NCBI GenBank assembly: GCA_029856155.1
Contig: JAHQWL010000081.1
Span: 1-64,000 of the forward strand
From: Promethearchaeia archaeon
GTDB taxonomy: Archaea; Asgardarchaeota; Lokiarchaeia; Sigyniarchaeales; SOKP01
Direction: 5' to 3'
DNA: 64,000 nt
This document shows, piece after piece, positions 1-64,000 of the stretch. The position numbers and the translations under genes were made by a program. Every line of letters starts with the position of its first letter. The stretch's first letter is position 1. The notes below the pieces were generated by a model. The model was not told the DNA's origin. It did not search any database and saw nothing but the letters and a program-made list of their open reading frames with translations.

Positions 1-442
1 TAATACGGTCCTCTACTTTAAATCTTAAATCTCCCAGAATATCATCAATTCGAGGCTCAGTTTTTTTAAAATATTCCGGTTCTTTCGAAAAAATATCATT
101 GACAGGATAGCGTTCGAGAAAATAAGAAATAATTTCCTTTAAATGTTGTTTTACAAAATTTGGATCTGTTCCCTTTTCAATAATAGCATAAGATAATAAA
201 GGTTGAGGTTTATCAGTTTCTTTACTTGCTAATTGGACCATTTTAAAATAACATACGATTTCAAAACCTGAAAAGGATATTACATTAATCTTATCGCCAT
301 ATACCTCAGTAATGTAACTCTTCAAGCCAGTTAGAAACTTAGCTCGTATATTAGGATCAAAAACATTATCTGAAGATGAATAATACCTGGTCTCAACTAA
401 ATTCTTCATACCAAGGTTAATCCCAACTTCTAAAACCGCCAT
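1..442 (-). CDS. Longin-like domain protein (3' end runs off the window start)
   Basis: Hand translation from ATG at 442: MAVLEVGINLGMKNLVETRYYSSSDNVFDPNIRAKFLTGLKSYITEVYGDKINVISFSGFEIVCYFK..., open to position 1. The pattern resembles Asgard longin-like proteins. Not in the ORF track. Confidence 0.6.
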   Translation of the reverse strand, partial: MAVLEVGINLGMKNLVETRYYSSSDNVFDPNIRAKFLTGLKSYITEVYGDKINVISFSGFEIVCYFKMVQLASKETDKPQPLLSYAIIEKGTDPNFVKQHLKEIISYFLERYPVNDIFSKEPEYFKKTEPRIDDILGDLRFKVEDRI

Positions 443-665
443 CTCTCAAAAGGGAAATTATTCAGAGTCTCAATATCTATTTTATTACTTTATTTTTAAC
501 CATGCATATTTTATATGTTTAATTGTTTTTGATAAAGATGAATTATAAAATGGTTGAGTATAATTATCTCGCCTTATCTTTGCCAGAACTAAACTAAACT
601 AAAATATTAAATACCACTTCACAATCTTTATATTTACAGGACTTTATCTTATTCGTGAAAAAATA

Positions 666-1289
666 ATGAATATATCTCACTTGAGATCCAAATATAGAAG
701 GGAAATTGAGATAATTAGAGAAAAAGTACAGAGCGAAAACTTTTTAATTAGCTTAAGTGGCATTGATGAAATCATTAAATTACTTGAAAAATTAAATCTA
801 AAAGAAAGAAGCAAAATTCAAGAGGTATACTTAGAAAAAATATTAGAATATGCAATTCTGTATTGTCAAAAAGTTAGTAAGGACTTGATTGATGAGAGTC
901 ATATTAAAAAGGCGTTTCAAGATATATATAGAATAGAAACAGATATGATGAGAAAGATCCAATCTATTGAAAGAATTGGAGTCATTGGCACAGAGCAACA
1001 ACCAGCAGATGTAGAAGTATTTAAAGAAGAGGTAGAACTAAACACTCCAAAAGTGCAACCAGAAGAATTTGAAGTCATACAAGTGGAAGATGTAATAATA
1101 GTCTCTGAGGAAAAACTAATACAAGAGGAAGTCTCACTGGAAGAAGTAGTAGTAACCAAACCTGAAGAACAACCAAAAGAAATTATGCCACCAGAACCTC
1201 AAATAATTAAATGTTCTTTCTGTGGATTAATAATAGATGAAAAATTGACATTTTGTCCCCAATATGGAATGAGTTTTAAGAAAAAATAA
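666..1289 (+). CDS. Hypothetical protein: helical N-domain, acidic linker, degenerate C-terminal zinc ribbon
   Basis: 207-aa ORF; CSFCG...FCPQYG at the C-terminus. Confidence 0.6.
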   Translation: MNISHLRSKYRREIEIIREKVQSENFLISLSGIDEIIKLLEKLNLKERSKIQEVYLEKILEYAILYCQKVSKDLIDESHIKKAFQDIYRIETDMMRKIQSIERIGVIGTEQQPADVEVFKEEVELNTPKVQPEEFEVIQVEDVIIVSEEKLIQEEVSLEEVVVTKPEEQPKEIMPPEPQIIKCSFCGLIIDEKLTFCPQYGMSFKKK

Positions 1290-1433
1290 ACTCTGTTCTA
1301 ATAAGGACAATCATAAAGAATTTATCCTCTTGAGTTTTTCACCTACTAACTTCTTATTCATTTTTCCTTACTAATTGATATACCTAATTTAAATGCATTT
1401 TGTTGATAAACATTCTTCGATACTGATTTTGTT

Positions 1434-2237
1434 TTATTCGGGAATAGTAGCTACAGCACGAACCCATCCAGCACTAGCTCGAGCAATCTTTATAGGGAAA
1501 CAATATATTGTTGCTCCTACTGGAGGGACTTTATCTAAATTTGTTAATTTTTCCATTTGAAAATAACCTAACTCAATTCCCGCAAAATGTCCTTCCCAAA
1601 TTATAGATGCATCGGGGCTTTTTTCTCTTAAAGATTGCTTCCATTTTTTTGCTGTTATTGAGAAAGGAGCATCCCAAGACCACGCATCAATCCCAACAAC
1701 GTGAACTCCTTGCCTAACTATGTGTAATGTTGCTTCTTTTCCAATACCAACTCCATAGTTTATATAATCATTTGTTCCATAATGATTTGGAGCATTTGTA
1801 TGAATACACAAAATGTCTCCCTCTCGTAGTTTATGTCCAATTTCATTTAACTTATTATCGACATCTCCAGGAGTCATAATATATCCCTCCTCATATTCAG
1901 TACAATCTAATACTATTAAAGGACCTATCCCCCACTCTAATGGAAATTCATCAATTCTAATTGCCTTTTTTTGTCCAATCTCTTTATCCTGTATTGGTGC
2001 ATAATGCCAGGGAGCGTCCATGTGCGTTCCACTATGCGTGCCTAAGGTAATTGATTCAACTGCCCATCCTTTTCCATCTGGGAGGTGCTTTTCTGGTTTT
2101 AATCTAGGGAAGACAAATCCCATTTGTAGTGCACCTTCATTATGCAATGTGTATTCTATTTTTGGTTGAGTTAATGGTGGATCAAACACAGCTTCATCCG
2201 GATTAATAATAGGAATAGATAAATCAATAAATTTCAT
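1434..2237 (-). CDS. Cyclase family metal-dependent hydrolase (kynurenine formamidase-like)
   Basis: HSGTHMDAPWH motif, GIDAWSWD, FPIKI...VRAVA. Confidence 0.9.
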   Translation of the reverse strand: MKFIDLSIPIINPDEAVFDPPLTQPKIEYTLHNEGALQMGFVFPRLKPEKHLPDGKGWAVESITLGTHSGTHMDAPWHYAPIQDKEIGQKKAIRIDEFPLEWGIGPLIVLDCTEYEEGYIMTPGDVDNKLNEIGHKLREGDILCIHTNAPNHYGTNDYINYGVGIGKEATLHIVRQGVHVVGIDAWSWDAPFSITAKKWKQSLREKSPDASIIWEGHFAGIELGYFQMEKLTNLDKVPPVGATIYCFPIKIARASAGWVRAVATIPE

Positions 2238-2323
2238 AATTAACTCTATGATTCTATTAAATTAAAATGTTGATTAATCAATCAAAAATTTAAAAAAAAT
2301 GATTCGATCCTTGATTAAATTAG

Positions 2324-3385
2324 TTAAGATTTTTTCTTTTTCCCCTCAAGTATCGCTAATCCCATCTCCATAACTCTATTAAAAGGATCTTCTCCATCTT
2401 CTCTTAATTGCAAAGTTATTGCTTCTTCGGGGCAAACCGAAGCACATAATCCACATCCAAGACATTTTTCTCTTGATACCACAGCAATATCATCTAAAGT
2501 TATTGCTCCAACTGGACATCGATCAACACAAGTTCCACACCCAATACACACTTCTTCATCAATAATAGATTCAAACATAGCATTAAAAAATTTATGTTTA
2601 TCAAGTCCTTTTTTAGTAATCCCTTTCATTGATGCGCAGCAGCAAGGACAACAATTACATATATTTGAAAGATGTTTAGAATTAGCTCCTGCGTGTACCA
2701 AACCAGCTTTATCCGCTTCTTCAATGATTCTTACAGCTTCATCAACAGATATTTTACGTCCAATACCGTTTTCAATATAATATTCGGCAGCAACTCCAAA
2801 GCTGAGACAGGTTTCAATAGGATAATCACATCCTTCTCCATTTAATCTAGCTTCTTTACGACATATACAATCTGTTACAGAAATCACTCTTGCGTTTCTG
2901 ATACTCTCTTTCAATTTTTGATAAGGATAAAGTGTAGTATTGGGTTCAATTGTTTTCTCGATGGGGATTACTTTAAATCCTGGTATATTACTAATGCCCA
3001 TCTCGTCTTGATATGCCGTATCATAATATTCCTTGAAATAATTGGCGAGCTCCTCATCTACTTTTTTAACAGAATATTCATATAAACCTATCATAAAGGG
3101 CACAGCATTGAATAGAGTTTTATTATCTCTTCGCATTCGAAAGACTAATCCTTTTTTTGCCATCAATTCTAGCTTGTCTTCTAAGTACTTGACATCCATC
3201 CCGGTTCTCTCAGCAATTTTACATGCCTCTTCAGGAATATGGGTCAATATTATTGCTATATTTGCTTCTTCTGCTGTAAAAAGCCTTTTTAGAATTTTAA
3301 TCTCAACACCAGAAGGAGTTTGGGGATATCCTAAAGGGAATTGGTCCAAGAATTCTCTTAACCTTAAAAAAACATCTTCAGACAT
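2324..3385 (-). CDS. 4Fe-4S dicluster ferredoxin-domain protein with N-terminal HTH-like region
   Basis: CICR, ICNCCPCCC, CIGCGTCVDRCP and CLGCGLCASVCP motifs. Confidence 0.85.
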   Translation of the reverse strand: MSEDVFLRLREFLDQFPLGYPQTPSGVEIKILKRLFTAEEANIAIILTHIPEEACKIAERTGMDVKYLEDKLELMAKKGLVFRMRRDNKTLFNAVPFMIGLYEYSVKKVDEELANYFKEYYDTAYQDEMGISNIPGFKVIPIEKTIEPNTTLYPYQKLKESIRNARVISVTDCICRKEARLNGEGCDYPIETCLSFGVAAEYYIENGIGRKISVDEAVRIIEEADKAGLVHAGANSKHLSNICNCCPCCCASMKGITKKGLDKHKFFNAMFESIIDEEVCIGCGTCVDRCPVGAITLDDIAVVSREKCLGCGLCASVCPEEAITLQLREDGEDPFNRVMEMGLAILEGKKKKS

Positions 3386-3657
3386 TATAATCGATTTGCA
3401 AATAAATTGTTTAATTTTTTAATAGTCTTCGTTAAAATTTAACTTCAATGCTTACAATTGCTATTTTTTAAATATACTAATTTTATGACAATTTCCGATT
3501 TAACTAAAGCAATTAATATTTCTTCTATTTGCTAATGTAAAGGATACATAGAGCCCTTATTACATTTGAAGCTTATTAAGTTTGACAAGTTTAAAAATAA
3601 GCTTACTATTATAAATAATATAAAATTTTTAATTATAAAAAATAGAGGTGAAATTTT

Positions 3658-4206
3658 ATGGCAAAGAGAAAAGGATCAGTTTTAGGGATTATTGCATTCA
3701 TATTCAGTATTCTAGGTCTTGGACTTGGAGGTTATGCATTATATTCTACTTGGGGGATTACAAACCAAACGGTAGTGCCAGAAGCTCATCTTGCAAGAGT
3801 GTATTTAACTTCCAGTTATTCGATCACAGATTTTAATTATCATGTAGTTAATTTTAATGCAATAGATTATAACGTTGGTAATAACTTTGATCTTACAACC
3901 GATACTTTTACTTGTACCTACGCAGGATATTATCTAATTTCAGGGATGGTAACGCTTAATTATTTAGATGATGGAGAGTACATGTATGTGGCAATTTATA
4001 GGAACACTACAATATTAGAAGCCGGAAATAGCGTTCACGCTTCTCTGTCAAGTGTAACATCCGCTGAGATTGTAGATACCTTATATTTAAACATAGGAGA
4101 TTTAATACAACTTAAAGTTTTACATTCTCATACCCCAGAAACAAATATTTTTGGACTTCCTTCTGCTACTTGGACCTACTTATCTATAGGACTCATCCAA
4201 AACTAA
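3658..4206 (+). CDS. Membrane-anchored C1q/TNF-like domain protein
   Basis: N-terminal TM helix; VNFNAIDYNVGNNFDLTTDTFTCTYAGYYLISG and LYLNIGDLIQLKV follow the C1q-domain pattern. Confidence 0.7.
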   Translation: MAKRKGSVLGIIAFIFSILGLGLGGYALYSTWGITNQTVVPEAHLARVYLTSSYSITDFNYHVVNFNAIDYNVGNNFDLTTDTFTCTYAGYYLISGMVTLNYLDDGEYMYVAIYRNTTILEAGNSVHASLSSVTSAEIVDTLYLNIGDLIQLKVLHSHTPETNIFGLPSATWTYLSIGLIQN

Positions 4207-4476
4207 ACTTGGTAAAGATGCGTCATTACAAGAATTCTTTAAATTGATCAAACTGTATACATCAGAAAGCAGGAAAAGCTATAAATAATAGCTAAATCCC
4301 TAATTATATAATTCATTTTTGCTAAAATCATCTTTTTATTTTCTTAATTGCTCTTATTTTTCTTTTGGGATTTTTACTCATGCTCCTAATAAACTTGTGA
4401 GATACTTGGTTTCTCAGGACTTCACTCATAGAGAAAGTAAAACCGATTTTAAAGTTTTTATAGAAATAAGTGTTGA

Positions 4477-4606
4477 TTTAATCGTTTTAAAAAAATCTAT
4501 CGCTTCAAAAGAAATCAAAAAACAAATTAAATGGATAAATAACGGAATCGATATAGTTGGGTGTGAATTAGCCCAAAATATTGCTAAAAAGTTAAAAGAA
4601 AAATAA
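4477..4606 (+). repeat. Copy 1 of a ~130-bp direct repeat (3' stub of an unknown gene)
   Basis: Encodes LIVLKKSIASKEIKKQIKWINNGIDIVGCELAQNIAKKLKEK*; aligns without gaps to 7301-7430. Confidence 0.85.
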
Positions 4607-4636
4607 AAAGAAAAAAAGAATTTATAATTAACCTAT

Positions 4637-6715
4637 TTATTCAACTTTCCGTCTTTTCAAATAAAAGTAAACTCCCGCAATTATTCCCGCCGTAACAGCA
4701 CTTACGACGCCAATGATAGTGCCAACTAATAGAGGAATATTGATTCCACCACCAGGAGTAACCTTTCCAGGATAATCGTTAGGATCTAATGGATCGGTGC
4801 CCGAAGCAAGCTCGATTCCATCATAATGCCCATCATCATCCGAATCATCGTCAAGCGGGTCTGTACCGTACTTGATCTCAAAAGCATCATTGAGATTATC
4901 TAAATCGGTATCTATCATTGTAGGATTTGTTCCGTAGCTGAGCTCATCTAGATCATCAAGTCCATCGTAATCAATATCTCCAATACTAATTCCTAACTCA
5001 TCAATTATAGCCCTGATATCATCGATACTGTCCGAAAGTGTTCCATTAATTTGTGATAGATAATCATAATTTTGAGTCGCTAAGGCTAATACTATATTAA
5101 TTAAGGTAGCATTTCCTTCAAGATATAATACAAGCGTATCGTAATCATCTTGCCAAATTTCAGGAAAATCATTTGGATCTAATGGATCACTCCCATATGC
5201 ATGTTCATAGCCGTCCAAGAAATTATCATTATCCGTATCAATAAGTATTGGATTTGTACCAATCGAAACCTCCATCCCATCCAATAGTCCATCGTTATCA
5301 GTATCCGGATAGTCAGGATCTGTTCCTAAAAGAACTTCTGAATAAGTCGAAAGCATATCCAAATCGGGATCAATTGTTTCCAGATTACTCTGTCTTAAAA
5401 ATAGAGTATCACCAGACAATCCTTGCCAATAGATTCTTTCACCGGAAGGAATGGGATTCAGTGCATAGATCTTCCAATCATAGGATCCCACCACCACTTC
5501 GAGCTTGCCATCATTGTCTATATCTCCCAACGCTGGAGCAGACCCAACGTGTCCCACGGTAAAATTCCATACTTCAGTTCCATCCTCACCATTTAAGGCA
5601 TAGATTTTATTATCCCAACTTCCCACTACCACTTCGAGCTTGCCATCATTGTCTATATCCCCCAACGCCGGAGATGATTGCACATACGATCCCGTAGTAT
5701 AATTCCATACTTCAGTTCCATCCTCACCATTTAAGGCATAGATTTTTTTATCCTTACTTCCCACTACCACTTCGAGCATGCCATCATTGTCCACATCTCC
5801 CAACGCCGGAGATGATTGCACAACATCTCCTGTGGTATAATTCCATACTTCAGTTCCATCCTCACCATTTAAGGCATAGATTTTATTGTCCATATTTCCC
5901 ACTACCACTTCGAGCACGCCATCATTGTCCACATCGCCTAATGCCGGAGAAGATTCCACATGCATACCCATGGTATAATTCCATACTTCAGTTCCATCCT
6001 CACCATTTAAGGCATAGATTTTATTATCCCAACTTCCCACTACCACTTCGAGCTTGCCATCATTGTCTATATCTCCCAACGCTGGAGAAGATGACACAAC
6101 TGTTCCAGTGGTATAACTCCAAACAAAACTTCCATCCTCACCATTTAAGGCATAGATTTTATTATCCCCACTTGCCACTACCACTTCAAGCTTGCCATCA
6201 TTGTCCACATCTCCTAACGCAGGGGAGGAAAACACTCCTGATCCAGTGGTATAATTCCATACTTCAGTTCCATCCTCGCCATTTAAGGCATAGATTTTAC
6301 GATCAAAGCTTCCCACCACTACTTCGAGCTTGCCATCATTGTCCACATCTCCCAACGCCGGAGATGATTCCAAAACATCTCCTGTGGTATAATTCCATAC
6401 TTTAGTTCCATCTTCACCATTTAAGGCATAGATTTGATTATCCCAGCTTCCCACCACCACTTCGAGCTTACCATCATTGTCTATATCTCCCAACGCCGGA
6501 GAAGAGGGCACATAATCTCCTGTAGTATAATTCCATAACTTTGATACACTTGCTGAATTTTTTAACTGTTTCACGTAATCAGAATTCTCAGAGTTATTTT
6601 GCATAGAAATCTCTTTTTGCGGTCTTAAAGTCATCAACGTCATACTTAGAGATAAAATAATTGCGATTATTAGATACAAATTTATTAATTTTCTACTTTT
6701 TTTCATGAATTTCAC
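4637..6715 (-). CDS. Cell-surface protein: signal anchor, 8 FG-GAP/PQQ-like propeller repeats, Ca-binding DxDxDG (TSP3-like) repeats, C-terminal TM anchor
   Basis: 46-aa repeat WNYTTG..SSPALGDxDNDGKLEVVVGS.D.KIYALNGEDG; DTDNDGLLDGME..GTNP repeats; terminal TM followed by KRRK. Confidence 0.9.
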   Translation of the reverse strand: MKFMKKSRKLINLYLIIAIILSLSMTLMTLRPQKEISMQNNSENSDYVKQLKNSASVSKLWNYTTGDYVPSSPALGDIDNDGKLEVVVGSWDNQIYALNGEDGTKVWNYTTGDVLESSPALGDVDNDGKLEVVVGSFDRKIYALNGEDGTEVWNYTTGSGVFSSPALGDVDNDGKLEVVVASGDNKIYALNGEDGSFVWSYTTGTVVSSSPALGDIDNDGKLEVVVGSWDNKIYALNGEDGTEVWNYTMGMHVESSPALGDVDNDGVLEVVVGNMDNKIYALNGEDGTEVWNYTTGDVVQSSPALGDVDNDGMLEVVVGSKDKKIYALNGEDGTEVWNYTTGSYVQSSPALGDIDNDGKLEVVVGSWDNKIYALNGEDGTEVWNFTVGHVGSAPALGDIDNDGKLEVVVGSYDWKIYALNPIPSGERIYWQGLSGDTLFLRQSNLETIDPDLDMLSTYSEVLLGTDPDYPDTDNDGLLDGMEVSIGTNPILIDTDNDNFLDGYEHAYGSDPLDPNDFPEIWQDDYDTLVLYLEGNATLINIVLALATQNYDYLSQINGTLSDSIDDIRAIIDELGISIGDIDYDGLDDLDELSYGTNPTMIDTDLDNLNDAFEIKYGTDPLDDDSDDDGHYDGIELASGTDPLDPNDYPGKVTPGGGINIPLLVGTIIGVVSAVTAGIIAGVYFYLKRRKVE
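5456..6535 (-). repeat. Intragenic tandem repeat, ~8 x 138 bp
   Basis: Near-identical DNA units (e.g. ccatcctcaccatttaaggcatagatttt recurring every 138 bp). Confidence 0.95.
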
Positions 6716-6896
6716 TCAAAAATAATTTTTTTTATAAATTGAGTACACTTCATAAGAAAATATATGAAGTTTGGATTGTACAAATTATAAAACACTCACT
6801 CTTCTATATAAACATTTCATATTTATGTCAATAATCACACGATGGCAAGACAAATTACTAACTTGGCAAAAATGGAAATAATCTAAGGCAACAATA

Positions 6897-7298
6897 CTAT
6901 AGGAAAAAAGGGAGACATGTTGTGAAACCTAATAATATCCCCGCTGTAACTCCTCCAATTAGAAGCGAAAATCCCGTTTTAGCATTGAATGGTACTCTAT
7001 TTACTAAATACCATACAGCAATTATTAAATCTGTTAGAGCCCCAAAAGATCCTATAGCTACACAATAATAAATTGTCTGTTCATGTGGATAAATCGAAGC
7101 CGAAATATCCATTATCCTATTCATAGTATAAGGATCAATTATTCCATGAAAATTAATAAAATTAAAGATAAGCCTATCTGGTAAAGGATCTAAAATCCAA
7201 TTTAGAAATATCATAAACCAATTTAATAAAATTCCGAAGGCTATTACTATGTATACTGTTCCTAAAATCAAGCGAGGGTTTCTAAATTTATTAATCTC
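6897..7298 (-). pseudogene. Probable 5'-truncated membrane protein gene
   Basis: The frame stays open upstream of TTG 7271 (TEINKFRNPR) until a stop exactly at the junction with repeat copy 2. Confidence 0.5.
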
Positions 7299-7300
7299 AG

Positions 7301-7430
7301 TTTAACCGTATTAAAGAAATCCGTCACCTCAAAAGAGATTAAAGAGCAACTTAAATGGGTAATTAACGGAATAGATATAGTTGGATGCGAATTAGCCCAA
7401 AACATCGCTAAAAAATTAAAAGAAAAATAG
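7301..7430 (+). repeat. Copy 2 of the ~130-bp direct repeat (3' gene stub)
   Basis: Encodes LTVLKKSVTSKEIKEQLKWVINGIDIVGCELAQNIAKKLKEK*. Confidence 0.85.
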
Positions 7431-7465
7431 AAAGAGAAAATAAATTAAAAAAAATAATTTTATCA

Positions 7466-9154
7466 TTAATAATCCATTGGCGGCATGCCTCCCATGCCAC
7501 CTCCCATGCCACCCATTCCTGGAGGCATACCTCCCATTCCTGGAGGCATTCCACCGGGAGGACCTGCGCTTCTAGCTGATGCGATTACATCATCGATACG
7601 TAGAATCATTGAGGTAGCTTCGGTAGAACTTTTGATTGCTTGTACTTTTACGACAGTTGGTTCGACAACACCAATTTTTGCCATGTCAATTACAACATCA
7701 CCAGTATCTAAATCGGTACCGGCAAACTTATTGCCTTTTTGATGGGCAGCTCTTAGTTTCATGAGCGTATCGATTTGGTCTAACCCTGCATTTTCAGCAA
7801 GGGTTTTTGGGATGATATCAAGTGAATCTGCGAAAATTTCGACAGCGAGTTGTTCACGGCCGCCTAGAGTGGATGCGTATTTCCTTAATTGAATGGCGAC
7901 CTCAATCTCAGGAGCGCCACCACCGCCAACGAGTTTCTGATCTTCTACAACATCTCTAACTACGCAAAGTGAATCATGAATAGCTCTTTCAACTTCATCA
8001 ATGATAAGTTCAGTTCCTCCTCTTATAAGAATTACAACAGATTTAGGATCTTTACATTCTTCAATGAAAATCCATGAGTCGTTCATAATTTTGCGTTCTT
8101 CGACTAATCCAGCCCATCCAAGTTTATCGGAGGTAATATCATCAAGGTTAGTAAAAATTGCACCACCAGTGGCTTTTGCGAGTTTTTCAATATCAGATTT
8201 TTTCACTCTTCTTACTGCCGTAATTCCTGCTTTAGTAAGGAAATGCTGAGCCATATCATCAATTCCTTTTTGACAAATTACGACATTTGCTCCAGAATTT
8301 GCGATTTTTTCAGTCATAGTTCTTAGCATATGTTCTTCTTCATCTAAGAATTGCTGGATTTGGTCTGGGCTAGTAATTTGAAGTTTGGTATCAAATTCAG
8401 TTTTTTCAATTTCTATTGCGCTTTGCAATAGTAAAATTTTCGCATCCCTAATACTTTTTGGCATGCCAGGGCTTACAACTTCTTTATCTAGGATAATACC
8501 TTTAATTAAACTGGTATCATCAATTGAGTCTCCTTCTTTCTTCTGAATTTGGACTTTTTCAATATCAGCAACCCATTTTCCATTCTCAGATTTTTCGGCA
8601 ACAGCTAAAATAGCATCCATACAAATCTGAGCTAACTTTTCTTTTGATTCAGATACAATTTTACTAGACATACAAGTCATAGCAGCATTCTTCAATCCTT
8701 CCTTATCATCAATTCCACTTTTAATTGAAATATTATCAAGGATTTCAACTGCTTTTTCTGCTGCTTTTCGGAAGCCTTCAGTAATTACTGTAGGATGTAT
8801 TTTCTGTTCTATCAATTTTTTAGCGCGCTTTAATAATTCTCCGGCAAGAATAACTGATGTCGTTGTTCCATCACCAACTTCTGAGTCTTGAGTCTTAGCA
8901 ACTTCGACCATCATTTTGGCAGCAGGATGTTGTACATCAATTTCTTTTAAAATTGTTGCACCGTCATTTGTGATTACAACGTCACCGAACTGGTCTACGA
9001 GCATCTTATCCATGCCTCGAGGTCCAAGTGAAGTTCTCACAGCTTCAGCAATAACTATTGCGGCAGCAATGTTGTTTGACATCGCATCTCTTCCACGTTG
9101 TCTTTCTGTACCTTCTTTCATAATAAATACGGGTGTTCCGCCTAATTGTGCCAT
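7466..9154 (-). CDS. ths: Thermosome subunit (group II chaperonin)
   Basis: [27 protein letters not shown]-rich tail; likely start ATG at 9154. Confidence 0.98.
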
Positions 9155-9363
9155 TTTTTTCACTCTTAGTAAATATATTTATTGAATAAATTTTTGAAAT
9201 AATATTTTATTTATATAGATCTCTAAGTCATAAAATTAAAAAAGTTTACGAATTTTCAATTCCGTAAGAAAAATAACTGAATTTTATAATTTTTAAAGAA
9301 TCAGACCAATAATGAGAAATTTACCACCTTATTTTATAAAAGATATAAAAATAAGATATGTCT

Positions 9364-9528
9364 TTATTTAGTGAGTTCTCTCTTTTTGAGTCTTAGATCT
9401 TTTCCATGGCATCTACGGCATTTCTTTGCTCTAAGTGGATTAAGGGCTCCACATCTTCTACATACAGTTTTTTCTAGTAGATGATATCTCGCGATTCTCC
9501 TCTTCACTGGATCGTCTATAGGGCTCAT
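9364..9528 (-). CDS. rpl40e: 50S ribosomal protein L40e (eL40)
   Basis: Hand translation MSPIDDPVKRRIARYHLLEKTVCRRCGALNPLRAKKCRRCHGKDLRLKKRELTK*; absent from the ORF track (54 aa). Confidence 0.95.
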   Translation of the reverse strand: MSPIDDPVKRRIARYHLLEKTVCRRCGALNPLRAKKCRRCHGKDLRLKKRELTK

Positions 9529-9716
9529 TATTCTTCAATCAATATTTTATTCCAAAGAAATTTATACTTAAATCAAATAGTAATAAGAATAATTTCTAAA
9601 ACACATGATTAAAAATAAAATTTTTGTTTAGGCTATAGTAAAATATGATAAAATTAAAATTCTATAAATAATAGATCTATTCATACTTTACATCAAGTAA
9701 GATTAGTTGAGTTAAC

Positions 9717-9911
9717 GTGCCAAGAGAAATTTTTGAAGAAAATAAATTCATAGAAATCTCCGAATATGCAATTCATTGTCGAGTTAAGCGCTTAAAAGAT
9801 ATTGTGAAGCTAAAATTAAGAACCAAGAAAATTCTTTATACATATAAAACGGATCCAGCGACAGCAGAAAGATTACTAAGAAATATTAGTTGCGATATTA
9901 TAGAATTATAA
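9717..9911 (+). CDS. rpl38e: Ribosomal protein L38e (eL38)
   Basis: MPREI...RVKR..DIVKLKLRTKKILYTYK matches the eL38 pattern. Confidence 0.9.
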   Translation: MPREIFEENKFIEISEYAIHCRVKRLKDIVKLKLRTKKILYTYKTDPATAERLLRNISCDIIEL

Positions 9912-10105
9912 AGTTTGCTTAATTGAAAAATGATTAATTTACTCTGCTAATAAAATTGGAGACTAACTTATTTTAAGATTTAATTTGGAAAACTAAAAAA
10001 ATAAAGAAAATATAATTTTAAACTCCTTTTTTCGGAATAGTTAATTTTTTATTATTTTATAATGATCTTATTTTTAAAAATGATGATGATTAAGATGATT
10101 TAGCA

Positions 10106-10454
10106 ATGATACAAGCATTATATATTTTTCAGAGTGAGTCAAAGGACCATATGTACAATAAGAATTTTCAAAGTGATGAAAAATTGGAGATGTTTGATTT
10201 ATTTTTTTCAGCATTGCAAACTTTTATCTCAGAACTTACTGAAAGCAGTACGGAATCGTTAAATACCATTGAATTAGGCGAGTATTTTGTTTTAATTATA
10301 CAAATTCATGAAATTTTATCTGACTTATGAAAATTTTGTAGATATTCAGATGATAGACAAATATAAAGCTCTTGCTAAAATAATACTTAGTAAAAATAAA
10401 GTTTCCCGGGAGGAGTTTAAACAAGCACTGAAAGAAATGTCAACGATTGATTAA
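10106..10454 (+). pseudogene. Internally deleted longin-like gene
   Basis: The N-part (LFFSALQTFISEL..LNTIELGEY) stops at 10330; another frame continues YENFVDIQMIDKYKALAKIILSKNKVSREEFKQALKEMSTID*. Confidence 0.55.
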
Positions 10455-10712
10455 GAAATAAGCGAGTATTTATCTTTAAATGTATAATTGCGAGTTATGT
10501 ATGTAAAATTCAGAATATATCTATATATAATTTTTTATAAAGCAATAATTTGTATAATTCACAGAACATAAGTCTATTTAAAAAATAATTTTAAGAATCC
10601 TTATAATAAAATTAATTAACCATTTTTAATAGATAACAATCATAATATCATTAATCAATAGGACTTAATAGAATATAATTTAAGCTAGATTAATTAACCC
10701 GGTTTAGAGTTA

Positions 10713-11225
10713 ATGAAAGTTCTTCCTGCAGATAAAACATGCATAAATTCTGGTTTTTTATGTACCAATTGTCAAGCTAGGTTGGATGCGGGAGAAATAT
10801 CGGAATTTGAAATTGATTTGGCAAAAGATTTAATTCAATTAGAGGAACAAGAAGAACAATTTGCTTTTTTAAAAGAAATTTCATTTTATAAGGCTATTGA
10901 TTATGAAGATCTAATAATACTAGTTGTTGGGAGAAAAGATAAATTGAAAATAACTCCCGATTTGATAGCATGGATCAAAGAAGCATATGAGATTGATGAA
11001 CTAATTTTTATTGAAAAAACAAATAAACCTCGTCCAGTTGTGGAAGCTTTAATTACGCCATACAAACTTTTATCCCTTAATGAAATATTTTTAGCTACAG
11101 GGGATGTTCAATTTAGGGCAGTGCTTTGGGAAGATGATAGAGAAAAAATTTTGTTTACTAAAGAGGAACTTGAAGAATTGATTTATGAATTAACTGGAAA
11201 TATTACACGGGTTGAATTTCAATAA
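10713..11225 (+). CDS. Archaeal NusA-like (KH-domain) protein
   Basis: N-terminal C..SGFLC..C...L..GEISEFEID pattern; typical position upstream of pth2-truD. Confidence 0.7.
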   Translation: MKVLPADKTCINSGFLCTNCQARLDAGEISEFEIDLAKDLIQLEEQEEQFAFLKEISFYKAIDYEDLIILVVGRKDKLKITPDLIAWIKEAYEIDELIFIEKTNKPRPVVEALITPYKLLSLNEIFLATGDVQFRAVLWEDDREKILFTKEELEELIYELTGNITRVEFQ

Positions 11226-11272
11226 TCAATAAGATTTAATTAGCTATTTTTCTAATATTTAATAGATTTACC

Positions 11273-11629
11273 GTGGAAGAATATAAACAAGTAATTTTAA
11301 TAAGAACTGATCTTAAAATGGGAGTTGGTAAAAAGTGTGCTCAGTCTTGTCATGCTAGTGTTTCAGCATCAGATCTAGTCCGGATCCAAGATAAATCAGC
11401 TTGGAAGTATTGGAAGAATACTGGACAGAAAAAAGTGGTTCTTAAAATCCAAAGTATGGACCAATTAAAAGATTTAGTAGTTAAATTTGAATCGAAAAAA
11501 CTACCATATTTTGTTGTTAATGATGCAGGATTAACTCAATTAACACCAGGCACAACAACTGCTATCGGAATTGGCCCCGTGTTATCTAAGGAGATTGATA
11601 AAATAACTGGAGATTTAAAACTATTATAA
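11273..11629 (+). CDS. pth2: Peptidyl-tRNA hydrolase Pth2
   Basis: [39 protein letters not shown]. Confidence 0.97.
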
Positions 11630-11651
11630 TATAATCATCTAGGCTAAAAAA

Positions 11652-13043
11652 TTGTTCGATCAAGAAATTGATACTTATTTTTTTAAAAGTAATGATGAAA
11701 AAGAAGTAGAAAAATTTGTAGGTATTGAAGTATATACTACATCTAAAATTAGAGGAATTGGAGGAGAATATAAAAAGAATTTTAAGGATTTTATAGTAAA
11801 AGAAATAGATAATAATGGGAAAACACTTAGTATTAAGGAAAATTATAAATCTCACCCTTTTTCTGAAGAATTGAAGGATAGGTATACAACCTTCAATTTA
11901 ATAAAAATTAATAGAGATACGTTTGAAGCTTTAAGAAAGATAAGTAACACTTTAAAAATCCCTTATGGAATTATAAATTATTCAGGATTAAAAGATAAAT
12001 TTTCTATTTCAGTTCAAAAAATTTCAATTAAGGGAGATTATATTGATGAATTAAAAAAATTAAATTTAAAGGATATTTTCATTAGAAATATACATCCAAC
12101 TAAGAAACCTGTCAAATTAGGAAGTCATCAAGGTAATAATTTTACAGTCTTAATAAGAAATATAGAAAATAGTAAGAATTTAAGAGATAATTTAGAAAAA
12201 TTAATTAATTTTTTAAGTAATTTTGGATTCCCCAACTATTTTGGCCTTCAAAGATTTGGTAGTTATAGACCAAATTCTCATAAAGTTGGACAATATATTC
12301 TAGAAGGTAATTTTAAGAATGCATTTGAGGAATTTGTGTCGACTACTTATACTACAGAATCTGATGAATCAAAATTAGTGAGGAGAGAATTCAGAAGTGA
12401 TAGAGATTTTGAAAAAGCTTATGCAAACTTTCCAAAAAACTTAAAATATGAAAGAAATATGCTCTATTATCTGATTAAAAATCCAGAAGATTATGAGGGT
12501 ACTATTAATACATTACCCTCTGATTTAAAAAAATTATTAATTAGTTCCTTTCAATCATATATTTTTAATAAAATGCTTTCTTTAAGAGTTGAGAAAGGCT
12601 TCCCTTTATTTAAACCAATAAAAGGCGATGTAATTAGCATATTAGATGACTATAATGGAAATGTCACTAATGTGAAATACATTTATGGGGAATCTTATGA
12701 TAAATATCTGAAAAAGGCTATAGATTTAAATCGAGCGGCAATAATAATGCCTATTATTGGGAGTAATACTGATTTAGAGTTATTTCCATTAATGAAATCA
12801 CTATTCGAAGAAATTGCTAAGCGGGAAGAGATTGATAAATATATTTTATGTAGCAAATTGAACACAGAACTAGAAATGAGAGGTGCTCTTAGAACGATTA
12901 CGGCTAAACCAACTGCTCTAAAAATGTTAGAGTTTACGGAGGACGATCTTAATCCTAGAAAGAAAAAAGTCAAATTTGAATTTTCTTTACAAAAAGGAAG
13001 CTACGCTACGATGTTGATTAGAGAACTTATTGGATCACCTTAA
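11652..13043 (+). CDS. truD: tRNA pseudouridine(13) synthase TruD
   Basis: DFIVKEI, GLKDK, GNNF, FPNYFGLQRFG, KGSYATMLIREL. Confidence 0.96.
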   Translation: MFDQEIDTYFFKSNDEKEVEKFVGIEVYTTSKIRGIGGEYKKNFKDFIVKEIDNNGKTLSIKENYKSHPFSEELKDRYTTFNLIKINRDTFEALRKISNTLKIPYGIINYSGLKDKFSISVQKISIKGDYIDELKKLNLKDIFIRNIHPTKKPVKLGSHQGNNFTVLIRNIENSKNLRDNLEKLINFLSNFGFPNYFGLQRFGSYRPNSHKVGQYILEGNFKNAFEEFVSTTYTTESDESKLVRREFRSDRDFEKAYANFPKNLKYERNMLYYLIKNPEDYEGTINTLPSDLKKLLISSFQSYIFNKMLSLRVEKGFPLFKPIKGDVISILDDYNGNVTNVKYIYGESYDKYLKKAIDLNRAAIIMPIIGSNTDLELFPLMKSLFEEIAKREEIDKYILCSKLNTELEMRGALRTITAKPTALKMLEFTEDDLNPRKKKVKFEFSLQKGSYATMLIRELIGSP

Positions 13044-14517
13044 TTTCATGTTTTTTAATAGTTTCGATTCCAAAAATATCAATTACTTTTACTACCACCT
13101 TAAAATAGCCCGGTTTATCATAATAATGACCATCTGATCTTAAAGATAATTTTCTGAATTTTGGGTTTCTATAAGAATAAAACATGTTTTTAAAAATATT
13201 ATTTTTCGAATCAAAATCAATAGCCCAATAGTCAATCCAATCCGAGAAAGACTTTATATTTTCTAATATTTTCTCTGATATTAAATCTATAAATGGTATT
13301 TTATAATCTATTAATTCTACCGTAATTACATTATCATTTTGATGGATTTTAGTCTTAAATTCAGGAGTTTCTCTGACTTTTAAACTTTTTTCATTCACAT
13401 TTTCTCTCTTTAAAAATGCATCTGAGAGGGTATATTCTTCTTCATTTTTATCTATGCCTTCTATTTTAAATGGTTGAGGATTCTTATCATATTTTTTATT
13501 CCAATTTATCATATCATTACTCTGACTAAGGTTTAGAATTCTTTTTCTCGTCATATGAATCGCATGTTTGTTTGAGTCACATCCAATCCAATATCTTCCT
13601 AACTTTTCTGCTACGGCGAGTGCAGTACCTGAACCACAAAAAAAATCTGCAATGATATCATTTTCCTTTGTTGAGGATAATATTATCCTTTTAAGAAGTC
13701 TTTCTGGTTTTTGTGTGGAAAAACCTTGATATTCTGATGTATTCGCTCTTATATAGGGAACATCATTCCAAACATCTCTCGGGAAAATTCCTTCTTTCTC
13801 TACATAAACTTTTCTCGATAATTTTTTTCGATTATGGCTTCCACCTCTATAATAAAATATCCCATGCTCATCTTTCTTTAACGCGTTTTTAACCCGATTT
13901 GAGTACTCCATATAAATATTAGGATTATCGTTAAATACATAATTATCTGATTTTGAATAAAAAAGAATAGTATCGTAGGATCTAATGAAAAAACTTCTGG
14001 TTTTAACCGATGCTGCGGGATATGCCCAAATTATTTCATTCCTAAAATTTTCTATCCCAAATATCTCATCCATTATTAGTTTTATATAGTGAGAAATATG
14101 CCAATCTAGATGTACAAATATTGATCCACTAATTTTTAGCAGTTCTCTCATTAAAATAAGCCTCTCATGCAGAAAATTCAAATATGTTTCCAATCCTTCT
14201 TTCCACTTATCTTTATAAGCAATATCGTCTATATAATTACCATCTTCCCCTATTTGAATCTTAAAATTGAAGTTACTTCCCGTACCAAATGGGGGATCGA
14301 TATAAATTAGAGATATTTTATTTTTAAATTCATCTAACAATGAATTCATTACTACTTTATTATCCCCCCAAATTAGTAGATTTTGCCATTTTTGTTCCGA
14401 TTTAGAATCAATACTGATAGATGGATATATATCGAGAATATGAAGAGGTTTAGTTTCATATAATTTTGAAATACTATCCTCTCTTTCCACTTTGCCTTTC
14501 CATTTCAATTCAACCAT
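13027..14517 (-). CDS. Site-specific adenine DNA methyltransferase (beta class, N6/N4 family)
   Basis: YIDPPF motif IV precedes TQKPERLL and DFFCGSGT motif I. Confidence 0.9.
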   Translation of the reverse strand: MVELKWKGKVEREDSISKLYETKPLHILDIYPSISIDSKSEQKWQNLLIWGDNKVVMNSLLDEFKNKISLIYIDPPFGTGSNFNFKIQIGEDGNYIDDIAYKDKWKEGLETYLNFLHERLILMRELLKISGSIFVHLDWHISHYIKLIMDEIFGIENFRNEIIWAYPAASVKTRSFFIRSYDTILFYSKSDNYVFNDNPNIYMEYSNRVKNALKKDEHGIFYYRGGSHNRKKLSRKVYVEKEGIFPRDVWNDVPYIRANTSEYQGFSTQKPERLLKRIILSSTKENDIIADFFCGSGTALAVAEKLGRYWIGCDSNKHAIHMTRKRILNLSQSNDMINWNKKYDKNPQPFKIEGIDKNEEEYTLSDAFLKRENVNEKSLKVRETPEFKTKIHQNDNVITVELIDYKIPFIDLISEKILENIKSFSDWIDYWAIDFDSKNNIFKNMFYSYRNPKFRKLSLRSDGHYYDKPGYFKVVVKVIDIFGIETIKKHEIKVIQ

Positions 14518-14602
14518 AAATATAAGATAAGAAAGCAAAAATTTTATTTTTAATTTAATTTTAAAGAATATGTTCGAGAAAAAATTGAGAGTTGTAGATT
14601 AG

Positions 14603-15925
14603 TTGGAGCTCGATAATTTAGGAGATTGGAGAAAAACGCATTTCACTAAAGATGTAACAATAGAACTTGTGAGTAAAGAAGTTATTTTAGGTGGATGGGT
14701 TCGTAATTATAGAAATCTTGGAGGCTTAAAATTCATCTCTTTGCAAGATAAATATGGAGAGCGTCAAATAACCTTGAAAAAGGGAGTCGTTTCCGATGAA
14801 TTATTTGAAAAAGCGAAGGTTGGATATCAATACTGTATAATGGTAAAAGGAATTGTGAAAAAATTTAAGGAGGCACCTGGAGGAATTGAAATAATCCCCT
14901 CTGCATTAAAAATATTAAATACAACTCCTGATAAACTTCCTATAGATATGACAGGAGAAACCGTCTCAGAGTTAGATCTTAGATTAAATAATAGGGCTTT
15001 AGATTTAAGATCACTAAAAAATCAAGCTGTGTTTAGAATCAGAGGAGAAATGTTTAAGTCAATTCGAAAATTTTTATTTGAACGTAATTTCACTGAAATG
15101 ACAACTCCAAAGATTATAGCTTCTGCAACAGAGGGAGGTACTGAGCTATTTCCAATTATATATTTTGAAAAAGAAGCATTTCTTACTCAGTCAGCTCAAT
15201 TATATAAAGAACAATTAAGTGGAGTTTATGAAAGGGTTTTTGAAATAAGTGATTGCTTTAGAGCAGAAAAACATCGTACAAAAAGACATTTATGTGAAAT
15301 CCTTACGTTAGATGTCGAAATAGCTTTTTCTACAATGGAAGATGTTCTTAAACTTTTAGAAGAACTTGTTTATAATGTTCTAGAGGATATAAGAGAAAAC
15401 CAGATGACTGCTTTAGACTATTTAGAAATGGAAAATATATCAATGACACCAGAAATTCCCTTTCCTAGATATAAATACGAAGAAATCATTGAATTAATAT
15501 CCACTAAATTTGGAATTAATATTGAGTTTGGAGAGGATATATCTACTGAAGCTTATCGAAAATTGGGTAAAGAATTAACAAGTTATTATTACATAACTCA
15601 TTGGCCAATGTCCATTAAACCTTTTTACATTATGCCTTCGAAAGATTCTAAATATAGTGAATCGTTCGATTTGCAGAAGGGAATGTTAGAATTAACCTCT
15701 GGAGGAACTAGAGTTCACAATAAGGAACAACTAATAAATGCCCTTGAAAGTAAAGGGCTGAATTCATCTTCTTTCAGATCTCATCTAAATTCATTTGATT
15801 ACGGTATGCCTCCACATGCAGGATTTGGTTTAGGTATAGATAGGTGGCTCACAATGATATGTGGACTTAATGATATTAGAGAAGCTGTAATGTATCCTCG
15901 AACAGCGGATAGATTAACACCTTAA
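14603..15925 (+). CDS. aspS: Archaeal aspartate--tRNA ligase, probably non-discriminating
   Basis: OB-fold N-terminus, ATEGGTELF, FRAE, GMPPHAGFGLGIDR; Pro in the EAPGG loop. Confidence 0.95.
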   Translation: MELDNLGDWRKTHFTKDVTIELVSKEVILGGWVRNYRNLGGLKFISLQDKYGERQITLKKGVVSDELFEKAKVGYQYCIMVKGIVKKFKEAPGGIEIIPSALKILNTTPDKLPIDMTGETVSELDLRLNNRALDLRSLKNQAVFRIRGEMFKSIRKFLFERNFTEMTTPKIIASATEGGTELFPIIYFEKEAFLTQSAQLYKEQLSGVYERVFEISDCFRAEKHRTKRHLCEILTLDVEIAFSTMEDVLKLLEELVYNVLEDIRENQMTALDYLEMENISMTPEIPFPRYKYEEIIELISTKFGINIEFGEDISTEAYRKLGKELTSYYYITHWPMSIKPFYIMPSKDSKYSESFDLQKGMLELTSGGTRVHNKEQLINALESKGLNSSSFRSHLNSFDYGMPPHAGFGLGIDRWLTMICGLNDIREAVMYPRTADRLTP

Positions 15926-15956
15926 TTAAAATATAATAATAAAATTTTGTAAGAAT

Positions 15957-16874
15957 ATGACAAATAACTATATTCAAGATTATATTAAAGCTGGGAAGGG
16001 AGCTATAGCAGCGAAAAAACTAGCGAAGAAATTAGTTAAACCAGGAGAATCTTTTTTAAAAATTGCTAATAAATGTGAAGCTGAGATAATTAAAAATGAA
16101 TGTGAATTGTCATTTCCAATCAATATGTCTTTAAATGAAATTGCTGCTCATTATAGTCCTCCAATAGATGATCAAACTATAGTTCCTGAAAAAGGGTTAT
16201 TAAAAATTGATGTTGGAGCACACTATAATGGTTTTATAGCAGATTCTGCATTTACAATAAATATTGATGAAGATCCAAAGCTTCAGAATTATATTGAAGC
16301 TGCAAAAGAAGCTCTTGAAGCTGCAATTGAATTGTTCAAACCTGGAATTAGATTATATGAAATGGGGGAAGTTATCGAGCAAAAGATTATAAATCGAGGT
16401 CTAAAACCTATAAAAAATTTAGGTGGTCATGAATTAAAACAATATGATTTACATGCAGGTCCTTTCATTCCAAACCATAAAGATATAATACATAATCAAA
16501 TACTTAAACCCGGAGATGCATATGCTTGTGAACCTTTCGTAACTTCTGGAGCAGGGAGTGTTGAAAATGGGGATCATGCTTATATATTTCGGTTTTTAAA
16601 GAGAGTAAAAAAAAATATGTCTTATGAACATTTAGGATATATGAATAAAATCGAAAGTAATTTTGGACGACTTCCCTTTACCCCTCGATGGATCGAAAAG
16701 AATAATCTTATCCCAAAAAGTAAAATTCAACGAACGCTTGAATTTTTCATGAGTAAAAAAATCATAGGTAACTATCCTATTTTAATTGAAATGCTTAAAA
16801 AACCAGTTGCTCAAGAAGAACATACAATTATTCTGGATGAAGAAGGGAAACAAATTGTTACTACAAGAGAATAA
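15957..16874 (+). CDS. map: Type II methionine aminopeptidase
   Basis: AAHY, KIDVGAH.NG.IADSAFT, NLGGH, LHAG, EPF, AQEEHT. Confidence 0.96.
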   Translation: MTNNYIQDYIKAGKGAIAAKKLAKKLVKPGESFLKIANKCEAEIIKNECELSFPINMSLNEIAAHYSPPIDDQTIVPEKGLLKIDVGAHYNGFIADSAFTINIDEDPKLQNYIEAAKEALEAAIELFKPGIRLYEMGEVIEQKIINRGLKPIKNLGGHELKQYDLHAGPFIPNHKDIIHNQILKPGDAYACEPFVTSGAGSVENGDHAYIFRFLKRVKKNMSYEHLGYMNKIESNFGRLPFTPRWIEKNNLIPKSKIQRTLEFFMSKKIIGNYPILIEMLKKPVAQEEHTIILDEEGKQIVTTRE

Positions 16875-17715
16875 TTTCAAAGAAAAAATATCTGGAGTCA
16901 TTTTATGCGCTGGAGAGGGAAAGCGACTTAAAAAATTTACAAAAAATACCCCTAAATCATTAATAAAAATAGAAAAATTAGATAATATTTCAATTCTCCA
17001 TCATAGTATTAATAATCTAATTAATTTAGAAATAAAACAAATAGGCGTGGTTATTGGTTATTTAGGAGATTCCATCCGTGAATTCATTTTATCATTGGAA
17101 AAAAAAAATCAAACCATACAAGATAAATTAATAATAATAGATACTGAAAATCAGTATAAATTTGGACCACTATATTCATTATTATCAATAATCAAAAATA
17201 AAGATTTCTTCACATTGAAAAATTACTTCTTAGTAATTCCTGGTGATACAATTTTTGATTATAACTTACTAAAAGAAGTTTTATCTATAACATCTAATAA
17301 TTTTGATTTGATTCAGGTGCATCCCTTTATTTTTTATAGGATTATAGGATTACAACCATTAAAAGAACTATATAATGTAAATAGTATAATTTCAAATGCT
17401 GAAATTGAGAATTTCGGGTCAAAAACTATTTTAAAAAAAATAACTCAAGGAAAAATTAAAAATTTACCTTTAAAAAAGGTTATTAATCAAATTATTCCGG
17501 TAACTGTATTTAATTATCATTTTATTAATGAGATGTTGAATTTGAAAGGAAAAATACCATATAAAACAGTATGGGAATCAATGAACTATATGGTTAATAA
17601 TGGAAAAAAAATCTATGCTTTTGAAATAAAAAGTAAACACCAATTTTATGATATTGATAATAAAAATGATCTTAAAAGCCTAAAAAAAAAAGAGGACAAT
17701 AGGTGCTCCGATTAA
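16786..17715 (+). CDS. Sugar-phosphate nucleotidyltransferase family protein (start uncertain)
   Basis: ILCAGEGKRL..TPKSL, PGD, YDID. Confidence 0.8.
   Translation: MKCLKNQLLKKNIQLFWMKKGNKLLLQENNFKEKISGVILCAGEGKRLKKFTKNTPKSLIKIEKLDNISILHHSINNLINLEIKQIGVVIGYLGDSIREFILSLEKKNQTIQDKLIIIDTENQYKFGPLYSLLSIIKNKDFFTLKNYFLVIPGDTIFDYNLLKEVLSITSNNFDLIQVHPFIFYRIIGLQPLKELYNVNSIISNAEIENFGSKTILKKITQGKIKNLPLKKVINQIIPVTVFNYHFINEMLNLKGKIPYKTVWESMNYMVNNGKKIYAFEIKSKHQFYDIDNKNDLKSLKKKEDNRCSD
17682..17691 (-). terminator. Poly-T (T10) terminator of the candidate ncRNA
   Basis: Run of 10 A on the + strand, 2 nt beyond the 3' strand of the closing helix. Confidence 0.6.
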
Positions 17716-18184
17716 TCCAAGTATAATTGATTCAAGGGACTTTGGCAAAATCATTATCCATTGAAGCAATTTTGTAATCAAAGCTCCTATTTACAAATTT
17801 ATACCTTTTTTCGATATAAGTGTACTCAAGTTTCAATGTCTCTGGTACCAAATATTTAAAACTCTTAATTCGACACGAATATAAGCATTAATGCCAAATT
17901 GTCTTGTAAATCAATATCGAATAAATTTAAGTATAGATGTGCGTGAAAAATAAATTCCTGTTTCAACTTGCTAATTTAGAAGCATTATACATCTTTTCCC
18001 CGCGTTAAAAAAGGAATGAATGATTAAAATCTTTGAAAGATATTAGGTTGATTTTAGATTCTTAGAGCCCGAATAAAAAAACTTTGTCGGAAATAAAATA
18101 TTAATTCATTTTAAGGTAACGATTAATTCGGTGTAAAAACCGCAGTTTTGTATCCAAATCCAATGCAAAATTTACCTATTGTCC
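17694..18184 (-). ncRNA. Candidate ~491-nt large structured ncRNA of unknown family
   Basis: Ends GGACAAUAGGU / ACCUAUUGUCC pair perfectly; at least 7 further nested helices; no ORF; TATA box upstream and T10 downstream. Confidence 0.7.
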
Positions 18185-18207
18185 AGATAAATATATGATA
18201 ATTTGAC

Positions 18208-18215
18208 TATTTAAA
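18208..18215 (-). promoter_or_regulatory. TATA box (TTTAAATA) for the candidate ncRNA
   Basis: At -31..-24 relative to the G at 18184, with A-rich BRE-like sequence upstream. Confidence 0.6.
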
Positions 18216-18327
18216 TTTTATTATTAAGGACAATAATAAAATCATTGGTATCTACGACAAAAAATTAATTATTTTTAGAATTAAATTAAAATAATATAAA
18301 TATCAGAAATTACATTATTTATAAAAT

Positions 18328-18702
18328 ATGAGTGTACCAATAAAGATTATTTTGTTCGGAATTGGCACTTTAGAAGGCAATATCATCCGTCATCTCTCTC
18401 CTCTTACCGCAGATGCTATAATTAATAAATTACCTTTCGCACTTAGAGGTAGATATAGTTTTGGTTCAAAAAATTATTGGACACTACCTGGTGTTGAAAT
18501 TTACAAAGGAACTAATCCGAAATCGATAATTAATGCAGAAAAAGGTGATATTCTTTACAACCCTAAAACCGATGAGTTTATAATAGCTATTGAAGAAATT
18601 GAAATGTCTAATAAAGTAAATAAAATTGGAAAAATAAACACTAATCTTGACCTACTGTTACAAGCAAGGAATGGATTAAACACCAAAATTTTAAAGAAAT
18701 AA
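18328..18702 (+). CDS. Cyclophilin-like fold protein
   Basis: SPLTADAIINKLPF and EKGDILYNP pattern. Confidence 0.65.
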   Translation: MSVPIKIILFGIGTLEGNIIRHLSPLTADAIINKLPFALRGRYSFGSKNYWTLPGVEIYKGTNPKSIINAEKGDILYNPKTDEFIIAIEEIEMSNKVNKIGKINTNLDLLLQARNGLNTKILKK

Positions 18703-18709
18703 TAAGATT

Positions 18710-19543
18710 ATGGTAGTTTCAAAGAAGCTAACAATAGTTTTTATAATTTTCTATTTATCTGTAATTGTTTATATCTTTCTATTTTTATACCTACCTGATT
18801 TTCAGAACTTTATTGTTAATTCAAGACAAAATTTAACAATAATCACACAAGGAGCAAATTATTTTTGGGCTCTTTTAATTTCTCTTGGAATATGTTTTTT
18901 AGGCTCAGCATCAATAGGGTTTCCAGTTCCTTTTCCGTTTGTTTTATTTTCTCTTTCAGACTCAATCTATCGTAATTTTTCTAGTTTGGGTCTAGATATA
19001 ACACAAATCTTGCTATCAGGACCTTTTTGGTTTCAAATTATTGGTCTTGCAGTATTTGGAGGTTTAGGCAGTGCTTTAGGAGAATTTACTGGTTATAGCG
19101 TTGGCTATGGGGCCAAAAAGTTAGTAAAAGAAAGAGATTCAGATCTGCTAGTTAATGTAAATGGATTTGGTAAATTAATCTTAGAAAATGAAAAACGTAC
19201 TCCCTTCTATATTTTTTTATTTGCTCTAACTCCACTCCCAGATGATATTTTGTTTTTACCTTTAGGAATGATTAAATATCCTTTTTGGAAATGTATTATT
19301 CCCGGTTGGTTAGGTAAAAATGTAACAACCTTATTTTATTGTTGCTGGCCTATTTTTGTAGCACTTGGTTTAGTAACCCAAGGAATCCAATCTAACGATA
19401 TTTCAAGCGTAATAACGGAAGCAATTTTATTATTAGTCACTATAACAGTAATGTTTTTTATTATGTCTTTTAATTGGACGAAATATCTCGAAAAACGAAG
19501 TCAGAAGAAGCTTAAAAAAAGCCATACACATATAATTGAATAA
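18710..19543 (+). CDS. VTT/DedA-family membrane protein
   Basis: GSALGEFTGYSVG and FALTPLPDD motifs. Confidence 0.85.
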   Translation: MVVSKKLTIVFIIFYLSVIVYIFLFLYLPDFQNFIVNSRQNLTIITQGANYFWALLISLGICFLGSASIGFPVPFPFVLFSLSDSIYRNFSSLGLDITQILLSGPFWFQIIGLAVFGGLGSALGEFTGYSVGYGAKKLVKERDSDLLVNVNGFGKLILENEKRTPFYIFLFALTPLPDDILFLPLGMIKYPFWKCIIPGWLGKNVTTLFYCCWPIFVALGLVTQGIQSNDISSVITEAILLLVTITVMFFIMSFNWTKYLEKRSQKKLKKSHTHIIE

Positions 19544-19545
19544 TA

Positions 19546-19731
19546 TTATACGATATTATTATTTAAGCAATTCTTACAAACAAAAACAATTTTCCTTTTT
19601 TTCTCTGAGTTTTCATCGTAATAAATTCTTTTATAAATGAAATTCTTACAGATCTCACATATTGCCGGAGTTCGGGTTTCTTCAATTAATGGTCCTAAAT
19701 GTTCAAAATTAGCTTTAACTCTTGAATTCAT
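19546..19731 (-). CDS. Small zinc-finger protein
   Basis: CEIC...CKNC; abuts the Alba-like gene on the same strand. Confidence 0.65.
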   Translation of the reverse strand: MNSRVKANFEHLGPLIEETRTPAICEICKNFIYKRIYYDENSEKKRKIVFVCKNCLNNNIV

Positions 19732-19735
19732 CGAT

Positions 19736-20062
19736 TTAAATTGTTGATTTGGTTTGAAGAGTGATTTGAATATTAGAAATTATATCAGTCTTCTTTTTAT
19801 TAACTTTAGTATTTTTCCTGTAATAACCTCTTTGTCTATTATCAAAAAATGGTCGGCTTCCTAAAGCAACGTTTGCAATTTCAATTCTAGGGTACATGCG
19901 ATTTTTTAGGATTTCAGCTACTTCTACCGCAGTACTGATTTCTTCTCCTTCACCCTTAATTAATAGTGATTTTCTACCCCCAGAAAATGCAAAAATTGCG
20001 TCTTTAATTGATTTATCTTTATCGTGTCTGTTTCTAATTATGATTGTAGTTTCATTAACCAT
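19736..20062 (-). CDS. Divergent Alba-family nucleic-acid-binding protein
   Basis: IKGEGEEISTAVEVAEILKNR..I.NV.LGS...ISNIQITL matches Alba KARGxxISxAVDVAE...VSxIEI. Confidence 0.8.
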   Translation of the reverse strand: MVNETTIIIRNRHDKDKSIKDAIFAFSGGRKSLLIKGEGEEISTAVEVAEILKNRMYPRIEIANVALGSRPFFDNRQRGYYRKNTKVNKKKTDIISNIQITLQTKSTI

Positions 20063-20225
20063 GAATGAATCCTCATTCGTATCAAAATTTTATACTTTCA
20101 TTAAAAAGAAGCTTAGCTTAATTCTTAATAATTTATTGTGTATATAAAATTTTACTAAAGTTTCTAATTTGATTATATTTTTCTAAATTTTTAAAGTTTG
20201 ATAAATACAAATCAAAATATTTTTC

Positions 20226-21350
20226 TTAATTAATTAATATTAATTTTGATCTTCGATTTAACTCGTCTAAAATTTTAGAATATTCAGAACTTCTCTCTTC
20301 AAAATATTCAACAATTTTTCTTTCATTAGTATCTAGATATGAATAAAATGGAAAAATAATTTCAATTCTTTTAGAAAAATCCTCCATCAATTTATCATAC
20401 CATTCGTTTGGTTTTTTTAAAACATTTCTTACCTTTTTTGTCAATTTCTCTTTTCTATCTTCATAGTTTTCTTTCTCATTATTTCCAATTAGCTCATCCA
20501 ATTCATCATAAGCACTAGCTACGATTCTTTCTATTCTTGCTCTAAATTTAGGAATTCTATATGACTTTTTAAAAAATTCAGTGTCCCATTCATATAAAAA
20601 GCGTTCGTCCTCTTCTGCAGTTTCTTCATCATCAGTTATAATTATATCGTCCTTAGGTACTAAAATTAAACCATAATTCCGCTGTAATTGAGCTAAAGCT
20701 TTTTTACGAAGCACTTCATCAATGTATTTAACTTCCTTTAGGACTTTATCTATATTTTTATTAACTTTTTTTATAACATTTTCTGCTTTTTGTACCATTA
20801 TTTTTTCTTCAAACTCATAATTTAGCTCTATTAAGTTATAAGTGGAGGAAATTCCTAATTCTGGATCTTTAAGTCTTAATCCCGCTATACCTAAAAAGTG
20901 TGTATTAGATTTTTTTTCACAATGATCAAATATTAATCCCACCGCATATGGATTAGGGATCTGATATCCCAATTGTGTCATACAGTCGATTGGGCTATAA
21001 AAAAAACCGAAACCTGGATGTGTGTGCCACCATCCTATAATAAAATCAGTCTTATCATCTTGAATAGATCTTTCGAATACAGAAGCATCAATTTGAGCCA
21101 TATCTACATATTGTTTGTTTTCATATTTTACTCCCGCTCGATCTCCGACTACCATTGGAATTGCATCTTTTACAATTACTTTATTGTTATTTTCAATAGA
21201 TCCTATTAAAATTCCATAAACTTCACGCCACTTTTCAGGTTTTATATCATTATTGGCGTACCTTATTGCGTACCCGACAATTCTTTTATATGCTTTTAGA
21301 GTTAATAGTACTGGTGTTTTAAATGGATCAATTTTTTTGCTATTCTTCAT
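20226..21350 (-). CDS. MPN+/JAMM metalloprotease (Rpn11/Mov34-like) with long helical C-terminus
   Basis: EVYGILIG and GWWHTHPGFGFFYSPID (complete JAMM motif). Confidence 0.88.
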   Translation of the reverse strand: MKNSKKIDPFKTPVLLTLKAYKRIVGYAIRYANNDIKPEKWREVYGILIGSIENNNKVIVKDAIPMVVGDRAGVKYENKQYVDMAQIDASVFERSIQDDKTDFIIGWWHTHPGFGFFYSPIDCMTQLGYQIPNPYAVGLIFDHCEKKSNTHFLGIAGLRLKDPELGISSTYNLIELNYEFEEKIMVQKAENVIKKVNKNIDKVLKEVKYIDEVLRKKALAQLQRNYGLILVPKDDIIITDDEETAEEDERFLYEWDTEFFKKSYRIPKFRARIERIVASAYDELDELIGNNEKENYEDRKEKLTKKVRNVLKKPNEWYDKLMEDFSKRIEIIFPFYSYLDTNERKIVEYFEERSSEYSKILDELNRRSKLILIN

Positions 21351-21463
21351 AACTTCTGCAGTCTATGTTTTGCTATGTTATCCTTTAAAAATTTAATTTC
21401 TTACTCTATATAGAATTTAAACAAAGTCTAAATATATAAATTATATTAGTAAAAAATAAAGAA

Positions 21464-22006
21464 ATGAAATTATTAACGATAGCAGGATTACCCGGTTCTG
21501 GTAAAACAACGGCAATAGACGCAATAAAAGACTTAGGTATTGTTGTAACGATGGGTGATATTATTCGAAATGAAGTTAAAAAAAGAAATTTAGAACCTAC
21601 TGGAAATAATATTGGAAAAATAGCGAAAGAACTACGTAATAAAGAAGGACCAGAAATAATAGCTAAAAAATGTACGGAATATATTATGAATATGGATGAA
21701 GATATTATTTTTGTAGATGGAGTGAGATCTCTTTCAGAAGTAAATGTCTTCAGAGAATTTTGGAAGTTTCCTATAATAGCTATTATTGTAGATGAGAATA
21801 AAAGGTTTAAAAGACTTTTCAAAAGAAGTCGGAGTGATGATCCCCTAAGTTTAAAAGATTTAAAAGAAAGAGATAAAAGAGAAATTCAATTTGGTCTTGA
21901 TGCAGTAATACAGAATGCAGATTATACGATCTTAAATAATTCTACAATAGAAGAACTAAAAAAGAAGACAAGAAAATTAGTTATGAGTATTCTTAATAAT
22001 TACTAA
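21464..22006 (+). CDS. Nucleoside monophosphate/dephospho-CoA kinase-like P-loop protein (UPF0200-like)
   Basis: GLPGSGKT, MGDIIR, DGVRS..E, RD.RE..FG. Confidence 0.85.
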   Translation: MKLLTIAGLPGSGKTTAIDAIKDLGIVVTMGDIIRNEVKKRNLEPTGNNIGKIAKELRNKEGPEIIAKKCTEYIMNMDEDIIFVDGVRSLSEVNVFREFWKFPIIAIIVDENKRFKRLFKRSRSDDPLSLKDLKERDKREIQFGLDAVIQNADYTILNNSTIEELKKKTRKLVMSILNNY

Positions 22007-22020
22007 TATTATTATACTTC

Positions 22021-22923
22021 TTATTTTAAGTAATCTGCAATAATCTTTGCTAGTGAGACTCTACAAACTTCATTGTCAATTGAATCTGTACCAATTATTT
22101 CATCTGCTCCTGCCTTTATAATCCTATATTTAGCTTGCTGTAATAGCAGTGCATGTGTGGCTACTGCGAAAACTTTTCTAGCACCACTAGCCTTTGCTAA
22201 TTTTATTGCAGTTGCCATCGTACCACCTGTAGCAATAATATCATCAGCAATAACCACATCTTTATCATTAAGATTCAAACTACCACTCATTTGTATTTCT
22301 CCCGTTTTGACATCTCGTTCTTTTTCAAATACTTCTACAGGAACATTCTTACCAAAATGATTCGCAAAAGCACTAGATCTTTCTATAGCTCCTTTATCAG
22401 GAGCGACTACAGTAATATTCTTCGCACCAAGTGATTTAATATAATCTGCCAATAATTTCATAGAATCAATATTAATAGCTTTACAGGAGCACTCATTTAA
22501 TATTATTGGAGCATGGATATCAACAGCATAAAATGCATTGATCCCAAAATAATTGATTATGTTGAAAATAGCATTACCAAATTTGCTTTCTCCAGGTCTA
22601 AATATCTTATCTTGACGTGCATATGCTAAGTAAGGGGAGACAACAATTATGTTTGAAGCACCCATTCGTTTCACAGAATCAATCATCATAAAAAGTTCCA
22701 TTAATCTAGCATTTTGATCAGCACTAGCGCTAGGACCTGTTGATTGAACTATTATTACCTCTTTACCAGCAATTAAGGTTTCATCTTCAATATTAATTCT
22801 TATATAGGTTTCTCCATCTGGGAATTTTTTACATTCTGTATTTATTGATTCAATACCTAACTCTTGTGCTATTTTTACACCAAGAATTTGTGATGCTGGA
22901 CCAACTATCAAAATTTTATCCAT
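22021..22923 (-). CDS. prs: Ribose-phosphate pyrophosphokinase
   Basis: FPDGE, PYLAYARQD, APDKGA, DDIIATGGT. Confidence 0.96.
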   Translation of the reverse strand: MDKILIVGPASQILGVKIAQELGIESINTECKKFPDGETYIRINIEDETLIAGKEVIIVQSTGPSASADQNARLMELFMMIDSVKRMGASNIIVVSPYLAYARQDKIFRPGESKFGNAIFNIINYFGINAFYAVDIHAPIILNECSCKAINIDSMKLLADYIKSLGAKNITVVAPDKGAIERSSAFANHFGKNVPVEVFEKERDVKTGEIQMSGSLNLNDKDVVIADDIIATGGTMATAIKLAKASGARKVFAVATHALLLQQAKYRIIKAGADEIIGTDSIDNEVCRVSLAKIIADYLK

Positions 22924-22974
22924 AATTCTCTCCCATTATTATGATAATTGATATTTTATTTATAATTTCTTTCC

Positions 22975-23700
22975 TTATAATTTTTTCAAGAATTCCTTTA
23001 CTTGATCAAAGAGTTCGTCTCGATGACCTTCAAATGAATGGTCCCCATTTTCGTATATTAATACGTTCTCGTCTTTTAAACCCAGTTGCTCTTTAATTTG
23101 AAGTATATTTTCAAAAGGAATTCTAAAATCATCCTTACAATGTGCTAAGAGAATTCTTTCATTATTTAATGGGTCTTTATTAATAAAATGTTTTGGACTT
23201 ATTTTTTTTACGAGATCATTTGGCATTTTTATTTGAACTGTTGTATAATCGTATCTAGTACATAACGCAATTAACATTTTTGCTCTCTGATCAATAAAGC
23301 CATGAGTCAATATTATTGCTCCACCATAACTCCTTCCAAATAACACAATTTTTCTATCTAAAAGTCTTTTTGATTGAGTTTCTATTATCCAACTAATTAC
23401 ATCGTGAATATCTGAAAAAATTTTTGGAGTTGCTTTAATGAAGTCAAAATTACCCGTTTCTTTTTTGGTTTCGCCATGACCTCTATAATCATAAGAGATA
23501 ACAAAATAGCCTGCCTTTGCAAATCTCTCGCAAAAATTTATTACAAATTTACTACCTCGATGCGCTAAAAATCCTGCTAAGATGATTATCCATGGAGCTT
23601 TTGAAGGCGTATTTGAAGAATAGTAAATTGATCCCTTCAGTTGAATGTTATCTAACTTTAAAGGGATATCAATATTTTCAGTTTTTAAATCTATCATCAT
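22975..23700 (-). CDS. Alpha/beta hydrolase
   Basis: DYRGHGE, GRSYGG nucleophile elbow, Asp and His (GDHSF). Confidence 0.9.
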   Translation of the reverse strand: MMIDLKTENIDIPLKLDNIQLKGSIYYSSNTPSKAPWIIILAGFLAHRGSKFVINFCERFAKAGYFVISYDYRGHGETKKETGNFDFIKATPKIFSDIHDVISWIIETQSKRLLDRKIVLFGRSYGGAIILTHGFIDQRAKMLIALCTRYDYTTVQIKMPNDLVKKISPKHFINKDPLNNERILLAHCKDDFRIPFENILQIKEQLGLKDENVLIYENGDHSFEGHRDELFDQVKEFLKKL

Positions 23701-23709
23701 TAGCTGAAA

Positions 23710-24147
23710 TTATTTTTCAATTTTATATTTTTTAATTGCATTTTTCAGAGTTTCAATTGCTAAATCAATACAATGTTTTTCACCAAGTGGTATTCCCCCT
23801 AATGCAGAAATTCTATCTTCTGGTCTTAAATATTCAGCAAATTTAAACTATTTACCTTTAATTAATAATGTCATTTGACAGCCCGTTGCAACCATAACAC
23901 CACATCCATCAGTTACGAATTGTGCTTTAGAGATAAAACTATTTTCAATTTTTAAATATAATCCTAAAAAATACTCCTTTGGTCCTCCTCTCAGTTCTTC
24001 AACTACTGTTGTTTCTTCTTCTGGAGGAATTCCCCAATTTTGAGGATTATAAAAAAAATTTACTATTCTTTCATTATGATCTTCTATTTCTCGCTTAATT
24101 ATTTCTTTTTGTAGGCTTTTAGCAAAATTATCAAATTTTTTAGGCAT
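23710..24147 (-). pseudogene. IscU/NifU_N-like scaffold gene interrupted by one in-frame TAG
   Basis: After ...DGCG...LIKGK-TAG(23848-23850) the same frame continues FKFAEYLRPEDRISALGGIPLGEKHCIDLAIETLKNAIKKYKIEK*. Confidence 0.8.
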
Positions 24148-24166
24148 TTTTTAATCAGTAGAGATG

Positions 24167-24430
24167 CTATTTATGGTTTAATACATGTTTTTCTAATCCT
24201 TCTAAATCAGATGGCTTTCTTTGATATTTTCTTAAAATTTCAATTATTGATTTGTTTAACTCATGATGCTCAGCGAGGCAACCTGACTTTTCTAAAATAT
24301 CCTCACCGCGTCTTATAGTTGTAGTGTTTTCTGTTATTTTAATTAACTCAGTTGCAATTATACCATTAATGTAAATTAAATCTGAAAGCATATTTTTAAT
24401 ATATAAAAGAATTGAAGTTTGTTCAGACAT
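24167..24430 (-). CDS. Hypothetical protein
   Basis: 87-aa ORF in an operon-like arrangement. Confidence 0.65.
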   Translation of the reverse strand: MSEQTSILLYIKNMLSDLIYINGIIATELIKITENTTTIRRGEDILEKSGCLAEHHELNKSIIEILRKYQRKPSDLEGLEKHVLNHK

Positions 24431-24504
24431 ACTTTTAAAAAGATTACTTAGAATAAAAATAGCAAATATTTGCTTAAATCATTCTAAATGAAAATTAAAT
24501 CTAA

Positions 24505-26190
24505 TTAAGTAAAAAATGCTATTAGAACATAGATAGAATAAAATAATGATCCTAGAATTATAAAAGCAATAATACTTATTCTTTTAACGAAAGTTTTAAG
24601 TAACTCATCTTTTAAAATTTCTTTTGGAAAATCCCTTATGTTATTGTAGTATTTATGAAATAAACTTTTACTTTTTAATCTTAAAGTAATTCGGATTCTG
24701 TAAGTAATGGATGGCGTTTTAAATTCAATAACATCAATTGGAAGACAAACGTATAGTATTACAAAAATAAAAATGATACCCATATAAATAGTACTGATTA
24801 TATTATCGCTAATAACAGAAATTGAATTTACTATTACCCATCCTTCTATTTGTTGAATTGTTAACATAATAAGCATACCCCCTAAACCAAAAATATCAAA
24901 AAAATCTAATTTTCTAAACCACTTTTTTACTTTTACATATTCTATATTATGAGCAGTGATATAATGAAATTTAAAACTAAATTTTCTCTTAAATTTAAAA
25001 GTCTTACTTTCTTTGTTATAATAAAATGAGTCTCCTCCTTTGCTGCTAAAATCAAAGCAAAAAGATTTGACTAACAACATAAAACCGTACATTAATGCAA
25101 TCCACCAATATAAGGGTCCAAATAATATCATTTGGGTCAATATTATGATTGCTGATATTATTAAAAAAAATCCAAATATTAAATCAAATAATTGGAAGTG
25201 TGTATCATTCACTATTGAAAAAGTCGTATTATTCTCACCATCTCTTTCCATATCACATCCTAAGAATTCAATAAGTTCTTCTGTTAATTCTGGCCGATTT
25301 TTTAATTTAATAGGAGAAAACCACATCTCATATAAGTGAGTTTTTGTAGCAATTTCAAAATAGTTCTGCTGGAATAAAACAAGTAAGATTAAAGCAATGA
25401 TTTCTAAGAGTGATATAATTAGAAAAACCCATGATAAGAGATAATCAGGACCCGCGCGATCAACAAAAAACAATGGAATCCCCGTCATAAGCTGATATAC
25501 AATAAATGGTAAGATTAACATTATCCAACCTAATTTTGGACCAAGATGATTATTCTGATACCTTACTGCCTCAATATCCTTCTTTGGAACTTCTGTTAAC
25601 CACGGACAAAAAGGCCGTAATTCGTAAAAAAAATAAAAATTTTTTGATCGTGAAAAATTCCCTCTAAAAGGACTTAAGATGAAATAGAATATTAAACCCA
25701 AACCAATTCCTAAAGCTGGAAGTCCTGTCACATAAAAAAAAGAAGGTCCGCCGAGTACAACAGCGCTCCCATATGTAACATGATGGCCTACGTCTGCTCC
25801 AAAAATTATGAGAGTTAGCACACCTATTGATATAAAAATAAAACCAGCGCTCAATCGAGTTATTGCTATAGAATTAAATTTTATATTGACCTCAACAGGT
25901 TCTCTCAATTCACGTATTTTTTTTATTGTAAGTGAATTTTCTCTTAGATAATATGGTGCGATAAAAAACTTGGAAGTAATTATCATCCCGAGAATAATAA
26001 TTAAAATATCGATAATAAAAGATATATTGATATCATCAATGGATATTCCAAAATCTAATCCAATAAAAATTAATGAAAATCCTACGAAACTTGTAAAAAT
26101 TCCAACAATTAAAAAAAAAAATCTAAATATTTTCTTAATTGGATGTGTTTCTTTTAGATTTTCTATTTCTTCTTCTGATAAAAAGCTCAT
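24505..26190 (-). CDS. Polytopic membrane protein, unknown function
   Basis: Many hydrophobic segments in a 561-aa ORF. Confidence 0.75.
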   Translation of the reverse strand: MSFLSEEEIENLKETHPIKKIFRFFFLIVGIFTSFVGFSLIFIGLDFGISIDDINISFIIDILIIILGMIITSKFFIAPYYLRENSLTIKKIRELREPVEVNIKFNSIAITRLSAGFIFISIGVLTLIIFGADVGHHVTYGSAVVLGGPSFFYVTGLPALGIGLGLIFYFILSPFRGNFSRSKNFYFFYELRPFCPWLTEVPKKDIEAVRYQNNHLGPKLGWIMLILPFIVYQLMTGIPLFFVDRAGPDYLLSWVFLIISLLEIIALILLVLFQQNYFEIATKTHLYEMWFSPIKLKNRPELTEELIEFLGCDMERDGENNTTFSIVNDTHFQLFDLIFGFFLIISAIIILTQMILFGPLYWWIALMYGFMLLVKSFCFDFSSKGGDSFYYNKESKTFKFKRKFSFKFHYITAHNIEYVKVKKWFRKLDFFDIFGLGGMLIMLTIQQIEGWVIVNSISVISDNIISTIYMGIIFIFVILYVCLPIDVIEFKTPSITYRIRITLRLKSKSLFHKYYNNIRDFPKEILKDELLKTFVKRISIIAFIILGSLFYSIYVLIAFFT

Positions 26191-26334
26191 AGATCTCTCA
26201 ATTCTTCAAGGTAAAATCAATTAATATATTGTTAATTTCTTTCTTTAATAAAATTTTAATTTTATAGATATGTAAAGACTGGTGGTAAAAACTTAGATTA
26301 CAAAGATTTCCATGATGGATTATTATCATTATCA

Positions 26335-26796
26335 TTGATAATTTTATTTTTTTCATTAACTCTGATGATTGGGTCAATCGTATTAAAACCATATATCAGT
26401 TTGGAGCCCCGAGAAAGAGATTTAATTATTATCCTATGTTCAATAAACATTTTATTTTCTTTATACTATTTATGGAATGTTTTAAGATTAGAAAAGATTT
26501 TCAAATTAGAAATTAAGAACATAATAAAATTTGGAAAGAACATTGGAGTTGTTACCTTACTGTATATTCCTCATGCAGGTTTTTTTGCCTCTCTTTTTTT
26601 CAGAAATTTACACAACATAGAAATTATAATGGTCTCTCTCATCTTTCTAATGGAAACAATGTTAATTGGAGTAGTATTCAAAGAAGTTTATGATCTAGTA
26701 TTTCTAGAAGAGTCTCAAAGAGATTATGAGATAGAAGCTAATCATAAAAAATACTTAGAAAGAAAAAATAGACCATTATCTAGGCATGAACAATAA
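26335..26796 (+). CDS. Small membrane protein (about 4 TM)
   Basis: Hydrophobic ORF; start uncertain. Confidence 0.65.
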   Translation: MIILFFSLTLMIGSIVLKPYISLEPRERDLIIILCSINILFSLYYLWNVLRLEKIFKLEIKNIIKFGKNIGVVTLLYIPHAGFFASLFFRNLHNIEIIMVSLIFLMETMLIGVVFKEVYDLVFLEESQRDYEIEANHKKYLERKNRPLSRHEQ

Positions 26797-26822
26797 ATTG
26801 AATTAATTAAATATCAGTTATT

Positions 26823-28052
26823 CTATTTTTTAGCTAATTTTTCTATAGCTGAATCGATCATTTTTAGTTTTGTAGAATATTTTTCCATAAGTTCAGCATA
26901 TTTTTCAATTTCTATCTCATTATTCTCCTTTAGAAGTTTTAATTCATTTAATGTTCTTACAACCCCAGCCTTCTTATCGATTAGCTTTTCTTTTTTACTA
27001 TAAGGAATTTTATCTTCTAATTTCTTTCGTTGATAAGACTTAAATCGTTTAACATTTAAGTCTTTAGGTACAAATTGTGTTAAATAAATAATACTTTTTG
27101 GTACAAAGGGAGCTAGATTCTCTGGAATAATAATAATTGGTTCAGGGTCTTGTATTTTCTTTATTTCTTCATAATTGAGTTTTTCAACTTCGATTTCTTT
27201 TAAATTATCTTCTACAATAGATAAATTTAACTCAATGTTTTCTTTTTCCTCACTTGAAAGTGAGACATTGTTTAACATATCTTCCCAAATATCCTTTGCT
27301 TTTAAATAATACCATCTCGCTTTTTGCTTTAATTTTAGAACTTTTTCTTGATTAATAGTTGTTATTGAGGATTCTAATGAAGCTCGTGCTTTAAGAGAGC
27401 ATGCTTTTCCCATATCATAATGAAATTGGGCTCTGATTTGTTGTTTCTTTTTCTCTTCATGCTTTTTAAGGTAAAATAATCTTTTTGATAATAAACTGAG
27501 ACCTGCATATAATTTGGATGAAAAGTAAATATTATTATTGTTTTCTTCCCTTAAAGCAGCAATACTCTGAGCAAGAATTCTTGATTCTTCAGAATTTAAC
27601 TCGAGGTTTTCTGAAGTGATGATTACTCCCTTTTCTTTTTGATGTACAACAGCAGCACTAAAGTAAGCAGCAGTCTTATATATCTTGCTACATTCAGTCA
27701 TTGCTATAACTGCATTCTCCCATTCTTCTTCCTCTTCATATCTTTCGGCTAATTGCGAATAAGCTTTACCCATAACCCATAATGCTCGTGCACATTCGAA
27801 CATTATATCTTGAATTTCAATTTCTTTTTTAAGAATAACATCATTAAAGATTGGAGTGATATCTAAATCTTTTAATATCTCTTTGTGATTTTCATTTCCG
27901 TAATTTATATTTAAAATCTTAGTATATTCAAGAATAAGATTTAGATCATCTAAATTAAAATTTTCATCTTCTCTTTCTAAGGCATTCTCAATTTTTTTTA
28001 TAGAGAAGTGTAGGTACCTAATCCTTCTCGTGGTTTCTTCGTCAAATAACAT
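26823..28052 (-). CDS. All-helical protein, BRO1-domain-like
   Basis: FECARALWVMGKAYSQLA, KIYKTAA, ENLE...ILAQ and SKLYAG occur in BRO1-like order. Confidence 0.5.
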   Translation of the reverse strand: MLFDEETTRRIRYLHFSIKKIENALEREDENFNLDDLNLILEYTKILNINYGNENHKEILKDLDITPIFNDVILKKEIEIQDIMFECARALWVMGKAYSQLAERYEEEEEWENAVIAMTECSKIYKTAAYFSAAVVHQKEKGVIITSENLELNSEESRILAQSIAALREENNNNIYFSSKLYAGLSLLSKRLFYLKKHEEKKKQQIRAQFHYDMGKACSLKARASLESSITTINQEKVLKLKQKARWYYLKAKDIWEDMLNNVSLSSEEKENIELNLSIVEDNLKEIEVEKLNYEEIKKIQDPEPIIIIPENLAPFVPKSIIYLTQFVPKDLNVKRFKSYQRKKLEDKIPYSKKEKLIDKKAGVVRTLNELKLLKENNEIEIEKYAELMEKYSTKLKMIDSAIEKLAKK

Positions 28053-28179
28053 ATCAGAATCAGCAATTTTTAATAGATTTAAGTTAAATAAGATAATTTA
28101 TTCATCATTTTAAAATTAATCTATAAAAACATTTTTATGCTCGATAATTCTATAAAAACCAGAATGTTTTGATTTTATT

Positions 28180-29493
28180 TTGACAATGAGCAAAGATTTA
28201 ATTTTTATATTTGAATTCGTTTCTGGTGGGGGATTTAGTCAAGTTAATATACCAACCTCCCTTTTTTGCGAAGGATTTGGGATGTTAAGATCGATAATTG
28301 CTGATTTTAAAGCTTTGGGGTTTGAGATTCATACACTATTGGATTTAAGAATTTTTTTCTTATCTAAATTCTTACAAGCTGATGTTATAAGAAAAGTAGA
28401 TGAACATGAAAATTATCTAAAAGCTTTTAAGAATTTAGTAAAAAATTGTAAATATATTTTTATCATTGCCCCAGAAACCTCAAAAATTCTTTATGAATTA
28501 ACTAAACTCGTTAAAAATTCTAATAAAATCTTATTAAGTACAAATCTCCATGGAATTAAGAAGGGTACTTCAAAAATACTGACTTATAATTTTTTTAAAA
28601 AGAGTGGGATTTTTACTCCAAAAACTTACAGAATACCCTATATAAAGAAACAATTGGATAAAGAATTCATTCTTCAAAAGTTTAAGACATTAAAATGCCC
28701 CATTGTAATAAAACCCGAAGATGGATGTGGAGCGGAATCAATTCATTATTTTGAAAAAGAATCTCAAATATTGTATTTCCTTAGAAACTATAAGTTAAAT
28801 TCCGATAAAACCCGTCATTTTATCCTTCAAGAGTTTATTAAAGGAGAGGATTTAAGTATTTCACTGCTTGGTAATAAGAATCTAAATACGATTCCATTAG
28901 TTTTAAGTGTTAATTCACAGAATATTAATCTCAAGAATATCAAATCTGAGTATTTTGGTGGATATACACCTTTATTAAATCATAAGGAAATTACTAAACA
29001 ATTATTTAATATACTGAAGAAGATAAATCTCCTAAAAATCGAAGGACATTTTGGTATTGATTTTATACGGAAGCATGATCATTCATTCAGTTTTATAGAA
29101 ATTAATCCTAGGTTAACTACATCATATATAGGATTAAGAAATATTATAAATATAAATTGTGCGGAATTGATTTTAAATTCTAGACTCAATAATCTAAATG
29201 ATCCTGAAATAAATCTGCAAAGTCATTCTAATTACACCCGTCTTGATTTCTTATATGATAATTTTGAAAATGGGGAAGAATATTTAGAAGATTTAATACC
29301 TAAATTCATAAAATTGATACCTGAATTTGTGACACCTCCTATTTCACTTAATAACTCAAAATACTTCTCATGCTTTATTGCAACAAAGACAAAAGATTTA
29401 CTTTCTTCGGAGATAAGAGTGAATGAGATAATTCAATCTATGAAAAATCTAAACTTCAATATTTCTATGCCAAGAAAAATAAAATTATCGTAA
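28180..29493 (+). CDS. ATP-grasp ligase (tyramine--L-glutamate ligase MfnD-like)
   Basis: FEFVSGGG, EGFGML, IIAPE, KPEDGCG, GIDFI, EINPRLTTSY. Confidence 0.85.
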   Translation: MTMSKDLIFIFEFVSGGGFSQVNIPTSLFCEGFGMLRSIIADFKALGFEIHTLLDLRIFFLSKFLQADVIRKVDEHENYLKAFKNLVKNCKYIFIIAPETSKILYELTKLVKNSNKILLSTNLHGIKKGTSKILTYNFFKKSGIFTPKTYRIPYIKKQLDKEFILQKFKTLKCPIVIKPEDGCGAESIHYFEKESQILYFLRNYKLNSDKTRHFILQEFIKGEDLSISLLGNKNLNTIPLVLSVNSQNINLKNIKSEYFGGYTPLLNHKEITKQLFNILKKINLLKIEGHFGIDFIRKHDHSFSFIEINPRLTTSYIGLRNIININCAELILNSRLNNLNDPEINLQSHSNYTRLDFLYDNFENGEEYLEDLIPKFIKLIPEFVTPPISLNNSKYFSCFIATKTKDLLSSEIRVNEIIQSMKNLNFNISMPRKIKLS

Positions 29494-30361
29494 AACCACT
29501 ATAATGAATTAACAGCGAAACTATTAAACTACTTTCAATTTTTAATCCTTTTTTTACACATAAACTATAAGATAATATCCATAAAGCCCAAACTTGGAAA
29601 ATTATTAATAGAACTTTATCAAATAAATTAAATATACTAATATTTAATAGATCAGACCATTTGAAAAGCAAATGAACTATAAGATAAAATATCATTGGAA
29701 GTTGAATAAATGCAAAAGAAATTAAGAAGTTCAAGGTATTTTGATTATTTTTGTAAAACAGTCGAGATATTCCTTCTATTATAATAAAAAATATAAGCAA
29801 GTTTAGTATAAAGCTAAGATTAATTAAAATACGTAACAATAAATCTAAATTATAATATTCACTCTCTATAAAAAATAAAAAGAATGAATAGAAACCATTT
29901 AATCCACATAAAACTGTACCTATTGTTAGGATACCCAAAGAAATTATGATGGTGAATTTTTTATCTTTCTTTTCAAACTGGATAAATTTTTTTGATGAAA
30001 TCCACGTCAATTTGCGTAAAATAGGAGATTTAAACTCCCTATGAGTAAAATCAGGTGTTTTAATAGTATCTATGTTATTTTTTAAAGATTTGTATGCATA
30101 AATTCCTAATTCTTTCAAATAATATTTTTTATCTTGTTTTTGCTCCACTAATTCCGATAAGGTGTCTAAATGATGATAAATAGTTCCTGTACTTACTTTA
30201 AGTTCTTTTTTAAGGTAAGTAAAAGTGGTATATTCATTATCTCCAATGATTTTTATTATTCTTCTTCGAATTTCATGACCTAGAGCATAATAATAACTTG
30301 ATTCGGCATCTTGACCCTCGAAGTCATCTTTAGTATTATTTGGTTTTCTAGGAATAGTTAA
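29465..30361 (-). CDS. ArsR-type winged HTH fused to a Yip1-like multi-TM domain (non-canonical start)
   Basis: Frame open for 71 codons upstream of GTG 30148, encoding ALGHEIRRRIIKII...TFTYLKKELKVSTGTIYHHLDTL; no ATG/GTG/TTG in that stretch. Confidence 0.7.
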   Translation of the reverse strand, partial: LTIPRKPNNTKDDFEGQDAESSYYYALGHEIRRRIIKIIGDNEYTTFTYLKKELKVSTGTIYHHLDTLSELVEQKQDKKYYLKELGIYAYKSLKNNIDTIKTPDFTHREFKSPILRKLTWISSKKFIQFEKKDKKFTIIISLGILTIGTVLCGLNGFYSFFLFFIESEYYNLDLLLRILINLSFILNLLIFFIIIEGISRLFYKNNQNTLNFLISFAFIQLPMIFYLIVHLLFKWSDLLNISIFNLFDKVLLIIFQVWALWILSYSLCVKKGLKIESSLIVSLLIHYSGFTIILFFLA

Positions 30362-30780
30362 TTACCTTCTGTCTGTTTTTGTAATGTTAATAGAACATTA
30401 ATTATATTAAAAAGAACTAATAGAAATCCAGCAACTCCTAAATAGAATCCGATTCCAGAATTAGTGAAGTATTCAATTTCCTGGGAGATATAATCAACAA
30501 AAAATATCAACATAAAGCCTAAACCAACAAAAGTTAATATTACAGATTTTACTCTTAACTCTATTCGATAAATAATTAAAAAACTTGCGATTAAACAAAC
30601 GATACCGCTAAGTAATGGAAATAAGAATAAAAAGGAATCTGCTAGCTCTACAGATGTGGTGATATAATAAATCTCTAATAAGTTATGATCAGAAAACCAT
30701 GAAAAAAATTCAGATATTATTAATAGTATTGAACCAATTAAACCTATTATCAAAGTATTTATATATTTTTTAAGTTCCAT
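30358..30780 (-). CDS. Four-TM membrane protein
   Basis: Hydrophobic ORF, GIGFYLG. Confidence 0.7.
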   Translation of the reverse strand: MELKKYINTLIIGLIGSILLIISEFFSWFSDHNLLEIYYITTSVELADSFLFLFPLLSGIVCLIASFLIIYRIELRVKSVILTFVGLGFMLIFFVDYISQEIEYFTNSGIGFYLGVAGFLLVLFNIINVLLTLQKQTEGN

Positions 30781-30916
30781 TACAAATCATATTAGTTTTT
30801 CCATTAAAATTAAAAAATTATAAAAATTCAAAAAGAATAATATTAAAATAAATTTCGAAAATATTAATTTATTTTAGATTTCAAAAACAAATAAATCACT
30901 AATGATTTGAGATAAA

Positions 30917-32338
30917 ATGTCTTCCCCTTCTATACCAGAAATCGAAACTGAATCACCTCCCCTTTTTAATTATTTAATGCAAGAAATCCCTTTAGAAGAT
31001 ATAAGAGATTATGCTTCCCCTAGACGGATTCAATCTATAGATTTTGTAAAAGGATTTGCTATTGTTTTTATAATATTAGCTCATACTGCAAGTGGTTGGC
31101 TCGAACCCGATTCATTTTATGTATATGGGTTATTGTTTGCCTTATTAGATATTTTAGGACCCTCATTATTTGTATTCCTTTCAGCTCTAAGTGTAATATT
31201 CAGTATTAAGAGGAAGGAAGGTATTGTACATCCCAAAATTATTAGAAATCAAGTTTTTACCCGAGGAACTGTAATGATAATTATAGGGATGTTGACTAAT
31301 ATTTTGATTATAGAGGGTGGCGAAGTAAAAATTGCTATATATGGTTGGAATATAATTACATTTATTGGGTTTTCTCAAATTTTTTCTTATTATATCTTAA
31401 AAATTAGGAAATCATGGCGTATTATAATAGGAATAATCATAATTCTTCTCTCTCCTACGATAAGAGCTATACTCTATATAGGGAAAATTGAAGGAAATAT
31501 ATTCTTAGCCATTTTGCATTATATAATTACATCTCCAACACCTCATTTGACATTACTTCCATGGATTTCAATTTCTTTTATTTCTACTATATTTGGTGAA
31601 TATATTTATGAAGCAATGAATAAAGGCACGAAGAATGCTTATATTGGTCTATTTAGAATATTTGCTGTGTGGGGGATAATTTTTATTTTAATTGGAATTT
31701 TTGCTTTCTATCCTGATAGTAAAAATTTTATCAATTGGAAACCTGGATGGGCTCTAGAATGGGTTTCAGAAACAGATCCCTTAGATTCCTCAATGATGGG
31801 TGGACTTTCAGAGTATCCTCATTTAAGAAATCTTTTGTATGCAAACCAACAAGATTTTTACTATCTTCCCGGAATGCCAAATTTTTTAATAAGAGGAACA
31901 AGTGCTAATATGTTTTATAATCAAGGTGCAGCTTTGCTGATAATTTCAATTTTCTTCTACTTTATTGATATCAAGAAAAGATCTAATAATTTAACAAATA
32001 TTTTAATATATTTCGGTAAAGTATCTCTGAGTCTATTTCTCATTCATTTCTTCTTTATCCCTTTGTTTTTTAATCAATTTAATATCCCCTTCTTTCTTAC
32101 CATTAGCCTCTCTTATATTGGATTTTTAGGTATTTTTATGTATATATGGATGGAATATGGGAAAGGTGTAGGTTCTCCTGAATGGTTAATGGTGCAATTT
32201 GGTAGAATAGGTCAAAAATCAGGTGAAGCTGTAAAGAAAACAACAAAAAAGATGTATGCAAAGATAAAAAAGCGTGAAAAAGTTAAAAAAATGGAAGATT
32301 TCATGAAAAAATTGAGTGGAAACGATGATAATCCTTAA
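30917..32338 (+). CDS. HGSNAT-like (DUF1624) transmembrane acyltransferase
   Basis: RIQSIDFVKGFAIVFIILAH, FVFLSALS, many TM helices. Confidence 0.8.
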   Translation: MSSPSIPEIETESPPLFNYLMQEIPLEDIRDYASPRRIQSIDFVKGFAIVFIILAHTASGWLEPDSFYVYGLLFALLDILGPSLFVFLSALSVIFSIKRKEGIVHPKIIRNQVFTRGTVMIIIGMLTNILIIEGGEVKIAIYGWNIITFIGFSQIFSYYILKIRKSWRIIIGIIIILLSPTIRAILYIGKIEGNIFLAILHYIITSPTPHLTLLPWISISFISTIFGEYIYEAMNKGTKNAYIGLFRIFAVWGIIFILIGIFAFYPDSKNFINWKPGWALEWVSETDPLDSSMMGGLSEYPHLRNLLYANQQDFYYLPGMPNFLIRGTSANMFYNQGAALLIISIFFYFIDIKKRSNNLTNILIYFGKVSLSLFLIHFFFIPLFFNQFNIPFFLTISLSYIGFLGIFMYIWMEYGKGVGSPEWLMVQFGRIGQKSGEAVKKTTKKMYAKIKKREKVKKMEDFMKKLSGNDDNP

Positions 32339-32352
32339 CGATAAGATTTCTA

Positions 32353-33645
32353 ATGTATAAAACTCGAATATTCTTTTTAATAGCTTTTATTGTCAACGGA
32401 TTCTATTTAATCTTAACCTTCATATTCTTTTATTTTTTAGATAGTCCTTTAATGAGTATAGATGAAAATGATTTTTTATCTTTTTATCATGCGGGTTGGA
32501 ATGTGCTAGAAGACTTACCTAATTTGTATGACTCTTCGCTTTCTCCATTTCCATTTAGATATTTACCCATTTCTGCCTACTTTTTTACACCTTTTTCAAT
32601 TTTAGGATTAGAACTAGGCTATTTTGTTTTTCAGATCTTCAATTTCTCTCTTAACATCTTAATAATTTATTTAATGTATAGAATCATTCAAATTTACAAT
32701 AACTTAAGTAATGATCCAAATTTTTACTTTAAATTAAACACTTTTAAGGATTCCTTTGATAAAACTGAAAATGCATCTGTTCTTCATCAATACGCTATTT
32801 TCCTAATTATGTTACCGCAATTTATGAATTATTTCTTGGGCCAAATTAACCTTATAGTTTTATTTTTGATTCTCTCTTCTCTAATTTTTTTTTTGAAAGG
32901 GGGCATTAAAAATGATCTGATAGGAGGATTTTTAATAGGATTAGGTTTATCAATAAGACCAACTCTAATTTTAATTTTGCCATTTTTAATAGTCTTAAAG
33001 TACAATAGAGAAACTAAGAAATTTCTCTTTAATTTAAAAACAACTGTGATAAGATTCTTAGGACCTACAGTTTTATTATTGATCTCAGGAATCTACTTTT
33101 TAATATATCCGCAAATGTTTACAGATTTTATTGATGTAAATCTTACCGGAGAATATACCTATACTACTGAAGGAGGTATAGAAATTAATCCATCATTCAG
33201 TCTTACTAGAATTGTTTTAATTTTCTTAGATTTGATCAGAGTGGATATTAATGGGTTTTTGATTTTTATAATTATCACTTTAATATTCTTAATACCAATT
33301 TATTATTTTTATATTCAACACTCAGACCAACCTATAAAATTAATCTATGGATATTTATTAGGAATTTTAGTAATGTTAATTGTATATTTTGATTCTTGGC
33401 CTCATCATATTGTTGTTTTGACACCATTTTTAATTTTTTTTCTTCTCATCAATAAAAATTTCAAATACTATAAACTGTTCAAATATCTTCATTACTTAAT
33501 AGCGATATTAATGGTCATTTTTTGGGGGATTTATTATCTAACTTATCAATTTTTTCCTTTTAACGCGGGAGGATTAATATTATTGATGCTATTATACTAC
33601 TGCTTAGTTATGTATTATGTAAATCAAGTTAGAGAAAAACCATAA
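32353..33645 (+). CDS. GT87/DUF2029 (GT-C fold) glycosyltransferase
   Basis: DFLSFY.A, FRYLP, LGQIN, SIRP, SWPHH. Confidence 0.8.
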   Translation: MYKTRIFFLIAFIVNGFYLILTFIFFYFLDSPLMSIDENDFLSFYHAGWNVLEDLPNLYDSSLSPFPFRYLPISAYFFTPFSILGLELGYFVFQIFNFSLNILIIYLMYRIIQIYNNLSNDPNFYFKLNTFKDSFDKTENASVLHQYAIFLIMLPQFMNYFLGQINLIVLFLILSSLIFFLKGGIKNDLIGGFLIGLGLSIRPTLILILPFLIVLKYNRETKKFLFNLKTTVIRFLGPTVLLLISGIYFLIYPQMFTDFIDVNLTGEYTYTTEGGIEINPSFSLTRIVLIFLDLIRVDINGFLIFIIITLIFLIPIYYFYIQHSDQPIKLIYGYLLGILVMLIVYFDSWPHHIVVLTPFLIFFLLINKNFKYYKLFKYLHYLIAILMVIFWGIYYLTYQFFPFNAGGLILLMLLYYCLVMYYVNQVREKP

Positions 33646-33815
33646 CAAATTCATACTAACCCTTTTAAAAAAAGGAGCTTTTCATGCTTACAGTGTCCCA
33701 ACTATAATGATAACAAAATTTTAATAGGTTAAATGTTCAATAATAATAATACCAAAATTTTTCTTAGGAAATTATCTTTTTCCTTAATTATTCGATAAAT
33801 TGAGTAGGATCAAGA

Positions 33816-35084
33816 ATGTCGACAACAATAGAGGAAGAATTCAATACTGATATCAAAAAGGATACATCGAAACGTATTGCTTCAATAGATTACGTCAAAG
33901 GATTTGCTATAGTTTGGATTGTCTTAGCTCATGTAGGTCTCAGTTGGCTTGATCGTGATTGGAAGTATGTATATGGACTTGTTTTTGCATTTTTAGATGT
34001 TCTTGGGCCTTCATTATTCGTATTTCTTTCAGCACTCAGTGTCGTTTTCAGTTATAAAAGAAAACAAGGCAAAATGTCAGAAAAGTCAATTCGAAATGGG
34101 ATTTTGACAAGAGGAGTCGTAATTATTGCTATAGGAGTGTTATTCAATCCAATTTCTTTATTAACTGAAGCTGAGGCGGTTCCTTTCCCTGCAAATTTAT
34201 GGGGTTGGAATATACTTATGTTTATTGGATTCTCTCAGATTTTCTCTTATTATGCAATAAAATTTAACAAAAAATGGCGAGCTGTGATTGGTCTTATAAT
34301 TATCTACTTCTCCCCTTGGATTCGAGACGTTCTATACGAGTATAAAGAAGCAGGAAACATATCCGTAAGTGTAATTCATTTTATTGTAACTTCTCCACTT
34401 CCTCAAGTACCAATTTTTCCATATTTAGCAGTGTGTTTTATGTCTACAATATTTGGTGAGTTTCTATACGACGCAATGATAAAAGGGACTAAAAAAGCTT
34501 ATTATAAGTTATTTCGAATATTTTCCATTTATGGGATTGTATTTGTATTATTGGGAATATTCTTAATTGTTCCAAGGGGAGTTGCTTTCAACATCTGGGA
34601 AACTGGGTTGGCACGATTAATTCCTGGAACTCAGGTATCTCCAGGAATTATTGTAAAATCAGAATATTTGCATATTGACTTATTGGCTATTGCTAATCAG
34701 CAAAATTATGCTCACTTTGACGGAATGCCAATTTTTATGGTTAGATGCACCGCTCACAATATGTTCTACAATCTTGGTGTTGCTTTTTTACTTATTGCAA
34801 TATGTTTTTATATCCTTGATATAAAAAAGAAAATGAATGATGTCATAAGGTTAGTTCTATTTTACGGAAAAACAAGCCTCTCTCTCTTTCTAATTCAATA
34901 TCTATTTCTCCCCTTATATACAGGCCAGTTCTCAATCATCTTTTTACTTGGTGTTTGGGTTGGTTATTGTGGCTTTCTAGGTTTACTTATGTATATTTGG
35001 TTGAAATATTTCGATGGTGTCGGCTCACCTGAATGGATTATGAGTAAAGTTGGGAATTTGGGGAAAAAAAAGAAAAAATCTTGA
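33816..35084 (+). CDS. HGSNAT-like (DUF1624) transmembrane acyltransferase, paralog of 30917
   Basis: RIASIDYVKGFAIVWIVLAH; LGPSLFVFLSALSV and GVGSPEW shared with 30917. Confidence 0.8.
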   Translation: MSTTIEEEFNTDIKKDTSKRIASIDYVKGFAIVWIVLAHVGLSWLDRDWKYVYGLVFAFLDVLGPSLFVFLSALSVVFSYKRKQGKMSEKSIRNGILTRGVVIIAIGVLFNPISLLTEAEAVPFPANLWGWNILMFIGFSQIFSYYAIKFNKKWRAVIGLIIIYFSPWIRDVLYEYKEAGNISVSVIHFIVTSPLPQVPIFPYLAVCFMSTIFGEFLYDAMIKGTKKAYYKLFRIFSIYGIVFVLLGIFLIVPRGVAFNIWETGLARLIPGTQVSPGIIVKSEYLHIDLLAIANQQNYAHFDGMPIFMVRCTAHNMFYNLGVAFLLIAICFYILDIKKKMNDVIRLVLFYGKTSLSLFLIQYLFLPLYTGQFSIIFLLGVWVGYCGFLGLLMYIWLKYFDGVGSPEWIMSKVGNLGKKKKKS

Positions 35085-35279
35085 AAAACATTTAATTAAA
35101 GGTACTTAAAAAATAATAAAGCTATATTATAAAGATATAAATATCTTTAAAAGATAATAAGAAATATTAAGAGATGAATTAATTATTATTATAATTAGTT
35201 CTAGTTAATTCAAATCATATTAATATTACAATATTGATTTTTAAAAAAATATAGTAAAAATTTATTTCGTACGAGGAAA

Positions 35280-35807
35280 TTGAAGATGAGTCCAGAAACT
35301 TCGTATAAATTCAAAATCACACTTTTTGGGCCAGGTGGGGTGGGTAAAACTTCCTTATTGTTACGCTACATAAAAGATTACTTCAGCGATGACTTAAAAA
35401 AGACAATTGGAAGCAATTTTTTAATTAAAGATGTGGAACTTGAAGGGAAATTAGTGCGTCTGCTTTTATGGGATATTGGGGGTCAGCCTCAATTTCATAA
35501 GTTAAGAACTATATATTTTAAAGGGAGTAATGCAGCATTAGGTGTTTTTGATTTAGCTTCTAGTCAAACTCTCTTAAAAATTCCGGGGTGGATTAGCTCA
35601 ATTAAAAAAACGGTCAAAAAAACTATTCCTATGATTCTTTTAGGTAATAAGGCAGATTTAGAGAGAGAAATTGATAGAACTGAAGCTGAAGATACAGCTA
35701 AAAGACTTAACTGTGACTATTTAGAGACATCAGCAAAAACGGGACAAAATGTAGAATTAGTGTTTGAAAAAATAGCAAGAGCTTGCTTAGAAGATATTAG
35801 TGTTTAA
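35280..35807 (+). CDS. Rab-like small GTPase
   Basis: GPGGVGKTS, WDIGGQ, GNKAD, ETSAK; no C-terminal Cys prenylation motif. Confidence 0.93.
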   Translation: MKMSPETSYKFKITLFGPGGVGKTSLLLRYIKDYFSDDLKKTIGSNFLIKDVELEGKLVRLLLWDIGGQPQFHKLRTIYFKGSNAALGVFDLASSQTLLKIPGWISSIKKTVKKTIPMILLGNKADLEREIDRTEAEDTAKRLNCDYLETSAKTGQNVELVFEKIARACLEDISV

Positions 35808-35830
35808 GAACATCAATATTTTTTCTTATT

Positions 35831-36448
35831 CTAAATAATTTTTAACTTCTTTAATTCTTTAATAAGTTCAACTAAGTTAGTATATTTTATACCAATAATA
35901 CCTAGTTGCTTAGCAGAACGGATATTATTCAATCCATCATCTATGAAAATAATTTGTTCTGGTTTGCAAGCAGCTTTTTGTATAGCATATTTAAATATTT
36001 CAGGATCAGGTTTAATCAAATGAATCTCATGTGAAAGAATAAATTCATCAAAATAATCTAAAAAATCCCAATTTTTTTTTAATATGAAATTCCAATGGCT
36101 GGAATTTACATTAGATAACGCAATTAGTTTAAACTTATCTCTATCTTTTATTTTTTTGATGATATCAATTACATCTAGATTGATATCAGATATTATACTA
36201 TTAAATGCTTTAAAAAATTCAGATTGATCTAGCATACAAACTTGGAGTAAATCACATGCAAGTTGGTAAAATTCATCATCAGTCATATTTCCTTGATGAT
36301 AGATATCAGACTGTCTAAAAAATTCTAACATTATTGGTGTTTGGGGTCTATTGAGAGGAGACTGAGTTATAATCCTATTATAAAAGTGTGTGAAATCTAA
36401 GTCCACAACTACTCCTCCTAAATCAAAAATAATTGCCTTAACTTTCAT
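35831..36448 (-). CDS. HAD-family phosphatase
   Basis: FDLGGV, LSN, KPDPEIF, FIDD. Confidence 0.9.
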   Translation of the reverse strand: MKVKAIIFDLGGVVVDLDFTHFYNRIITQSPLNRPQTPIMLEFFRQSDIYHQGNMTDDEFYQLACDLLQVCMLDQSEFFKAFNSIISDINLDVIDIIKKIKDRDKFKLIALSNVNSSHWNFILKKNWDFLDYFDEFILSHEIHLIKPDPEIFKYAIQKAACKPEQIIFIDDGLNNIRSAKQLGIIGIKYTNLVELIKELKKLKII

Positions 36449-36525
36449 AATGAAAAAAAAAGTAACTTTATGGTTTAAATAACAGATTAAATAAATATTT
36501 TATTTAATAGAAATTAAACGTATTT

Positions 36526-38586
36526 TTAGCGTCTAAAATAAATTTTGGTTGAAAATTTCCTAAAGGGTACTGGTAATTTATATTTTGGAAAATTTCTCGT
36601 ATCATCTTCAAGCATTTCAAGCAATTTATCTAACTTTACATTATTAAATTGCTCAGATGTTTGCTTTTTTTGACCGAAAGGTTTATTTATCAATCTTCTT
36701 CTAATAGAAATCGTTTTATTATCCTGTTCTTTTTTACCAATGATTATTGTATAAGGTATCCATTCAATTTCAGATTGTCTTATTTTTTTTCCTATAGTTT
36801 CTTCTCGATCGTCGAAATCTGTTCTGAATTCTTCGCTATTAAGAATTTTAAGTAATCTTTCAGCATATTCATTCTGTTCATCACTCACTGTTATTATTCG
36901 TACCTGTATTGGAGACAACCAAGTTTTAAACCCTGGAACGAGTCTATCTTTATTTCGAATAGCAGATTCGATTAAACCCCATAAAACTCTTTCTACAGCA
37001 CCAGTTGGAGAATTATGAAGAATAATAGGATGTTTCACTTGACCGTCAGTATCAATGAAAGATATATTGTATTTTTGTCTTTTAACTCCATCAGTATCAA
37101 ACATATATTCCAAGGAACTCTCTACATCTATTTGATTAGTAGCTAATGTAGCACTCTTACCATGTGCTGAAAGAACATTTCTTTCAAATTTTAATATATA
37201 ATAATAATATCTATCTTCCCATAATTCTAATAATGCGGGATATTGTTCTGATTTGATTAAATCGATGATCCAATGTTTGTTTTCTTTATAAAATTCCTGA
37301 GTAACTCTGAAGATAACATAAGTATTTATACCTAAATCTTTTTCAAGACTTTTGATTAATTTATATTGCTTTTTAAACTCATCAACAGAAGATTCAATAT
37401 CTTTACACATCGTGTGCATATCTGGCATTATAAAACTTCGCAACCTCCTTAAACCGCTTAATTCACCTTCTAATTCACGTCTAAACGCATATTGTTCATA
37501 TTCATAAACTCTTAAAGGAAAATAATGAGGTTTCAAATTCATTTGAGAAAATAAATCAAATAGAAGGAAATCACATGCATATCTTAAGAGATATCTATCA
37601 CTTCCAGATTCAACCCAATAACTCCTTGCTGGAAACCGAGCAGTTTGCGCTGTTAGTTTCTTATTTTTAACAGTATACATAACAGGTGTATCAACAAGTA
37701 TCGCCCCATAATCTATTAATCTATCTTCTATATAATTTTTTATGAGGTTCTTCATAATGATTCCTTTTGTATACCATCTAAAGTTCCCTGCATCAGTGTT
37801 AGGATCAAAATCTAATAATTCAAATTCTTTCATAACTTTTATATGAGCTGGTTCAAATGCTCTCTCCATTAATCTTGACCCTAATTCAGAATTCAGAAAA
37901 GTATGAAATTCTTTGTCTTTAATCTCCTTTGGTGGCAAAATCTTCTGGTCTTCATCAAAATTTAGATTAAGTTCTTTTCCTGATGTTGTGATTATTTTAA
38001 ATACTGAGTTTTTAACCTGTTCCTCAGGTTTAATAGCTAGTTTAACATCTCTATACATCTCTGCTAATTCATGACCCAAACAGTTGATTTTAAATGATTT
38101 ATACCAGCCAAAAGGGGAGAACTTTGACTCAATACCTCTCTCTTCTAACCTTTTTGCGATTTTAGGGCACACTTCCATAGCATTGTGTTCATTACTAAGA
38201 AATTTACTTAAATGTGCCCATGGATAAACTAGAACTTTATCAACATGATACTTATCGCGATCTTTAATAAGCTCTAAAATCTTCCTTGGCTTTCCCTTTA
38301 TTTCGCCATTCTCAATCCTTTTATTATACTCTCTTATTTCTTCATTTTTTTGTCTTAACTTATCTGGAAATCCGGTAATTTGTAATATTGCAGCCTCAAT
38401 TTCCTCAGCTCCCTGTTTAGCAATTAAATCTGTATCATAAGTATCTTGATCTTCAACGGAGACAAAACAAACAAGAATTAAACCCTCCATTTTTATAATG
38501 TCCTCTGTAAATTCTTGGGGGTTACTCGTTGCTTCTTTATTTTTAATAACTTCCACATCTTGAGAGTGAATTAATAAGATTTTCAT
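36526..38586 (-). CDS. thrS: Archaeal threonine--tRNA ligase with N-terminal editing domain
   Basis: MKILLIHS, YPWAHLS, PFGWYKSF.I.C.GH, FRRE..GEL.GLRRLR.F.MPDMH, WLSPIQVR; likely start 38586. Confidence 0.96.
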   Translation of the reverse strand: MKILLIHSQDVEVIKNKEATSNPQEFTEDIIKMEGLILVCFVSVEDQDTYDTDLIAKQGAEEIEAAILQITGFPDKLRQKNEEIREYNKRIENGEIKGKPRKILELIKDRDKYHVDKVLVYPWAHLSKFLSNEHNAMEVCPKIAKRLEERGIESKFSPFGWYKSFKINCLGHELAEMYRDVKLAIKPEEQVKNSVFKIITTSGKELNLNFDEDQKILPPKEIKDKEFHTFLNSELGSRLMERAFEPAHIKVMKEFELLDFDPNTDAGNFRWYTKGIIMKNLIKNYIEDRLIDYGAILVDTPVMYTVKNKKLTAQTARFPARSYWVESGSDRYLLRYACDFLLFDLFSQMNLKPHYFPLRVYEYEQYAFRRELEGELSGLRRLRSFIMPDMHTMCKDIESSVDEFKKQYKLIKSLEKDLGINTYVIFRVTQEFYKENKHWIIDLIKSEQYPALLELWEDRYYYYILKFERNVLSAHGKSATLATNQIDVESSLEYMFDTDGVKRQKYNISFIDTDGQVKHPIILHNSPTGAVERVLWGLIESAIRNKDRLVPGFKTWLSPIQVRIITVSDEQNEYAERLLKILNSEEFRTDFDDREETIGKKIRQSEIEWIPYTIIIGKKEQDNKTISIRRRLINKPFGQKKQTSEQFNNVKLDKLLEMLEDDTRNFPKYKLPVPFRKFSTKIYFRR

Positions 38587-38711
38587 GATGAATCCTTTTT
38601 TTAGTCTTGTAACCAATAGAATATAATAAATTCTAAATATTTCTTTTACTTTTGATAAATAATTATATTCAAAATTCAAATTAATTGTTATTGAAATTAA
38701 TTTCTATTATA

Positions 38712-39323
38712 ATGAATCTTAAAAAAGCTTTTTCAGAAATAACTGAGTTATTAGATATATTATATCAAGATAGAGAAGAGATTTTAAAATTATCTCGTGA
38801 TGTAATTAGAGACTGCAGTATAGCTATAAAAAATGTTCATAGAAAAGAATTTGATAAATTTCATGAAAGAATAAACCAGATTAAGATTAACCATAAGAAG
38901 TTAATCGAAATAGTCAATAAAAATCCTGGTATATTTTTCAAATATCTAAAGACACCTGAGCAAGAATACGTTGAATCAATTGCTTTTCATTCAATTATTA
39001 GTAAAAAAGAGATTCCTTCACCTTTGGAATTAAATGTTAATCCTTTAAATTTTCTACTAGGATTAGCAGACGTTATTGGAGAATTGCGGAGATATGCTTT
39101 AGACAATATTAGAAATTCTCGTGTTGAAGATTTAAATTCGATCTTAGAAAAGATGGATGAGATCTACACTTATTTATTCACTATTGATTATCCCTCTGGT
39201 GTAACTCAAGATTTAAGACATAAAGTAGATGTTGCTAGAAATATAATCGAAAAAACAAGAGGAGATATATCCCTAGCAATTCAAATGGATGATTTGAAGA
39301 GATGTTTTAAAAACAAGATGTAA
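38712..39323 (+). CDS. Translin-family protein
   Basis: REEILKLSR, QEYVE, LLGLADVIGELRR, LRHKVDVAR. Confidence 0.9.
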   Translation: MNLKKAFSEITELLDILYQDREEILKLSRDVIRDCSIAIKNVHRKEFDKFHERINQIKINHKKLIEIVNKNPGIFFKYLKTPEQEYVESIAFHSIISKKEIPSPLELNVNPLNFLLGLADVIGELRRYALDNIRNSRVEDLNSILEKMDEIYTYLFTIDYPSGVTQDLRHKVDVARNIIEKTRGDISLAIQMDDLKRCFKNKM

Positions 39324-39366
39324 TTTTAACATTAATTATCTGAAATAGGTATGTGAGCAGAAAAAG

Positions 39367-39819
39367 ATGAATATAGAAAAGAAGAGGATAATGATAGCTG
39401 GAACGTTTGATCTTATTCATGCGGGTCACATTTACCTAATTAATGAAGCGGCAAAATTAGGAAACGTGTATGTGGTTGTTGCTACTGATAAAAATCGTGA
39501 ATTATTCTCAGGAGAACGACCTATTATTTCCCAGGAACAAAGATTAGAAATTATTAAGAATTTAAAAAATGTAACAGACGCTAGATTAGGAAGAAGTGAT
39601 AATGATACACTTAAAACAGTTGAAGAAATTAATCCAGACATAATTCTATTAGGGCCAGATCAGAAATATAGTATTGAAATTCTTAAACAAAAGCTTAGAA
39701 AAGAAAATCTAGATCATATTGAGGTAAAGAGACTAGAAACTTATTATGATAAATACAAATTACATAGTTCAAGCTTAATAAAACAAAAAATAATTGAAAA
39801 ATATAAAGAAAAAAACTAA
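39367..39819 (+). CDS. ribL: FAD synthase (archaeal cytidylyltransferase family)
   Basis: GTFDLIHAGH, PDIILLGPDQ, SSS; adjacent to riboflavin kinase. Confidence 0.85.
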   Translation: MNIEKKRIMIAGTFDLIHAGHIYLINEAAKLGNVYVVVATDKNRELFSGERPIISQEQRLEIIKNLKNVTDARLGRSDNDTLKTVEEINPDIILLGPDQKYSIEILKQKLRKENLDHIEVKRLETYYDKYKLHSSSLIKQKIIEKYKEKN

Positions 39820-39832
39820 ATCAATTGTGATA

Positions 39833-40555
39833 ATGGAGGATAAAGAAAGTATCTCTTCAGAAAATTATGCAAATTGGTTTGCACTTTATCATCTTTGCCA
39901 AAATATTGGAAGTCGAAAAGCTATCCATATTAGTAGTGTTGAATTTGGGAAAATACTTAATTTATCTCAACAAACAGCTTCAAGAAGAATAAATCAATTA
40001 GAAGATATAGGCTGGATACAACGAAAGATTGCGGGGAAAGATCAGATTATAAGAATTACAAAGAAAGGTGCTGCTGTTATGCTTGCAATGTATAAAGATT
40101 TAAAACAAATATTAGAAGACATATTAATTGTGGGAGAAGTCACTGAAGGAATGGGTGAAGGAGGTTATTATGTTAGAATTAAGGAATATTATGATCAATT
40201 TAGAGAAAAATTAGGATATAAACCTTATTTTGGAACATTAAATGTTCAGTTAAGTGATCTTAATAAAGAATTATTGGATGAAAACTTAAAAAATCGAATA
40301 CCCCTTATAATTCAGGGATTTGAGAAGGAAGAAGAGGGATATATTAAACGAAAATACGGTTCTGTAGAGTGTTATGATTGTATTATATCTCGTTTAGATG
40401 ATCAAACAAAAAAAATAAATAGTGCAATTTTGAAGATTAAAAGAACACACCATAAGAAAAATATAGTAGAAATTTTAGCAGAACCCTATTTAAGAGACAC
40501 ACTTAAATTAAAAGATGGTGTTCGTGTTAGAATAGAATTGATAAAAAAGAGTTAA
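39833..40555 (+). CDS. ribK: CTP-dependent riboflavin kinase with N-terminal HTH
   Basis: SQQTASRR, GMGEGGYY, PYFGTLNV, RTHH...EILA..YLR. Confidence 0.93.
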   Translation: MEDKESISSENYANWFALYHLCQNIGSRKAIHISSVEFGKILNLSQQTASRRINQLEDIGWIQRKIAGKDQIIRITKKGAAVMLAMYKDLKQILEDILIVGEVTEGMGEGGYYVRIKEYYDQFREKLGYKPYFGTLNVQLSDLNKELLDENLKNRIPLIIQGFEKEEEGYIKRKYGSVECYDCIISRLDDQTKKINSAILKIKRTHHKKNIVEILAEPYLRDTLKLKDGVRVRIELIKKS

Positions 40556-40571
40556 TTGTATACTACACTTT

Positions 40572-41192
40572 CTATTGATTTTCTACTTTTTTAATTTGAA
40601 GGGAAATTTTTTTAACTCTATAAAGATATGTGCCTATTACAAGCCACATATAAATAAATAAAAATTCTGCGGTAAAACCATAGAAAAAAGCGAATAACAT
40701 TGTTATAAAAATATAAAATAATCTTTCAGATCTAGCCATCAAACCTATGTCAAAATCTCCTTTGAAAAAAACCTCCACTCTAGCTCTACAATAACTAATC
40801 ATAAAAGAAATGAGATACGATATAAGTAAAATAAGTTTCATATCAATATAATTCCATAAATAATTATTCCAATTAAAAATAATAAGTCCCAAGAATATAA
40901 AAAATTCTGATATTCTATCCATCACAGAATCAAAAAATCCGCCAATCTTTTTCACTTTCCCAGTCAATCTAGCAATGGCACCATCACAGCCATCCATGAT
41001 TCCCGTTGTAAATACTAAAATAGAAAATATTAAGAGATTTCGAAAAAGTGCTAAATATATAAAACTAAGAAACGCAAAACAGAGCATAAAAATTGTGGCT
41101 AAATTTGGAGTTATACCAATTTTGCTTAAACCTTTAGAGAGTACTGTTATTAAAGGTCTGAAAATATACCGTAACCGATACCGTGAGGGCAT
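40572..41192 (-). CDS. CDP-alcohol phosphatidyltransferase (archaetidylinositol-phosphate synthase-like)
   Basis: TPN, DGCDGAIAR...GGFFDSVMDR, SYCRAR, R.ERL. Confidence 0.88.
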   Translation of the reverse strand: MPSRYRLRYIFRPLITVLSKGLSKIGITPNLATIFMLCFAFLSFIYLALFRNLLIFSILVFTTGIMDGCDGAIARLTGKVKKIGGFFDSVMDRISEFFIFLGLIIFNWNNYLWNYIDMKLILLISYLISFMISYCRARVEVFFKGDFDIGLMARSERLFYIFITMLFAFFYGFTAEFLFIYMWLVIGTYLYRVKKISLQIKKVENQ

Positions 41193-41324
41193 AACTAGAC
41201 TTTATTTTACTTTATTTATAATTTTAATATAATATATTTTACATATTAATATAGGATAATTTTTTTATTTTGATCATTTTAAATATATAATTAACTCATT
41301 ATTCAATAGAGAGATTGATAACTC

Positions 41325-41630
41325 TTGAAATTACGTTTGATTTTAAAAACAAATACAAAGAAAAAAAAAGAAATAATATTAAAATTAAGTATCCCACCAA
41401 GTAAACATATTGGTTTTATAAACTTTATAAACTTAGCCTTAAAACAAGATTTACCAATAGAATTATCTTTTGAAAAAATATCAAAAACGGGAGAAAGAGA
41501 AGAAAGCAAAATATTTGGGCAATTCAAATTACAAGGTAAACCAGATTCACAATTATATGGATTAGAACAAGAAATCCAGGAAGAAGAGCGCAAGAAAAAA
41601 AAATTGCAGCAAAAAAGAAAACAAAAATAA
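41325..41630 (+). CDS. Hypothetical protein
   Basis: 101-aa ORF with a basic tail. Confidence 0.55.
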   Translation: MKLRLILKTNTKKKKEIILKLSIPPSKHIGFINFINLALKQDLPIELSFEKISKTGEREESKIFGQFKLQGKPDSQLYGLEQEIQEEERKKKKLQQKRKQK

Positions 41631-41682
41631 TTCCTCTGGTATGAAAAACTCTCTAAAAGTCTCTGTTTCTGGACGTATTTGC

Positions 41683-42706
41683 TTAAAGTTTTCTATACTC
41701 AAACTCCCAAGTTTTTTTAACGCAAAGTAAATCATTTATTGTATCATAAATTATCGCTCTTTCACTAAGCCCGCCAGATCTTCTCCCTCTATCTCTATTT
41801 GTCTTAATTCTAATTCTCTTTTTATGTTGTCTATGTTTTCTTGGTATGTCATATCATAATCTAAAAATAATTTTGCTCCTCCAACTATAAGAGCTTTAAT
41901 ATTTCTTTTATTTGCACCATGATAGAGTAAATTATTATATAAATCTTTAACTGATGTGTCTACAAAGGTATGAGGGAAAAGTAGATGATAACCTTGTTTC
42001 GAAGCTGATGACGAGGGCAACGATATATGCGACATTGTAAAGATATTATTCACTGTATCTTTAAGAATTAGAGCAATACCTGATCCTAATCTATGTATAA
42101 TAAATTTAGTTGCTGCTTCATCTTTGTCGAAAGAATTTATCAAACCATAATATCCCATAGGAATTTTTAATTCATTATTATTATTTGGATGATCTATTCG
42201 ATCTAAACGTTCTTTTTCATATTCATTGAGATTTTTATTATTATCTATCCTTTTTTTTGAAATTCCATTAATTTGAACTTCTTGTTGTACAACTTGTCTT
42301 GTATAATCTCCTACTTGCCTTACTCGGAGCTCAAACTGTTTCTCTTTTTGTTCTACTAATCTTTCTCGTTGCTCTACTTGTTTAGTAAGACGCTCTAAAA
42401 TTTCTATACGGTTTTTAACTTCTTGTTAAAATACTCAAAAACAGAATAATTTCGGAAAAAATACGTATAGTTTATTGTGAACTTATCGAGGAACAGCTCT
42501 ATTTCTCTAGGATAATTGCGCAAATAATCGATATAGTCCTGATAATAATTTAGGTTTAAATTCTTCATCCTAAAATCAATTCGCTTTTCAAGGAATTTCC
42601 TTTGATAATGATCAAACTTCATTCCTGTTGCGTTTTTTAGCTCTTCTATAAGAGCATCTATAGATGATGGATTGATCGATGATGATGCTGAAATTTTTTA
42701 CACCAA
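41683..42706 (-). pseudogene. Decayed CheR(N)-coiled coil-CheD fusion gene
   Basis: CheR N-terminus (RIDFRM..L....Y..YL, FTINYTYFFRN), coiled coil in frame with CheD-like domain (LGSG, HISLP, FVD, KALIVGGA); early TAA, apparent internal deletion near 42430, 1-bp deletion near 41776. Confidence 0.75.
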
Positions 42707-42851
42707 AGCGCCTGCTATTACGATTTTTTACTCAATTGTAATATGAGTATGCTAATATTAATATTCATTGGAAGTAAAATTTGTGATTAAGGGTGTAACA
42801 TAACATTTAAAACAAGTTTTGTGGTAAAAAAATCTATTGACATTATTTTAT

Positions 42852-43601
42852 TTAATTAAATGATATAAATCCGAGTTTAATGAGATTTTTGCATACATTA
42901 TAAACTTGGTTTTGATCCACATTTAGTTCTATGGATATCTGATTAACTGTTTTTTTTCCATTTATCTTCTCATAGATTACAATTGACGTCTCTCCTGTTA
43001 GATAATATTTAGGATTAATTTTTTTGGATGTTGTGAAATTGGGTACATATTCATAGAATTCGGGATCTTCTTCTGCACTAACTGTCTCGTCTTTTAGCTC
43101 TAACGGTTTTATATCATAATCTACAAAACTATTGAAAAACTCAAATATTTTATTATTAGTTTGATCTTGAACTTTTTTATTTTCTTCATCAAGAAATCTT
43201 TCAACAGAATATTCGAATTTTTTAAAATAATCTAACTTACCGTTCCAATTTGAAATTTGATCAATACTAAACTCATTTAAAAAACTGTTGGAAATTTTAT
43301 GTAGAAATTGTTGTACTTCTATTAATTCTGATTTGCTGTCATAAGTAGCAAGATAAATTAAATCTGGAACATTTGAATCTTTTAAGAAAGATAATTTCAG
43401 ATTATTATTTGATAATTTCAACTCAGAAATTGTCCCCATTGACTCAAACGAATCTGAAAAAGAATTCAAAGCTGAAAAAAATCCAGATACCATAATAAGA
43501 TTGTCTTCTTGAGACAGAAGATGGTTAATGTTTGAATTAGAAAAATTCTTAGAGAATAAAGGTAATCCATCTTTAATTATAATAACGTCGCAAATCATCA
43601 A
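42852..43601 (-). CDS. Longin-like domain protein with C-terminal winged helix
   Basis: DGLPLFSKNF, MVSGFFSALNSFS..G.ISELKL; INGKKTVNQIS.EL...CKNLIKLGFI. Confidence 0.7.
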   Translation of the reverse strand: MMICDVIIIKDGLPLFSKNFSNSNINHLLSQEDNLIMVSGFFSALNSFSDSFESMGTISELKLSNNNLKLSFLKDSNVPDLIYLATYDSKSELIEVQQFLHKISNSFLNEFSIDQISNWNGKLDYFKKFEYSVERFLDEENKKVQDQTNNKIFEFFNSFVDYDIKPLELKDETVSAEEDPEFYEYVPNFTTSKKINPKYYLTGETSIVIYEKINGKKTVNQISIELNVDQNQVYNVCKNLIKLGFISFN

Positions 43602-43736
43602 TCTCAGAAATTTATATCATATATTTTTCAGAATGTTTAAAAGCTATTTAATAATTCAAAAGTATCTATGTATTTGGAAAAAAAAAGAGTTATAATACAT
43701 CTGTGATATCAGTGTAATATAACCATTCAGTATATT

Positions 43737-44843
43737 ATGATTCGTATACGCGCTCCTGGCCGGATTAATTTATTTGGTGAGCATCAGGATTATTTAAATT
43801 ATCCTATTATTGCCATGGCAATATCGAAATATATATATCTAGAAGCAAAAAAGGTATCTAAGCCTTTCTTTTCAATAGAGCTCTCAGATTTAAATGAGAA
43901 TCTCGAAATCAAATTAAATAATAAAGAGTTGGAATATTTTTCAAAAAGAGATTATCTTAGGAGTGCTTATAATCATTATATACGAAAAGGGTTCAGATTT
44001 CATAGTGGGTATAATATCAAAATTACTGGAGACATCCCAGTTAATGCTGGAGCTGCTAGTTCCTCTGCATTAGTTATAGCTTGGCTATTTTTTTTAAATT
44101 CAATCAATAAAAATCATAAAAAGCTAAATAAGTATCAATTATCATTGATGGGATATGATACAGAAGTAATAGAATTCAAAGAACATGGTGGTTGGATGGA
44201 TCACTTTACCTCAGTTTATGGAAATCTAATATATCTAGAACCAAAAAATGATGGACCTGAGGTAATTCACAAAAGTCTAAACCTTGATGGTTTTGTATTG
44301 GGTAATTCTTTAGAAAAAAAAGAAACTGTGGAAGATTTATTTAAAGTTAAAGAGATTACAAAGAAAGCTTTTATAGAAATTAAAAAGATCATGCCAAATT
44401 TTAACCAATACCGCACTTCATTAGAAGAAGTAAAGAAATTTTTACCTAATCTTAAAAAAGAATATCAGAAAAAAATTATTGGAAATATAATAAATCGTAA
44501 TTTAACAATAAAAGCAAAAAAATTAATTTTTAATAGCTTCTTTGATGAAAAATATAATAATAATAAGCTTAGAAATAATTTTTATGTAAAACTAGGAAAT
44601 TTATTGAATGAACACCATTATCAATTGAAAGAAAATATTGAAATTTCAACAGATAAAATTGAGAAAATGATATCAAATTGTTTAGAATTAGGTGCTTTAG
44701 GTGCAAAAATTAATGGCTCTGGCTTTGGGGGAACAATGTTTGCGTTTTTTCCTAATAATGAGGATCGACTTGTTGAATCGATCGAAAAAATAGGAGGAGA
44801 AGCATTTAAAATAGAAACAAGTAATGGTGTGGAGATCTATTGA
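43737..44843 (+). CDS. galK: Galactokinase-like GHMP kinase
   Basis: APGRINLFGEHQDY, IPVNAGAASSSA, GAKINGSGFGG. Confidence 0.85.
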   Translation: MIRIRAPGRINLFGEHQDYLNYPIIAMAISKYIYLEAKKVSKPFFSIELSDLNENLEIKLNNKELEYFSKRDYLRSAYNHYIRKGFRFHSGYNIKITGDIPVNAGAASSSALVIAWLFFLNSINKNHKKLNKYQLSLMGYDTEVIEFKEHGGWMDHFTSVYGNLIYLEPKNDGPEVIHKSLNLDGFVLGNSLEKKETVEDLFKVKEITKKAFIEIKKIMPNFNQYRTSLEEVKKFLPNLKKEYQKKIIGNIINRNLTIKAKKLIFNSFFDEKYNNNKLRNNFYVKLGNLLNEHHYQLKENIEISTDKIEKMISNCLELGALGAKINGSGFGGTMFAFFPNNEDRLVESIEKIGGEAFKIETSNGVEIY

Positions 44844-45598
44844 AAGCCGTTATATTATGTGCAGGTTTAGGAAAACGTTTAAGGCCATATACAGATTCAT
44901 TTCAAAAATCAATGATACATATTCATGGTAAACCATTATTAGAATATATCATAAATGGATTAATCTATGCTGGATTCAAAGATCTAATAATAGTTGTAGG
45001 ATATAGGAAAGAACAAATCATTGAGTATTTTAAGGATGGAAAAAGTTGGGGGATAAAAATTGAATATCTTGAACAAATAAAACTTAATGGTACGGGTGGA
45101 GCAGTATTAGTGTGTGAAAATTTAATCCATAATTCGCATTTTTTTTTAACTTGGGGTGATATTTTAGTTCCATATAATATATATAAAGATGTAGTAGAAA
45201 AATTCAAAAAAGAGAATCAGAATTTTATACTGGTTACTAATTATACAGAAGATCCATATAAGGGTGGAGCTGTTTATTGTAAAAATGATTACTTATTAGA
45301 TATTATAGAAAAGCCATCTATAGGTAAATCTAAATCAAACTTGAATAATTGCGGAATTTTTATCTTCTCAGCAGAAATTTTCGAAGTCTTAAAAACTCTT
45401 GAACCTTCTAAACGAGGTGAAGTTGAATTAACAGATGCAATAAGGAATGGAATTAATTTAAGGAACTGGAAAGTTAGAGTAATTAAAATGGGAAAAAATC
45501 AATTTAGAGGAGATTTTGGAGATATTACATCATGTGAGAAATTACGTGAAAACTCATCCTGGCTTTCTAAATTGGTTAATGATAAGGAAATTATATAG
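44840..45598 (+). CDS. Sugar-phosphate nucleotidyltransferase
   Basis: ILCAGLGKRLRP, GTGGA, WGD, EKP, S.RGEVELTDA; overlaps the kinase stop. Confidence 0.9.
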   Translation: MKAVILCAGLGKRLRPYTDSFQKSMIHIHGKPLLEYIINGLIYAGFKDLIIVVGYRKEQIIEYFKDGKSWGIKIEYLEQIKLNGTGGAVLVCENLIHNSHFFLTWGDILVPYNIYKDVVEKFKKENQNFILVTNYTEDPYKGGAVYCKNDYLLDIIEKPSIGKSKSNLNNCGIFIFSAEIFEVLKTLEPSKRGEVELTDAIRNGINLRNWKVRVIKMGKNQFRGDFGDITSCEKLRENSSWLSKLVNDKEII

Positions 45599-45708
45599 AA
45601 TAGATTTTCAAATTTAAAGATTTAATTCAAAACTTAAATAAAAAGAGATCAAAAATATATTATTAAACTAAATTCAAAAAAGAACCTTATTATTATCTAA
45701 TGATCTAA

Positions 45709-47325
45709 ATGAGGATAAGAACACGAAAAAATCTTAAGAAAAAAAATGCAGTAATTACAATTTTCTTTCTACTTCCACTTATTAGTTTTGGGGCTTATGC
45801 TGGTTTATGTTTTTATATAATTGAAGATGTTGCTTCCTTTACCCAGAATCTTGATCCGCCAAATACAGAATATTTTTATAAATTAGATGAGATATTAGGA
45901 AATTCAACATACTTAGACAAAATGGCTAATATTTATGATAATCAGATGGAACATTTCCACATGCCTACAAATATTAGTGTTGATATTACCTTTAAAAATG
46001 ATAACTATACTGAAATTGAGACATGGCATGATACAGATAATGGAGCGTTAAAAATTGGATATACTTTGGCTTCCCAATGTTTCCGATATAAAGCAGCTGT
46101 AGATGAAGGAGATGCTAATGAACTTTTAAATGCCACTCGAATGGTAAAAAAATGTGTGTCTGCTTTTAGTAATATGATGGCAGCAACTAATGGGGGTATA
46201 GGTCCAGATTATCCAGGAACTCCCGCTAGATTTGTTTGTGCCCCTGAAAATCGAAAGTATCATCCTTGGATTTTTGAAGAACATCCACGACATTTTAATG
46301 GTACTGGAAAATATCAAAAATGGCGAGTTCGACTTCATACAAGTAGAGATGAATTAGCGGGCTATTATTTAGGATTTGCGTGTGTTCTAAAATTTATTGA
46401 TCCCAATCTTGATAGTAATAGTAAATGGTGTGTTGATCGTATTAAATTACTCGTAGAACAAATGATTGAAGGATTTAAAAAGACAAATTGGCTTGTTTTA
46501 GGTGGAGAGGGGGAACCAGTTGGTTCTGATTTAAATCCATATTTTGAAGGTAGTATGTGGCAATTAACTTTGCTTAGGATTGGTGCCACAGCTCTACCCG
46601 AAAAATACACTTCACTTTATCAATATTCAGCTGCTAAGATGCTTTCTATGAATGAAGCAGCTATGGGAGGGAAGCAGAATACTGTATATGATACATATGC
46701 ACTAGCTTTTGGGATGGATGTTGAAATTGCTTTAATTCTACTTGAAGATAATCCTTCATTGCAGTATCATTATATTAAAAATTTTGAAAATAAATTTTAT
46801 AGATATGTCAGATATCATCGAAATGCATTTTTTAATATTGGGCATCTAGTTTTTATGACCTTAATAGAGAATCCCTCTAAATTTGAAGATTCTTATTATC
46901 CAGACGAAATGATAAGATGGGATGTACTTGATCAATTATGGAGATTCAATACTTCTGGATGGGGGAATGGAATTAGAAATTACAATCTTACAGTAAGGCC
47001 AAATTCAACACGAGCAACAAGTCTTAACCCTGAAATCTCTCAGATGGAAATTGAACCTAACAAAGAAAAATGGCGAAATTTCTTCGATAATAATGTCTAT
47101 GGTGGACTTTTTTCTTGGCTCGAAGATGTTATCGATTTCGAAGACCCATTATATATTTTACCTTTAACAGTTTCAGAAATGGGAATACACAGCTACCTTT
47201 GGGAGCACTCTAAATTTTATGGAGAGGGTGGTAATAATGAACCAAGGGATAATGGCTTAAGTCAAGCAGTACCTACATCTTACCTTGTCGTTTATTGGAT
47301 GGGAAAAGCATTCAATATTTTTTAG
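45709..47325 (+). CDS. Membrane-anchored extracellular helical protein, possibly a glycoside hydrolase-like alpha/alpha barrel
   Basis: N-terminal TM; aromatic-rich, DNGA and SRDE motifs. Confidence 0.55.
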   Translation: MRIRTRKNLKKKNAVITIFFLLPLISFGAYAGLCFYIIEDVASFTQNLDPPNTEYFYKLDEILGNSTYLDKMANIYDNQMEHFHMPTNISVDITFKNDNYTEIETWHDTDNGALKIGYTLASQCFRYKAAVDEGDANELLNATRMVKKCVSAFSNMMAATNGGIGPDYPGTPARFVCAPENRKYHPWIFEEHPRHFNGTGKYQKWRVRLHTSRDELAGYYLGFACVLKFIDPNLDSNSKWCVDRIKLLVEQMIEGFKKTNWLVLGGEGEPVGSDLNPYFEGSMWQLTLLRIGATALPEKYTSLYQYSAAKMLSMNEAAMGGKQNTVYDTYALAFGMDVEIALILLEDNPSLQYHYIKNFENKFYRYVRYHRNAFFNIGHLVFMTLIENPSKFEDSYYPDEMIRWDVLDQLWRFNTSGWGNGIRNYNLTVRPNSTRATSLNPEISQMEIEPNKEKWRNFFDNNVYGGLFSWLEDVIDFEDPLYILPLTVSEMGIHSYLWEHSKFYGEGGNNEPRDNGLSQAVPTSYLVVYWMGKAFNIF

Positions 47326-47518
47326 AAATTTTTAAATGACGTTTTTATTACGCAAAATCCTCTGAGATTTAAATTTCTGATTGATTTTATAAAAATCTTG
47401 AAAAAAAAATTTACTTCTTTTTATATCAGATATTAGATTAGTATTTGAAATAACTATCAAAAAGTCTATATGTTAATTTCATTGGAAAAATAATTAATTA
47501 AACAAAGGGAACTAAAGG

Positions 47519-48034
47519 TTGGAACAAATTCTCGAGAAAAGAAGGATGATTATCTTCTGTGATCATGCTAATTTATTTCATAACATTGAAGAACTTAAAA
47601 TTAGGATTAATTATTTAAAATTAAAGGAACTTTTTACTAAAAATCATCACCTAGTTGGTTTTATCATCTACATGGGAATTCCAGATAAGATTTTACCTAA
47701 AAAACTAAAATTTTTAAATTATTTGAAATCTCAGGGATTTATCATCCAACCAAAAAGGGTAATTATTTCTCCAACAGGAATAAAAAAACAGAAAGGAGTA
47801 GATATTTTTATATATAAAGATATTGTAGAATTAGCTGAAGAAGATTCGTATGATAAGGCAGTTTTAATAAGTGGTGACTCAGATTTTCTCGATGTTGTAA
47901 AAAAACTTAAAGAATTGAAGAAAGACATTGAAATTTGGAGTTTTAAGAAATCAATCTCGCGAGTGTTAATAGAGGAGGCAGGTCAGGAAAATGTTCATTA
48001 TATTGATACTATATTAGATGAAATTCGATATTAA
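47519..48034 (+). CDS. NYN-domain (LabA/DUF88, PIN-like) protein
   Basis: D.ANL, QKGVDI, LISGDSDF. Confidence 0.9.
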   Translation: MEQILEKRRMIIFCDHANLFHNIEELKIRINYLKLKELFTKNHHLVGFIIYMGIPDKILPKKLKFLNYLKSQGFIIQPKRVIISPTGIKKQKGVDIFIYKDIVELAEEDSYDKAVLISGDSDFLDVVKKLKELKKDIEIWSFKKSISRVLIEEAGQENVHYIDTILDEIRY

Positions 48035-48340
48035 CCCATCAAAAAGTTACAAGTTTAAAAATAACAAGTAAGAATAATGATCGTTTTTTTGAATAATTTT
48101 CTCCTACCAGAGAGAATGGTGAGAAGATTTTCTAATTAAGTCATTCGCTAATCTCTTTTCCCTTCGAAAAAACTCTTCTCAAAAATTCTCTCTTTTTTTC
48201 TTTAAATTTCTGGCTTTAATATGGACACATAATTCTGATTGTTTTATTTAATCAACTTTATAAAAATTGGACTATTCAAGAATTATTAACAAAGTATCTT
48301 TTTGATTGTTATAGTAAAAGCTATTATCAAAAAAAAATAA

Positions 48341-48919
48341 ATGATAGAAATGAGTGGAGAAAATAAATATCGTCATAGGTATTATTATAAAGAATCTTAT
48401 GAAGCAGCTATAGGAACTTTTGCTACAGGTATAGTTTTTCTTTTTGTGGCAATATTATCACTGTTTTTTAGAACCTTTGATATAACGTTTATAGGACTTG
48501 CATGGTGGGGTTATTGGCTTTTCATTCCTGCTTTTTTCATCTTCATTGGAGGATTTGACCAACTTTATCGAAATTATAAGTATAAAGAAGTTGTTAAGAA
48601 TGCTGTTGCTCAACGAGATTTTCAAGGAACATATAAACTGGAGCATATCGCATTGGAAATAGGTATGAAACCAAGCGTACTACTACGTGTATTAGTAGAT
48701 CTAAGAAATAAAGGAATATTAAAGTATAGTTTTGATGCGGATTCAGGACAAATTATCTTAGGCCAAACAATAAAATATACTCAAGCGACTGAATATGTTC
48801 CACCTCCTAAAAAGATAGAAGAGCCTTTACCAACAGAAGGAAAAAACTTTTGCGTCTATTGTGGTCATAAACTTGAATCAAGTGGAAATTTCTGTCCTAA
48901 TTGTGGGTCTAATCTTTAA
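48341..48919 (+). CDS. 2-TM protein with winged helix and C-terminal zinc ribbon
   Basis: Two TM helices; LEHIALEIGM...LRNKG; CVYCG...CPNCG. Confidence 0.75.
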   Translation: MIEMSGENKYRHRYYYKESYEAAIGTFATGIVFLFVAILSLFFRTFDITFIGLAWWGYWLFIPAFFIFIGGFDQLYRNYKYKEVVKNAVAQRDFQGTYKLEHIALEIGMKPSVLLRVLVDLRNKGILKYSFDADSGQIILGQTIKYTQATEYVPPPKKIEEPLPTEGKNFCVYCGHKLESSGNFCPNCGSNL

Positions 48920-49008
48920 ATTTCTTTTAAAATCTACACCATTTTTTCTTTTTTCATTAATCCTTTTGGCAATTTTAAAAGCTTTTTTTTAATGAACTTA
49001 TATCTAAA

Positions 49009-49203
49009 TTAAGTTCTTCTTCTATCAGAAATTAAAATTCCACCAATACCAACATTTTCTGGCAAGTTTTCTTTAATAACTATAATAATGTGTTCTTTTG
49101 GAATATTATAGGCTCTTTCGACAGCAATAGTAATCTCTTTAATTAAATTTCGTTTTACTTCTAGATTTTCGATTTTAGGCCCATCTATTGTGATATTCGG
49201 CAT
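49009..49203 (-). CDS. dmpI: 4-oxalocrotonate tautomerase family (DmpI-like)
   Basis: Catalytic Pro-1, KR.LIKEIT, ENVGIGG. Confidence 0.88.
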   Translation of the reverse strand: MPNITIDGPKIENLEVKRNLIKEITIAVERAYNIPKEHIIIVIKENLPENVGIGGILISDRRRT

Positions 49204-49320
49204 AAATTAATACCTCCTTATATTTTTTAAAATGTAATGAATTAATTTTTTTATATTTTAAATAAATACTTAAATGATTAAATAAATTAATCATAAAAAT
49301 CAAGAATACATCTTGGTAAA

Positions 49321-49527
49321 ATGAAGAATTTTCTAATCCCTAAACCTAAATCTGGGGGGTCAATCCTTTCTTATAAATGTAACGGCAAATTTAAACATTG
49401 TATGTATTTTATCCATGTTTGCTTTGATATCAGAAAAGATGTAGTTTTGAAAACTAATAAAATAAATGAACTCACCCCTGCTGAATTATATCATCACATT
49501 AAAAAAAAAAAAGAAAATTTAGAATAG
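49321..49527 (+). CDS. Small hypothetical protein or gene fragment
   Basis: 68-aa ORF only. Confidence 0.3.
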   Translation: MKNFLIPKPKSGGSILSYKCNGKFKHCMYFIHVCFDIRKDVVLKTNKINELTPAELYHHIKKKKENLE

Positions 49528-49541
49528 ATTTAAATTTAGGA

Positions 49542-50948
49542 TTAAAGGTTTATCTTTTTCTCAGAGTGAAGTTTCCTTGCATCTTCAGTTAATTGAGTAT
49601 ACTTTTCTTTATCGATTGGGAAATACCTCATAGCTATTATTCCAATAATTAAAAATACTATTGGTAAGATAACCATGAGACTTCGAAGACCAAATTCCAC
49701 CGCATATTCTGCTGTGCTAAGATCGAAGATATTCCAATCTGTTCCAATGAATACTAATCCTATTGAGAGAAATACTACTACATTGGAGAATTTTACGATG
49801 AAGCCGTTTATTCCATAGAAATTACCCTCCCTTCTTACTCCCGTTTTTAATTCATCCTCATCGATAATTGCAGCAATTGTAATATCTCTAACAATTAATA
49901 CTCCTGCCAGCCCAATGCCTAATAAAAAGAAAAATATAAAACCTAAGAGTACTCCTCTAATAAACATGAGAGGTAACAATGTTATAATAAAAACAATCAA
50001 AGACAATATATAAGATCCTTTAGCACCAAGTTTATTTACAATTATTCGCCATGGAAATACAAATATTGCAGCTGAAACAAAACCAGTACCAAGTATTAAA
50101 GATAGCGTACCGGCATCTGAAACGCCTAAACATACCGCTCCATAAATTGGCATTATAGTAGGAATCATATTAAATGCATACCATAATGAAAAATTCCCAA
50201 GAACATATAGCTTGAACGATTTGTATCCAAATGTATATTTTAATGCTTGTCTAAACGGGGGAACCCTTTCATAGTCCTTAGAAAATTCAATTCTTTCTTT
50301 CAATCCAAATTTAATAAAAATAAACGCCCCAATTGCGCAAATAATTGAAATAACTGCAGCAGCTATTATGTATTGCAAATGTGTAGTTCCAATAGGTATA
50401 TTTTCACTGGTGAAGCTATCAATTAGAACTCCAGGTAATAAGAACGCAATCAATAATGATATCACTTGAAAAAATTGGATTGAATTATTAGCTTTAGATC
50501 TTTGATCTAAATCTCGAAACATCTCTGGAAATAAACTCGTTTGGTTTAATGAATACATTGTATAAAACAGTTCCCAAATTACAATTATGATTAAGAAATA
50601 AAAAAATGAAAGAAGATCAGATCCCCTAGGTGCCGTAAATAGTAGAATATTTAGAACAAGCAGTGGAATTATACCTATTATGATGAATGGTTTTCTACGA
50701 CCCATTTTAAAGTGTGATCTATCAGAAATTGCCCCGAGCATTGGATCATTAAAAGCATTCCATATTGCCCAGAGTATGAAACCAAGAGATATCAATCCTG
50801 CAGGCAATTCTATTATAGAAAAATAAAATGTAAATATTAAGAAAGTAAAAGATTGCAAAAAAATAACATCCGTAAAGCCAGCAAAACTATAAAGCACAGC
50901 TTTTTTTAAAGAATATTCTTCCTCTACATTGGGTTTTTCTTTAGACAT
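49542..50948 (-). CDS. MFS glycoside-pentoside-hexuronide (GPH) transporter
   Basis: WNAFNDP..G.ISDR...GRRKPF, IDEDELKTGVRREG. Confidence 0.9.
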   Translation of the reverse strand: MSKEKPNVEEEYSLKKAVLYSFAGFTDVIFLQSFTFLIFTFYFSIIELPAGLISLGFILWAIWNAFNDPMLGAISDRSHFKMGRRKPFIIIGIIPLLVLNILLFTAPRGSDLLSFFYFLIIIVIWELFYTMYSLNQTSLFPEMFRDLDQRSKANNSIQFFQVISLLIAFLLPGVLIDSFTSENIPIGTTHLQYIIAAAVISIICAIGAFIFIKFGLKERIEFSKDYERVPPFRQALKYTFGYKSFKLYVLGNFSLWYAFNMIPTIMPIYGAVCLGVSDAGTLSLILGTGFVSAAIFVFPWRIIVNKLGAKGSYILSLIVFIITLLPLMFIRGVLLGFIFFFLLGIGLAGVLIVRDITIAAIIDEDELKTGVRREGNFYGINGFIVKFSNVVVFLSIGLVFIGTDWNIFDLSTAEYAVEFGLRSLMVILPIVFLIIGIIAMRYFPIDKEKYTQLTEDARKLHSEKKINL

Positions 50949-51073
50949 AATTTTTTCCTATTTATTATTATTAGAACGATCTATGTAAAAAGTTAATAAT
51001 ATTTTGTTCGCAATATTTATAAAAATTCTTTAAACAAAATAATTATTTTATTTTAATTTTCAATATCATTTTA

Positions 51074-51656
51074 ATGCAACAACCAGCTATTCAAATTTCC
51101 ACTAAATTCAGAGAGGCTTTTTTTTTAAATATCAGATCAGTTTTAAATGTTACAAATTTAAATTTCTCCGAGCTGACAAATAATTTCAAAAGGATTTATT
51201 AATAAAGATCTCTCTGATACTTCTTTTGAAAAAACCCCTAATTTAGGGAATTTGAACCTTTTTGATCGTAATGATTTTCAAAATTCAACGAATAGTGTAA
51301 TTTCGAATCTTGTCACGGAGTTATTTAATAACATCAAATCAAAGGAAGAGTTTAAATATATTTCTGATTTGTTAATTACTTCTCTACATGAATATAAAAA
51401 GAGATTTCCAATTGATATAGAAACTGAGAATATAGAAAATTCTTTTATTGAATTCAATAAAAGTGAATCTAACAACTCGAGATATAACTTTAATGATTCA
51501 TATGACGAATATCTTTCCATTTCAAATGATATCCACACTATATTATCAATTTGTCAGGATTTAACTAACACGCAGAAACTTGATTTCTGTAATAATCAAA
51601 GGTATTTCATGAAATTGTATTTAAAAGAATTATTACTAAAAATTAATAAAGCGTGA
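51074..51656 (+). pseudogene. Hypothetical gene, probably frameshifted near 51190
   Basis: ATG 51074 frame (MQQPAIQISTKFREAFF...) stops just after TTCAAAAGG, where the frame of ORF 51252-51656 is open. Confidence 0.4.
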
Positions 51657-51753
51657 GTTTTGCTTAGAGTTTTAAGAATATTTTTCAAAATTAACTTTAA
51701 TATAGTAATTGACATTAAAAAATTAAAAAAAGGAAAAATTTAATTATTTTCTT

Positions 51754-52464
51754 TTAAGTTTTTAAACCTAGATACATCCAGACAGCAAATGTAGCCATAA
51801 CAACCCTTATAACGCCAATAGCAAGAGGAAGAGTAAGAATTGAATCTAAAGCTCCACATAGGACAAAAATTATGAAACCAATCGATAAATAGGTAAATTT
51901 TTTCCTTAATAAACCTGTTGCTTGTTTTGCCTTTACTGCCATTCCAATTCCTAAGAAGATTAACGATGTCACTAGAAATGCAGCCACCATAATAAACGTT
52001 GGATGAGTTTTATTAAAACCTGCATCAATTAGACCATCAACGGGGGGTCTAACTTCGATAAATTCAAATGATTGCCCAGGATTTGGCTGAGTCCATAGAA
52101 AAAATTCAAATATTGCACCCAAAACTATAAAAATCCCAACCAAAACCCATTTATACTTCGGTATCAGAAGTTCCCCACCTAGATACATAGCAAAAAACAG
52201 AGCTGGTGCGACCCAAGTGTAACTTAAAAATACATAAATTACTACAGGACTAATATTTGTATCTGTAATTAATTTGAAAAAGAAATCAGATGTTGGTCCG
52301 AGCCATAAGAAACCAACGAAAATCATAACTAAACCCGCGAAAGTAAGTAGTTTTGCTTTCAGTTTTATTGATTTATAGATAGAAAACAAACCAAAAATAA
52401 CCGAGGAAAAAACTATTAGGGAAGCAGTTATCCCATCCAGCCAACCTTCAAAAACGATTGCCAT
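51754..52464 (-). CDS. Stand-alone 7-TM membrane protein, paralog A
   Basis: Seven hydrophobic helices; highly similar to 52790-53488. Confidence 0.8.
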   Translation of the reverse strand: MAIVFEGWLDGITASLIVFSSVIFGLFSIYKSIKLKAKLLTFAGLVMIFVGFLWLGPTSDFFFKLITDTNISPVVIYVFLSYTWVAPALFFAMYLGGELLIPKYKWVLVGIFIVLGAIFEFFLWTQPNPGQSFEFIEVRPPVDGLIDAGFNKTHPTFIMVAAFLVTSLIFLGIGMAVKAKQATGLLRKKFTYLSIGFIIFVLCGALDSILTLPLAIGVIRVVMATFAVWMYLGLKT

Positions 52465-52601
52465 TTGTATTTATACCCCTTTTTTATAAAAATTCAATTC
52501 AATTATAAAATTATATATTTATTTAACTTAATTCTATTTATAATTATGTTTTTTGATGTAATATAAGAATATAATATATACTGAACAACTAAATTAAGAT
52601 C

Positions 52602-52741
52602 TCTATTTCAAATGATATCCATTCGAATTTATCTAATTGCTCAGATTTAACTAACTCGCAGAAACTTGATTTCTGCAATAATAGAAATATTTTATAAAAT
52701 TTTATCTAAAGGAATTCTTAATGCAACTTAAAAAAACCTAA
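52602..52741 (+). repeat. Diverged duplicate of 51516-51656 (3' gene stub)
   Basis: tttcaaatgatatcca...gatttaactaac.cgcagaaacttgatttctg.aataat shared between copies. Confidence 0.85.
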
Positions 52742-52789
52742 TTTTAAATTAAACAAATTAAAAAAAAAGAAAAAATATTTTAATTTTTC

Positions 52790-53488
52790 TTATGTTTTAA
52801 GTCCTAAGTACATCCATAAAGCGAAAGTAGCCATAACGACTCTAATAACTCCTATAGCAAGAGGTAATGTAAGAATTGAATCTAAAGCACCGCATATTAC
52901 AAATATTATATTTGCTATAGACAAATATGTAAATTTTCTTCTTAATTGCCCTGTAGATTGCTTCGCTTTTATTGCAAAACCAATACCTAAAAACACAAGT
53001 GCGGATACTAGAAAAACAGCGACCATTAAAAATGTTGGATGAGTTCGTACAAAACTTGCATCTATTAAATCTTCACCTGGTTTTGCTAATTCCCATGTAA
53101 ATGATGCATCTGTTTGAAACCATAAGAAGTATTCAAAGATTAATCCCAAGACTATAAAAATCCCTATTAAAGTCCATTTTCCTTTTGGAAAAATTAATTC
53201 ACCTCCAAGATAGATCGCACAGACTAAAGCAGGGGCAACCCACAGATAGCTTAATAAGGAATACACTTCAATTGGAGCAATATTCTCACCGGTCAATAAA
53301 ACCATAAAAAGATCTACTGTTGGTCCTAACCATAAACAACCAACAAAAAACATCATTAATGCTGCTACAGAAAGAAGTTTAGCTTTTAATTTTATTGATT
53401 TGTATAATGATAATAACCCAAAAATCACTGAAGAAAGAATAATTAATGTTGCTGTCGATCCATCTAACAATCCTTCAAAGGAGACCAT
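52790..53488 (-). CDS. Stand-alone 7-TM membrane protein, paralog B
   Basis: Seven hydrophobic helices; identical CGALDSILTLPLAIGVIRVVMATFA segment. Confidence 0.8.
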   Translation of the reverse strand: MVSFEGLLDGSTATLIILSSVIFGLLSLYKSIKLKAKLLSVAALMMFFVGCLWLGPTVDLFMVLLTGENIAPIEVYSLLSYLWVAPALVCAIYLGGELIFPKGKWTLIGIFIVLGLIFEYFLWFQTDASFTWELAKPGEDLIDASFVRTHPTFLMVAVFLVSALVFLGIGFAIKAKQSTGQLRRKFTYLSIANIIFVICGALDSILTLPLAIGVIRVVMATFALWMYLGLKT

Positions 53489-53652
53489 TACATATTACAC
53501 CTTATTTTATAATTCATTTATTCAATTTTTAAAATTAAATATTTATTACTTCTGATTTTATTTATAACTATATTTTTTGATGTAACACAAGAATATAATA
53601 TTTGCTGAATAATTATATTAAGATTATTCTCTTCCTCATAATTTTAAATCAA

Positions 53653-54210
53653 TCATGAAATTTTTTTATAAATGAAAGTAAAAATTTTTTGTTTTTCTCT
53701 CTTATGAGCTAGTATATATTTTTCTTTCAAAATAGAGCTAAAATTTTCGAGTTTATGCCTATGAGATATAATAACTGCTCCTTTTTTTGCCGTTCTGAAT
53801 AGATGTTTAAGATATCTATGCATTGAAGGGAGTGAATAAATGTAAATATAATCGTATTCTTTTAAATTATGCAGAAAGAAATCTCCAAGCTTAATTTTTG
53901 TCTTTTTTAATAGTCTTTTTTTATATTTTCCCTCCTTTTTCAATGATTTGATGCGATTATTTGCTTCTTTTTTTAGGTTTTGATTAATTTCAATTCCATG
54001 GGCTCTAATACAATAATTTAAAACAGTAAAAATTACTATAGTTCCATTTCCCGCTCCTAAATCAATCAATTTTTGATTAGAGGCGTATTTTAAACCAAAT
54101 TTAAGTTCAAGTGTTTTAAATATCTCTCTTAAAAATTCATTATTTGTCTCTGAAAAAGGTAGATCTAATTGCGAATGAAATTTGCCAAAATTCTTTACTT
54201 TCTTTTTCAA
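53653..54210 (-). CDS. Class I SAM-dependent methyltransferase (possibly protein-lysine type)
   Basis: IDLGAGNG, GIEIN, GDFF, YIYIY. Confidence 0.8.
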   Translation of the reverse strand: MKKKVKNFGKFHSQLDLPFSETNNEFLREIFKTLELKFGLKYASNQKLIDLGAGNGTIVIFTVLNYCIRAHGIEINQNLKKEANNRIKSLKKEGKYKKRLLKKTKIKLGDFFLHNLKEYDYIYIYSLPSMHRYLKHLFRTAKKGAVIISHRHKLENFSSILKEKYILAHKREKQKIFTFIYKKIS

Positions 54211-54437
54211 TCTAATATCAATGCCCTTTTAGTTAAAATTTAGGAAGATCTAATATATAATAATTGAAGCTTTTTAATAAATGCCTTATAAAATGGATAT
54301 AAAAATCTTTTATTATTTATTCCGAGTTTTCCTAATATTAAAAGATGTAAATCTCACAAGCCTTTAAGATGTCACTTTAATACGATGTAACCTTTTACTA
54401 TTTTAAAATTTCTTTATGATACATTAATATTCTTGTC

Positions 54438-55433
54438 ATGGCAAATATATTAATAACTGGTGGCACGGGTTTTATTGGAGTACCTTTAGTAAGGAAACTA
54501 CAAAGTTTAGGATATAACTTAAAGTTATTAGTAAGAGAGAGTAGTGATATAACTCCATTTGAAGGATTAAAAAACATTGAATATTTCTATGGTGATGTTC
54601 GAGATATTGAGATTCTTTACAAAGCTGCAGAAAATATAGATTTAATATATCATCTAGCAGCTTATACCAGAATGTGGGCAAAAGACAAGTCAATTATCGA
54701 GGACACTAATGTAAAAGGCACTGAAAATATTGCTCAAATAGCTTTAGAAAAAAAAATTCGCCTCATCTATATCAGTTCTTTTATTGCTTTGGGGGGAACT
54801 CCGATTGATCCTGTGGATGAAACCTATGAGTGTGAGGATGGATTATATCTTGATTATGCAAAGACAAAATTTCAAGCCAAAAAACTAATAAAAGATTTTA
54901 TTAACAAAGATCTTAATGTAACTATATTTTACCCGGGAATAGTCTATGGTCCTGGAGATTTTAATATATTTGGTCAAATAGTTTTAGACATTACGGCAAG
55001 GAAGTTCTTAGGATGCCCTGGAAAAGGAGACAATATCGGAAATTTTGTATATGTGAATGATGTTGTTGATGGAGTTATAAGTGTTATTGATCGAAACGAC
55101 TTAAAAGGCGAAGATTTCATTCTTGGGGGAATTAATATCAAATTTAAGGATTGGTTAGATTTAATTGCTGAAATAGCAGGAAATAAAAAAAATCCACGAC
55201 ATTTTCCAATGAGTTTTGCCAAATTATATGGCTTATTATGTGAATTAAAAACAAAATTGACTAAAACAATGCCATATACCAATAGATCAACCGTTAAAAT
55301 GATTAATCATAATTGGTCATATTCCTCTGAAAAAGCAATTGAAAAATTAGGTTACAAGATTACTCCTTTAAGAGAAGGATTAGAAGAGACGATAAAATGG
55401 TACAAAGAATATATAGAAAAAGAAAAAAATTAG
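54438..55433 (+). CDS. NAD-dependent epimerase/dehydratase (extended SDR)
   Basis: TGGTGFIG, HLAA, YAKTK, VYGPGD. Confidence 0.9.
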   Translation: MANILITGGTGFIGVPLVRKLQSLGYNLKLLVRESSDITPFEGLKNIEYFYGDVRDIEILYKAAENIDLIYHLAAYTRMWAKDKSIIEDTNVKGTENIAQIALEKKIRLIYISSFIALGGTPIDPVDETYECEDGLYLDYAKTKFQAKKLIKDFINKDLNVTIFYPGIVYGPGDFNIFGQIVLDITARKFLGCPGKGDNIGNFVYVNDVVDGVISVIDRNDLKGEDFILGGINIKFKDWLDLIAEIAGNKKNPRHFPMSFAKLYGLLCELKTKLTKTMPYTNRSTVKMINHNWSYSSEKAIEKLGYKITPLREGLEETIKWYKEYIEKEKN

Positions 55434-55451
55434 GAAGAGTGTTTTAAGGAA

Positions 55452-55922
55452 ATGCTGGAAGAAGAAATGACGAGTAAAATTGTAGATAAAGAAGCTTACA
55501 AGACAAAAATTACAAAAAAATACACCACATTTCTATCAAAATATCCTGAAATTTTTTCTGATCTAATTAGTGGGTCAGATTTTGATTTTGCCCTTTATGA
55601 TTCGATTGAAGCATATGATAAGAGAGCTCCTATAGATATTTTTAATGTCTATCGAAATGGAAATGGGATTGAAATAAAACCGGGGAGTGCTATTGATTCA
55701 GATTTGGAACTAGCACTCTCATTAGATGCCGTAGAAAAATTAATCCAAACAAAAACGAGGTTAGAATATGCACAACTTTTAGGATCTTTTTATAATGATC
55801 CAGACGAGAAAAATGGATGGATTGATTTTATGTTGCATAAAAGAACACAAACCTTAATTGATATGGGTTATGGTAAATTTGCTCAAACTGCCGGCATCCT
55901 CAAAGATGAAGACGAGACATAA
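55452..55922 (+). CDS. Hypothetical protein, SCP2-like; paralog of 57481
   Basis: IEIKPG...DLELALSLDAVEKLI, MGYGKF. Confidence 0.55.
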   Translation: MLEEEMTSKIVDKEAYKTKITKKYTTFLSKYPEIFSDLISGSDFDFALYDSIEAYDKRAPIDIFNVYRNGNGIEIKPGSAIDSDLELALSLDAVEKLIQTKTRLEYAQLLGSFYNDPDEKNGWIDFMLHKRTQTLIDMGYGKFAQTAGILKDEDET

Positions 55923-55974
55923 GGTTTGCACTTTTTATTCTATATTTGATATTGAAAAAAACTAATTAAGAATT

Positions 55975-57468
55975 ATGCCAAAATTACAAGAATTAGAAAT
56001 AAAAAATAAGTACACTGGTGAACTTATAAGAACAGTTCCCGCTGATACACCGGAAACAGTTAGAGCAAAAATAAAAAAGATACATAAAAATGAACATCTA
56101 CTAAAAGAGATGGATTTTTTTGAGCGTTCTCAACTTCTTTCTAAATTTGCTACTAAATTACGATTTAAAAAATCCCAATTGAAGGATTTGGTTGTGGCAG
56201 AAGGAGGTTTACCCATTAAGTATTCTGAATGGGAATTAAATATTGTAATGAATGGTTTTAAATTTTGTGATTGGTATTATCAATTCTTAGAAGAAAAACC
56301 ATTAACAAGTATAGAAGGAGAACAACTCGTTAAAATCAGGTACATTCCGCATGGTTTAGCAGCATGCATTTCTCCTCGTAATACTCCTTTAAGTCTTCCT
56401 CTCTATCAATTAGGTGCAAATTATCTAGTAGGAAACGGAGCTATAGTAAAACCCTCTACAGCATGTCCATTAACAATGATAGAAGCTTATTCAATAATGA
56501 AAGAAATGGATTTACCAGCTCTTGAAGCTTTAGATTTAGCTATAGCTCCTGGAGAATGGGCAGTAGATGAATTCATTAAATCACCCTTAATTAAAACTTT
56601 GATGACAATTACTGCATCTCATACAGCAAAGGATATCTTAGCACGTTATGGTAGATTTTTGAAAAAAACCGTCGATAGGTCGATGGGAGTTCCTATGTAT
56701 ACTCAACCATTTAAAAACTTTTTTTTCGAATGTGCTGGTAACGATGCAGGTATAGTAATGGATGATGTAAATTTAGAAAAAGTAGCAAAATGGAATGTCA
56801 TGGCTAGTTATACTAATTCTGGACAACAATGCTTTTCAATGAAAAGAATTATTGTTCATAAAGACATTTATGATGAATATTTAGAATGTCTTGTAAAAGA
56901 AATTCAAAATTTAAAGTATGGAGATCCAACCGATCCAGATGTAGATATTGGTCCTTTAGGGAGTAGGAGAATCTTGATGATGATGGAGGTAATGGTAGAG
57001 GATGCAAAAAAATATAATGCTAAAATCTTTACGGGAGGTGAAAAAATCGATACAGGGGAGGATTATGGGTTGTTTTACACACCAACTCTAGTTGAGATTA
57101 AACCAGAATTGTGTGAAGATTTATTAAAGGCTCCATTTCTATGGAGAGAGGAAGCATTTGGACCTGTCCGTTCTATTACTAAAGCTAATGACATAAAAGA
57201 TGCAATAAGATTAGCAAACGCGAGTAACTATGGTATGAGGGCAGTTGTTTACACATCAAATTTGAAAAATATCGAGACTTTTAAGAATGATTTAGAAGCA
57301 GCGAATATTTATATAAATGCAAGACCCATGCTTGTTGATATTACCGTTTCATTAGGGGGAATTAAAGATTCTGCTTATCCCGCAGGTTGTAAATATTACC
57401 CTCAGGAATTAGTTTATGGAAAATACATCTACGATGGGACTCCAATAAATTTAGAGAAAATTAAATAA
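55975..57468 (+). CDS. Aldehyde dehydrogenase family protein (divergent)
   Basis: SPRN.P, VKPS, ECAGND, SGQQC, EEAFGPV, NASNYGM. Confidence 0.9.
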   Translation: MPKLQELEIKNKYTGELIRTVPADTPETVRAKIKKIHKNEHLLKEMDFFERSQLLSKFATKLRFKKSQLKDLVVAEGGLPIKYSEWELNIVMNGFKFCDWYYQFLEEKPLTSIEGEQLVKIRYIPHGLAACISPRNTPLSLPLYQLGANYLVGNGAIVKPSTACPLTMIEAYSIMKEMDLPALEALDLAIAPGEWAVDEFIKSPLIKTLMTITASHTAKDILARYGRFLKKTVDRSMGVPMYTQPFKNFFFECAGNDAGIVMDDVNLEKVAKWNVMASYTNSGQQCFSMKRIIVHKDIYDEYLECLVKEIQNLKYGDPTDPDVDIGPLGSRRILMMMEVMVEDAKKYNAKIFTGGEKIDTGEDYGLFYTPTLVEIKPELCEDLLKAPFLWREEAFGPVRSITKANDIKDAIRLANASNYGMRAVVYTSNLKNIETFKNDLEAANIYINARPMLVDITVSLGGIKDSAYPAGCKYYPQELVYGKYIYDGTPINLEKIK

Positions 57469-57480
57469 TTTTAATGCACA

Positions 57481-57888
57481 ATGGATACTGAAGAATTATT
57501 CAAAAAATTGAAGGGTTATTTTTCAACTAATCTGGATTTAATGAGACATCTTAATGTACACGCATGTTGGGAATATATTATTGCTACAAATTCTACGAAT
57601 GAAGAAAATTTCAAACTACACTATTTTTTGTATAAAGAACAAGAGAAAAAATTGGAAATAACGAAAGATAATCCAAATATTAAACCAGATTTAATTTTAT
57701 ATTTTACTGAAAAAGCAATATTGGATTTAATTAAAGGAGATCCGAGTGCTGAAGAATATTATTCTCGGTATCGTGAACTAATGAATAATTCTAAACCTGG
57801 AATTGAAGTGGATAATAAAGTGAATAAACCTCGATTGAAACTATGGCAAATGGGATATAAAAAGTGGCAGTCTGATTTTAAATTTTAA
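57481..57888 (+). CDS. Hypothetical protein, SCP2-like; paralog of 55452
   Basis: LEITKD...PDLILYFTEKAILDLI, MGYKKW. Confidence 0.55.
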   Translation: MDTEELFKKLKGYFSTNLDLMRHLNVHACWEYIIATNSTNEENFKLHYFLYKEQEKKLEITKDNPNIKPDLILYFTEKAILDLIKGDPSAEEYYSRYRELMNNSKPGIEVDNKVNKPRLKLWQMGYKKWQSDFKF

Positions 57889-58014
57889 AACAATTAATTT
57901 AATCATTTACGTCCTTATTTTAATCTAACAATTTTAGATTCTATTTAACATTTTAAAGAGTAATTTTTATATTAGTTAATATCACAATTAATTCTATTGA
58001 TATTAATTAAATAA

Positions 58015-59442
58015 TTGGTTAAAATGAATAAAGAAGATATTTGTTTTATGTCTGCTTATGACATGAAAGACGCAATAATAAGACAAGAATTAACTTCACA
58101 AGAAATTACAGAGATAATAATTGAAAGGATCGAAAAAATAAATCCAATTATTAACGCATATTGCACTCCAACCCTCGATATCGCGAGGGAACTCGCAAAA
58201 AATGCAGATGAAGCTGTTAAAAGGGGTGAAAAACTAGGTTTATTACATGGAATTCCTACCTCCATTAAAGATTTATTTTTAACTAAGGATATTAGAACTA
58301 CTTTTGGAAGTATGATTTATGAACATAATGTTCCTGAGCGAGATGATGTCGTCGTAAAACGCTTAAAAAAAGCAGGAATTGTACTTCTTGGAAAAACAAA
58401 TACACCCGAATTTGGATATGCTGGTGTTACACATAATTTTGTTTTTGGCAAATCTCGGAATCCTTGGAATACAGATAGAATACCTGGCGGTTCAACTGGA
58501 GGTGGAGCTGCTGCTGTAGCTTCAGGTTTAGGACCATTGGCTTTAGGAAATGATGGTGGTGGTTCAATAAGGATCCCCGCTAGTTGTTGTGGTGTTTTTG
58601 GGCATAAGACAAGTTTCGGGAGAGTTCCAGTCTATCCTAGAACAGAACTTCATGCTGAATCTTATGTTCATGTAGGACCTATAGTAAGATATGTAAGGGA
58701 TGCCGCTTTAATGTTAGATGCAATAAAAGGACCTCACGATGGAGATAGGTACAGCCTACCTGAGGAAAAAATCAATTATTCTGATTCCGTTTCAGAAAAA
58801 CCAGATAAATTAAAAATTGGGTATTCCTTAGATTTAGGATATGCGAAAGTGATTGACCCTGACGTTGAGAAAAATGTTATTAACTCAGCTGAAAAATTTG
58901 AAGAATTGGGTTGGACTGTTGAAAAGGCGACCTTCAAAATGAGAAAACCAGAGGTACCATTCTACACATTATATACTGCTGATTATGCATTTGATTTAAA
59001 GTCGAAATTAAATGAATGGAGAGAGAAAATTGATCCCGAATTAATGAAAATGGTGGACGCGGGGTCTGGGTATTCTGCATTTGATGTAATGAAAGCTATG
59101 AGTCAACGCACCAAGATTTATGAGACTTTCTATAAATACTTCAAAAACTTTGATATTCTAATAACTCCAACAATAGCTATTCCTCCTTTTGAGTTAGGAA
59201 TTATGTTTCCACCAAAAATCAATGGAAAAAATGTATCACCCACAGCATGGATGCCATTTTCCTTCCCTTTTAATTTAACAGGTCATCCTGCGGCATCTAT
59301 TCCTTGTGGTTGGTCCAGTGGAGGGTTACCGACAGGTATGCAAATTGTTGGGAATAGATTCAATGATCTACTCGTTTTACAAGTATCTCAAGCTTTCGAA
59401 GAATTAGCGCCTTGGCAAGATAAAAAACCTAAATTTGAATAA
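58015..59442 (+). CDS. Amidase signature family enzyme
   Basis: IKD, GKTNTPEFG, PGGSTGG, GNDGGGSIRIPA. Confidence 0.93.
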   Translation: MVKMNKEDICFMSAYDMKDAIIRQELTSQEITEIIIERIEKINPIINAYCTPTLDIARELAKNADEAVKRGEKLGLLHGIPTSIKDLFLTKDIRTTFGSMIYEHNVPERDDVVVKRLKKAGIVLLGKTNTPEFGYAGVTHNFVFGKSRNPWNTDRIPGGSTGGGAAAVASGLGPLALGNDGGGSIRIPASCCGVFGHKTSFGRVPVYPRTELHAESYVHVGPIVRYVRDAALMLDAIKGPHDGDRYSLPEEKINYSDSVSEKPDKLKIGYSLDLGYAKVIDPDVEKNVINSAEKFEELGWTVEKATFKMRKPEVPFYTLYTADYAFDLKSKLNEWREKIDPELMKMVDAGSGYSAFDVMKAMSQRTKIYETFYKYFKNFDILITPTIAIPPFELGIMFPPKINGKNVSPTAWMPFSFPFNLTGHPAASIPCGWSSGGLPTGMQIVGNRFNDLLVLQVSQAFEELAPWQDKKPKFE

Positions 59443-59478
59443 TTTTTTTCAAATTAATTTAATCTTTTTTTGAAATAT

Positions 59479-60567
59479 TTAAAATGACTTCATATTAGAA
59501 GTAGTTATATAAGAGGAATCTCCTATTGTAATGCTTTTCTTAATTAAATCCTCTAATATCGAATAATCACCGACAATACTCTCTGAAGAAATAATTTTTT
59601 TTAATTTTGCTCCATCCCCTATTACCGATTCAGATAATATACATTTTTCTAAAACTACATCATCTCCTATAGATACATTTGGCCCTATAACTGAATCAGT
59701 AATTTTTGTATTTTCACCAATAAAAACGGGTGCAACGATTTTTGAATCAACTATATTATTAGATTGAAATAATTTCTCGTATGTGGGATCTTCTCCTTTG
59801 ATTTCTGCTAGTAATAGACGATTTCCTGCGATTAAAGTTTCAGGTCGACCAAAATCTAATATATCTCCTTTCATTTCATTTATTTTTAATTTAAACCCTT
59901 CTTCGACTAATTCTTGAATAATTGGTGTTATATGATGCTCCTGTCCATTTTCTAATGGAATTTCACTTTGTTTTTCTAACAACTCAAATAATCGGGATAT
60001 CATACTCATTCCAAATAAATATGCTCCTGATACCGCATAATTTGATTTAGGTTGGTCTGGTTTTTCAACAATATTTTTCACCGTACCATTTTCATCTAAT
60101 TCAATTACTCCGTAAAATTGCGGATTTTCTACTTGTTTAACATTCACAACACCATCACAAATATCTTGATGAAAATTCAATAAGATTTGTGAGTAATCTT
60201 CAATAGGAAGCCTATCACTCAAAAATATGAAACAATCATCATTTTTGGCAAGATCTTTGGCCAATAAAATAGCATCTCCAAGACCACTAAAGAATGGTGT
60301 ATCTGCTTCATATCCTAATGGTTTTTGCTTGATAAAGTGGAGATTAAAATAATCTGAATGATTATTTTTAAGATATTCGGTTATTTGTCGTTTTTTATAA
60401 CCAACTATGAAACAAATGTTAGTTCCTTTAGGAAACGAGTTTTTCAATTTTATAAGAATATGATCAATTAATCTTTTTCCAGCTATTTTCAAAAACGCCT
60501 TTGGCTTAGAATATGTAAAAGGTTGTAATCTTCTACCCACGCCAGCAATAGGACAGATAAGCCACAT
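59479..60567 (-). CDS. Glucose-1-phosphate thymidylyltransferase-like nucleotidyltransferase (long form)
   Basis: AGVGRRLQP.T...PK, GLGDA, VEKP, DFGRP, C-terminal left-handed beta-helix. Confidence 0.88.
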   Translation of the reverse strand: MWLICPIAGVGRRLQPFTYSKPKAFLKIAGKRLIDHILIKLKNSFPKGTNICFIVGYKKRQITEYLKNNHSDYFNLHFIKQKPLGYEADTPFFSGLGDAILLAKDLAKNDDCFIFLSDRLPIEDYSQILLNFHQDICDGVVNVKQVENPQFYGVIELDENGTVKNIVEKPDQPKSNYAVSGAYLFGMSMISRLFELLEKQSEIPLENGQEHHITPIIQELVEEGFKLKINEMKGDILDFGRPETLIAGNRLLLAEIKGEDPTYEKLFQSNNIVDSKIVAPVFIGENTKITDSVIGPNVSIGDDVVLEKCILSESVIGDGAKLKKIISSESIVGDYSILEDLIKKSITIGDSSYITTSNMKSF

Positions 60568-60655
60568 TTATTACATTCAAAAAAGTGTCTAATTCTTAAT
60601 ATAAAAAATATAAAAATCGATAAAATAAAAAGTATTTTGAAATTTGCTAACAATG

Positions 60656-61201
60656 TTAGAATTTTTTGATTATTTCATCCAAAATCTCATAATATTCTCC
60701 TTCTTTTAGCTTTTCTTGAATAAGACTTTTTAATTTTCTTAAATAATAGTTGTCTGAATTAGTTCTTTTTGTACCATAAATTTTTTTATTTATTGCAACT
60801 CTGGTTTTCTCATCCAGAAGTTTAGGTGGAATTTCTTTATATTTTTTAATAATCTCTCTTTTTTCATCTTTTTCAATTAATTTTTCCTTCTGCTCAATTA
60901 CAGATTGAACTGTTGAATGTAAATTTCTTATCCATATTTCAATTTTATCAATATCTCCTTTTAGATAAGTTCTCTGGTTTAACCAATCCTTAAATTCAAT
61001 CACTTTATTTAAAATCCTATCTTCCTCTAAAATTTTACTGGAGATTTGACTCTTTTTTTTTACCATATCTCGAATTTTCTTCTTTTTTAACTCCTGAACC
61101 TCATCCTTTGTAAGACGCTTAAACGCAGCTTCTCTTTTCATTCTATCTTCTTTTGAATCTTTTTCAGAGAGCCATTTATCAATTGACATTTTAATTCTCA
61201 C
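60656..61201 (-). CDS. Hypothetical basic helical protein
   Basis: 181-aa ORF. Confidence 0.6.
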   Translation of the reverse strand: MRIKMSIDKWLSEKDSKEDRMKREAAFKRLTKDEVQELKKKKIRDMVKKKSQISSKILEEDRILNKVIEFKDWLNQRTYLKGDIDKIEIWIRNLHSTVQSVIEQKEKLIEKDEKREIIKKYKEIPPKLLDEKTRVAINKKIYGTKRTNSDNYYLRKLKSLIQEKLKEGEYYEILDEIIKKF

Positions 61202-61328
61202 TAGTATTAAATGCCTTTGTTAATATTTTATTTTTTATTAAGGATTTAACAGAAACGAAAGTTATCACACTTACGTTTTAATTTGGTTAAATTAAAATTG
61301 AGAATCGATTTTTATTATTATTAACACG

Positions 61329-62099
61329 ATGATGATTAAAGGAGTAATTTTTGATTTTGGTTTTACTTTATTCTATTTTGATAATCCTTCTGTTGAGAGG
61401 TATTATGAATGTTTTAAGAAAGGTTTACTAAAATCAATCGCTAGATTAAAAGAGAAGCAAGTTTGGAATGAAAACTTAACAAATGAAGCATTCGTGAAGA
61501 ATTTTAGTAAAAAAAGAGAGCATTTCTTTAGAAAAAGCCTTAAAACAAAAATGGAATACCCGACTTCTTTGATTTTCCAAAATGTTTTAGAATCACTCAA
61601 GGATGAGGAAATAATCGATAATTTAGATAATTTAACAGAATCTGCATATAACGAATTAGCTGAACTTTATCATTCCTGTGAAGAGGATGAATGGGAACCT
61701 TTTGAAAATACTAAAGAGACATTAGAAGAATTAGGTCTGAAAAATTTGAAACTAGCTTTAATCTCTAATCATCCTAATCATAAAACCATTAAAAATGTGT
61801 TAAAAAAACATGGTTTATTTAAATTTTTTAACGTTGTAGTAACATCTGCTAAATATGGGAAGAGAAAACCAGATCCAAATATCTTCTATCATACATTAAA
61901 GAAAATGGGTTTAGAGAATCAAGGTAATTCTGTAATTATGTGTGGAGATGAATATGCTGACATTATTGGGGCTGAAAGAGCGAACTTGCAATCAATTTTA
62001 TTCGAAAGAAAATATAAATTTCCCTTCGAAAAGGAAATTAATGTATCAAATTTAAGAAAGATCAATAATATTTCAGAAATCTTAGATTTTCTTGAATAA
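61329..62099 (+). CDS. HAD-family hydrolase
   Basis: FDFGFTL, ISN, RKPDPNIF, GD...DI.GA. Confidence 0.9.
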   Translation: MMIKGVIFDFGFTLFYFDNPSVERYYECFKKGLLKSIARLKEKQVWNENLTNEAFVKNFSKKREHFFRKSLKTKMEYPTSLIFQNVLESLKDEEIIDNLDNLTESAYNELAELYHSCEEDEWEPFENTKETLEELGLKNLKLALISNHPNHKTIKNVLKKHGLFKFFNVVVTSAKYGKRKPDPNIFYHTLKKMGLENQGNSVIMCGDEYADIIGAERANLQSILFERKYKFPFEKEINVSNLRKINNISEILDFLE

Positions 62100-62130
62100 T
62101 TTTAAAAAAAAGGCAAGGAGTTTAAAATAA

Positions 62131-62205
62131 TGGCCTGGGGGGGATTTGAACCCTCGATATCTGGCTCCGCAAGCCAGCGCCCTATCCAAGCTGGACTACC
62201 AAGCC
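62131..62205 (-). tRNA. tRNA-Arg (anticodon GCG), intronless, CCA not encoded
   Basis: GGCTTGG/CCAGGCC acceptor stem, GTCC/GGGC D-stem, CTGGC-TTGCGGA-GCCAG anticodon arm, TTCAAAT T-loop. Confidence 0.95.
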
Positions 62206-62342
62206 ATTATAATCTTTATATGTAATTCTTGATAAATAATTATTTTCTCTAATAAGTATTGTATTTATTTTAATATTTCAAGATTAAAAATGTAATCTAA
62301 TGCAAAAAAATTAAAAAAAAGATAAAAAAAGGGTTAATAATG

Positions 62343-64000
62343 CTAGTATTCTCTCATAATTTCTGTATAGAGATTCTCAATAAATTTGCTAAAATTGTCT
62401 TTATCATATTTGACATTAAGTAAGTGCCATAATATCTTTGGAATATGCTTTTGATCTTCATATACGGGAATCAGTTTTATCAAACCTTCTTTTCTCATTT
62501 GGAACGCTGCTTGCCATTCATCTTTTACAGCTTTAGATTTCACAGAATTTTCGCTACAAAAGAGTAGAAAGGTATTACTTACTTCTAGTGTTTCTTCCAT
62601 GAATTCTACGATGTTTGGTTTGCTATCTTTTTCCCAATACGAGACTTGGTTGATGTTAGGATACTTTTTGAGCTCTTCACAATCTTTTCTATCTGAAAAT
62701 GATCTCGATCAGCGGTAGAATAACTTATAAAGAGATTATACTTTTTTTCTTCCTCTTTCTTTATTATAGGTGGAGGGATAACCGCTTTTTTTATTTCTCT
62801 TTCTTTAACGGGTGGAGCTACTTCTTCCTTTATAACTGGTTTAGAAATTTCTACTTCTAATTCTTTACAATCTTCAACCTTTTCATTTGCTCTGTTAAAA
62901 ATGTAGTAGAAATCATACATATCCGCGGTATCTTGAATTTTTCCTAAATTTTTATAAGCTAATTTAATTTTCCTTTCCCTTATGAGATAATCGACAAAAT
63001 CCAGCTTTTCTTCAAGTTTAGCTCTAACTTTTTCTTTTTTCTTCTCACTTATTTCTTTTTCCTTCTTTGTTGGAATTGATATTCTCTTTTTTATAATTAT
63101 GGCTGCCCCCGTAACTCCAACAACTACTAAACCAATTATCAAAACGATTATTAAAATATCAAAAGGAAATCCACTAGGTAGCCTTGGTAAAATATTATTT
63201 AAACCAATATTATTTCCAACACCCGTATCTACAATTGCTTGACCATTATTCAATAGAGTGTTCCAATCAATAGAATTATAGTTAGACTGATCCAGAAATA
63301 TTCCTATTCCGTTGTTGTTTATTATATTATTTGTTATATTATTATAATGACTGTTAGATAAATGAATACCATATAGCTCGTTAAAATTTATTGTCTCTTT
63401 ATTATTAAGGATATCGATATTACTACAATCAATCAATACAATTCCAGACCTCTCATTGTTATTAATTGAATTCTCTGTTATCAAAATGTTTTGACAAGAA
63501 TCTAAAATTATTCCATTCGCGTTATTAAACGAACAATTATTATAGATTAATTCACCATTTATCGTTGAGTCTAGTTTAATTCCCCCATCATAAAGATCGT
63601 CGCCAGAATTATAAAAAGTACAATTTTCAATCCTGAAATCTACATTCGAATTTCTAATTGTAAGACAACTAGTTGAATTCAAGCCATCAATTGTAATTAA
63701 TCCAATTATATATGGATCATTTAAAGTACCAGAACCATAAATCCATGCTAATTGGCTAATACATTCTACCCACGTAAAATCTCCAGTTCCACTATCATCA
63801 ATAATAATTGGATCTGTGAAACCATTTTCAACATTCCAATTAAAGATATTATTTACACCACCACTTTCATAGATACTATATAAGTTTCCAATGAATACAT
63901 TACCTATGACCTTAGTATTATTGCTGCTCCATAAATACAGTCCCGCAAAAGTGTTATAATTTGCTATATTACTTGCAACGATGGCATTATTGCAGTTCCA
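62343..64000 (-). CDS. Receptor-like protein: NosD/CASH beta-helix ectodomain, single TM, cytoplasmic TIR domain (frameshift near 62679; 5' end beyond window)
   Basis: Frame open from 64000; N...GI.L..S.N repeats; TM; FISYS box then shifted frame YWEKDS...LLFCSENSVKSKAVKDEW. Confidence 0.85.

Follow-up and report, generated by a model that had tools for sequence, protein, structure and literature searches.

A non-coding RNA gene of about 490 bases and of no described family, at a conserved locus in one family of Promethearchaeia

To our knowledge, few large non-coding RNAs have been described in archaea besides rRNA, RNase P RNA and SRP RNA. Archaeal RNase P RNA (RF00373) and eukaryotic RNase MRP RNA are stand-alone, single-copy RNAs of 300-600 nt with paired ends and with a promoter and terminator of their own, and archaeal SRP RNA (RF01857) is an independent stable RNA that forms a long helical rod. 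OLE, ROOL and GOLLD are large orphan RNAs of bacteria, several hundred bases in length, lineage-restricted and ornately structured (PMC12286853). The stretch of DNA analysed here (the window) comprises 64,000 nucleotides of a Promethearchaeia archaeon (GenBank assembly GCA_029856155.1, contig JAHQWL010000081.1, positions 1 to 64,000 of the forward strand). Its minus strand carries, from 18184 to 17694, a real non-coding RNA gene of about 490 bases, which is present family-wide at the same locus. This RNA shares the above features of RNase P and MRP RNA, including a terminal helix (P1), and resembles SRP RNA in its long helical rod and, as far as its transcription can be predicted, in being an independent stable RNA. 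It differs from OLE, ROOL and GOLLD in being archaeal, in having conserved structure at its ends only and in matching no Rfam family. The features of the locus are as follows.

18216-18226, minus strand: BRE-like element, A-rich, adjoining the TATA box on its upstream side
18208-18215, minus strand: TATA box, 23 nt upstream of the first G
17694-18184, minus strand: RNA gene, 491 nt, about 28-30% GC, without a conserved ORF
18174-18184, minus strand: 5' strand of P1, pairing probability 0.97, with compensatory changes
18160-18166, minus strand: (G)CAUUGG motif, shortly after P1, without a consistent pairing partner
18129-18142, minus strand: small 4-bp hairpin, 85% paired in the genus, pairing probability 0.76
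17792-18128, minus strand: AU-rich variable interior, with lineage-specific hairpins
17838-17846, minus strand: semi-conserved ACnnGAGAC motif, in 64 of 101 homologues
17705-17791, minus strand: irregular 3' hairpin that stacks on P1; the P1 5' sequence (AAUAG) is repeated at the start of its 5' strand
17694-17704, minus strand: 3' strand of P1, with compensatory changes matching the 5' strand
17682-17691, minus strand: U10 tract, archaeal-type terminator
16786-17715, plus strand: convergent gene of the sugar-phosphate nucleotidyltransferase family (PF00483), overlapping the RNA 3' end
18328-18702, plus strand: divergent cyclophilin-like gene (weak PF04126 match), synteny anchor
19736-20062, minus strand: Alba paralogue, family-restricted, bearing a long arm rich in Arg, Asn and Lys; candidate partner

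An earlier note on this DNA had proposed an independently transcribed multi-domain RNA of unknown family. Our data support the part of that proposal concerning an RNA gene of no described family, its independent transcription being predicted from sequence: the promoter spacing is fixed, the end helix covaries, a U-tract follows, the gene is single-copy, syntenic and under purifying selection, and it matches neither Rfam models nor RNase P or SRP RNA. The detailed multi-domain fold is not supported, given the poor pairing across homologues, the ensemble probabilities and the folding z-scores described below. The region had also been described as an ORF-free gap, which needs correction since the convergent nucleotidyltransferase ORF extends to 17715, across the U-tract and into the final 22 nt of the RNA. 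The RNA itself has little coding capacity, the longest Met-initiated ORF having a median of 18 aa over 101 homologues.

Homologues were collected by BLAST, by a covariance model of the 3' domain and by synteny with the cyclophilin-like gene, the last along the lines suggested in the earlier note for related Asgard genomes. This yielded 101 distinct sequences of 343-632 nt from 11 genera of a single Promethearchaeia (Loki) family, nearly always at the same locus. Found by synteny or similarity, they were delimited by requiring a helix, the motif and a U-rich tail, which inflates the presence counts of these three features and leaves the types of base pair in P1 unaffected. The RNA is near-universal in genomes of the family, with one copy in each and a copy number of one in the present genome. 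Named records with homologues belong to Promethearchaeota and include Loki_b31 and MAGs of the SOKP01 project. One record titled Hermodarchaeota (L146) bears the RNA on a contig that matches a genome of the Promethearchaeia family.

In the searched genomes the RNA was limited to this one family, of 135 species. A pattern combining promoter and 5' end was present in 50 of 68 family genomes, as against 2 of 232 others, both degenerate matches. A model of the 5' end scored 28-54 bits over its full length in 23 of 24 family genomes, and matches elsewhere were partial and did not exceed 22 bits; overall, two models and one pattern left a clean gap between scores inside and outside the family. In the syntenic regions of sister families the neighbouring genes were differently flanked and no such gene-free element was present, two closed genomes of a sister family gave no match, and the RNA was not found in the other Asgard families searched. 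Pattern matches in viral and bacterial sequences were at chance level only. A diverged counterpart may exist outside the family. A decayed-looking copy was seen in a twelfth genus: the copy of genus g27 (L272:2755-3201, minus strand) has an intact promoter and 5' motif, an imperfect end helix, no U-tract and another downstream gene, and is apparently decaying.

Sequence constraint extends over the whole gene. The ends of the RNA are 0.8 identical across the genus, as compared to 0.48 at four-fold degenerate sites of the neighbouring gene. The interior is 0.86 identical in a close relative, where four-fold sites are 0.50 identical, and falls near background across the genus. Thus both ends and interior are constrained, although the interior turns over with distance.

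The TATA box reported by the earlier note at 18215-18208 (-31 to -24) and the T10 run at 17691-17682 are both present. The spacing from TATA box to first base was 23 nt in 72 homologues, 22 nt in 28 and 24 nt in one, within an extraction that covered the range of 22-24 nt (101 of 101). TAATAA and the two A residues preceding the TATA box are invariant among 27 members of the genus, and the A residues of the BRE-like element are retained family-wide. The 20 nt past P1 hold 9-18 T in all 101 homologues, a U-rich tail having been a criterion of extraction. A perfect 10-bp end helix occurs at only 7 of the 3,221 TATA-plus-G positions of the genome, two of the seven being the RNA locus itself, the only locus with a long U-tract behind it (14-15 T per 20 nt, against 6-9 at the others).

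The perfect 11-bp inverted pair (17694-17704 with 18174-18184) described in the earlier note is indeed present and forms P1. Analysis of the homologous loci confirmed covariation in P1, where five pair types occur at position 4 among 101 homologues (C-G 78, U-G 14, U-A 6, G-C 2 and A-U 1) and two-sided changes occur also at positions 1, 2, 6 and 9. In four clades the 5' end is shifted or lengthened, each time with a matching extension of the 3' end. Since U-G pairs in P1 are valid on the minus strand only, they support an RNA read from that strand.

Shortly after P1 lies CAUUGG, of which the C, A, U and G are invariant in 33 diverse members. No shared partner for it was detected within the RNA, pairing with a 3' UUCAAUG holding in a few lineages only. 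At least six genomes have lost the motif or carry an altered form of it. Members of 357-391 nt (L028, L114, L116 and L287) have the promoter, the end helix and the U-tract, and are devoid of the CAUUGG segment. The absence of CAUUGG from a few genomes and the seemingly decayed copy of one genus indicate that the RNA is not strictly essential.

The closing helix of the 3' hairpin is paired in 96-97% within the genus and in 86-88% over 80 members, with ensemble probabilities of 0.58-0.96. Pair counts within the genus gave 94.9% paired and covariation no higher than in shuffles, so support for this hairpin comes from conservation and slid controls and not from covariation. The copy of the P1 sequence at its start (ATAG in the DNA) was found in 81 of 101 homologues as against 37 in a control window, and this copy would permit strand exchange. 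For the whole RNA the folding z-score was -2.5 when read from the minus strand, as against -1.3 from the plus strand; without the end helix it was -0.9, both here and as the median over 34 homologues, hardly better than shuffled sequences. All ten stems listed in the earlier note are complementary in this sequence, but the inner ones are paired in just 17-66% across 80 homologues. The stems within 17800-17935 and 17810-17921 have probabilities of 0.91-0.94 here and are poorly conserved (17-48%), whereas the stems 18004-18120, 17935-17994 and 17771-17797 and the 5' hairpin reach 0.00-0.05. The second long-range stem (17708-17717/18121-18131) has an ensemble probability of 0.00 and competes with the 3' hairpin, and the suggested CUGCG/CGCGG pseudoknot is paired in 30% of the 80 homologues. 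The picture of a highly structured multi-domain RNA is therefore overstated: P1 and the 3' hairpin are the sole firm structure, and CAUUGG is the conserved sequence motif.

The neighbourhood offers one candidate protein partner. The Alba paralogue is the third of three Alba genes in the genome; it is present in 117 of 125 family genomes, where alone strong full-length matches occur, and lies within about 1.5 kb of the RNA in most genomes. It is 50-96% identical across the family, with just weak partial matches outside, and is closer to ordinary archaeal Alba than to Rpp20/25. The Alba-family proteins Rpp20 and Rpp25 bind RNase P/MRP RNA (PMC2896528). The paralogue is flanked on the same strand by genes for a JAB/MPN-domain protein (20226-21350, minus) and a 61-aa four-cysteine zinc finger (19546-19731, minus). 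Elsewhere in the window, an ORF at 13027-14538 (minus), a probable DNA methyltransferase with a DPPF motif recognised by eye, is inserted in the orientation opposite to that of truD and aspS.

We tentatively favour, as the best single reading, a scaffold RNA with closed ends within a protein complex, i.e. a housekeeping ribonucleoprotein. The stand-alone gene would be read from its TATA/BRE promoter to the U-tract. As covariation and conservation show, the ends zip into a helix of 9-16 bp, onto which the 3' hairpin of 60-100 nt stacks, and this would give a nuclease-resistant rod. The adjoining CAUUGG, by its conservation, may serve as a recognition site, and the AU-rich interior may provide flexible, fast-evolving arms. 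Such an RNA would bind proteins rather than act as a catalyst, and would serve as the scaffold of the particle. This reading draws on the small conserved core and the length-variable interior (343-632 nt) devoid of catalytic-core motifs, and on the fixed promoter, the covarying P1 with G-U pairs valid on the minus strand only, the U-tract and the single copy per genome. As for the partner, its shared family range and nearness to the RNA make the Alba paralogue the first candidate, although that range may mirror family-level divergence, as for other neighbours. Against a scaffold stand the GC content, which is at genome level (SRP RNAs of relatives have 39-57%), and the few genomes devoid of CAUUGG.

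Other explanations were weighed against the scaffold. A trans-acting regulatory RNA, stabilised by its end helix and pairing through a CAUUGG seed with mRNA, the tRNA CCA end or pre-rRNA, appears unlikely. It would account for a conserved motif without a consistent internal partner, and UGG is complementary to tRNA CCA, but the seed is only six bases long with variable flanks. Moreover, over 15 matched genomes no common site was found in 16S rRNA or its leader, with two 6-nt sites in a single 23S rRNA, and the complement of CAUUGG is depleted in the context of start codons (7% vs 13%), so that U3-like pairing to 16S rRNA or its leader and start-codon pairing both found no support. Two side observations concern the rRNA loci: tRNA-Ala genes 70-130 nt past the 16S gene (L304-L308) carry 25-30 nt of additional sequence ahead of the anticodon arm, which is probably a non-canonical intron, and one 16S gene (L322, genome G080) begins like a bacterial 16S, likely through contamination. 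We regard as decidedly improbable a decoy akin to 6S or 7SK RNA, whose double-stranded rod would hold RNA polymerase or a transcription factor and switch via the AAUAG copy. In most members two strands are able to pair with the same 3' segment, and the rod is long and irregular; however, a central bubble of fixed geometry is missing, the probability of the alternative pairing is 0.00 here and Rfam gives no match.

The paired ends and the nearby Alba gene also recall a degenerate second RNase P RNA, i.e. an MRP-like paralogue, as does the 79-85% complementarity of UUCCGA and UCGGAG, which stand in P4-like order. The better-supported 3' hairpin, however, already takes up the 3' strand of this pairing, and one clade alters the 5' strand without compensation, which together with the lack of CR-I and of profile similarity to the genome's own RNase P RNA makes such a paralogue very unlikely. 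It is similarly hard to credit that the locus is no functional RNA but a fixed MITE, what is left of an intron, or a DNA element whose ends are inverted. The inverted ends are flanked by a 3-bp direct repeat in this genome, the inner structure is weak, and GAGACA/UGUCC recalls P7 of a group I intron. Yet, in place of the dispersed copies with target-site duplications that would mark a MITE, there is one syntenic copy whose flanking repeat is not conserved, and purifying selection, strand-specific G-U pairs, promoter and terminator all speak for a gene. Nothing follows the P7-like strand, at which the RNA ends and which covaries with the 5' end instead; with no Rfam match, a group I intron was rejected. 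The least probable reading is that the RNA serves the convergent nucleotidyltransferase gene as cis-antisense RNA or as terminator insulator. The 22-nt overlap with the 3' end of that gene would suit it, but RNA and motifs persist in one genus where the gene is not adjacent, and 450 nt separate the conserved 5' motif from the overlap.

A search of Rfam with the window and 20 homologous loci returned chance matches only, with no confident hit to RNase P, SRP or any other family. The RNase P motif CR-I, the SRP54-binding helix 8 motif and the T-loop were each found in 0 of 101 homologues, in keeping with the earlier statement that RNase P, SRP and tRNA signatures are absent. Unlike RNase P and MRP RNA, the RNA is AU-rich, its P4-like pairing does not covary and it matches no covariance model; the sole match of the RNase P model in the genome is the RNase P RNA on contig C47 (L001:1110-1432, minus strand), which has an atypical CR-I, GAGGAACCUC, where GAGGAAAGUCC is usual. 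Family profiles showed no similarity to the RNase P RNA of the genome or to SRP RNA. A divergent SRP RNA was tempting since this assembly is devoid of SRP RNA, but close relatives with the RNA have a separate SRP gene, the SRP model finds other loci, and a likeness of the 5' ends seen by eye was not significant. SRP RNAs of the family (L036, L037, L040 and L041) score 43-84 bits, where the Rfam cut-off is 96.5, and on visual inspection appear to be without the archaeal end pairing of helix 1. Eukaryotic 7SL likewise has no helix 1 end pairing.

Several further classes were rejected. For tmRNA, besides the missing T-loop, there is no conserved ORF, the tail after P1 is variable and SmpB was not found in a genome that is 97% complete. 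Ro60 (TROVE) was not found in the assembly, which speaks against a Y RNA. A box C/D guide RNA is contradicted by a C box in 1 of 101 homologues, by CUGA at about chance level and by a rejected K-turn. A template RNA of retron or telomerase type was discarded since no RVT_1 reverse transcriptase was found in the assembly. The literature searched, subscription journals excluded, holds no description of the RNA.

A single-copy RNA of this size across an Asgard family of 135 species suggests that relatives of the eukaryotes have a housekeeping function not yet annotated, and with exact ends, 101 sequences, a conserved core and one candidate partner it is directly testable. In its workings the RNA appears closest to stable RNAs of stand-alone genes with paired ends. 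Scaffold RNAs, yeast telomerase RNA among them, follow a pattern of a small conserved core with variable arms. By analogy, fungal telomerase RNA and 7SK may be the nearest in evolutionary pattern, having a small core, fast-evolving arms of variable length, closed ends and a U-rich 3' end; the present RNA differs from them in that no reverse transcriptase and no template repeat were found and no sequence similarity was shown. It is a rather unlikely, speculative extension that Asgard archaea have a scaffold ribonucleoprotein of long non-coding RNA type, unlike any known from prokaryotes and with an Alba-family protein of its own as partner, which would parallel eukaryotic 7SK, telomerase RNA and MRP and possibly have diverged counterparts in other Asgard lineages. 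Compared with the classes tested, the RNA is a member of none and constitutes a new family of a known general kind.
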